Of a stretch of DNA of 64,000 nt, positions 1-64,000 are shown in pieces. Location of the stretch: positions 372,001 through 436,000 of the forward strand of contig NW_027590205.1 of the NCBI RefSeq assembly GCF_964213995.1, in the 5' to 3' direction. A program made the translations under genes and the position numbers. Source of the stretch: Mustelus asterias. Its lineage: Eukaryota. Position 1 is the first letter of the stretch, and each line of letters starts with the position of its first letter. The notes under the pieces were generated by a model. That model ran no database searches. It saw only the letters and a program-made list of their open reading frames with translations, and had not been told where the DNA came from.

Positions 1-520
1 TCTTTGTTAGACCACAAAAAGAGTACTGTAAGCAGGCATGGGCAAAAAATCTTTGGAAAGATGTTGGCTCTGGAGGGAGTTCAACGCAAGTTGCGAGGAG
101 AGATCAGACAAATTAAGACTTTTCCTCTCGAATTCAGAAGGTTGAGCGCTGCTCTGATAGAAATCTGTGAAATATTTACAGGGAAGGTAGATAAAGATAA
201 AATGTTTCCACACGTTGAAAGTTCGAGAATAAAGGGCCATAGTTTAAAAAAATAGGGACAGGCCGTTCAGGAGAGTTAATAGAAAGAATTTGTACACGCA
301 GAGAGAGATGGATGTTTGGAACTCTCTTCCGCAGACGCCGGTGGGTGCTGGTTCAATTGTTAGATTGAAGTCTGAGATCGATTTTCTTTTATTGAACAGG
401 GGTATCAACATGGGCCGAGGGAAGGTACATGTATTCGGCCACAGATCAGCCATGAACTTATTGAATGGCGAGGCGAGTTCGAGGAGCTGAATGGCCTACT
501 CCTGCGGCTATGTTCCGATG
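1..520 (+). mobile_element. Degenerate 3' fragment of a CR1 LINE
   Basis: Decayed ALEGVQR..., EMDVWNSLP C-terminal ORF2 motifs, then CR1 3' UTR (gctgaatggcctactcctg...tatgttc). Confidence 0.8.
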
Positions 521-793
521 TTGCCAGATCAGCATCAGATCAAAATAGCTCAATCCATGGTAATGTATTTTTGTTCATTTTGGTTAAAAGGAGGAATGTT
601 GACCAGGGCGCTGTTGGAGACCATGGGACCTTTAATGTTCAGCTCAGCAAACATGGCGTTGGGGAAAGTTTATTTGTTCATCGTTCCATCTGAAAGATAG
701 TTGGTCACACATTCCAGTTATTTATCAGGAGTTTCTGTGTGATGATGAGGTGATTCCTCGGAAGCCAAGATGGAGTGTTAAGTTGAAGGAAAG

Positions 794-851
794 TGTGTGT
801 GTGTGTGTTTGTGTGTGTGTGTGCGCGCGCGTGTGTGTGTGTGTGTGTGTG
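794..851. repeat. (GT)n/(GC)n microsatellite
   Basis: Direct dinucleotide run. Confidence 0.95.
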
Positions 852-1649
852 TTTCTATTTCTGTACGTGTACGTGCGTATGAAAGGGAGACAATTTATGG
901 GACAGAATGAGAACAAGAGAGAATATATGTGTGTGCCTCTGCGTGCCTTGTCGGAAAAATGTCATATTGTTTACAAATCAACGTCACAATGATAACCGGC
1001 ATCCTCCCATTTACAATAGAAGTTAGAAACACAGTAAACACATTCATTTCAGTTTGGTTTCTTTTGCATATGTCAAATTTGTTGATGACTGAGGAGGACA
1101 ACTTTTGAGAGTTTGATTCAACTACAAGTGTTGCCCATGACGCTATCAGTTGTACTTGTACATTGTCGTGTTGTGTGTCATGAATGAGACCGAGGACTTT
1201 TTGGTGGAGAGCCTAGTTCCCCCAAATCTTGCAGTCTCTGCTCTGATGCGAGTGTCGAATGTCTTCTTGCGATTCACGAAAGTATGGTTATGATACGTAT
1301 ATCTTCCAACACAAGCACAACACTGTGCTTCAGGTTAATCCCGCTCTTCAAGCAGATGAGTAACAAAATTGTAATCCTACCAAAGGCCTTTCCCGTGATG
1401 CTATGATTGAGATACAGCTGCAGATGTTGCCGTCTCCTCTGTCGGCCTTGTCTTCGGATAGTGTGATGTTTTTGAATCATGAATCTCCTGTGGAACGGAA
1501 CCTATCTTCTGGCAGAGAAAGAGAAGGTCATAAATGTTCAGAAAGTTGGTGTTTATTTTCACCAATTGCCATCCATTCACAAAGTTGCACAATTTTGTTC
1601 ACAAGTTATCATCCATTCATAAACATTAATGCATTTAAGTTTTAATTCA

Positions 1650-1832
1650 AGGGACATGGGTGTTGCTGGCTAAGTCAGTATTTATTGCCTATACCTAATT
1701 GCCCTTAGTAAGCTGGTGATGAGCTAACTGCTTGAACTGCTGCAGAACCTGTGGTGTAGGTACCCACACTGTGCTGTTCTGGGATTTCAATCCAGCGACA
1801 GTGTAGGAAGGACGATATGTTTACAAGTCAGG
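1650..1832 (-). mobile_element. 3' end fragment of an L2/CR1-group LINE (same family as 29170-29800; related pieces near 32540-33010 and 45400-45810)
   Basis: Reverse complement resembles the cctgacttggaa.tatat.gcc.ttcctt 3' region seen at ~29770 and ~45625. Confidence 0.6.
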
Positions 1833-1835
1833 TAG

Positions 1836-2549
1836 ATGACTCCTAGAAATGAGGCTTGGGTCAATGCCAGGAGGAGGGGTAAGAAGCAATCGGGAAGACA
1901 ATCCCCTGGGGCGGATCCCCTCCATAATAGGTTTTCGGTGCTGGAGGCTACAGTTGAGGAGGAATCAACTGAGCAGAGAGAGCAGATCTCTGGGGGTGAG
2001 CCGAGTGAGAAAGCTCAGGTGGTTAGGGGCTGTAAAAGACTGGGCCTTGTGATTGGGGACTCCACAATTAAGGGGACAGATAGGAGGGTCGGAACTAAAG
2101 GTAGGGACTCAGGGTTGGTGTGTTGCCTACCAGGGGCTGGGGTCCGGGATGTGTCTGACAGGGTATTCAGGACTCTTAGGGGGGAGGGAGATAAACCACA
2201 AGTTATTGTACATGTGGGGACACACGACATAGGGAGGATAGGGGAAGGGGATATTAGGCTGGGATTTATGGAGTTGGGGTGGAAACTAAAGGCCAAGACT
2301 GACAGAGTGGTTATCTCTGGACTCTTGCCTGTACCACGGGATAGTTTAGAGAGGAATAGGGAGAGGGAAGGTTTGAATTCATGGCTGAGGGGATGGTGCA
2401 GGAGGGAGGGGTTCAGGTACTTAAGCAATTGGGGCTCGTACTGGGGAAGGTGTGACCTCTATGAGAAGGATGGTCTACACCTTAATCAGAAGGGGACCAA
2501 TATCCTGGGGGGTAAATTTGCTAAGGCCATGCAGGGAGGTTTAAACTGA
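1836..2549 (+). CDS. CR1 ORF1, SGNH/GDSL esterase-like domain (partial)
   Basis: VIGDS, LPGAGV, HVGTHD and DGLHL blocks typical of CR1 ORF1 esterase. Confidence 0.85.
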   Translation: MTPRNEAWVNARRRGKKQSGRQSPGADPLHNRFSVLEATVEEESTEQREQISGGEPSEKAQVVRGCKRLGLVIGDSTIKGTDRRVGTKGRDSGLVCCLPGAGVRDVSDRVFRTLRGEGDKPQVIVHVGTHDIGRIGEGDIRLGFMELGWKLKAKTDRVVISGLLPVPRDSLERNREREGLNSWLRGWCRREGFRYLSNWGSYWGRCDLYEKDGLHLNQKGTNILGGKFAKAMQGGLN

Positions 2550-2599
2550 TTCGGGGGGGGGGAGGGATCCTGAGTAGTGGGGCTGAAAGTGAGGGATGC

Positions 2600-5418
2600 A
2601 TGGATGGGGACTGCAATGCACGGCATTGCAGAGGTGGGGTGGAGCAGGGTTTGAAATGTGTATACTTCAATGCCAGGAGTATTCGCAATAAAGTGGGTGA
2701 ACTTGCAGCGTGGATCAGTACCTGGGACTTCGATGTTGTGGCTATTTCAGAGACATGGATAGAGCAGGGGCAGGAATGGATGCTGCAGGTCCCGGGGTTC
2801 AAATGTTTTAGTCGAAGTAGGGAAGGAGGTAGAAGAGGGGGAGGGGTAGCATTATTGATCAGAGATTGTATCACAGTGTCAGAGAGGAGGTTTGATGAGG
2901 ACTTATCTGTTGAGGTAGTATGGGCGGAGATTAGAAATAGGAGAGGAGAGGTCACCCTGTTGGGAGTCTTTTATAGACCTCCTAAAAGTTCTAGAGAGGT
3001 TGAGGGAAGGATTGCGGAGTCAATCCTGCTTGGAGTGAAAGTAATAGGGCAATTGTTATGGGGGATTTTAACTTGACTAATATTGACTGGAATTGTTATA
3101 GCTCTAGCTCGTTAGAGGGGTCAGTTTTTGTTCAAAGCGTGCAGGAAGGTTTTTTGACTCAGTATGTAGACAGGCCAACTAGAGGTGAGGCTATATTGGA
3201 TCTGGTGCTGGGAAATGAGCCAGACCAGGTGCTAGACTTGGAAGTTGGTGTGCATTTTGGTGATAGTGACCACAATTCGGTTACGTTCACCTTAGTGATG
3301 GAAAGGGATAGGCATGAACCTCGGGCCAGTGGTTTTAGCTGGGGGAAGGGTAATTATGAGGCTATTAGGAGAGAATTAGGAAACATAGGTTGGACTAGGA
3401 GATTACAGGGACTGGGAACGTCCGACATGTGGAGTTTTTTCAAGGAGCAGCTACTGCGAGTCTGTGATAGGTATGTCCCTGTCAGGCAAGGAGGAATTGG
3501 TAGGGCTAGGGAACCGTGGTGCACCAAAAAAGTTTCTTTGTTGGTTAAAAAGAAAAAGGAGGCTTATGTTCGGATGAGACGTGAGCACTCGGGTAGTGCA
3601 CTAGAAAGCTTTAGATTGGCTAAGAGGGAGTTGAAGAGCGAGCTTAGAAGGGCTAAAAGGGGACATGAGAAGACTTTGGCGGATAGGGTTAAAGAGAATC
3701 CTAAGGCGTTCTATAGGTATGTCAAGAACAGAAGGTTGGTTAGGGCAAGTTTAGGGCCAGTTATAGATGGCAGAGGGAAGTTATGTGTGGAACCGGAGGA
3801 GATTGGTGAAGCATTGAACCAATATTTCTCTTCGGTGTTCACGCAAGGGGACATGAATATAGCTGAGGAGGACACTGGGTTGCAGGGGAGTAGAATAGAC
3901 AGTATTACAGTTGATAAGGAGGATGTGCAGGATATTCTGGAGGGTCTGAAAATAGATAAATCCCCTGGTCCGGATGGGATTTATCCAAGGATTCTCTGGG
4001 AGGCAAGAGAAGTGATTGCAGAGCCTCTGGCTCTGATCTTCAGGTCGTCGTTGGCCTCTGGTATAGTACCAGAAGATTGGAGGTTAGCGAATGTTGTCCC
4101 ATTGTTTAAGAAGGGGAACAGAGACTTCCCCGGGAATTATAGACCGGTGAGTCTCACTTCTGTTGTCGGCAAGATGTTGGAAAAAATTATAAGGGATAGG
4201 ATTTATAGTTATTTGGAGAGTAATGAATTGATAGGTGATAGTCAGCATGGTTTTGTGGCAGGTAGGTCGTGCCTTACTAACCTTATTGAGTTTTTTGAGA
4301 AAGTGACCAAGGAGGTGGATGGGGGCAAGGCAGTGGACGTGGTATATATGGATTTTAGTAAGGCGTTTGATAAGGTTCACCATGGTAGGCTTCTGCAGAA
4401 AATGCAGATGTATGGGATTGGGGGTGATCTAGGAAATTGGATCAGGAATTGGCTAGCGGATAGGAAACAGAGGGTGGTGGTTGATAGTAAATATTCATCA
4501 TGGAGTGCGGTTACAAGTGGTGTACCTCAGGGATCTGTTTTGGGGCCACTGCTGTTTGTAATATTTATTAATGATCTGGATGAGGGTATAGTTGGGTGGA
4601 TTAGCAAATTTGCTGATGACACCAAAGTCGGTGGTGTGGTAGACAGTGAGGAAGGGTGTCGTAGTTTGCAGGAAGACTTAGACAGGTTGCAAAGTTGGGC
4701 CGAGAGGTGGCGGATGGAGTTTAATGCGGAGAAGTGTGAGGTAATTCACTTTGGTAGGAATAACAGATGTGTTGAGTATAGGGCTAACGGGAGGACTTTG
4801 AATAGTGTGGAGGAGCAGAGGGATCTAGGTGTATGTGTGCATAGATCCCTGAAAGTTGGGAATCAAGTAGATAAGGTTGTTAAGAAGGCATATGGTGTCT
4901 TGGCGTTTATTGGTAGGGGGATTGAATTTAGGAGTCGTAGCGTTATGTTGCAACTGTACACAACTCTGGTGCGGCCGCACTTGGAGTACTGTGTGCAGTT
5001 CTGGTCCCCACATTACAGGAAGGATGTGGAGGCTTTGGAGAGGGTGCAGAGGAGGTTTACCAGGATGTTGCCTGGTATGGAGGGGAGATCCTATGAGGAG
5101 AGGCTGAGGGATTTGGGATTGTTTTCGCTGGAAAGGCGGCGGCTAAGAGGGGATCTTATTGAAACATATAAGATGATTAGAGGTTTAGATAGGGTGGATA
5201 GTGATAGCCTTTTTCCTCTGATGGAGAAATCCAGCACGAGGGGGCATGGCTTTAAATTGAGGGGGGGTAGTTATAGAACCGATGTCAGGGGTAGGTTCTT
5301 TACCCAGAGGGTGGTGAGGGATTGGAATGCCCTGCCAGCATCAGTTGTAAATGCGCCTAGTTTGGGGGCGTTTAAGAGATCCGTAGATAGGTTCATGGAC
5401 GAAAAGAAATTGGTTTAG
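2600..5418 (+). pseudogene. CR1 ORF2 (APE endonuclease + reverse transcriptase) with one frameshift near 3030-3060
   Basis: NARS, ISETW, YRPP in 2600-3076; GDFN, SDH, PGPDG, NYRPVSL, DFSKAFD, GVPQGSVLGP, FADD in the 786-aa ORF 3058-5418. Confidence 0.93.
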
Positions 5419-5535
5419 GTTGGAGGGTCACAGTTTTTTTTTAACTGGTCGGTGCAACATCGTGGGCCGAAGGGCCTGTTCTGCGCTGTAATGTTCTATG
5501 TTCTATACAGCTTCTATCAGCACGATTTTGTTTTC

Positions 5536-5608
5536 AGGCTCCAGTGAGACTTGAACTCTCGACCCCTAGTTTACAAAGCCAGTGCTTAAACCACTGAGCC
5601 ATGGAGCC
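5536..5608 (-). tRNA. tRNA-Thr(TGT), mutated; probable pseudogene
   Basis: Reverse complement GGCTCCATGGCTCAGTGGTTTAAGCACTGGCTTTGTAAACTAGGGGTCGAGAGTTCAAGTCTCACTGGAGCCT matches vertebrate Thr-TGT; mismatches in the D and anticodon stems. Confidence 0.8.
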
Positions 5609-6119
5609 AAATGCTGCTATTACTTTACTTTACATAATATGCTGCTTCATTTATTATTACATGACGACAATGCTACAAATCATTATTTCTGAGTTTTTGT
5701 TCAGTCAAGAGGCGATTTCAGTTACACTCGGCTCCATCTCAGATATTATTGCGCTAGGCTCTATGTCGTGCACTACTGAACCATCTGTGCCTCACTTTGC
5801 CTTATATTTGGTCCTAATAATAAAGCAGACACTGTCTCAGCAATTGGTTTTCTATAAAATGCGTCTGACAGATGGAAAGAAAGAAGGGGCGAGCGAGAAA
5901 AGATGGATATTAGCTTAAAAAACGTAATATATTTCTGTCGATGAAAGGGGTTCGAAGAATGCGTTTCGTCTTGTTAATAACTATTAGGTGCTGCGTGTAA
6001 TATTTAATTGCTCTCGTATTGTCTACAATATTTTATTGAAAGCTTGGGATGAAACTTGTAACATCCTCTTGTTCAGAAGAGATTGAGGAACATAATAAAC
6101 GTACGCCACGTTGCACAGC

Positions 6120-6305
6120 AAATGGACACGAAAGGGCGATTCAGCATGGCCACTCCAACTAACCTGTACATCTTTAGACTGTAGGAGGAAAGCAGTAAAC
6201 CTGGAGGAAACCCACGCACACACGGGGTGAATGTGCAAACACCACACAAGGCCGAAATGGAACCTGTGCCCGTAACAGTGTGAGGTACCAGTGCTAACCA
6301 CTGTC
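6120..6305 (-). mobile_element. HE1-type SINE fragment
   Basis: ggaggaaacccacgca...tgcaaac...gtgctaaccact core shared with the other copies. Confidence 0.8.
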
Positions 6306-9300
6306 TAAATAATTGCTATTACCATTAAACATGATATGGTAATTTATTCAGTATTCACTTGCACATTCTATGCCTCAGTCAATACCTAAAGTTAATGAAT
6401 TGCCCTGGACGCTCTTGAATGTGATGCACAGCTGGCCATTTCGCTGCCAACGCAATGCATCTTTCAAATGACTCACTGAATTTCTCTCCTCTCTTTCTCT
6501 GTCTCAGACTGCACCTAAATCAGATAACCTATCTTCTCTCTCTCAGTCTCCATTAACTCACTTACACAGGTATCCAGGAGACGGATCTAGCTACGAGCTA
6601 AAAAAAATATTTTTGTTGTTGTTTAAGGCACCTTGTGTCTGAAAAGATAAAGTACAAAAATCTCATCAGCGGAAAATTCAGTGTCGGAAACAAACCAGTT
6701 CACTCACTTAACCTCTCTCCTCGATTTCTCTCACACAACACCTAACACACTTAAACTTTCTTATATGGAATACCTCTGCGGGGAAAAAAATGTTGCTTTA
6801 ATTTTCCCTCTTTTCTCAGTGACAGCCTTCGGTCCATCTTCACTTCAATTAATCTATTTAAACCCCTAATATGATCATTTTCTTGATTCATTAAACTGGG
6901 AATAGACGTGAATGTAATACTGAGACTGGCAGCAATCTGTGTGGTTGTTCTTGATGCTGTCATAGTGAGTTCACCCTCACAGTCAGGAAGAATGTTTACG
7001 GTGATAACATCAAACTGGCCTCGGTTGTTTCATTCTCAGGTAACACAACTTCCTGTTTCTTGCTGCCGGTTCCAAACCGCACATCTCACTTCTGAGCAGA
7101 AAATAAATCCATGGACCACAATCTGGTGAGAACATCTGTCAGTGCGGCCTATATCTATCCACAGAGTCAGGGCAGAGTCACACAGATCACATTGCGGTGA
7201 CATTTACAAATGAGCCTGGTGTAATCTGCTTAGAGTTTCCATTCCCGGACATAACTCGATGGTCAGTGGATTAGCCACTGAGCTCCCCCGAGTTCCGTGA
7301 AGGAAGGGAATGATAGCTGTTATCTTGCATTGTTTGATCATTTTCTCTCCATCTGCTTTTTATTTTTTGTTCCTTATCTGTCAGCACCCCGTTTTTCTTT
7401 CTGCTAACTCTCCCGGTGTCTCTGTCTATCTCCTATCTTTTGAAAACTTTTATTAGTGTTCATAATCATGAAGTTGTGAGTGGGGTAATTAAAGAGAGAA
7501 TGTTTCAACTGGGAGGACGGTCAGCAACCAATGGGCTCAAATTTATTTTATTGAGCAGGGAGACAGAAATATAATTGTTTATTTTTACACAAACGTTGTT
7601 ATAAACTGGAATAAAGAGCTTGAAAGGGTGATCGAATCAGATTTCACAGTAACTTTAGAAAATAAATAAGATATATCCTTCATGGGGTTAAAATTTGAAG
7701 GGTTTTCAAGAATGGGACCAGTTTAATGGTTCATCTATATAATTGTCCTCGCATCCTTTTTGTGTCTCTCCCTGCCCTTCATTGAGACTCAATAGAATGC
7801 AATATTTATACAGCTGTCGTCTTGTGATAAGATAAGAGTATCACTTTGAACAAATTAGCATTGGATCGATTGTTTAGGAAAAGCACAATTGCCCTTAATA
7901 TTTATTGCACTGTTCCTTTTTCCTCCGATGAAGTTTTCATATTTAGACTTTTCAGTCATCATATGTCCTAATTCTGTCTGTAAATGTGGAACTGTTTGTA
8001 GGAAAGAGAAGAAACAGATTATTTTCTGTTCCTCTGACAGATTCACCATTGTTACCTCAGATAACAGAAATTTATGGACCCGCCACGATTGTCCCCCTTG
8101 GGAATAACAGCTCTTCGTCAGGTAGAGTCAGTCACTCCTGCGGTCGTCATCGTGTTTTCAATCCGTGTTTGCCACACAAATCCCTACGAGACTCGTCATG
8201 ACAAAGAATCCTGCGCTAAGGCCCTAGAAATGATTGCTTGCTTATATCAGTTCCCAGTCCGACTCCGGGCCCAGCTGTCTCTGTTAGTGATACACTGGAG
8301 CCGGTCATTCAAATTATAATATTCTAATTCTCCATGATTATTTCTGGAAACCGTTAGCCAATCAGTTGTGAATTAGAACCTATATCTGATTTTGTTTCAT
8401 TTGACACCTGCCGTTTATCATTGGACAAATTACTTTTTTCGAGAATGATCACACGCACAAAAATGTTTATTTAAATGTCATATCATGTTCTGTCTCTCTT
8501 ATTCTATATATCCCATACATTGGTTTACATGATTCTCCCCCGGTCAGATTATGTCATCATTGCGCTAGCATATCTGTCTATATTAGATTAGATTCTGTCT
8601 CTGTTGTTCCTGAATAGTTTTTAATCATTTCTGGGATTTGGGCATCACTGGCATCTGTTGCCCTTCCCTAATTGCCCCTGACAAAGTGGTGATGAGCTGC
8701 CATCTTGAACCACTGCGATCCATGTTCAGCAGCCCGTATCACTGTTTATACCACACAAGGTCTGAACACCCTTATGATACACCTGATCTTGATTAATCGT
8801 ATTACCGACATTGTACAACCTATACACAGTAGAAAATATTTAGGTTGGTTACCATGGAATTGGTGAAGGTAACGGTTACACAGAAATATTGCTCCTTCTC
8901 TGGAGAGCAGCAGATGTTTCCATCCTTTGCATCAATAGGAATAAGAGGACTGAGAATTAAAGTTATAATTATCTCCTGTCGGCTATATATCCAGCTTCAT
9001 TTTCGGCATCATTTTCACAAATCAGAACATATTTGAGTCTGATATCAGGAATTTCAGTGAGAAACTGAGAAGGTCATTTTCTTAAAATCTCTTCGCCATT
9101 TGACATGTGAGTTATTCATTTTCCAACTGATCTCTAAAGACAAATAAGTCAACGCTGGGAAAATAGTCAGTCTGAAATCATTTTGTAAACAAGAGCACAG
9201 AACAGAATGGTTGACAATAGATAATTACAGTATTACCTATTCTTCAATTGAAATGCATGAACTGTTTAGGGTTTTCATACACTCACGGAAGGCGGAAATG

Positions 9301-9439
9301 GATTGAAGGTTATCACTGGAAAATTGAAGGGGATTTGCTAAATGAAAGTTTATTTCTCCAAATGGGGTTAATACAAAATAGATTAATTTAAATAAATTAG
9401 CAGACAAATATTTAAGGAGGAAAATTATGTGTTATTTCT

Positions 9440-9655
9440 TAGACATAGAGCCATATGATCCCTATTGTGCACAAAAAGGTCATTTGGCCTATCGAGTCTG
9501 CATCCCATCCAGGTCATTCGGCCCAAATTTCCTTCTACCCTATCCCATTCTACCCTATCCCCGATGGCTCTGCACATTTACGATGGCTCATCCACGTTAC
9601 CTACACATCCTTGGACACGAAGGGGCAATTTCGCATGGCCAATCCATCTAACATG
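9440..9655 (-). mobile_element. HE1-type SINE 3' fragment
   Basis: ggggcaattt.gcatggccaatcca core and ggcc...tcgagtctgca tail. Confidence 0.7.
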
Positions 9656-9689
9656 GTATGATTAAATAAAAATTGGGGGTAGGCGTTTG

Positions 9690-11030
9690 TTCAGTAATAC
9701 AGAGACAGGGCCGAGTGCAACAATTATTTATACAGTACCTGCACTAGTATGAATGGAGGCTGAGTTCAGTTCAATAATTCTTGAGAGAAGGTCTAGTGTA
9801 TTAGTAACTAGCGTCGTACTTTCTAATATAAACAGAGACATGCAGCTGTAACAAAGAAAGATTTATTCTAATATCAGCGGAGACAATGTGCACAATAATT
9901 TCAACTGAGACAGGTTCTAGTGTAATGTAAACTCATATAGGTGCTATCAGAATATAGGGACATGATCTAGCGTGATATAAACAGAGATGTAGCCCAGTGG
10001 AATAAAAAGTGAGGCAATGCAGAGTAAAGTAATAATTGAGAGAGGATGATGTGCAAAATGAACAGCAGTATGGTTTAGCGCATAATAAAGGAGAGAACAT
10101 CAAACGTAATAAAACTGACACCGGGCCGAGAATAATTTCGTCTGATTCTGGGCATTGTATAATATAAAATGAGACAAAGCCTGACACAGTAATGTCAGAC
10201 CAAGGCCTTAGATTGATATAATCTTTGACGCGGCAAGTGCATCAATGAATGAAAAGTGTAATAAAACAATAATTACAGAGACAGGATGCTGTTCGCTATA
10301 AACATGGAGGTAGACTGGTGCAGGAGTGATTGAGATATTGTTGCTGCTTTTATATACGTGGCAGGTTCCAGCAATCATAGAAATCCTACAGTACAGAAAG
10401 AGGCCATTCGGCCCATCGAGTCTGCACCGACCGCAATCCCACCCAGGCCCTACCCCCATATCACTCCATATTTTATCCGCTAACCTACACATCCCAGGAC
10501 ACTAAGGGGCAATTTTAGCATGGCCAATCAACCTCACATCTTTGGACTGCGGGAGCAAACCGGAGCACCCGGTGTAAACCCACGCAGACACGAGGAGAAT
10601 GTGCAAACTCCACACAGACAGTGACCCAAGCCGGGAATCGAACCACGTCCCTGGAGCTGTGAAGCAGCAGTGCTAACCACTGTGCTACCGTGCAATAACT
10701 GAGACCGAGCCTCGTGTAATAAAAACAGTAACGTGTTCTGGTGCAGTATCAGAAGAGAGAGGGTCAAGTGACGTAACAACAGAGACATGGAGAATCATGA
10801 CATTAGCCGAGAATTAATTCCGTGCTGCCGTAACTGCCAGAATGCACGGTGCAATATCAACTCAGGCTTTGATCAGTATAATAACAACTGGGATTTTGAT
10901 GAGTACGGAATCAACTCAGAATTATTGTCATATTATCAGAAATAGGATTTCTTGTCATATAAACTGGCTCTAGTTTACGATGGGCAAAGCCTGAGTCCAT
11001 GGCAGCAATAATTGAGACAATCTCAGTTTT
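9690..11030. repeat. Highly diverged ~28-30 bp minisatellite (consensus approximately aataactgagacagg.ctagtgcaat), interrupted by a SINE
   Basis: Recurring a(c/t)(t/a)gagaca motif with semi-regular spacing (e.g. ~9700, 9830, 9903, 10170, 10275, 10697, 11010). Confidence 0.55.
10375..10692 (-). mobile_element. Full-length HE1-type SINE
   Basis: tRNA-like head (cacggtagcacagtggttagcactgctgcttcacagctcc...ggttcgattccc), body and CR1-like tail. Confidence 0.92.
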
Positions 11031-11229
11031 GTGTCATGCCAAAAATCACGGTTTCACTGCCATCTCCTGGACAACCTTTGCTATTGCAGATGTTGTGAAA
11101 TGCTGATTTTAGTTGCTGTTTCTTATTTTTTCATTATCTGTAAACCCAGCTGGAGAGGCCAGCAATTGTAGGTAATCGCTAATACTCTGAATTTATTGGT
11201 TTTCTAAAACATGACAGCAGGCAGTTAGC

Positions 11230-11490
11230 GCCAACCACTTGGAGGCCTGGAGTTACGTATGGGCCAAGCTGGGGAAGGATGGAAGGTTTCCTTTTCCAGA
11301 GGGCATTAGCAATCTAACGTGTTTTTTTGTAATAGCAGCAATTAAGGAAACAAACTTTAAATTCAAAATTTTAATTGCATTCTAAATCCCACGTACTGTT
11401 GTAGTTGTCTTTGAATATATACCTTGAGAAAATTGCCTCCCCTCCTAATTACTAGCCCAGTGATATTACCACTATGCCACTGCCTCCCCT
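11230..11490 (-). mobile_element. Second tRNA-headed SINE-like family (also + strand at ~36617-36900)
   Basis: Reverse complement resembles 36617-36900 (gaggtgatggcc.ag.ggtattat...gaaatctgccgtccttacctgg). Confidence 0.5.
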
Positions 11491-11497
11491 TTCAAAT

Positions 11498-13990
11498 TCA
11501 TAGAGCATTTACAACAGTGGAGAAGGCCATTTGACTCATCGTGTATGTGTTTGCCCTCTAAGGGAGTAATTCATCCAATAACACTCTCTACCCCATAGTC
11601 CAGCATTTTGTTCATTTTCAGACACTAATTCAATCCCATTTTGAAACCATCAATTGGCGCTGCCTGCACCAGACTCTCAAACAGCACATTCCAAATCTGA
11701 GTCAGTCACTGCCTGAAAATGTTTTCCGTTATGTCTCCATGCTTCTTTTGCCAATTAACTTCGACCCGCACCCTCTGGTACAAGATCCTTCTCCCAGTTA
11801 ACGGTTCCTCTCTATCGACTCTCTCCAGACCACTTAGGATTTTGAATGCCTCAATAAGAACATAATAAGAACATAAGAACTAGGAGCAGGAGTAGGTCAT
11901 CTGTCCCCTCGAGCCTGCTCCGCCATTCAATAAGATCTTTTCGTGGACTCAGCTCCACTTAACCGCGCCGCTCACCATAACCCTACATTCCTTTACTGTT
12001 GAAAAATTTATCTATCCTTGCCTTAAAAACATTCAATGAGGTAGCCTCAACTGCTTCACTGGGCAGGGAATTCCACAGATTCACAATCCTTTGTATGAAG
12101 AAGTTCCTCCTCAACTCAGTCCTAAATCTGCTTAATCTGATTTTGAGTCCATGCCCCCTAGCTCTAGTTTCACCTCCCAGTGGAAACAACTTTCCTGCTT
12201 CTATCTTATCTATTCCCTTCATAATTTTATATGTTTCCATGAGAACTGCCCTCATTCTTCTGAACTCCAATGAGTATAGCCCCAGTCTATTCAGTCTCTC
12301 CTCATAAACCAGCCCACTCAACTCCGGAATCAACCTAGTGAATCCCCTCTGCACCCCCTCCAGTGCCAGTATATCCTTTCTCAAATAAGGAGACCAAAAC
12401 TGTACACAGTACTCCAGTTGTGACCTCACCAGCACCTTATACAACTGCAACATAACCTCGCTGTTTTTAAACTCCATCCCTCTCGCAATGAAGGCCAACA
12501 TTCTAATTGCCTTCTTAATTACCTGCTGCACCTGCAAACCAACTCCTTGAGATTCTTTCACAAGGACACCCAGGTCCCTCTGCAGAGCAGCATGCTGCAA
12601 TTTTTTACCATTTAAATAGTAGCCCATTTTGCTGTTATTCCTACCAAAATGGATGACCTCACATTTACCAACATTGTACTCCATCTGCCAGACCCTCGCC
12701 CACTCACTTAGACTATCTATATCCCTTTGCAGACTTACAGCATCCTCTGCACACTTTGCTCTGCCACTCATCTTCGTGTCGTCTACGAATTTTGACACAC
12801 TACACTTGGTCCCCAATTCCAAATCATCTATATAAATCGTAAACAATTGCTGTCCCAACAGTGATCCGTCAGGCACACCACTAGTCACTGATCGCCAACC
12901 AGAAAAACACCCATTTACCCCTTCTCTTAACTTTCTGTTAGTTAGCCAATCCTCTATCCATGCTAATACATTACCCGTAACACCGTGCACCTTTATCTTA
13001 TGCAGCAGTCTTTGGCGCGGCACCTTGTCAAATGCTTTCTGGAAATCCAGATACACCACATCCACAGGTTCCCCATTGTCCAATGTACATGTAACGTTCT
13101 CAAAGAATTCCACCAAATTAGTGAAACATGACCTTCCCTTCACGAACCCATGCTAAGATCACATCAGTAACTTCCTGTCAAGGAAAACAGTCCTAGCCTC
13201 TCCAATATATTCTTGTAATTGAAGTTTCTGAACTCTGGAACTATTCTTGTGTTTTTCCTCTGCAGCCATCCTGTTGGCTTTACATTCCTCCTTAAGTTTG
13301 GTGCCCCGAATTGGACGCAATATTTCTGTTGACTATTTTCCATTGCTTTCGACAGGTATGGCATAATTTCCTTGTTTCTGTATTCTTTTCCCGAATAGAC
13401 AAAGATTATTAACTATTTTATTTACTGCAGTCTCAACTGTCTTCCACCACGAATGATTTATTCACATATTCTCCCAGTTCCCTCGGCGTCGACACCCACT
13501 TTCATAGCGTTTTCATCATTTCCATTTGTCTCTTCACATTTTGCATAACAAAACTAAGCATGTAACTTTACTCTGCAATAAACTAAACCTCCGAATTGCA
13601 AGCCCATTGCACCAATTAGGTTTTCTTTCGTTCTAAAGTTCTGTATGATCTACTGATGGTTGGCAATGTTTCCAAGTTCTGCATCATTCACAGGTCTTGA
13701 AAATCTGACTTCCATACCAAGCTCTCGGTCATTACTGTGCCAGGAAGGTCAAGGGTCACATAACCTATTCCTGGCAACTTCACTACAAGCTTTGCTTAAG
13801 TCCGAAAAACAGCGACGAGTTGTTTTCTGGCACTCAGCCAATTTCCTGTCCATTGTGCTCCTGTCTATTTTATTCTCTGAGCTCCATATTTACTCACAAG
13901 GCTGTGGTGCGGCACAATATCACATGACCTTTGAACGCCCATTAAGAGAAATACCCTCACAAACCATCTCTGTTACTCAGCGTAAAACTC
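11498..13990 (-). mobile_element. Old CR1 with a younger CR1 (11856-13152) nested in it
   Basis: 386-aa RT ORF 11983-13143 (DFQKAFD, KFVDD) with (aagaacat)n tail; decayed CR1 sequence continues on both sides. Confidence 0.85.
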
Positions 13991-14049
13991 AAGCAAGTTA
14001 ATTATACACGGTTTGACCTGAACAAATACATTCTGGCTGAATTTGTCAA

Positions 14050-14410
14050 GAAACATATAAGTGGGATGATTTCTGCAGTGATGAAGAGAGTGAAGATATA
14101 AATGCTAAATCTGCTGACGACACAAATATAGATCGGAAAATTGGACATTGGCGAGGGCATTGGGCATATCTCGAATATTGTGTGCACTACTTGTCTCCTT
14201 ATCTTAAGAAAGATGTTAATGCGTTTGAAAAAGTTCAGAGGAGTTTCTAAACTATTACCAGCTATGAGCGGGTCATCTTATGAGGAAAGAATGGTACCGT
14301 CAGGTTTATACCCACGGGAGTTTAGAAGAGTGAGAGGCAAATTGGCTGAAACGTTCAAAACTCTAAGGGGTGCGAACAGTGTGGATGTTGAGCGGATGTT
14401 TCCTCTTGTC
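14050..14410 (+). mobile_element. Degenerate CR1 RT/C-terminal fragment
   Basis: KFADDT-like start, SYEER, EFRRVRGKL, VDVERMFPLV. Confidence 0.7.
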
Positions 14411-14477
14411 CAATGTTGTAGCTGTACTGGATATTCTCTGAGTGCAAGTATCTCAGGTCTTGGTTCTGCGTCTGTTA

Positions 14478-14612
14478 CCACTGCTGTGCTGTCCACGGGA
14501 GGGCGCTCTTTGATCACTTACCGAACATCAGTCTCCTTTTGCAGAAAGTGACAGTTTGCTGATACGAAAATGGGCGGAGAAAATAAATTACATCCAATCA
14601 CATTGCATCTTC
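14478..14612 (+). promoter_or_regulatory. Orphan paralog of the TCR V1 promoter, with CTCF-like core and GC box
   Basis: gctgtgctgtccacgggag.gc.ctct.tgatcactta and atgggcggaga are shared with 27519-27620, upstream of the V1 ATG. Confidence 0.65.
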
Positions 14613-15329
14613 CCGGATCTTTTGATTCAACCTTTAACTTCAATACATTTATTTCACTCAAATGTCCTCATTCTGAATTGAATATCTCTGAAATAGAGAA
14701 CATTGAATTGCAAGCATGACTGATCAACAAAAGAAAGCGCGTCACTGGGAAATACACATCCCATGGTAGCTTTTTGAAATTGACCGCAGTCATCTTTCAA
14801 ACAAAAGCAAATATCTTTCAAGGGAAGAGATTTAAGAGTGATCTGTTAGTTATACTTGATCCTTCTTTATTCTGTGTGTGAAACATTCTGGCGCTTAAAT
14901 ATCTTTCATCTGCATGAGGCCCAGCAGGTCCGCACTGATTCTCCATTTCCTCATCTGCCTGAATGGTATTTCCTATATCTTTTTAAGAAGAACAATTTTA
15001 AAAATAAGCTTCGAAGCAATGTGTGCCATTTCCTCTAGTTCACTTACAGTTTCACTTGTGTCTGTCCTTATGAGCATGTTCGACATGTTTCAGATGGTGA
15101 TTAAAGCTCTTAGTCTTCACCTGTAAACGCATTAAATTTTATTGTGGACTGAACGGGTTGCGAATATAACAAGACAAACATTTATTTCCTGCCATTGCAT
15201 CCTAAAACACAGCATTTCTGATTTTCCTCAAGGCAATTGAGTTACTGTAAGATACGATTGTCCGAAAAGCATTTGAGTTGATGTGACATCGAGATTCACA
15301 TAATGTTGAGCAATGATGGTTGCACAGTG

Positions 15330-15642
15330 GGGGGCGGCACAGTGGCACATTGGTTAGCACTGCGGTCTCACAGAGACCTGGGTTCGATTCCTGGCTTGGG
15401 TCATTGTCTGTGTTGAGTTTGCACGTTCTCCCCGTGTCTGTGTGGGGTTCCCGGGTCCTCTGGTTTCCTCCCACAGTCCAGAGATGTGCGGGAGAGGCGG
15501 GTTGGCCATGCAAAATTGCCCCTTAGTGTCAGGGGGACGAGCCAGGTAAATACATGGGGTTATGGGGATAGGGCCTGGATGGGATTGTGTTCGGTGCAGC
15601 TTCGATGGGCCGAATGGCCCCATTCTTTACGATGTGATTCTA
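15330..15642 (+). mobile_element. HE1-type SINE
   Basis: ggggcggcacagtggcaca.tggttagcactgc head through gggccgaatggcc tail. Confidence 0.9.
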
Positions 15643-15694
15643 GGATGTTAAACCATGCAGGCTTCGCACGCCATTAATACGAAAGGTCCCAAAG

Positions 15695-15767
15695 TGTTTC
15701 TGCCGGGTTTTGATACGGGAATCTTTCGAGTGTGCGGCGAACGTGATAACCATGACATTACATGAAC
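15695..15767 (-). pseudogene. tRNA-Val(CAC)-derived pseudogene
   Basis: Reverse complement GTTCATGTAATGTCATGGTTATCACGTTCGCCGCACACTCGAAAG...CAGAAACA; B box and stems broken. Confidence 0.8.
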
Positions 15768-16154
15768 AGCTGACAGCATATTTTAGCTAATCGGCATGTC
15801 TGCAATATCCAACTGCGCTGCGCTGCTGCAGGTTCCAATGGTTAGTTTGAGAGCCCATGTCACTGAATTCAAGAAGACAACTGGTACTTTCACAACTTAT
15901 CTTGAACATCAAAATTTAAAAGCTTTCGTCTGGCAAATATCTGAGGAAGCAATGATTTCTGCCCATTCATTAATGCATCATTCTCATCTTCCTTCGAATA
16001 ATCTCAAACAATTGTCCTCATTAATAAAAGTAATTACTGCGGATGCTGGAATTGGAAAGCAAAAGAGAAAATGCTGGAAAATCTCGCAATATCTCAGCAT
16101 CTGTCAGGAGAGAGAAGGGCTGACGATTCGAGTCCAGATGACTATAGCATAACT

Positions 16155-16420
16155 ATAGGGTTCATGGTGGGAGATATAGGAAGGATATCAGAGGTAGGTT
16201 CTTCACGCAGAGAGTGGTTGGGGTGTGGAATGGACTGCCTGCAGTGATAGTGGAGTCAGACACTTTAGGAACATTTAAGCGGTTATTGGATAGGCACATG
16301 GAGCACACCAGGATGGTAGGGAGTGGGATAGCTTGATCTTGGTTTCAGATGAAGGTCGGCACAACATCGTGGGCCGAAGGGCCTGTTGTGTGCTGTACTG
16401 TTCTATGTTCTATGTTCTAT
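16155..16420 (+). mobile_element. CR1 3' end inserted into the hammerhead motif of a Val unit
   Basis: GRFFTQRVVGVWNGLP, gggccgaagggcctgtt, (ttctatg)3 tail; host sequence resumes at 'gac'. Confidence 0.85.
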
Positions 16421-17211
16421 GACACTGTGTCAAAGCTAATTGAGCAATTGCACTTAGTACTTGTTTCAATATTTAGTACCAATGCATTATTTAACACATA
16501 TGTCTTCATTATGAATTGAATATCTCTGGAATTGAATATCACAGAATTGCAAACATAACTGACTAACAGAACGAATCGAATCACCGGGTAATACAGATCG
16601 CAATTTTGAGATTGACTATCGCCAGCTTTTAAACAAAGTCAACTCCGTTTAAATGGAAGTGATTCAAGAATTAACTGTTCGTGACACTTGGGCCTTTTTT
16701 ATTATGGGCGTGAATTATTGAGACGCATAAATTCCGGCCATTTATAGGAAAGTCCAGAAGATCTGCACTGAGTCCCGATTCCCTCATCTGTCTGAGTGTT
16801 TTTTTAAAAATTTCTTTGTTGTAAACAACGATTTTAAAATGGAATCTTCTGGGAAATGAGCGCCATTTCCGATAGATCACTTACAATATCACTTGTGTCA
16901 GTCTTCTGGAGCACATACTGCCATTAGATATATTTCAGACGGTGATTAGCCATGTCAGTCTGCACCTGTAAACCCATTAAATTCTGTTGGAGACTGAACG
17001 AGATGCGAATATGTGCTCGTTGTCAAAATCGAAACGTTTCTTTCCTGTCAGGCATCAAAAAAAAAATCAGCATTTCTTATTTTACAGAAAACATTGGAGG
17101 CCGATGTCAGAGCAACGATAATATGCCTGTAATATCGAGGTTCAGATAATGTTGAGGAACGAACTGAAATCATGCAATTTTCCTTCACCCGACATGAGAA
17201 ATCTTCATGAA

Positions 17212-17284
17212 TGTTTCTGCTTCGTTTGGAACCAGGATCCTTCCGCGTGTCGGACGAACATAATAACCACTGCACTACAGAAAC
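17212..17284 (-). pseudogene. tRNA-Val-derived pseudogene (anticodon reads GAC)
   Basis: Reverse complement GTTTCTGTAGTGCAGTGGTTATTATGTTCGTCCGACACGCGGAAGG...CAGAAACA. Confidence 0.8.
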
Positions 17285-17788
17285 AGCTGGACGCAAGCTG
17301 CAGCAAATCGGCCTGTCCGCAATGTTCAACTGCTGCAGGTTCCAATGGTTAGACTGAGAGCACATGTCACTTAATTCAGGAAGATAACCGTTGCTTTCAA
17401 TCTGATTGCTCAAATTATCTTGAACTTCAAAAGTTAAAAGCGTTCTTCTGGCAAATATCTAAGGGAACAATGATTTCTGGCCATTCATTAATGCATCATT
17501 CTCATCTTCCTTCGACTAATCTCAACCAATTTTACTCAGCGATAAAAGCAAATTCCTGCAGATACTGGAATCGGAAACCAAACGAAAAAATGCTGGTAAA
17601 TCTCAAAACGTCTGACAGCACCTGTAAGGAGAGAAATGAACTGATGTTCGAATCCAGGTGACACTTTAACAAAGTTCATTGTACAATTGTACTCAGTATT
17701 TGTTTCAGTATTTAGTCTGAATGCATTATTTAACACATATGTCTTCATTATGAATTGTATACCTCTGAAATTCAATATCATAGAATTG

Positions 17789-20703
17789 CTCCTCCCTCTG
17801 GGGGAGGATGACCTCACTGGGCCTGGAGGTCTGGAGTGCTTATACTTAAATGCAAGGAGCGTAGCAGGTAAGACAGATGAACTGAGGGCCTTAATGCTCA
17901 CGAGGAATTTGGATGTGGTTGCGGTGACAGAAACTTGGTTGAAAGAGGGACAGGACTGGCAGCTGAATATTCCGGGGTACAAGTGTTTTAGGCGAGACAG
18001 AGGAGGGGCCAAAAGAGGTGGGGGAGTAGCAGTATTAGTTGGAGAGCATATGACAGCGGCGCAGAGGGACGACAATTCAGAGGGGTCGTGTAACGAGTCA
18101 CTCTGGGTGGAGCTTAGAAACAGGAAGGGCGCAGTCACTATGTTGGGGGTATACTACAGGCCCCCCAACAGCCCAAGGGAAGTGGAAGAACGGATATGTC
18201 AGGAGATACTGGATAGGTGCAGGAAAAATAGGGTTGTTGTAGTGGGAGACTTCAATTTCCCTGGTATAGACTGGAAATCGCTGAGAGCAGGGACTCTGAA
18301 TGGGGAGGAATTTGTAAAATGCGTACAGGAGGGTTCTTTGGAACAATATGTAGATAGCCCGACTAGAGAGGGGGCTATACTGGACCTCGTACTGGGGAAT
18401 GAGCCCGGTCAGGTCTTCAAAGTTTCGGTAGGGGAACATGTGGCAAATAGTGACCACAATTCTGTTAGCTTTAGGATAGTGATGGAAAAGGAGGAGTGGT
18501 GTCCCAAGGGTAAGGTGTTGGATTGGGGGAAGGCTAACTTTAGTGGGATTAGGCAGAAATTGGCAGCTCTTGATTGGGAGAGGCTGTTTGAGGGTAAATC
18601 CACATCTGGCATGTGGGAGTCTTTTAAGGAACAGTTGTTAGGGCTACAGGACAGGCATGTGCCTGTTAAAAAGAAGGATAGGAAGGGTAGGATTCGAGAA
18701 CCGTGGATAACCAGGGAAATTGAGGGACTGGTCAAAAAGAAAAGAGAGGCGTATGGTAGGTCCAGGCAGCTAAAAACGGAGGGAGCTCTGGAGGAATACA
18801 AAGAAAGGAGGAAAGAACTCAAACGGGGAATTAGAAGAGCAAAAAGGGGTCACGAAATGTTATTGGCAGACAGGATTAAGGAGAATCCCAAGGCATTTTA
18901 TTCATACGTTAGGAACAAAAGGGTTGTCAGGGAAAAAATCGGACCTCTCAGGGACAAAAGTGGGGAATTATGCTTGGAGCCCAAAGAAGTAGGGGAGATC
19001 CTAAATGAATACTTTGCGTCGGTATTCACAAAGGAGAGGGATGTGTTGACTGGGAGTGTCTCGGAGGGGAGTGTTGAACCGTTGGAGAAAATCTCCATTA
19101 CAAAGGAGGAAGTGTTAGGTTTGTTAGAGAATTTAAAGACTGACAAATCCCCAGGGCCTGATGGAATCTATCCAAGGCTGCTCAGAGAGACGAGAGATGA
19201 AATCGCTGGGCCTCTGACGCAAATCTTTGTCTCGTCACTGGACGCAGGTGAGGTCCCAGAGGATTGGAGGATAGCTAATGTGGTCCCGTTATTTAAGAAG
19301 GGTAGGAAGGATAACCCGGGTAATTATAGGCCGGTGAGCTTGACGTCCGTGGTGGGGAAGTTGTTGGAGAAGATTCTTAGAGATAGGATGTATGCGCATT
19401 TAGAAAGGAATAAACTCATTAACGATAGTCAGCATGGTTTGTGAGAGGGGGGTCATGCCTCACTAACCTGGTGGAGTTTTTTGAAGAAGTGACCAAAATG
19501 GTTGACGAGGGAAGGGCCGTGGATGTCGTCTATATGGACTTTAGTAAAGCATTTGACAAAGTCCCTCATGGTAGGCTGGTGAAAAAGGTTGGATCTCATG
19601 GGATAAAGGGGGAGGTGTCTAGATGGGTGGAGAACTGGCTTGGTCACAGAAGACACAGGGTGGTAGTGGAAGGGTCTTTTTCCGGCTGGAGGCCTGTGAC
19701 TAGTGGTGTTCCGCAGGGCTCTGTATTGGGACCTCTGCTGTTTGTGATTTATATAAATGATCTGGAAGAAGGTGTAACTGGGGTGATCAGTAAGTTTGCG
19801 GACGACACAAAATTGGCAGGACTTGCAGATAGTGAGGAGCATTGTCAGAAGCTACAGAAGGACATAGATAGGCTGGAAATTTGGGCAAAGAAATGGCAGA
19901 TGGAGTTCGATCCTGATCAATGCGAAGTGATGCATTTTGGTAGAAATAATGTCTGGAGGAGCTATATGATAAATGGCAGAACCATAAAGGGTGTAGATAC
20001 GCAGAGGGACCTGGGTGTGCAAGTCCACAGATCCTTGAAAGTGACGTCACAGGTGGAGAAGGCGGTGAAGAAGGCATATGGCATGCTTGCCTTTATAGGG
20101 CGGGGCATAGAGTATAAAAGTTGGGGTCTGATGTTGCAGATGTATAGAACGTTGGTTCGGCCGCATCTGGAATAGTGCGTCCAGTTCTGGTCGCCACACT
20201 ACCAGAAGGACGTGGAGGCTTTGGAGAGAGTACAAAGGAGGTTTACCAGTATGTTACCTGGTATGGAGGGGCTTAGTTATGAGGAGAGATTGGGTAAACT
20301 GGGTTTGTTCTCCCTGGAAAGACGGAGGATGAGGGGAGACTTAATAGAGGTGTATAAAATTATGAAAGGCATAGATAGGGTGAACGGTGGGAAGCTTTTC
20401 CCCAGGTCGGTGGTGACGTTCACGAGGGGTCATAGGTTCAAGGTGAAGGGAGGGAGGTTTAACACAGATATCAGACGGACATATTTTACACAGAGGGTGG
20501 TGGAGGCCTGGAATGCGCTGCCAGGCAAGGTGGTGGAGGCGGACACACTGGGAACGTTTAAGACTTATCTAGACAGCCATATGAACGGAGTGGGAATGGA
20601 GGGATACAAAAGAGTGGTCTAGTTTGGACCAAGGAGCGGCGCGGGCTTGGAGGGCCGAAGGGCCTGTTCCTGTGCTGTATTGTTCTTTGTTCTTTGTTCT
20701 TTA
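17789..20703 (+). mobile_element. CR1 LINE, ORF2 nearly complete (frameshift ~19441, stop 20173-20175)
   Basis: NARS/ETW/GDFN/SDH endonuclease motifs, RT motifs, (ttctttg)n tail. Confidence 0.93.
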
Positions 20704-21307
20704 TAACTGATCAAAAGGAATCGAGTCACGGGGAATACAGATCACAATTATGAGATTGACCATAGTGAACTACATTTAACCAAAGTGAACTACATTTAAA
20801 TAGTCGAGATTGAAGAATTATCTGCTATTGACACTTGTGTCTTTTTTATTATGGGCGTGAAATATTCAGGCGCATAAATTCCAGCCATTTAAATGAAAGT
20901 CCAGTAGATCCGCACTAAATCTCGATTTCCTCATCTGTCTGAGTGGTTTCTTTTTCCTATTTCTTTGTTTTGAAGAACGATTAAAGAGAAAGATTCTTCT
21001 GGGAAATGTGCGCCATTTCCGATAGTTCGCTTGCAGTATCACTTGTGTTAGTCCCCTGGAGCACATACTACAATTCGAACAGTTCCAGATGGTGATTAGC
21101 TGCGTTAATCTGCACCCACGAACTCATTAAATTCTGTTGTTGACTGAACGTGATGCGAATATGTGCACAGTGTCGAAATCGAAATGTTTCTTTCCTGTCA
21201 TTTCGTCACAAAGCTATCAACATTCTTATTTTACAGAAAGCATTTGAGGCCGAGGTCAGAGCAAAGATCATATGGCTGCAATATCAAGATTCGGATAACG
21301 TTCAGCA

Positions 21308-22083
21308 ACGAAAGTCTAATACAGATCGGAAATATACAGTAAATGGCAGCACCCTTAAGAGTATTGATAGACAAAGGGATCTGGGTGTACAAGTACACAG
21401 GTCACTGAAAGTGGCAATGCAGGTGGAGAAGGTAGTCAAGAAGGCATACAGCATGGTTGCCTTCATCGGCCAGGGCATTGAGTTTAAAAATTGGCAAGTC
21501 ATGTTGCAGCTTTATAGAACCTTATTTAGGCCGCACTTGGAATATCGTGTTGAATTCTGGTTGCCACACAACCAGAAGGATGTGGAGCTTTGGAGAGGGT
21601 ACATAAAAGATTTACCAGGATGTTGCGTGGTATGGAGAGGATTAGCTACGAGGTGAGATTGCAGAAACTTGGTTTGTTCTCACGAGAGCGACGGAGGTTG
21701 AGGGGCGCCCTGATAGAAGTCTACAAGATTATGAGAGGCATGGACAGAGTGGATAGTCAGAAGCTTTTTCCTCGGGTGGAAGAGTCAATTACTGGGGGAC
21801 ATAGATTTAAAATGCGAGGGGCAAGGTTTAAAGGAGATGTACAAGGCAGACTTTTTAAACAGGGATTAGTGGGTGCCTGGGACTTGTTGCCAGGGGAGGT
21901 AGTGCAAGCGAATACGGCAGTGACTTTTAAGGGGCGCCTTGACAAGTACATGAATAGGAATGGGAATAGAGGGATATGGTCCCCGGAAAGGTCGGGGGTT
22001 TTGGTTAATTCGGGCAGCATTGTCGGTGCAGACATGGAGGGCCGAAGGGCCTGTTCCTGTGCTGTAATGTTCTTTGTTCTTTG
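21308..22083 (+). mobile_element. 5'-truncated CR1
   Basis: QRDLGVQVHRSLKV...RPHLEY; 3' stem-loop and ttctttg tail. Confidence 0.88.
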
Positions 22084-22504
22084 TACTGAAATCATACAGA
22101 TTTTCCTCAATCTAAATTAGGAAGCTCAATAAATGTTTCTGCCAGGTTTTGAACCCGGAACCTTTCGCCTCTCTGCAATGTTCAACTGCACTGTATTGCT
22201 GCAGTTTCAAATGATTAGACTGAGAGGCCATGTCACTTGTTTCAGGAAGATAACCGTTACTTTCAATGTGATTGCTCAACTTATCTTGAACTTCAAAATT
22301 TGAAAGCGATCGCCTGGCAAATATCTAAGGGATCAATGATTTCTGCTCATTCACTAATGCATCATATTCATCTTCCTTCGAATAATCTCAACCACTTGTG
22401 CTGATTAATTAAAGCAAATTACTGCGGATGATGGATTCTGAAACCAGAGGAGAAAATGCTGGAAAATCTCACATGGTCTGGCAGCATCTGGAACGAGAGA
22501 AAGG

Positions 22505-22543
22505 AGCTGACGTTTCGAGTCCAGATGACACTTTGTCAAAGCT
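22505..22543 (-). ncRNA. Minimal type I hammerhead ribozyme motif, U3-A8 core variant (best copy in the Val units)
   Basis: Reverse complement AGCT-TTGACAA-A-GTGTC-atctg-GACTC-GAAAC-GTC-AGCT: core, stem II with one mismatch, palindromic ACGT stem III, GUC cleavage triplet. Confidence 0.6.
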
Positions 22544-23372
22544 CATTGTACAATAGTACTCAGTATTTGTTTCAATATTTAGTATCAATGCATGATTTAA
22601 CACATATGTCTGAATATCTCTGAACTTGAATATCACTGAATTGCAAACGTAACTGGCCAACGAAAAGAGTCGAGTCACCGGGTAATACAGATCCCATGGT
22701 GTTTGTTTGAGATTGGCCATTGTCAGTTTTTAAACAAAGTCAACTATAATTAAATGGAAGAGATTGAAAAATTATCGGTGAGGTATACTTGAGCCTTTTT
22801 TATTATAAGTGTGAAACACTCAGGCGCATAAATTCCAGCCACCAATAGGAAAGTCTAGTTGATCCGCACTGAGTCTCCATTTCCTCATCTGTCTGAGTGT
22901 TTTTTTTTCCGATTTCCATGTGATGAAGCAAGATTTTTTAAAAAAGATTCTTCTGGGAAATTTGCACCATTTCCCCTAGTTCCCCTAGTTCCCCTAGACT
23001 TCTATCAGGTCGCCCCTCAACCTCCGTCGTTCTAGTTCACTTCGAGTATTACTTGTGTCTGTCTTTTTGAGCACACACTCCCATTAGACATGTTTCAGAT
23101 GGTGATTCGCTATTTTAGTTTGCACCTATGAACCCATTAAATTCTGTTGTCCACTGAACAAGATGATACTATGTGCGTGTTGTCAAAATAGAGACGTTTC
23201 TTTCCTGCCAGTGCGTCAAAAAACAAATCAGCATTTCTTATTCACAGAAACCATTTGAGGTTGAGGTCAGAGGAAAGATAATGTTGCTGTAATATCGAGA
23301 TTCGGATAATGTTCAGCAACGAACTGAAATCATACAGGATTTCCCTCATCTTACATGAGAAAGCTTAACGAA

Positions 23373-23446
23373 TGCTGCTTCCCTGTTTCGGACCGGCGGC
23401 TTTTCGTGTTTTAGGAGAACGGGATAACCACTCCATTGCAGATAGC
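23373..23446 (-). pseudogene. tRNA-Val-derived pseudogene (heavily decayed)
   Basis: GTGGTTATC.CGTTC.CCT...ACACGAAA...CCGAAAC remnants at the expected unit position. Confidence 0.7.
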
Positions 23447-24967
23447 ATTGGGGCCTCAATGGCCCTGACTACAATGTTTAACTCCACTTTGTTGCTGCAG
23501 GTTTGAATGGTATGATTGAGGGCACATGTCACTTAATACAGCAGCACATCCCTTACTTTCAACCTGATATCTCAACTTATCTTGTTCTTCGAAATTGAAA
23601 AGAGTTCGTCCGGCAAATATCTAAGGAAGCGCTGATTTGTGCTCAATTATTAATGCGTCATTCTTATCTTCCTGCGAATAATTTCAACCAATTATACTCA
23701 ATATCTGTTTCATAGAATCATAGAATCAGTGCAGAAACGGCCAATCGGCCCAACGAATCAGCAGCGACGCCAGAGTATCATAACCAGGCCATTTCCCCTG
23801 CTGTCCCCACAACGCTACTCCTTTCCCATGGCTAATCTATCTAACCGAGGGGCAATCCACCTTGGATCATCATTCAATTTTTAATATCAATACAGTTATT
23901 TAATATATATGTCCAAATTCTGAATTTAATATCTCTGGAACAATATCTCTGGAACATGCAATCGGTCTGACTGCATTGTTCAACTCCGCTCTATTGCTGC
24001 AGGTTCGAATGGTTAGACTGAGAGTCCATGTACCTCAGTGCAAGAGACAACCGTTACTTTCAACGTGATGTCTCAACTTGTCTCGAATTTCAAAATTTAA
24101 AATAATTCATCGGACAAATGTCTAAGGGAGCAATGATTTCTGCTCAATCGTGAATGCGTCATTCTCATATACCATCGATTAACTTCAACCACTTATATCC
24201 AGTATTTGTTCGGTAATCAACATTTAATATCAATCCAGTTATTTAACACAGATGTCCTCATTGCGAATTGAATATGTCTGAAATATACAACATTGAATTG
24301 CAAACATTACTGACCAACAAAATAAATCGAGTCACGGGTAATACACATCGAATGGTGCGTTTTTAAGTAAGTTTGACCATGATCAGCTTTTAAACCAAAT
24401 CAAATATATTTAAAGGGAAGAGATTCAAGAATGATCTGTCAGTTATACTTGATCCCTCTTTATTCTGTGTGTGAAACATTCTGGCGCCTAAATCTCGTTC
24501 ATCTATAGGAGATCCAGAAGGCCCGCTTTGTTTCTTGATTTCCTCTTCTGTCTGAGAGGCTTTCCCTATTTCGTTAGTATGAAGAAACATTTTAAAAAGA
24601 TGCTTCGGGGAAATGTTCTCCATTTTCTCTCCTTCAGTTACAGTATCACTTGTATCTGTATTTGTGAGCACACAATACTATTAGACATGTTTCAGTTGGT
24701 GATGAAGTATGTTAGTCTGCATCTATAAACCTATTAAATTCGGGTGTGGGCTGAAAATATTGCTAATATGTGCACGGTTTTAAAATAGGAACATCTATTT
24801 CCTCTCATTGCGTCATGAAAACACAAGATTTCTGATTTTGCTGAAAGCTTTTGAGGCCGAGGTGAGCGCAAATATAACATGGCTGTAACATCGAGTTTCG
24901 GATAATGTTCAGCTACAATCTGAAATTATACAGACTTCCCTCAACCTTAATGAACAAATGTCATTAA

Positions 24968-25040
24968 TGCTTCTGCTCGATTTCGAACGTGGGCCCTTGC
25001 GTGCGCGAGGCAAATGCAATCAGCAGTACACCACAGAAAC
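24968..25040 (-). pseudogene. tRNA-Val-derived pseudogene
   Basis: Reverse complement GTTTCTGTGGTGTAC...GTTCGAAATCGAGCAGAAGCA. Confidence 0.7.
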
Positions 25041-25725
25041 TGTTGGCTGCTCTGTAGCCCAATGGGGCTGTCTTGAAATGTTGCAACATTCATTTGGAAT
25101 GCTGTAGACACATTAATCTAAGAATGATTGAAAATGGTTAACAATGTCACAGAACGATGAGAGGGTCATAAATCCATCAGATCTTTGCGAATTATTTTAT
25201 GAGGAGCTAAACGATGAATATGTCGTTGCGGATTGGTGGGTCGATGGGCCTGTTCCTGTCCTGAACTGTTCTTTGTTCCGATTTCAATTTCCTCCTTTCA
25301 TTCCATGAAGTTGATGTTTCTCCCTTTTAAGTCATTGAAAAATCCCAATTTGAAGAAGGAGTTTCTGCGGAATCCATGTACAATTTGCTTTAACAACCTT
25401 TCCCTTACCCAATGGCAGCAAGTATTGGATTTAGCCTCCCGATATAGTTTTCAATGTAAACATATATTTATTTTTGCAATTGATTTCATATCGATTTTAC
25501 AAAACGAATTTAAATCTGATGAAGCATCTCCTCATTATTTCTGAATTATATCTAATATAACTACATTTACTCCACAACCTTCCACAGAGTGTGGAATATA
25601 ACCGACGAGAATAAATCACCTACACCTGAAGCAGTCTTCCTGTGTTGTCCTCCTGTGTCCTGAACATCCGATCCGAGAACTTCGAGAATCGATGGAGAAT
25701 CTGTCTTATTCACACGGACTTCACA

Positions 25726-25910
25726 TGGGGCAACACAGCGGCACGGTGGTTAGCACAGCTGTTTCACAGCGCTAGGGACCCGGGTTCAATTGAAATTCCT
25801 CCTTAGTGTACACGAACAGGCGGCGGAATGTGGCGACGAGAGGATTTTCACAGTAACTTGAAGTATTAATTGCTGTATTAATGTAAGCCTGGTTGTGACA
25901 CTAGTAAATA
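25726..25910 (+). mobile_element. Internally deleted SINE with HE1 head and alternative tail
   Basis: ggcacggtggttagcac...ggttcaatt head joined to ttttcacagtaact...taatgtaagcct..ttgtgacactagtaaa tail. Confidence 0.7.
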
Positions 25911-26252
25911 TGTTTTGCACACAGACACATCCAGAATATGTTTGGCGGTAAAAATGAATACATTCATTATTGCTTATTCTGCAAAAGGGTCCACGTCGAT
26001 TTGTCAATCAATGATCAGCATTGATGAGAAATAGATTTCTGGCTGCTCCTGTTGTTAAAATGTCGTGTTCCATCGCAATGAATATCTAACACGATATTGC
26101 CGCACTTACACCACACCAGGGAATTCCAGTTCAGGAAGTTTACTCTGGAGCTAGCGCGCTTTTTAGGTTTCAATGAGTTCATGTCCCTTTTGTGCGTCAA
26201 TGGCTGTGCCAATCTGCTTTGTTATCTTTCTTAGTGATTGTCCGTGTGTCTC

Positions 26253-26956
26253 GTGGAACAAGCTGCCAGAGGGAGTAGTAGATGCCGTTACAAGTTTATC
26301 TTTTAAAAAGCATTTAGATAGTATATGGGTACGATGGGTATGGAAGGATATGGGCCAAATGCGGGCAATTGAGATTAGCTGAGGGGTTTAAACAAAAACG
26401 GGCGGCATGGACAAGTTGGGCCGAAGGGCCTGTTTCCATGCTGTAAACCTCCAGAGATTTTAGAGAGAGTGCAGAGGAGGTTTACCAGGATGTTGCCTGG
26501 TATGGAAGGGCTTAGTTATGAGGAGAGATTGGGTAAACTGGGGTTGTTCTCACTGGAAAGACGGAGGATGAGGGGTGACCTAAAAGAGGTGTATAAAATT
26601 ATGAAAGGCATAGATAGGGTGAACGGTGGGAAGCTTTTTCCCAGGTCGGTGGTGACGTTCACGAGGGGTCATAGGTTCAAGGTGAGGGGTGGGGGGCGGG
26701 GGGGGGGGGAGGTTTAATACGGATATCAGAAGGAGGTATTTTACACAGAGGGTGGTGGGGGCCTGGAATGCGCTGCTGGGCAAGGTGGTGGAGGTGGTGG
26801 GAACGTTTAAGACTTATCTAGATAGCCACATGAACGGAGTGGGAATGGAGGGATACAAAAGAATGGTCTAGTTGGGACCAGGGAGCGGCACGGGCTTGGA
26901 GGGCCGAAGGGCCTGTTCCTGTGCTGTATTGTTCTTTGTTCTTTGTTTGTTCTTTG
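26253..26956 (+). mobile_element. Two adjacent CR1 3' fragments
   Basis: WNKLPEGVV plus tail to ~26450; then ERVQRRFTRMLPG...(ttctttg)n, nearly identical to the 3' end of the 17.8-20.7 kb element. Confidence 0.88.
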
Positions 26957-27234
26957 ACTCTATGACTATGTTTGAGTCGATCGGTTTGGGAATCTATCAC
27001 TTCGTTTACTTGTCTTTGTGTTGATTCTGTGCAGTATCCGAGGCTTCCAGTGAACACGGAGGTGGAGTTATTCATGCATTATCATGGTTAGCAACGCAAA
27101 CTAATAGTTGTCAGAAATCTGCAGAATAATTCTGGATTTATAACGAGGGACGTTAGAATTGATGTCACTGTCTGGGCATATATCTATATGGTTATATATC
27201 CTTATTCGTGTTGGTCTTTCCACGTGACCGTGTG

Positions 27235-27468
27235 TCTATCTGTTCTCCGCATGTCTGCTGGGTTTCCTCGGGTGCTGTGGCTTCCTCCAACAGACCAAAG
27301 ATGTGCGGATTAGGTGGATTGGCCATGCTAAATTGACCCCTAGTGTCAGGGAGATTATGTGTGCGGTTACGGGAATAGGGCCTCGGTGGAATTGTGGTCG
27401 GTACAGATTCGCTGGGCCGAATGGCCTCCTTCTGTACTGTAGGGGTTCTATGATTCTATGTTCTCTAT
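27235..27468 (+). mobile_element. HE1-type SINE, 3' part
   Basis: gggtttcctcgggtgct...ggccatgctaaattg...gggccgaatggcctccttctgtactgtagg. Confidence 0.85.
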
Positions 27469-27731
27469 AAGTATCAGTCTTTTCAGGTTGCCGTGTGTGT
27501 ACCTGTTTCCAATATGCGGCTGTGCTGTCCACGGGAGAGCACTCTCTGATCACTTATGAAAGATCACAATCCCTTTCTAAAGGAAGCGTCTGTTTGAAGA
27601 TGTAAAGATGGGCGGAGAGATGGAGTCACCTTGGACCTCATAACATCCCCCTGACTGTTTCAACATCTCCAATTGCAGATCTGATTCAGACAGTGATCAG
27701 TCTCTCTGTTTCTGCTGTTCAGACTCGAACC

Positions 27732-28203
27732 ATGGGGGTGAAACTCTGTCTCACTCTGGTTATTGTCCTGATTACAGGTCTGTCATTTTGAACTTCTGCG
27801 TGAAATCTGCCAGTCACCACATTCATTCCCCATTTCCATCTCGAGGGGATTATTCCATTGTTGTTACTCCTTCTAACCCACTGCGTGTCTGTTACCTATT
27901 TTCAGACATGAGTAACGGTGACTCAGTGTCCCAGTCAGGACCAGGTGTTGAAGCAGCAGAGGGTGAAGATTCAGCAATACCCTGCAGTTACTCGGGACAG
28001 AGTTTAACTGTACAACATTACTGTTCTGGTATCGCCAGTATACACACCGAGCTCCTCATTGACTGCTCAGAGCCGCGAATGTACGGGTCTCAAGGTTTTT
28101 TACATTGCAGCGGGAATCTCAACCTGAAACAAAGCACTTTTCACTTGCCCATGAAAGATTTGAAGGTGACAGACAACACCGAGTATTACTGTGCACTGAG
28201 AGC
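27732..28203 (+). pseudogene. TCR alpha/delta-type V segment 1: leader exon 27732-27777, V exon 27906-28203; ORF open but conserved Trp out of frame
   Basis: 46-nt leader MGVKLCLTLVIVLIT, GT-AG intron, GDSVSQ...IPCSYS, LFWYRQY in a shifted frame, DLKVTDNTEYYCALR, then RSS. Confidence 0.88.
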
Positions 28204-28242
28204 CACAGTGAATGAGGCTCTCGCGGGCCTCATACAAAATCT
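28204..28242 (+). promoter_or_regulatory. 23-bp-spacer recombination signal sequence of V1
   Basis: CACAGTG + 23 nt + ACAAAATCT. Confidence 0.92.
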
Positions 28243-28774
28243 GGCACAGGTCGATAATCAATGATTCATTGTCAGGACAACACATGGGGTTAAAAATCAG
28301 CGAAAATTTACTCATAGTGAACCTGACAATACAGTCCCGTCTAAGTGTTTTCCCTCACTGAGGTTACTGATTGTCACTGTTGGGAAGTTTGACATGTTTT
28401 TACTCATATTACTATCACATCAAGTCCAATCGCTCCCCGATCCTTTCACACAAACCCACAGATCTCCCAGGTGAACCATGTCATCAGACAGACCACACCT
28501 TTCAAAAGTGATCAAGTTTCAAAGGCAGACTCAGAGTTGTCACATGTTGAAGTTGCTGGTTAAAATTATTGACTGTAACATGTGTACTTTATAAACAAAA
28601 ACCCCCAGTTGCAAACAGTCGAGGTAACAATATTGGACGGATATTTTGCTGGAACTTAAAGTCCACAAATGCTGATGCGGTAAGTTATTTAATCAATTTC
28701 GGCTTTCACTCGAGGTGTCAGAACTGCTTTGTAGAAAGTTAAACAATTTTTATTTTGTTAGCTGCTAACGTGCA

Positions 28775-28864
28775 GGTTCGTTGGTCTAGGGGTATGATTC
28801 TCGCTTAGGGTATTTCGCCCCGTTAACATGCGAGAGGTCCCGGGTTCGAATCCCGGACGAGCCC
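28775..28864 (+). tRNA. tRNA-Pro(AGG) with an 18-nt intron (28811-28828)
   Basis: Removing TATTTCGCCCCGTTAACA after G37 gives a canonical vertebrate Pro-AGG (one U-G pair in the acceptor stem), intact A/B boxes, TTTT terminator at 28867-28870. Confidence 0.9.
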
Positions 28865-29169
28865 CGTTTTGACCGAAATATTGTGTTCGAAAGGAGATAT
28901 TTTGATTTATTTAAGGTGCATACGGCGGGATGGCTTTCTGCTGACTGGCTCCGAAAAAGAGTCATAAAGGCACAGAGTTTTACAGCACGGATAGAGCCCA
29001 CTGGGACACCCACATGGCAGGCGCGGACACCCATCTGCGCCTGCCACGTGACAGCTGGACGGGAAGCGTTAGTTCTGATTCTCGCTGCACAGATACTTCC
29101 AGAAATGCTGACATAACCCAGCATTTTCTGTTTTTATTTCAGATTTTGAAAGTCCGCAGTGTGCGGCAT

Positions 29170-29800
29170 TATATTAGACTTTGGGCTGACAAGTGGCAAG
29201 TAACATTCGCGCCAGACAAATGCCAGACAACGTCCATCACAAATAAGAGAAAATCTAACCACCGCCTCTTGACAGTCAATAGTTGTTCCATCACTGAATC
29301 CCCCATTGTTAACATCCTTACGGTTACCATTGACCAGATACTCAATTGGACTCGCCACATAAACACAATGGCTACAAGAGCAGGTCAGAGGCCAGGAATA
29401 CTGTGGCGAATACCTCACCTCCTGACTCCCCAGAGCCTGTCCACCATCTACAAGGCACAAGTCAGGAGCGTGATGGAATATTCCCACCTCGCCTGGATGG
29501 GTGCAGCTCCAACAACACACAAGAAGATTGACATCATCCAGGACAAAGCAGCCCGCTTGATTGGCACCACATCCTCAAGCATTCAATCCCGCCACAACCG
29601 ACGCTCAGGAGCAGCGATGTGTATTATCTAAAAGATACAGAGCGGCAATTTACCAACGATCCTTAGACAGCACCTTCGAAACCCACGACCACTTCCATCC
29701 AGAAGGACAAGGGTAGTAGACACATGGGAACACCACCATCTGTAAGTTCTCCTCCAAGTCACTCACCATCCTGACTTGGAATTATATTGCCATTCCTTAG
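29170..29800 (+). mobile_element. L2/CR1-group LINE 3' fragment
   Basis: WADKWQVTFAPDKCQ...YKAQVRSVMEYS...IQDKAARLI. Confidence 0.8.
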
Positions 29801-29884
29801 CATGGCCTTATTCTGTGGTGTACTCATTTTCTGATTTAGTGCGGACCTCACCCTGAGGCCGTGAACCGCAAAGTATTTTCTCAT

Positions 29885-30636
29885 TTCTGTCATCTCTCCC
29901 TCAATGTCAACAAAACGGAGATTGTCATTGACTTCAGAAAGCGTAGAGGAGAACATGCCCCTGTCTCCATCAAAGGGGACGAAGTAGAAAGTGTCGAGAG
30001 CTTCAGGTTTTTAGGTCTCCAGATCACCAACAGCCTGTCCTGGCCTCCCATGCCGACACTATAGTGAAGAAAGCCCATCAACGCCTCTACGTTCTCAGAA
30101 GACTTAGGAAATTTGGCATGTCAGCTACAACTGTCACCAAGTTTTACAGGTGCACCATAGAAAACATTCTTTCGAGTTGTATCACAGCTTGATATGGCTC
30201 CTGCTCTGCCCAAGACCGCAATAAACTACAAAGGGTCGTGAATGTAGTCCAATCCATCACTCAAACCAGCCTCCCATCCATTAATTCTGTCTACGCTTCC
30301 TGCTGCCTCGGCAAAGCAGCCAGCATTGTTAAGGACCCCACGCACCCGGACATTCTCTCTTCCACCTTCTTCCTTCGAGACAAAGATACAGAAGTCTGAG
30401 GTCACGTGCTAGCCGACTCAAGAACAGCTTCTTCCCTGCAGCCATCATACTTTTGAATGGCCATTACCTTGCATTAAGTTGATCTTTGTCTACACCCTGA
30501 CAGTGACTGCAATACCACATTCTGCACTCCCGTTTCCTTCTCTATGAACAGTACACTTTGTCTGTATAGCGCGCAAGTAAAAATGCTTTTCACAGCATAC
30601 TAATACGTGACAATAATAAATAAAACTAAATCAAAT
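29885..30636 (+). mobile_element. Rex1/Babar-like LINE 3' fragment
   Basis: LSLNVNKTEIVIDFRK, VESFRFLG, KAHQRLY.LRRLRKFG; 3' gtgacaataataaa tail. Confidence 0.75.
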
Positions 30637-30900
30637 AGTTTCATTTCTCCTGACTTCCACACTCTTCCTGTTGTTACATTTCATCCCTCCTGAGTTTCAG
30701 TCGTTTCAAATTCCCACATTTTTCACCTTTTCCTGTTGTAATGAAAGGCCATGGACGTAAAAGATGAGCTTTGTTTCCCTGTCCACAAATTCTGCCTGAA
30801 TTCCTAAGTTTATGCAGCATCTTCCGCCTTCGCTGCAGTTATCTGATCGGCTTTGAATGGCCAAGAGAGCATCTTTTCTTTCAATCAGTGGCTGCTTATA

Positions 30901-30981
30901 GGCTCCTTGGTGTAGGGGTATGAATCGCATTTTGGTATGCCTTAACCACCGAGATCCCGAGTTAAAATCCGAGACTAACCC
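30901..30981 (+). pseudogene. Degenerate tRNA-Pro(TGG) with probable intron remnant
   Basis: GGCTCCTTGGTGTAGGGGTATGAATCGCATTTTGG-tatgccttaacc-ACCGAGATCCCGAGTTAAAATCCGAGACTAACCC. Confidence 0.65.
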
Positions 30982-31055
30982 TACTGTTTCTTCTTATCCC
31001 TGTTACATCAAAACATCGGAAGCAGGAGGAGGTCATTGGAACATCATCTACCATT

Positions 31056-31400
31056 CATAGAATCATAGAAACCCTACAGTGCAGAAGGAGGCCATTCGGC
31101 CCATCGAGTCTGCACCGACCACAATCCCACCCAGGCCCTATCCCTACCCCCAAATATTTACCCGCTAATCCCTCTAACCTACGCATCTCAGGACTCTAAG
31201 GGGCAATTTTGAACCTGGCCAATCAACCTAACCCGCATATCTTTGGACTGTGGGAGGAAACCGGAGCACCCGGAGGAAACCCACGCAGACACGAGGAGAA
31301 TGTGCAAACTCCACACAGACAGTGACCCGAGCAGGGAATCGAACCCGGGACCCTGGAGCTGTGAAGCAGCAGTGCTAACCATGTGCTACCGTGCCACCCC
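31056..31400 (-). mobile_element. Full-length young HE1-type SINE
   Basis: Complete head, body and (ttctatga)n tail. Confidence 0.92.
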
Positions 31401-31667
31401 TACCGTGCCTGATAATCAAATTCAATACCCTGATCCGCCATTTAGCACCAAGAGTATATTAAACTTCTCTTGAAATCATAGTGTTTGGCCTCAACGACTT
31501 TCTGTGGGAGTGAACTCTGCAGATTCACCACTCTCTGGCTGAAGGAAGTCTCATCATCTCAGCCGTTATCCTCAAACTATAATCCCCAGCCCTGGACTCC
31601 CCACTAACGTGAACATTCTTTCTGAATCTACCCTGTTTCATCCGGTCAGAATGTTATAAGGTTCCAT

Positions 31668-31985
31668 TAGAATCATAGAATCCCTGAGTACAGAACAAGG
31701 CCAATTCGGCCCATCAAGTCTGTACTGACCACAACCCCATCCAGGCCCCACTCCTGTAACTACATGCATTCACCCTGCTAATACCCCTGACACTAGGGCC
31801 AATTTAACACGGTCAATCAACATTAGCCGCACATCTTTGGACAATGGGAGGAAACCGGAACACCCGGAGGAAACCCATGCAGATACGGGGAGAATGTGCA
31901 AACTCCACACAGACAGCGACCCGATGCCAGATTTGAACCTCGGACCCTGGCGTTTTGAGGCGGCAGTGCTAACCAATGTACCACC
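31668..31985 (-). mobile_element. HE1-type SINE
   Basis: Same family as the 31056-31400 copy. Confidence 0.9.
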
Positions 31986-32072
31986 CAAAACATATCTGCC
32001 CAGAAATAGCCAGGATTAGTTGGCAAGAAATGCATTTGCCAATGTTGGACACCTAAGTGTTAAAATAAGCCG

Positions 32073-32145
32073 CATCCCAGAAGTGACTCGAACACACGCT
32101 CCCTGGTTTAGGAAGCCAGTGCCTTACGCGTTAGGTTACTGGGAC
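32073..32145 (-). pseudogene. tRNA-Arg(CCT) pseudogene
   Basis: Reverse complement GTCCCAGTAACCTAACGCGTAAGGCACTGGCTTCCTAAACCAGGGAGCGTGTGTTCGAGTCAC...; D-loop GG lost. Confidence 0.75.
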
Positions 32146-33459
32146 TATCGGTGAGCTACTGCTGCAACTTTAAAAAGCTGTATATCTCCATCCACATAGA
32201 CAGTGACTAACCCCAGAATCGAAACCAGGTCCCTGGTATTGTGAGCCAGCAGAACTAGCCACTGTGCCGCCCTCTCCCACGAAGATTTGATCAGATTTCA
32301 TGAGCTGCAGATTTTGTTTTTTTCTTTGCATTGCAGACTTTGGGATTGGTCCACATGGGGTTTCGTTTGAGAACCTGAGCACAAACTGTGAGGAAACTAT
32401 CAGCACAACACACTCGCTCGAAAATAAAGATATGATCAACAGGGTTGGCTATGTAACTTGACGTTCATTTTATCTCCATTCACCTCTTCAGCTGGCCCCA
32501 TGATTATGGGTTCAGTGAGCTGCCTGGATGTTTCTTTTTGTTCATGTGGGTGTCGCTGGCTAGATCAGCATGCACTGCCCATCAGTATTTAGCCTTGAGA
32601 AAGTAGTGGTGAGCTGCCTTCTTGAAACGTTGTAATCCATTTGTACAGGTACACTTACAGTGCTGTTAGGGAGGGAAGTCCACGAATTTGTCCCAATGAC
32701 AGTGAAGGAACGGCGATATATTTCCAAATCAGAATGCTGAGGGAATTGAGTGTGGTGTTGGCTGTGTGGCGTTGGAGGGGGGAGAGGGGGCGGGGGGGGG
32801 GGGGGGGGGGGGCTGGCAGGGGAGCTGCCAGGTGGAAGCGGTCTTGGGTTTGGGAGATGCTGTCTAAAATGCCTTTGGTGGATTCCTGCATCATGCAGAC
32901 AAGTGGAGAATATTCTATCGCACTCCTGACTTGTGCCATGTCGATCGTGGACTGTTTTGTGGGAGTCGGGAGATGAGTTACTCCCATAGGATTCCCATCC
33001 TCTGCCCTGCTCTTTTAGCCACTGAATAAACTGATAACATGCGTGCTGAGTCAGAATAGGTGTGTCTTCTTTCCTGCTCAGTTTGTCGTGAATTTTCCGC
33101 ACTTTTGTCTTTTCCTGAATGTATTTTGAGGCTCAAGTAAGGGCCAATGTCATATGATTGTAAGATACTACATTCAGGTAATATTCAATCGTGGATTCAC
33201 TGGCGGGAGGGGTACGGTTTCGAGTCATGTTGTTGACGCTGGATTGATAAAGCAGAGAAGCAGGCTGAAGCTTTGGGAACCAGGGTTCGAATTCCAACAC
33301 AGCAGGTTAACGCAATTCAAGGCAAAGTAGAATTACTGTGAGTGAGTAGAGAAAATTTTAATTATGCAACATTTCCTCACTAAAATGTTTTGACCATGTT
33401 TCTGCCGATTTTGAAGCCTCGGACCGATATGTAAACATTGCTGCATGTGGTTTTGCTGT

Positions 33460-33532
33460 GGGCCAGTGGCGCAATGGATAACGCGTCTGACTACGGATCA
33501 GAAGATTCCAGGTTCGACTCCTGACTGGCTCG
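33460..33532 (+). tRNA. tRNA-Arg(ACG), near-canonical
   Basis: GGGCCAGTGGCGCAATGGATAACGCGTCTGACTACGGATCAGAAGATTCCAGGTTCGACTCCTGACTGGCTCG; one T-stem substitution relative to the vertebrate sequence as I recall it. Confidence 0.9.
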
Positions 33533-34971
33533 GTGTAATAATTTAACAGTAGTTCATGTGGATTTTAACAATATTCGTGTGGATGAACAATGTGTTTTCA
33601 CAAATTTTGGACCAATTCAGAGAAATGTTTTGACCAAATGCAGTCAGCTTCTGTGATGAAATTTATCTTAGCCAATGATTGTTCAAAAAAATGTTGACTA
33701 TTTTAAGAAAAAAATACTGATAAAGTTCAATTAAGTTTTTATTTAAAAAATAGTTTCTTTAAATGACGAATTCTCGTTAAAGTATTCGGGGAAAATATGT
33801 TAGCAAGTTTAAGCTACCTTTTAAAAAGGTGGAAATTTCTCGAAAAATACGTGGAAACATTACATTTTTCAAAATAGTGAAAACACTTTCTAAAACGTTG
33901 ATGAACTCTGATTAAACATGTTTAATTTTAAGAAGCAAAATACACAGAAATGTTTTTTAAAAGTTGACAAATTTCAGTTAAATCAGATGGAGGAATTTCT
34001 TTGGAGTAAGTTTAGTTTTGAAAAGTTCAAATTAGCCAGAAGTTTCTGGTTTGTGATGCTGGGATTGTTGTCCATTGGAGCGAAGGAGATTGAGGAGCGA
34101 TTTAATCGAGGTGGACTAGATTAGGGCAAGTTTAGAGGGGGAGGGGCAAATTTTAAGATATTGGGCAAGGCGGGGGCGAAGAAGATTTGGAAGCAACATT
34201 TTTTCCACAGCGAATGCTCAGGACCTGGAACTCATTGCCTCCGAGAGTTTTGGATGAGGTCAATTTAGGTAATAGAAATTCTGAGGTGGACATGGACCTC
34301 CTGAGAAAGAAGATGGGTCTCCAGGAACATTCTTTAGGCAGGTAGATGGATCTCCTCGGTGACATTGAATCTGAAGATCAACCTGTGGAAGCACACCCCT
34401 TCCCCGGCCACCGCCCCCACCCACTGTTGAGAACAGTACAGCACAGGAAACAGGCCCTTCGGCCCTCCAAAATGTTTGACAAGAACCCCGCTGATATTAA
34501 ATGCAAGGGCATCAAAATCAAAAAGGGTATTTTGGACCATTCGTTCTTCGTTGTAGATATTTTCAATATCATATAACGTGAAAAAGGATATGCAAAATAT
34601 TCAGACTGTTGAATGGGAACTCCCGACATTGTTACAAGGACAACATTAACCATTTACCTCATTGTCACCACCTCAGAAGCTGTCTTGGCCAAAGGGCCAA
34701 CATTGCGGTGAATCCTCGTTTCGGTCCCGCTGTGGGGAAAACAACTTCATTGATTCACTGGCCCTGCTCTGACGTAATAAACTGGAGAACAAAGGGTCTG
34801 TGAGCTGATTGGATGAATTGGAGAATCAGGGACATGATTGGAGGTCACCAGTTGATTCGTTTGGGAACTAACCAATCGCTGGAGAGACCGGAAATACATG
34901 TAAATATCTTCACCCAAACAATTACAGATTGAACCCATTCTGTTTAATTCCGCAATAAACTCGCTGCAAAC

Positions 34972-36451
34972 ATGTTGGGTATCATTTTGTATTCGTTTCT
35001 CACTGTTTCAGCTCTTTTGCCTGGTAAGTCTACAAGGGACATAAACTTCTTCTTGCAAGCGATGTCGACAGTAATTTAGGTCCGCTTTGCTGTAGATGAT
35101 AATGTGATCCGTGTTCTGATGTTATGAGTTACAATAGAATGATAATAACACCTTAACTTTCAATATTTCTAAATTTCTGCCGGTGTCACTACTGGAGACT
35201 CAATATCAAAGGAGCCGGTTACAGCGATGAAGTTTGAATGGGACTCAAAGAACAAAGAACAAAGAAAGTTACAGGCTCTTAGGCCCTCCAAGCCTGGACC
35301 GATCATGTTGCCCGACTGAACTAAAACCCGCTATCCTTCCGGGGACCATATCCCTCTATTCCCATCTTACTCATATATTTGTCCGGACGCACCTTAAATG
35401 TCACTATCGTATCTGTTTCCACTACCTCCTCCGGCAGCGTGTTCCAGGCACCCATCACACTCGGTGTAAAACACTTACCTCATTAATCTCCTTTAAACCT
35501 TGCCCCTCGCACCTTAAACCTATGCCCCTTAGTAATTGACTCTTCCACCCTGGGAAAAACCTTCTGACTATCCACTCTAGCCATGCCCCTCAGAATCTTG
35601 TAGACTTGTATCAGGTCATCCCTCAACCTCCGTCGTTCAAGTGAGAACAAACCAAGTTTCTCCAACTTCTCTTCTTAGCTAATGGGCGGCATGGTAGCAC
35701 AGCGGTTAGCACTGCTTCCTCACAGCTCCAGGGACCTGGGTTTGATTCCCGGCTTTGGTCACGGTCTGTGGCGTAAGCACATTCTCCTCGTGTCAGCGTG
35801 GGTTTCCTCCAGGTGCTCGGATTTCCTCCCACAGTCCAAAAATGTGCGGGTTAGGTTTATTAGTCATGCTAAAATTGCCCCTTAGAGTTCTGAGATGCGT
35901 AGGTTTGAGGGATTAACGTGTACATGTGGGGGTAGGGTCTGGGTGGGATTGTGGTCAGTGCAGACTCGATGGGCCGAATGGCCTCCTTCTGTACTGCAGG
36001 GTTTCTATGATTCTGATGCTCTCCATGCCAGGCAACATCCTGGTAAATCTTTTCTGCACCCTCTCCAAAGCCTCAACATCGTTCTGGTAGTGTGGCGATC
36101 AAAATTGAAAATTATATTCCAAGTACGGCCTAACTAACGTGCTATAAAGCTGCAATATGACTCGCCATTTTTTAAACTCAATGCCCCGGTGACCAATAGA
36201 TTAACGGCACAGCAGCTGGTGCATATTACATTCAATTGTATCGCCAGGACCGGGAGAAGGTTCCCAGCAAAAAGAACGGAGAAAGCCCCCATCTTCTTGA
36301 TCTATATCTCTTATTATGAAGATATTTCCAGTGCAAAGGGTGTGGGAACACTATTTTCTGCATATATCGAGAGGTCGAAAAGCGAGGGGAACTTCAGCAT
36401 GTGTGAGCTGCGGCTGTCGGACAGCGCGGTGTATTACTGTGGACTGAGAGA
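34972..36451 (+). pseudogene. TCR alpha/delta-type V segment 2, split by a CR1 plus SINE insertion
   Basis: Leader MLGIILYSFLTVSALLP|gtaagt (34972-35023); acceptor mutated to CCG; VTTGDSISKEP... (35183-35247); resumes ~36189 with AYYIQLYRQ (W to L) and ELRLSDSAVYYCGLR. Confidence 0.85.
35247..36187 (-). mobile_element. CR1 3' fragment inside V2, containing a nested + strand HE1 SINE (35683-36016)
   Basis: (aaagaac)n tail, LERRRLRDDLIQVYK; SINE head and tail intact. Confidence 0.88.
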
Positions 36452-36490
36452 CGCAATGACAGAAACCAGAGGGAGCCTGGTATGAAAAAA
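36452..36490 (+). promoter_or_regulatory. Degenerate 23-RSS of V2
   Basis: CGCAATG + 23 nt + ATGAAAAAA; the critical CAC is lost. Confidence 0.7.
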
Positions 36491-47870: not shown

Positions 47871-48623
47871 ATTTCCGGGGATGGAATCAGAGGGGATGGC
47901 GTCTATTGGGGATAATGCATCATCGAAATGGAGTCAGTGGAGTAGTGTTAATTCGTGCAAAGCGGACAGTTTGAAGCAGAGAGTCGCTGTGTGTTCATCA
48001 GAAAACGGAGTGTGTGCGTTTCTAACAGAACATGGGGGCAAAACATCTATTTATGTGTTTAAGAGAAATTGAGAAGCGGGAGTCTCTGTATCAGATTAAA
48101 CCGAAATCTCTGGGACCATTTCCAATAATCTCCGTTTATCTGTTGTTTCAGATTGACCCCAGGATCTCCGAATTTCTGCGTGTTTTCCCCTAGTATATCT
48201 CATAGGCCCCAATTGCTGACAATCATTGGAAATGTGTACTCGTTGCATGTTTTTGCGGAAAACATCCCAGTCTCTCATGGTTAATACCCAACTGTTCTAA
48301 CCGAGTTTTATATCTGGCCGGTTGCAAACCTGGCTTCGAACTATTTAATCGGGCAATGGGGAGAGAAAATTGCTCTGATAACCTGTGCTGCAGCGATCTT
48401 TGCAGTGTTAGGGTGGGACAGTGCAAAATAAACTTTCTTCTCCCATATACTGTGCTGTATCGGCCTTTGATGAAGCAGAGCCTTTGTTGTTGAGAACTAC
48501 CCGTCACTCGACAGTGACAGAACAGTTTATGGGTGAAATCACCGAGGTTCTTCTGGCTGTTCAATCATTCTGTCTCTGGAGTTCATCGGAAAAAGGCAGC
48601 GGTAAAGCTGTCGTTAGACGGAT

Positions 48624-48642
48624 AGGCCGCTAGATGGCGCAG
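48624..48642 (+). promoter_or_regulatory. Predicted CTCF-binding site
   Basis: AGGCCGCTAGATGGCGCAG fits the CC(A/G)C(C/T)AG(A/G)(T/G)GGC(G/A)C consensus. Confidence 0.6.
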
Positions 48643-48779
48643 TGACTCTTTCATTGAAGAGTCTTGAGTTCAAACACATCCCAGGCAGGATTGGCGAAAA
48701 ATCCCTGTCTGGGAAAAGGGGGAAACCGTGTAATAGGGAAAATAGAGCGGTGTCGATGGGCTTTGGACACACAGTCCAA

Positions 48780-49340
48780 AGAGACACGCAGATGCAGAGA
48801 GACACACAGATACAGAGACAGACACACAGATACAGAGAAAGACAACAGATGCAGAGAGAGACACACAGATCCAGAGAGAGAGACACACACAGACGCAGAG
48901 AGAGACACACACAGATGCAGAGAGAGACAAGGAGAGAAAAATTGCAGAGAAATAGACAGAGAGAAATACAGAGAGACAGACAGACAGAGAAAAATATAGA
49001 GCGAGACAGAGAGAAATACAGAGAGACAGCCAGATACAGAGAGACACACAGATACTGAGAGAGAGAGACACACATATACAAAGAGACACAGATACAGAGA
49101 GACACACACAGATACAGAGACAGACAAGGACAGAGAAATACAGAGAGAGAAAGGCAGAGAGAAATACAGGGAGATACAAAGAGAGAAATACTGAGAGAGA
49201 GACACACACAGAGAAATACAGAGAGCGACACACAGATACAGAGAGAGAGACAGAGAGAGAGAAACTCAGAGAGAGACATGCAGATTCAGAGACAGAGATA
49301 AAGTGACAGAGAGAAAGAGATAGAGAGAGAAATACAGAGA
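48780..49340. repeat. Compound (GA/CA)-rich simple repeat
   Basis: gagagacacacagatacagaga-type units over ~560 bp. Confidence 0.92.
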
Positions 49341-49494
49341 AGCTGTTTGGACTGCAGGCTGAAAACAATGTTTTTTTGTCTCTGTTCCTGGTGTTGGAAA
49401 TTCTGCTGTGGGTGGCTGGTTAGCTGAAAGCTAGAGCAACTAATGTTTCTGCCTCGAATTGTGCTAAATGTTCCAGGGCCAGAAAGCCTCCGGG

Positions 49495-50440
49495 TTTCCC
49501 GATGACACAAAGATTGGCCAGGTGGTTAACAATGAGGTTGAGTGTCTTAGGTTACATGAAGATATAGACGAGATGGCCAAATGGGTGGATAAGTAGCAGA
49601 TGGAATTAAACCCTGAAAAATGAGAGGTGATGCGCTTTGGAAGGAGTAATTTGACAAGGAAATATGCTATGAAAAGCCCGACACTGGGAAGTTCCGAAGA
49701 ACAAAGGGACCTTGGCGTGTTCGTCCATAGATCTCTTAAGGCGGAAATGCAGGTTAATTGGGTGTTGAAAAAGGCACATGGCACACTCGCCTTTATCAAT
49801 CGGGGTCTAGATTACAAAAGCAGAGAGGTCATGATGGAGTTGCATCGAACTTTGGTGAATCCACAGCTGGAGTACTGCGTGCAGCTCTGGTCGCCACATT
49901 GTAGGAAGGATGTGAAAGCACTGGAGGGAGTGCAGAGGTTATTTACCAGGATGCCGCCTGGGATGGAACATGTACGTTATAAAGAGAGGCTGTATAGGCT
50001 TGAGTTGCTTTTGTTGGAGCAGAGAAGTCTGAGGGGCGACCTGATTGAGGCGTTGGAAATTATGAGGGGCATGGACAATGTGGATGGAGAGTAGCTGTTC
50101 CCCTTAGTTGAAAGGTCAGTGACGAGTGGACATAGGATAAAAGTGAGGGGTGGGAGGATTAGGGGAGATTTGAGGAAAACGTTATTTACTCAGAGGGTGG
50201 TGACAGTCTGGAATGCATTGCCTGGGCGGAGGGCAGAGGGGTGGGGGTAGAGGCGGGATGACTCACATTCTTTAAAAATTACCTGGATGAGTACTTGGCA
50301 AGCCAGAACATTCAAGGCTATGGGCCAAGTGCTGGCAAGTGGGATTAGGTGGGCAGATCAGGGCATTTCTTCCGTCATTGCAGACTCGATGGGCCAAAGG
50401 CCCTCTCCTGCACTGCAGTGTTCTGTGATTCTGTGATTCT
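49495..50440 (+). mobile_element. Degenerate 5'-truncated CR1
   Basis: DDTKIG, QRDLGVFVHRSLK, PQLEYCVQLWSP, (ttctgtga)n tail. Confidence 0.88.
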
Positions 50441-50860
50441 CTCTCAATTCCATTTCCACAGGACTAATTCGCAGCAGGTGTTACGAAACTGCAAAATGCT
50501 GCATCGTGTGAGCATACTTGCTTAATTTGCTCAGCCTTGAACAGGATATATGGTTGTGGGTGCTGTTTAGTTTGGGACAGTATATTTAGCTGTTGAGGCT
50601 TATCCAAGATCATGGTTGTTTTTTTTTTGTAATTGGTAAAAGTTATGCTGATTTCTGTATTATCTGTTAACTGTGTACTTAAGTAAACTTTGTTTGGTAA
50701 AAGGTCCCTTGAGGGACATTTGGATCCTACCTCGAGCGAAATATTTTATGCTTATCCGTGCCAAATTCAAGGTGCAAAACTTCTGCTCTGGGCTGACTTC
50801 ATAAAACACCTTGGCGCTTCTGGCCCGGATTATAACAGCTGAATATAAAGTGTTCAGAAG

Positions 50861-51576
50861 TGTCACAACCCCATCTTATGTTACTACTACTGGTTGGAAG
50901 CTTACAGGACTTTACGTTTTTCTTTTTTCTTAGATAACATGAGGAACAGAGTCATTGGACTGCTAATAATTTTTTAACAGAAAAAGCATTTCTTAAACAT
51001 TAAACGTTTGATTATAGTACAATACTCTTTTACTCCCCTCTCAGCTTCACAAATGCGTACTGTTTTCAAAGGTAACACCCTACTCTGAAATTAAATGGCC
51101 TATGCCAATCAACCAATCTTTAGTGGTTTTCTCCTCAAACTCCCTCCAGATGATTGTCACATGAGTATTTTCAATCTCAGAAAAACTGACGCTTTCCATC
51201 ATTCATTAACAATTACTCCATTGTATGGCTTTTTATCCAGCAAAACTGAGAGAGCTGTTCGCTCTCTAGCTTTCCAAAAGCAAGTGTTGTTAAGTTATCT
51301 AAAAATGACACCCGAAAGGTGCACCTGGTTTGTCAGCAAAGACTTTTACTTCTCCCAACTTGTTTACTTGTTATGTTTTACCCTCTTGAAGCACAGGAGA
51401 AACACAGTTTGAACTGACCAAAAATCCCACAGATACAAACACCCTTGTCCATCATGAATCCAGTTAGAGGTTTTTTCCTCTTACACAGAAACACTAAATT
51501 AAACCCACTTAAAACTATTCCTTACTTCTACTATTGAACAATGCAAATATTGATCATTACCGCTGTTTTCCTGACA
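50861..51576. mobile_element. Possible solo LTR
   Basis: TGTCA...TGACA termini with imperfect 4-bp flanks GAAG/GTAG. Confidence 0.35.
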
Positions 51577-52682
51577 GTAGTAAACTGGAAAAACGAACAG
51601 CAGACACAGTTGTTCTGTTGTTCAACTCAATTCCAGCAGGGATCTGGCTGAGAGTCAGATGGAGCATTGCAGCAAGAATAAGAAGAGCGTTAGTGTGATG
51701 AAGCAGCCTTTTTTGAACCCATCTGAACATGAATTGGGTCTGTGGTGGTTCCGTTGATCAGGATCGCAGCTTCCATGTCATCGTGGAGCAGATGGATGTT
51801 GGGGAAAAACCTTTGGAGGAGTCAAGGTGGAGGATAATTTTCCATAATCCCTGGCGATTAAAAGTGTGAAAGGGCTTTGTGGGGTTACAGAAAGCCACAT
51901 ACAAAGGTTGACGCTGTCATCTGCAGATGCCGCACAGTGAAGATCATATCCGTTGTACACCTGAGTGGCCGGAATCCACGTCAGGTCTCTGGGAGGAGCG
52001 CTGCAGCCACAGGGAGAAGACGATTAAGGAAGATTCTTATGATGATCTTCCCTGTGGCTAATAGCAGGGAAATTCCTCTGTAGTTACAGAAGTCAGACTT
52101 GTCACCTTTCTTGAAGATGGTCATGATTGTGGTGTACTTGAGATCTCCTGGCACGTTTTCTTCCTTCCGGGGAATGGAAGTCAGGTCGTGTATTTACAAC
52201 AATAGTGCTTTTCCGCTATGTTCTAATTCTTTAACAGGGACTTCATCTGTTCAAGATGGCTTGTTGTTCTTTAGCTGTTGAATGGCCTTTTCTACCTTGT
52301 TCCGGTTATGTTTGTGCTGAGATGGTCATGGATAGCATGTTGTGGAATGGAGTCAAGGACACGCACGTTGAAGATAGAATCTGTGTTAAGGAGGCCCTTC
52401 CAACGGGTGCTCACTGCTTCCATTTTCTTGATGAACATCTCCCCCTTCTTGGCCAACAATGGAGTGGAACCTTGGGTACTTGGGCTGCAGGTGATCTCAA
52501 CTGCGGTAAAGAAACCCTGGCTATCACAGTTGCCAGTTAACTGCTGGATCTCCTGCTCTTTCTCCACGCAGCATCGATTCTTCAAGTCTTTTTTTTATGG
52601 AGGTTAGGCTGTAGAGCTACGTTTTGTTCTCGAGTTGTGCTGCTCCTGCAGGTTCCGAAACGCCTTGACCTTAATGCTGAGA

Positions 52683-53005
52683 ACCATAGAATCCCTACAG
52701 TGCAGAAGGAAGCCATTCAACCTAATGAGTCTGTACTGACTCAGCACCTTAAACAGGCCCACTTCAACCCCGCCATTTTCAGTAACCCCACTCAGTTTCC
52801 ATGGCCATTCGACCTAACCTAGAGAGCTTGGGACACGGATGGCAATTCAGCATGGCCAATCCACTTAACCTGCACATCTTTGTATTTTGGAACGAAACCA
52901 CAGCACCCGGAGGAAACACACACAGACATGGCGAGACTGTGCAAACTCCACACAGACAGTCACCCAAGGCCGTCCTCGAACCTGGATCCTTGTGCCACTC
53001 TGCGC
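52683..53005 (-). mobile_element. HE1-type SINE
   Basis: Body and tail motifs. Confidence 0.8.
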
Positions 53006-53199
53006 CCTTACCAGCTGCTGGATCTCCGATCGTTCATTCAGCAGTCTTGGTGTTTCCTGGCCAAGTGACCAAGCGTCTCTTTGGAGGTCTTGAGGGCGGA
53101 ACAGGCGCTGTGGACACTCTGCATCTCTGGGTCACCAGGATTCATCGGGTTGTCAGTGGGGTGTTGGCTAAATAGGGCTCTCTCAGCAAAGTTTTTTTT

Positions 53200-53500
53200 A
53201 AGTTTAATTATTAATGTCACAAGTACGCTTACATTAACACTGCAATGAATTTACGGTAAAAGTTCCCCAGTCGCCACACTTCAACTCCAATTCGAGTACA
53301 CTGAGCGAGAATTTAACTTGGCCAATGCACCTAACCAGCACGTCTTTCGGGCTGTGGGCGAAAACCGGACCACCCGGAGGAAAGCCACGCAGACATGGGA
53401 AGAATGTGCAGACTCCGCACAGACAATGACCCAGGCCGGGAATTGAACCTGGGGCCACGGCGGTGTGAGGCAGCAGTGCTAACTACTGTGCCACTGTGCC
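53200..53500 (-). mobile_element. SINE with HE1 head and alternative tail
   Basis: HE1 head and body; tail ...ttcattgcagtgttaatgtaagcgtacttgtgacattaataa, shared with 25726-25910. Confidence 0.8.
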
Positions 53501-54368
53501 TCGCCTGAGCGTTGTTTTTTCTGCGGTATTGGTTCTGTTTCTGTCGCTGCTTTGGCCGACATTGATGCTGATCACAGAGCGGATTGCACAGCAGTTTGCC
53601 CGGCAGTCTTTGGCTCCTGCCATGGCGGGGATGATAGCGCACGTCCTTACGGTCGCTCGCTCAGACAGTGACATAGTTGGACAGGTTTCAGTTGGAAATA
53701 GTGTGTCGCCATGTATCTCTGACGGAACAAGGTGTTGGCTGTGACAAGGCCGTGTTCCAGGCGTTTTGTCAGGAACAGGATAGAGTTGCTGGTTAATTTC
53801 ATTGTGAAATGGGGCGAAGACAATAATTTCTCCCTCAATGTCAGTAAATCGAAGGAGCTAGTCGTCAACGTCAGGAAACGTAGTGGAGAACATGTCCCTG
53901 TTTACATCAACGGTGATGAAGTGGAGATGGTGGTGATATTTCACCTTGACTGCTCTGTTGGTTCAATGGTTTATCCCTTTCTCCTTTTCTAAACATGGAA
54001 CATTTACAGCTCTCCCGTGCTCTGGCACCACTCCCATATCCAAGGAGGATTGAAATATTATGGTCAGTATATCTGATATTTCCACCATTCAGTCATCAGT
54101 CAACCTCATACATCCAACCCATACCGTGTAAATGTTTGACTTGATTGTGATACAAAATGTTTTGGATTGGAAGGAGTTAACTGAACTTGTTTGTTTAGTG
54201 AGTGTAATAAATGGCAGCCTCCATGGATCCCAACTGTGTCACTGTAGAGTTTCCCTCTTCTATTAATAAGGGATTCTTTTCAATGGGAGCATAAACTGCG
54301 GCACTCACAGCTCGAGTGATAGGGGGAGGAGAGATCAGAATCTGAGAATAGATTGGAACGTTACAACA

Positions 54369-57300
54369 ATGGATCAGAATCTCAGAACAATAGATTGGAA
54401 TCTTCCAACATTCGATGGCGATTTCCTCTTGAACATTGTCGAGCCCATTGACGTTCAGAGACCATGGGATTACCAGATCAAAGATATACTGATACGTATT
54501 CAAGAGGGATATTATCCCGTCCTGGCTATTGTTGGTGTCCCTGGTAAGTTTCTCTATCCAGTTATTTATTCTAACTGTGTCAGACTCCATTATTTTTCTG
54601 GTTATTTACACTTTGGAAAGAATGAATTCATTCTCTTCAGCTCCAGTCACTCATTACATTCCATATCCCGCGGCTCTACGCACCGCTTTGGTTGCTATCA
54701 GAGGCTGCTCACAACCTACAATCTCCCTTTGATCCTGACTGGATTTCCAACCCCATATTCTCTCCATCCCAAATACTGTCTTCAGACACCTCAATTATAT
54801 CAGACATCCCCACTTCTGCCTCAGCCCAGCCCATCCGTTGAATAAGCCTTCATCTCCGTGCTAATATTCTCATTCTTGGTTTTACTGCTGCAACTAATCC
54901 CGTTCCTCTGTCCATTCCCCAGATTCCTGCAAATCCTTCCCCTTCAGGATTTGTCCAATTCCCTGTATGAAATGAATTTCGTTCTCCCACCTGTCTGTGA
55001 TATTTACATCCACATGGTCAAAGTTGCCAGCTTAAAGAAGCTCAGAAGAAAGAGAATGATGTGGGAAGCTCTTACATTTACTTCCCGCTGCCTCCGGTGT
55101 GGTATCCATGTTGGAGGGGATGTTTTAACAGCTGTGACACATTTCTTTGTAACTTGGTCAGTACCTGTCCACTGAATGCCTGTGTTAGTCACTTTCAGCA
55201 GGGCATGTGTTCAGCAACACGAGGAACGTCCCTCGAATGTTATTTTTAAAATATATTTTCATTGAAGTTTTGGCATTTTTACGAATAATGCAACACCCTC
55301 AAACCTGGTCCAGTACAGCTTGATGATTTCCCCATATATAAACATGGAAACGGACAGGAGGAAGACAATACAGTTCATTCAGTATGTTCCTTACGCGCAG
55401 CGCCTCCACATATACAAAAAAAAGAGCAGACAAGTAAAAGCATGGGTAAAAGAGGATAAACTCAGCAGCCGCCGTGTGTACCATCTACAAGATGCATTGC
55501 AGCAATTCAACAAAGATCCTTTCACAGCACCTTCCAAACCCACGACCACTTCCATCCAGAAGGATAAGGTCAGACTGATTTGGAACGTTAACTCAGTTTC
55601 ACTCTGCACAGATGCTGCAAGAGCTCCTATGCTTTTCCTGCATTTTTTGTTTTCATTCTAAATTTTCAGTATCCGCACTGCTATTTTTTAGTATCGAGCT
55701 GGCCAGCGATCGGGAGGCTGGCAGTGCAGGCCACTTCACATGGGCCGATATCAGCACTGACAGATCGATGCACGTGCAGTGGCCTACTTATGGTCATGCT
55801 GGCGGCCTCTCTGATGGGAATACTGATTTCAGCGTGAAGCACATTTGGGCTCTCTGGAGTGCACAGAGTGTTGGCGATTCGTTTTGAAACTCCCACTGAA
55901 AACACCAGCAGGATTTGTTCCAGTTTTGCAGTGAATTTAACGCTTAGAATGTTTTTGAACAATAGCCCCCGTGATCTTTTCTGTTCTGCATTTCTAATAA
56001 TTTAAGTGCATGTTAATTTTATGGAAATCAGCTTTTCTTATTGGCGTGTCTGTGGGTTTCAGGAGTAAGTGATTGTTCCATTTCCAACGTTTTGCAATCA
56101 ATAAATGTTTATCCTATGAAAGCCTGTTTTTTGACAGTTCTCAAAAATCACTCCCCTGATGGGTTTAAATACTTCTTCTCACAATTGCATCTAATTGCAG
56201 TGAATAAGTAAAAGAAAAAAGAACAAAGCAAATTACAACACAGGAACAGGCCCTTTGGCCCTCCAAGCCTGCATCGACCATACTGCCCGACTGAACGAAA
56301 GCCCCCTACCCTTCCAGGTACCATATCCCTCTATTCCCATCCTATTCATGTATTTGTCCAGACGCCCCTTAAAAGCTACTATCGTATCTGCTTCCACTAC
56401 CTCCCCTGGCAGCGAGTTCCAGGCACCCACCACCCTCTGTGTAAAGAACGTGCCTCATACATCTCCTTTAAACCTTGCCCTTTGCACCTTAAACCTGTGC
56501 CCCCAAGTAATTGACTCTTCTACGCTGGGAAGAAGCCTCTGACTATCCACTCTGTCCATGCCCCTCATAATCCTTTATCAGGTCACCCCTCAACCTCCAT
56601 CGTTCCAATGCAAACCAAGTTTCTCCTACCTCTCCTCATAGCTGACTCCCTCCATACCAGGCAACATGCTGATGAATCTTTTCTGTACCCTCTCAAAAGC
56701 CTCCACATCCTTCTGGTAGGGTGGTGACAAGATTTGAATACTCTATTCCAAATGCGGCTTAACTAAGGTTCTGTAAAGCTGCAACATGACTTGCCAATTT
56801 TTGAACTCAATGCCCCAGCCGATGAAGGCAAGCATGCCGTATGCCTTCTTGACTCCTTTCTCTGCCTGCATTGCCACTTTCAGTAACCTGTGTACCTGTA
56901 TACACAGATCCCTCTGCTTATCAATTCTCTGAACGGTTCTGCCATTTATTGCATATTTACTATCTGAATTGGACCTGCCAAAATGCATTGCCTCACATTT
57001 GTCCAGGTTAAACTTCATCTGCCATCTCTCTGCCCAAGTCACCAACCGATGTATATCCCACTCTGTCATCTGATGGTCCTCATCACTATTCGCATATCCA
57101 CTAACGTTTGTGTCGTCTTCAAACTTACTAATCAAACCAGTTACATTTTCATTCAAATCATTTATATATATTACGAACAGCAAAGGTCTCGCACTGATCC
57201 CTGAGGAACGCCACCTGTCACAGCCCCCTATTCAGAAATGCACACTTCCACTGCTACCCTCTGTCTTCTATGACCGGCATGATGTGGAGATGCCGGTGTT

Positions 57301-60300
57301 GGACTGGGCTAAACACATTAAGAAGTCTCACAACACCAGGTTAAAGTCCAACAGGTTTATTGGGTAGCAAAAGCCACTAGCTTTCGGAGCGCTCGCTGCT
57401 CCTTCATCAGGTGAGTGGGAATTCTGTTCACAAACGGGGCATATAAAGACACCAACTCAATTTACAAAATAATGGTTGGAATGCGAGTCTTTACAGCTCA
57501 TCAAGTCTCAAAGGTTCAGACAATGTGAGTGGAGAGAGCATTAAGCACACGTTAAAGATTTGTGCATTGTGTCCTGACAGGACAGTTAGTGAGATTTTGC
57601 AAGCCCAGGCAAGTCGTGGGGGTTACAGATAGTGTGACATGAACCCACGATCCCGGTTGAGGCCGTCGTCATGTGTGCGGAACTTGGCTATCAGTTTCTG
57701 CTCAGCGACTCTGCGTTGTCGTGTGTCGTGAAGGCCGCCTTGGAGAACGCTTACCCGAAGATCAGAGGCCGAGTGCCCGTGACCGCTGAAGTGTTCCCCA
57801 ACAGGAAGAGAACACTCTTGCCTGGTGATTGTCGAGCGGTATTCATTCATCCATTGTCGGAGCGTCTGTATGGTCTCCCCAATGTACCATGCCTCGGAAC
57901 ATCCTTTCCTGCAGCGTATCAGTGATGCCATCATCGTGGGGGCAACCAACGCTATACACTCGATACATCGATGACATTTTCTTCCTTTGGACTCATGGTG
58001 AACAATCATTGAAACCACTATATGATGACACTGCAAGCCCACGGATAACCTCACGATGCTCCACTTCTCCAGCTTCCACCCTAAACACGTTAAAGAAGCC
58101 ATCCCCTATGGGCAAGCGCTCCGTATACACAGAATCTGCTCTGATGAGGAGGATCGCAAGACACCTCCAGAGGCTGAAAGATGCCCTCTTAAGAAAAGGA
58201 TATGGCGCTCACCTCATCAACCGACAGGTCCGACACGCCACAGCGAAAAACCGCACCGACTCCTCAGAAGACAAACACGGGACACGGTGGACAGAGTATC
58301 CTCCATCATCCAGTACTTCCCCAGAGCGGAGAAGCTACGACATCTTCTGCAGAGCCTTCAACACATCATTGATGAAGATGAACATCTCGCCAAGGCTATC
58401 CCACACCCCCACTTCTTGCCTTCAAACAGCCACACAACCTCAAACAGATCTTTTGTCTGCAGCAAACTACCCAGCCTTCAGGAGAACAGTGACCACGACA
58501 CCACAGAACCCGATCACAGCAACCTCTGCAAGACGTGCCGGATCATCGACATGGATGCCATCATCTCACATGAGAACACCATCCACCAGGTACACGGTAC
58601 ATACTCTTGCAACTCGGCCAACGTTGTCGACGTGATACGCTGCAGGAAAGGATGTCCTGAGGCATGGTACATTGGAGAAACCATGCAGATGCTGCGACAA
58701 CAGACGAAAGAACACCGCTCGACAATCACCAGGGGCAAGACTGTTCTCTTCCTGTTGGGGAACACTTCAGCGGTCACGGGCATTCGGCCTCTGATCTTCG
58801 GGTAAGCATTCTCCAAGGTGGCCTTAATGACACACGACAATGTAGAGTCGCTGAGCAGAGACTGATAGCCAAGTTCCGCACGCATGAGGATGGCCTCAAC
58901 CGGGATCTTGGGTTCATGTCACACTATCTGTAACCCCCACGACTTGCCTGGGCTTGCAAAATCTCACTAACTGTCCTGTCTGGAGACATACACATCTCTT
59001 TAACCTGTGCTTAACGCTCTCTCCATCCACATTGTCAGCACCTTTGAGACTTGACTACATGTAAAGACTCACATTCCAACCATTATTTTGTAAATTGAGT
59101 TTGTATCTTTATATGCCCTGTTTGTGAACACATCTCCCACTCACCTGACGAAAGAGCAGCGAGCGCTCCGAAAGCTAGTGGCTTTTGCCACCAAATAAAC
59201 CTGTTGGACTTTAACCTGGTGTTGTGAGACGTCTTACTGTATTCTATGAACGAGCCAGTTCTGCATCCACCTGGCCAGGTCACATCTGATCCCATGCGAC
59301 GTCACCTTCTGCACAAGTCTGGCATGAGGTACTTTGTCAAAGGCCTTACTGAAGTCCATGTACACAACATCCACTGCCCTACCCTCATCAATCATCTTCG
59401 TCACTTCCTCGAAAAACTCGATGAAGTTAATGAGACACGACAGCCCCATCACAAAACTATGTTGTCTCTCGCTAATACGTCCACTTATTTCCATGTGGGA
59501 GTAAATCCTGTCTCGAAGAATCCTCTCCAATAATTTCCCGATCACTGACGTAAGGCTCACAGGCCTGTAATTACCTGGAATACTCTTGATACCCTTCTCA
59601 AACAAAGGAACAACATTGGCTATTCTCCAATCGTCTGGGACCTCTTCGGTAGCCAGTGAGGATACAAAGATTTCTTTCAAGGCCCCAGCAATTTTCTCCT
59701 TTGACTTTCTCAATATTCAGGGATAAATCTCATTAGGCCCTGGGGTCTTGCCTACCTTAGTATTTCCCAAGAACCCCAATACTTTCTCCTTTTTAATCTC
59801 AAAATTATTCAAACTATCTGCACACCCTTTCCCAGACTCATCATCCACCAAGTCCTTCTCTTTGGTGAATGCTGATGCAGAGTACTCATTTAATACCTCG
59901 CCCATTTCCTCTGGCTCCACGCACAGATGCCCTCCCCTGTCCTTGAGTGGGCCAACCCTTTCCATTGCTACCCTCTTGCTCTTTATATATGTATAAAAAG
60001 CCTTGGGATTTTCCTTAATCCTGCTGGCCAATGATTTTCCCTTTTAACCCTTACTCCTTGCTTACGTTTCGTTCCACTTTCCTTGTATTCACACTTGCTT
60101 TGTGTCTTCCTAGCCTCGACAAATGCTTGCTTTTTCTCGTGGGCTGGGCTCACAATATCTCTCGTTGTCCAAATTTGCCAAAACTTACCATTCTTATCGT
60201 TCATCCTTACAGCAATGTGCCAGTCCTGAATCCCTATCAACTTACATTTGAAAGCCTCCCACATGCCAAGAGTTGATTTGCCCTCAAATATCTGCCCCCA

Positions 60301-62907
60301 ATCTACATTCTTCAGTTCCTGCCTAATATTGTTGTAATTAGCCTTCCCCCAATTTAGCACCTTCACTTGAGGACTACACTTATCTTTATCCATCAGTACC
60401 TTAAATCTTACTGAATTGTGGTCACTGTTCCAGAACTGTTGCCCCACTAAAACGTCGACTAGCTGGCCGGGCTCATTCCCCAATACAAGGTCCAGTACGG
60501 CCCCTTCCCTAGTTGGACTCTCTACATACTGTTTCAAGAAGCCCTCCTGGATGCTGCTTACAAACCTTGCCCCATCCACGCCCTTAGCACTAAGTGAGTC
60601 CCAGTCAATATGGGGTGTGTTAAAACCTCCCACCACAACAACCGTGTTACTTTGACACCTTGCAAAATTCTGCCTACATATTTGTTCTTCTATCTCCCAC
60701 TGGCTGTTGGGCGCCCTATTGTAAACCCCAACATTGTGACTACACCCTTCCTATTCCTGAGCTCTACCCATATTGCCTCGCTGTATGGGCCTCCGGGCTG
60801 TCCTCCCGCCATACAGCTGTGAGTTTCTCCTTAATCCTTAACTGCTCCATCCCTTTGATGTCTCCCTCGAACCAGCCTGATACATCTATCTGCTCAACGT
60901 TAAGCTGCCAATCCTGTCCTTCCCTTAAACAAGTCTCTGTAACAGCAACAACATCATAGTTCCAAGTACTAATCCAAGCCCTAAGTTCATCTGCTTTAAC
61001 TGTTACACTTCTTGCATTGAAACAAATGCATTTCAGTCACGTCTTTCATGAGCAACCACACCCTGACAGCCCTTTCTCTGAGTCTTAGTGGCCCTACTCT
61101 CTGGTTCCCCTTCAGTTAATTCACCTTTGCTTTGGTTCCCACTCCCCTGCCAAATTAGTGACATGAGCAAACCTCTCGGCCATAATATTTATACCCTTCC
61201 AGTTTAGATGCACCCCATCCTTCTTGTAGAGGTCCCACCTGCCCCAGAAGCGATCCCAATGGTCCAGATATCTGAAACCCTACCTCCTACACCAGCTGTT
61301 CAGCCATGTGTTGAGCTGTACTATCTTCCTATTTCTAGCCTCACTGGCACGTGGCATAGGAGTCATCCTGAGATTACAACCCGAGAGGTGCTGCTTTTTA
61401 ACTTTCGACTAAACTCCCTACACTGCTGCTGCAGGACCTCATCACTCTTCCTACCTATATCGTCAGTACGAATGTGTACCACAACCACTGGCTGTTCACC
61501 CTCTCCCTTCAGAATACTTTCTACCCGTTCAGAGACAGCCGGGACCCTGGCACCAGGGAGACAAGATACCATGCTGGAGGCTCTTTCACGTCCAAATCAA
61601 AATCATTTAAAAATCGTTTCAAATCATTTGGAAAACACATAAATTGTCAACATCGCTCCTCTGTCCCTAACAGGCCCATCACCCGTGGGTCCTCCCAATC
61701 ACCCCAACACCCATCACTCCTGAGTTCTGCACCATCCTGCATCCCACCACGAACCCCAGGATCCCTTATCACTCGAGACTCTCTCCATCACCTCTGGCTC
61801 CCTGTGTCATTCCTGCCTCACCATTTTCCCATGCACCCTGATTTTATTTCATCTAAGATTCCTTCCATTGTGTCACAGACGTGCCCATTTGTTCTATCAG
61901 GTCTGATTACATTAATACATTACAGCATGCAGAAGCACATCTCAATAACCCCTCAATCAAACTGGTAATTTTGCCAGCAGCATGATGTATGATCTCATTG
62001 TTTATTTCCCTTCCTTACAGTGAACTTAGTCACCATTGTGATCCTCATCTGCAAAAACTGTGGTCTCTCCAGATGTATCACTCATTACCTGGTGGCCATG
62101 TCATTGGCGGATCTACTGGTTATTATCCTCGACCTGATATTGAGACACATTCCGATTGTTTTTGATGAACAGTTTCATTTCCTGAAATTCATCCCCGTGT
62201 GTAATATCCACGCCGTCCTGCTTTATGCAGCCACTGACTGTTCTGTCTGGTTCACCATCACTTTCACCTTTGATCGATTTGTGGCCATTTGTTGCCAGAA
62301 GCTGAAAAATAAATATTGCAGCGAGAAAACGGCATCTGTGGCCTTGGGAACAGTGACTGCGCTGAGCTGCTTAAAGAATATTTTCTGGTATTTTATGGTA
62401 ACACGTCAGTATGTATTAATGAACGACCCTTGGTTTTGTAATTACTCATTTGATGTCCTGTTTTCTCCAGTTTGGGGAGCAATTGTGTTCCTCCATTACA
62501 TTCTAACCCCATGTATCCCATTTGTTCTGATTCTGCTGCTCAATGTTCTCACCGTCAGACACATTTTAGTGATGAGCAGAGCCCGCAGGAGACTCCGGGC
62601 TCACTGCAATGGGGAGAGTCTCAGAGATCCAGAAATAGAAAGTCGAAGGAAGTCCATCATTTTACTGTTTGTTATTTCAGCCAGTTTCATCCTGTTATGG
62701 TCAACGTTAATGATTGATACTTTATCTTTCCAGATGTTCTGGTTGGGGTATCCATCTCCATACCGTGCGTTTTTTGTTGGGGACTTGGGCTTCATGCTGC
62801 AGCTCCTGAGTTGCTGCACAAATACCTTTATTTATGCAGTCGCCCAGACTAAGTTCAGGGAGCAGTTGAAGAATGTGATGAAATATCCCTTTACTCAATG
62901 TCATTAA
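54369..62907 (+). CDS. Class A orphan GPCR, GPR139/GPR142-like; exon 1 54369-54543, exon 2 62021-62907, 353 aa
   Basis: Exon 1 ends YYPVLAIVGVP|gtaagt (phase 1); strong acceptor ttcccttccttacag; V-NLVTIVIL, LVAMSLADLL, FTFDRFVAIC, CTNTFIYA; seven hydrophobic segments, no stops. Confidence 0.88.
57374..57418 (-). ncRNA. Minimal type I hammerhead ribozyme of Penelope
   Basis: Reverse complement CCAC-tcac-CTGATGA-a-GGAGC-agcgagc-GCTCC-GAAA-GCTA-GTGG. Confidence 0.8.
59137..59181 (+). ncRNA. Minimal type I hammerhead ribozyme of Penelope (one stem II mismatch)
   Basis: CCAC-tcac-CTGACGA-a-AGAGC-agcgagc-GCTCC-GAAA-GCTA-GTGG. Confidence 0.72.
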
Positions 62908-62999
62908 GGGAAGAACTGAACCATTGAGAGTTTCCAGATTTTTTTTTCATTTTCATTTACATTTCCTGAACGGGGAGGGTACAGACAGGACAGGATCTC

Positions 63000-64000
63000 C
63001 ATAGATTCATACAGTTGTACAGCAGAATCGGTCCATCAAGTCTGCACCCACAATAACTACCACTCAAGTCGCATCACTTACATGCTCTAGCACTTGTCCC
63101 ATATCCTTGACTGTTATGATGTTTCATGTTCTCATCCAAATACTTTTTAAAGGTTGTAAGATTTCCTGCCTCCATTACATTCACAGGCAGTGCATTCCAG
63201 ATTCTCACCATCCACTGAGTATTTTTTTTTCAAATCCCCTCTGAATCCCCTGCTCCTTGCCGAAAAACTACGCCCCTTGTGATTCATCCACAACCAAGGG
63301 GAATAGCTGCTTCCCATTCAGCATGTCCATACCTCTCATAATCTTATTTACCTCAATCATGTCTCCTCGGCCACCTCTGTTCTAGAACAAAATAACAATC
63401 CAAGCCTATCCAGTCTCCCTTTATTGCTCAAATGCTCCATTCTATGCAAAAGTGTGGTGGATATCCTCTGTACCAGTGGAATCACATCCTTCCTATTGTG
63501 AGATGACCAGAACTGTACGCAATATCCCTGCCGCGGCCTAACCAGTGTTCTGTACAGCTCCAACATTATCCTTGCTCCTCTACTCTCTGCCAAAACTGTT
63601 AAAAGCAAGTGTCTGTATGTGTTCCTAAATATCATATTCAACTGCTCTGCGGCCTTGACGGATCTATGAATAATTACCCCAAGAACCCTCTATTCCTCTG
63701 AGCCTCCTCATGTCCTGCCATTCATTAAATACTCCCTTGTCTTGTTACTTCTCCCAAAGTGCATCAGCTCGCACTTATCAGGATTAAATACCATCTGCCA
63801 CTGCTCTGCCATCTGACCAACCCATCTATATCTTCCTGACAACTACAGCCTTTTTCTTTACTCTTAACCACCCCACCAACCTTGCTTATCATTCCTCTAC
63901 ATTATCATCTTATCATTTGTGTAGATAACAAACAATATGTGTCCCTGCACTGATCTTTGTGGCACGCCACTGGACACCAGCTTCCAGCCACTCAAGCAGC
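63000..64000 (-). mobile_element. Old CR1 3' portion running off the window
   Basis: ELYRTLVRPRQGYCVQFWS, GRLDRLGL, SGVP..S-like sequence at the window end. Confidence 0.8.

Follow-up and report, generated by a model that had tools for sequence, protein, structure and literature searches.

Within the window, by which we mean the whole 64,000-nucleotide stretch of DNA analysed here, positions 28775-28864 of the forward strand hold a tRNA-Pro(AGG) gene interrupted by 18 nucleotides. The 5' exon (28775-28810, +) runs from N1 to G37 and includes U32 (28805), the anticodon (28807-28809) and G37 (28810); the intron lies at 28811-28828 (+), between positions 37 and 38; and the 3' exon (28829-28864, +) runs from U38 to N73, as delimited by the sequence, by ARAGORN in intron mode and by comparison with intronless genes. 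A Pol III A box (28782-28792, +), identical in the intronless paralogs, and a B box (28843-28853, +) were read from the sequence, using the consensus motifs as we know them, and a TTTT run (28867-28870, +), the minimal Pol III terminator, was read in the same way. The preliminary description had proposed this arrangement of an 18-nt insert at 37/38 of an otherwise canonical tRNA-Pro(AGG), and the sequence and ARAGORN in intron mode agree on it. Compared with perfect intronless AGG genes the body shows two differences, an acceptor-stem U3·G70 wobble, whose position 3 is the single difference in the 5' exon, and a T-loop G. Both substitutions are compatible with the fold, and once the insert is removed ARAGORN draws an intact cloverleaf for the mature tRNA domain. 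U3 is characteristic of this copy's AGG subfamily and is, among AGG genes, a variant confined to the cassettes. The register of the insert can be slid by one base, and ARAGORN places it one base later. The insert is short and ends in TA...CA, with no spliceosomal GT-AG ends and no self-splicing core, and its ends vary within the family. A tRNA-Lys call, which arises when ARAGORN is run without intron mode, is false, and the gene is missed by Rfam at the gathering threshold. With its site at 37/38, an intact tRNA body, a pyrimidine at 32 facing a purine at -3 and a short length, the insert is, judged by sequence, a canonical tRNA intron of the TSEN type.

The gene sits in part of an amplified cassette (27275-30366, no strand assigned) that is ~89-99% identical to other copies over up to 3 kb and extends likely to the Arg-ACG gene at 33460; in several cassette copies an Arg-ACG gene is found ~4.7 kb from the Pro gene. 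Five other tRNA genes are present in the window, all intronless and most of them decayed, at 5536-5608 (-), 32073-32145 (-), 33460-33532 (+), 44093-44165 (+) and 44907-44981 (-). From their bodies we take these to be a Thr-TGT, an Arg-CCT-like gene, two Arg-ACG genes and a Val-like body with a TAG anticodon. The window also contains fragments of non-LTR retrotransposons with endonuclease and reverse transcriptase domains, at 3004-5418 (+), 17645-19444 (+) and 11983-13152 (-), and four SINE heads, near 10694, 15336, 35688 and 53500. The SINE presumably resembles the shark HE1 family, and we take the tRNA bodies to be of vertebrate type.

The preliminary description had also drawn a 4-bp anticodon-intron helix, formed by U32:A(-3), U33:A(-4), A34:U(-5) and G35·U(-6), next to a 3-nt C-A-U38 bulge at the 3' splice site. 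All of these elements can be drawn, A28826 at -3 being the predicted partner of U32 and positions -4 to -6 facing U33, A34 and G35. When the tRNA body is held fixed in the fold, probabilities of 0.36-0.39 are obtained for the first three pairs (0.36 for U32:A28826), but the fourth has a probability of 0.01 and does not stand; G35·U is improbable in this copy because G35-G37 favour the CCC run of the insert. The drawn helix (-22.9 kcal/mol) scores worse than both the open loop (-24.2) and a hairpin form (-28.2), the predicted fold puts the 5' splice site inside a weak hairpin, and the unconstrained fold of the gene is no better than those of shuffled sequences (z = -0.60). The strict bulge-helix-bulge of Archaea was considered and rejected, given the improbable fourth pair and the absence of an outer helix in the drawn register. 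Eukaryotic TSEN does not require it, according to the account in PMC8479045.

A DNA search of the host genome (3.68 Gb in 5313 contigs) returned 515 candidates, and the 40 that were scored were all full-length matches of 90-100% (40/40). An exact-core search of the whole genome, whose counts may run too high where haplotypes on small contigs were left uncollapsed, found an insert in 168 of 178 Pro genes. By anticodon, the insert was present in 60 of 63 AGG cores (3 without), in 89 of 95 TGG cores (6 without) and in 19 of the 20 CGG cores that follow the common pattern (1 without; 20 obtained as 115 minus 95), a shorter CGG pattern giving 23 with and 1 without. With reversed control patterns, no match was obtained in the host genome. 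Since 60 exact-core AGG genes carry an insert and the reversed control none, the AGG inserts cannot be put down to chance. Inserts also occur beyond proline: 66 of 67 exact cores of Arg-TCG have an insert of 13-22 nt at 37/38 (on C85, C102, C103, C130, C141, C155 and other contigs; loci L281-L291), each of the 11 intron loci fetched has G(-3) opposite C32, and one perfect intronless Arg-TCG gene was found, on C24. No insert was seen in 77 Arg-ACG cores of the host genome, and the contrast with Arg-TCG shows that the inserts are specific to certain families and not a general trait of the amplified region. In 200 kb of two cluster contigs we found 17 tRNA genes, with introns in Arg-TCG besides the expected Arg-TCT. 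Together, the introns of Pro and Arg-TCG span four anticodon classes and more than 230 genes. The intron-bearing tRNA-Pro family that had been proposed from a single gene is therefore wider than expected, taking in all three Pro anticodons (AGG, TGG and CGG) and Arg-TCG, and the insert, far from unique to one copy, has many paralogous counterparts among the Pro genes of the host genome. The standard position of tRNA introns is occupied by an insert in some nine of every ten proline tRNA genes and in almost every Arg-TCG gene, and this insert is likely cut out by the ordinary tRNA-splicing enzyme.

Numbers of this kind could in principle be largely an artefact of the assembly, with uncollapsed haplotypes and small contigs multiplying a handful of true loci. 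Unplaced contigs do hold many of the copies, and over 3 kb four copies match the window at 98.5-99.3% identity. However, single contigs hold many different copies (10 AGG and 15 TGG matches on C71, several per anticodon on C85), all 23 rows of the rate test described below are distinct, and haplotype doubling could at most halve the counts. We regard this explanation as the least probable of all those considered.

We then compared the inserts themselves. From 139 fetched loci, 118 Pro genes were extracted, 108 of them with inserts of 13-18 nt; this set comprises nearly all CGG genes and only a sample of the distinct TGG types, and misses 5 genes that are truncated or contain indels. The 108 genes carry 67 distinct anticodon/insert combinations, which fall into 11 lineages at an edit distance of 4. 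The register is unambiguous on both sides in 19 of the 67 distinct inserts, and all of these sit at 37/38. Over the 67 inserts, pairing is possible at 32:-3 in 60, at 33:-4 in 66, at 34:-5 in 55 and at 35:-6 in 65, that is, in 246 of 268 cells, against 96-143 when the register is slid by 1 or 2 bases. A purine occupies -3 in 60 of 67 inserts, compared with a frequency of 0.42 in the 5' parts of the inserts, and the base at -5 tracks the anticodon, being T in 24 of 25 AGG, G in 7 of 12 CGG and A or G in 24 of 30 TGG combinations. Pairing between 34 and -5 is found in 8 of 9 lineages with 18-nt inserts (permutation P = 0.0095, a value that overstates independence because relatedness reduces the lineages to about three independent groups). 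Divergence of the inserts is well illustrated on C19, where two single-copy AGG genes lie 1.7 kb from each other; their bodies are near-perfect, both have a T4 run, and the 18-nt insert of one is wholly unlike that of the other.

The main CGG lineage (L052-L069) departs from this geometry in that a U stands opposite U32 at -3, as seen in 17 of the 24 fetched CGG intron genes, and so lacks the pyrimidine-purine pair between 32 and -3; pairing nevertheless goes on from 33 to 35-37. Human TSEN is described as needing a pair at 32/-3 for the 3' cut (PMC8479045), and the U:U of this lineage should therefore hinder that cut. Most members also have a T at D-loop position 16, where the single intronless CGG gene has G, which makes this T a candidate marker of the spliced product. 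TGG-type inserts were found on CGG genes as well. Separately, L050 and L063 show Pro genes in pairs, at a distance of 1.4 kb, with nearly identical flanks and introns and the anticodons TGG and CGG, which we read as a recent anticodon switch. The suggestion that pairing of A34 in the precursor may couple splicing to I34 editing gains no specific support from these comparisons, because position 34 faces a complementary base in TGG and CGG genes too.

This regularity bears on the idea that the insert, instead of being a substrate for splicing, inactivates the gene or belongs to a tRNA-derived repeat, and was multiplied by copying. The host genome is rich in tRNA-headed SINEs, and most copies share multi-kb flanks, so that copy number reflects amplification; four flank families cover 95 of the 118 extracted Pro genes. 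On the other hand, 11 divergent lineages have their insert at one position with the -3 purine kept and the -5 base following the anticodon, the 94 cassette genes have full cloverleaf bodies and no SINE tail, one copy has lost the insert precisely (L301, see below), and Arg-TCG independently shows the same geometry, with C32 opposite G(-3). We therefore hold an inactivating insertion to be very improbable. Identity as a tRNA-derived SINE was likewise rejected, since homology between cassette copies extends for kilobases to either side of the gene and a SINE head lies within 60 nt in 0 of 94.

For an estimate of mutation rates across the cassette, 30 copies were picked by their upstream flank alone, thereby avoiding selection on the tRNA, and all 30 contained the gene. 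Seven were dropped (<80% identity in a 200-nt flank block), and changes were counted by parsimony on the remaining 23. Far flanks show ~0.29 changes per site. The exons have 0.19 changes per site (14 against 21.8 expected, P = 0.053), while the intron has 0.67 (12 against 5.5, P = 0.011), the inner 3' flank of 10 nt has 0.80 (8 against 3.1, P = 0.015, possibly inflated by an indel) and the inner 5' flank of 20 nt reaches 1.25 (25 against 5.8, P = 3e-9). Inside the intron, on the tree of the 23 copies, no change fell on positions -4 to -6 and a single one, between A and G, on -3. Transcribed tRNA genes are reported to be marked by conserved exons amid hypervariable inner flanks and introns (PMC6130373), and the inner 5' flank of the gene in the window (28755-28774, +) would bear this signature of transcription-associated mutagenesis. 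With flanks and intron hypermutated and an exon deficit at the edge of significance, the mutation pattern argues strongly for past transcription of the cassette copies and only marginally for purifying selection on the exons relative to the far flanks.

It could still be that the introns are real and were once spliced, and that the cassette copies, the one at 28775 included, are now mostly silent passengers while a few intronless genes do the decoding. Seven perfect intronless Pro genes with T-runs do exist on chromosome-scale contigs (AGG on C4, C10 and C17, CGG on C17, and three TGG on C3), and because these could suffice for the whole decoding of Pro, the animal may not depend on splicing its Pro precursors. 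The marginal exon deficit and the visible decay of neighbouring tRNA genes, in the window and in the cassettes, point the same way. The state of the copies differs between anticodons: a T4 run lies within 25 nt in 47 of 53 fetched AGG intron genes and in 10 of 31 TGG genes, and it is combined with at most one body change in 41/53 AGG, 9/24 CGG and 8/31 TGG genes, so that the many TGG copies without a near T4, like the majority of CGG copies, which have no U32 pair, would fit silence and the AGG copies would not. Hypermutation of the inner flanks and the intron but not of the exons, on a recent tree of cassettes, also speaks against silence, as does a likely retrocopy on C1899 that carries the trailer of the AGG cassette family. 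On balance we find it unlikely that the cassettes are mostly silent. Many copies are probably redundant and drifting, and we lean slightly towards the 28775 copy being active today.

We thus favour, with a probability of about 0.8, the reading that the 28775 gene belongs to a large Pro family and is likely transcribed by Pol III, spliced by TSEN and ligated by RtcB; transcription and splicing are what we infer from the DNA itself. Directed by the internal boxes, Pol III would transcribe the gene as far as the T-run, TSEN would bind the intact tRNA body and measure to G37, cutting after it, the U32:A(-3) pair would set the 3-nt bulge and with it the 3' cut before U38, and RtcB would join the exons into an ordinary tRNA-Pro(AGG). 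The enzyme steps of TSEN and RtcB are established knowledge (PMC10275265, PMC8479045). The family would be old, with inserts diverged beyond recognition on nearly identical bodies, and would owe its spread to the amplification of multi-kb segments, the cassettes, together with switches of anticodon. A circular RNA from the 18-nt intron is possible; in Drosophila, circles from introns <21 nt went undetected by RNA-seq for technical reasons, as described in PMC4536317.

The human families with introns are given as Tyr-GTA, Ile-TAT, Arg-TCT and Leu-CAA, with 28 intron-bearing genes among 429 (PMC10275265, PMC8479045). As portrayed in these sources, human TSEN introns resemble those found here in their site at 37/38, short length, pyrimidine 32:purine(-3) pair, 3-nt 3' bulge and variable intron sequence within a family, and human Arg-TCT and Leu-CAA likewise mix intron-bearing and intronless genes. 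Measured against the same sources, the host genome differs in the tRNAs concerned (Pro-AGG, CGG and TGG, and Arg-TCG), in a proximal pair that is U:A or U·G instead of C:G, and in number, with more than 230 genes, mostly in amplified cassettes, against 28. In yeasts, lineage-specific gain of tRNA introns, a patchy distribution and anticodon switching have been reported (PMC4090602). The patchy distribution is shared, and so is the passage of an intron to a new anticodon by a change of N34, here with the TGG-type insert on CGG genes; the setting differs from that described for yeasts in being a vertebrate-type genome in which intron-bearing and intronless genes have identical bodies.

Fungal tRNA-Pro introns exist, and older human annotations contain one low-confidence Pro-AGG gene with an intron. 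Our scan of metagenomes found at least 124 intron-bearing Pro genes in at least 120 loci; among the matches listed, 114 of 124 have the U32:-3 pair. These share with the host genes the core of the anticodon arm, the intron position and the U32:-3 pair, but none among the matches listed has the host acceptor stem and the intron sequences are unrelated. By their sequences, the metagenome genes indicate that Pro introns are common outside vertebrates, and not that they are homologous to the host introns. Intron gain and ancestral retention are both compatible with the evidence from the host genome, and since intron-bearing and intronless genes with identical bodies coexist there, a comparison of fish genomes could put gain against loss to the test.

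None of the papers that we found treats introns of Pro or Arg-TCG genes in fishes, although supplementary tables may list such genes. From its sequence features, then, this is an ordinary TSEN-type intron on tRNA families for which the vertebrate literature we found has no intron reports. Nothing in the mechanism is out of the ordinary, and these genes may already be flagged in routine tRNAscan-SE annotations that have gone undiscussed. What they add is a larger predicted set of TSEN substrates in a vertebrate-type genome, among them natural substrates with U:A, U·G and even U·U proximal pairs with which the rules of TSEN could be probed. More tentatively, and at somewhat less than even odds, a vertebrate lineage, likely the cartilaginous fishes, may use TSEN splicing of transcripts from amplified intron arrays to produce a large part of its tRNA-Pro and almost the whole of its tRNA-Arg(UCG), beside a few intronless housekeeping genes. 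If so, the mammalian set of four intron-bearing families would reflect reduction or be peculiar to a lineage, and the arrays could provide tRNA, under splicing control, at particular stages such as the germline.

Finally, Pro copies outside the cassettes appear to derive from precursor transcripts. Among 14 intron-bearing genes inspected as candidates for lying outside the cassettes, 8 have a SINE head within 60 nt and 1 belongs to a Pro-Arg-Thr chain that ends at one, compared with 0 of the 94 other intron genes. Several isolated copies have a few leader bases and the trailer up to the T-run in common with a parent gene, and then the SINE head begins at once. Fusions of Pro and SINE were seen with the intron (L100, L102, L046, L047, L048, L034, L113, L044, L123, L125 and L324) and without it (L130, L300, L306, L307, L308, L310, L321 and L323); L281 is an Arg-TCG example. 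In a rough tally drawn from different searches, the seven intronless genes account for about as many likely retrocopies as the ~160 intron genes. By analogy, these isolated copies are likely retroposed chimeras of pre-tRNA. Chimeric retrocopies of U6 and LINE-1 are reported to form after ligation by RtcB (PMC13247085), and the Pro copies would be like them in joining a Pol III transcript that ends at its T-run to the 5' end of a retroelement. They differ from the chimeras described there in that the first partner is an unprocessed pre-tRNA, sometimes chained, in that the second is mostly a SINE, and in that no target-site duplications were found. Since a search at 11 likely retrocopies gave no convincing pair of such duplications, insertion of a SINE behind dispersed tRNA genes could also account for the arrangement. 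Two chains were noted: L101 (G000:C14:65108335) joins Pro(TGG, with intron), an Arg-ACG-like sequence and Thr(TGT) at ~10-20 nt from one another, with a SINE head at the end, and L311 has a Pro running into another tRNA-like sequence. These are possibly pre-tRNAs that were ligated and then retroposed.

One copy resembles a spliced precursor. L301 (G000:C3:136697712) is a Pro-TGG that has lost the insert precisely and keeps a 4-nt leader and a 42-nt trailer. Its trailer scores 37/42 against those of intron-bearing TGG cassettes, compared with 20/42 for the best intronless gene and a maximum of 23 in 2000 shuffles, and the homology stops at the T-run, before a broken fragment of LINE-type reverse transcriptase. 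We consider L301 likely to be a retrocopy of a precursor that was spliced with its ends still immature, gene conversion from an intronless paralog being the alternative. It is one case among 24 intronless-type copies inspected (22 + 2), and it belongs to the TGG subfamily, not to AGG. L312 was rejected as a second such copy, its 4 extra bases at the junction being read as the trace of an internal deletion. Likely pre-tRNA retrocopies would thus amount to a fossil record of precursors, one putative spliced intermediate included. As a last observation, two copies, L113 and L130, the only such cases, lack their 5' part up to roughly one and the same point, close to where the D-loop ends, a pattern that a stop of reverse transcriptase at a modified base would leave.
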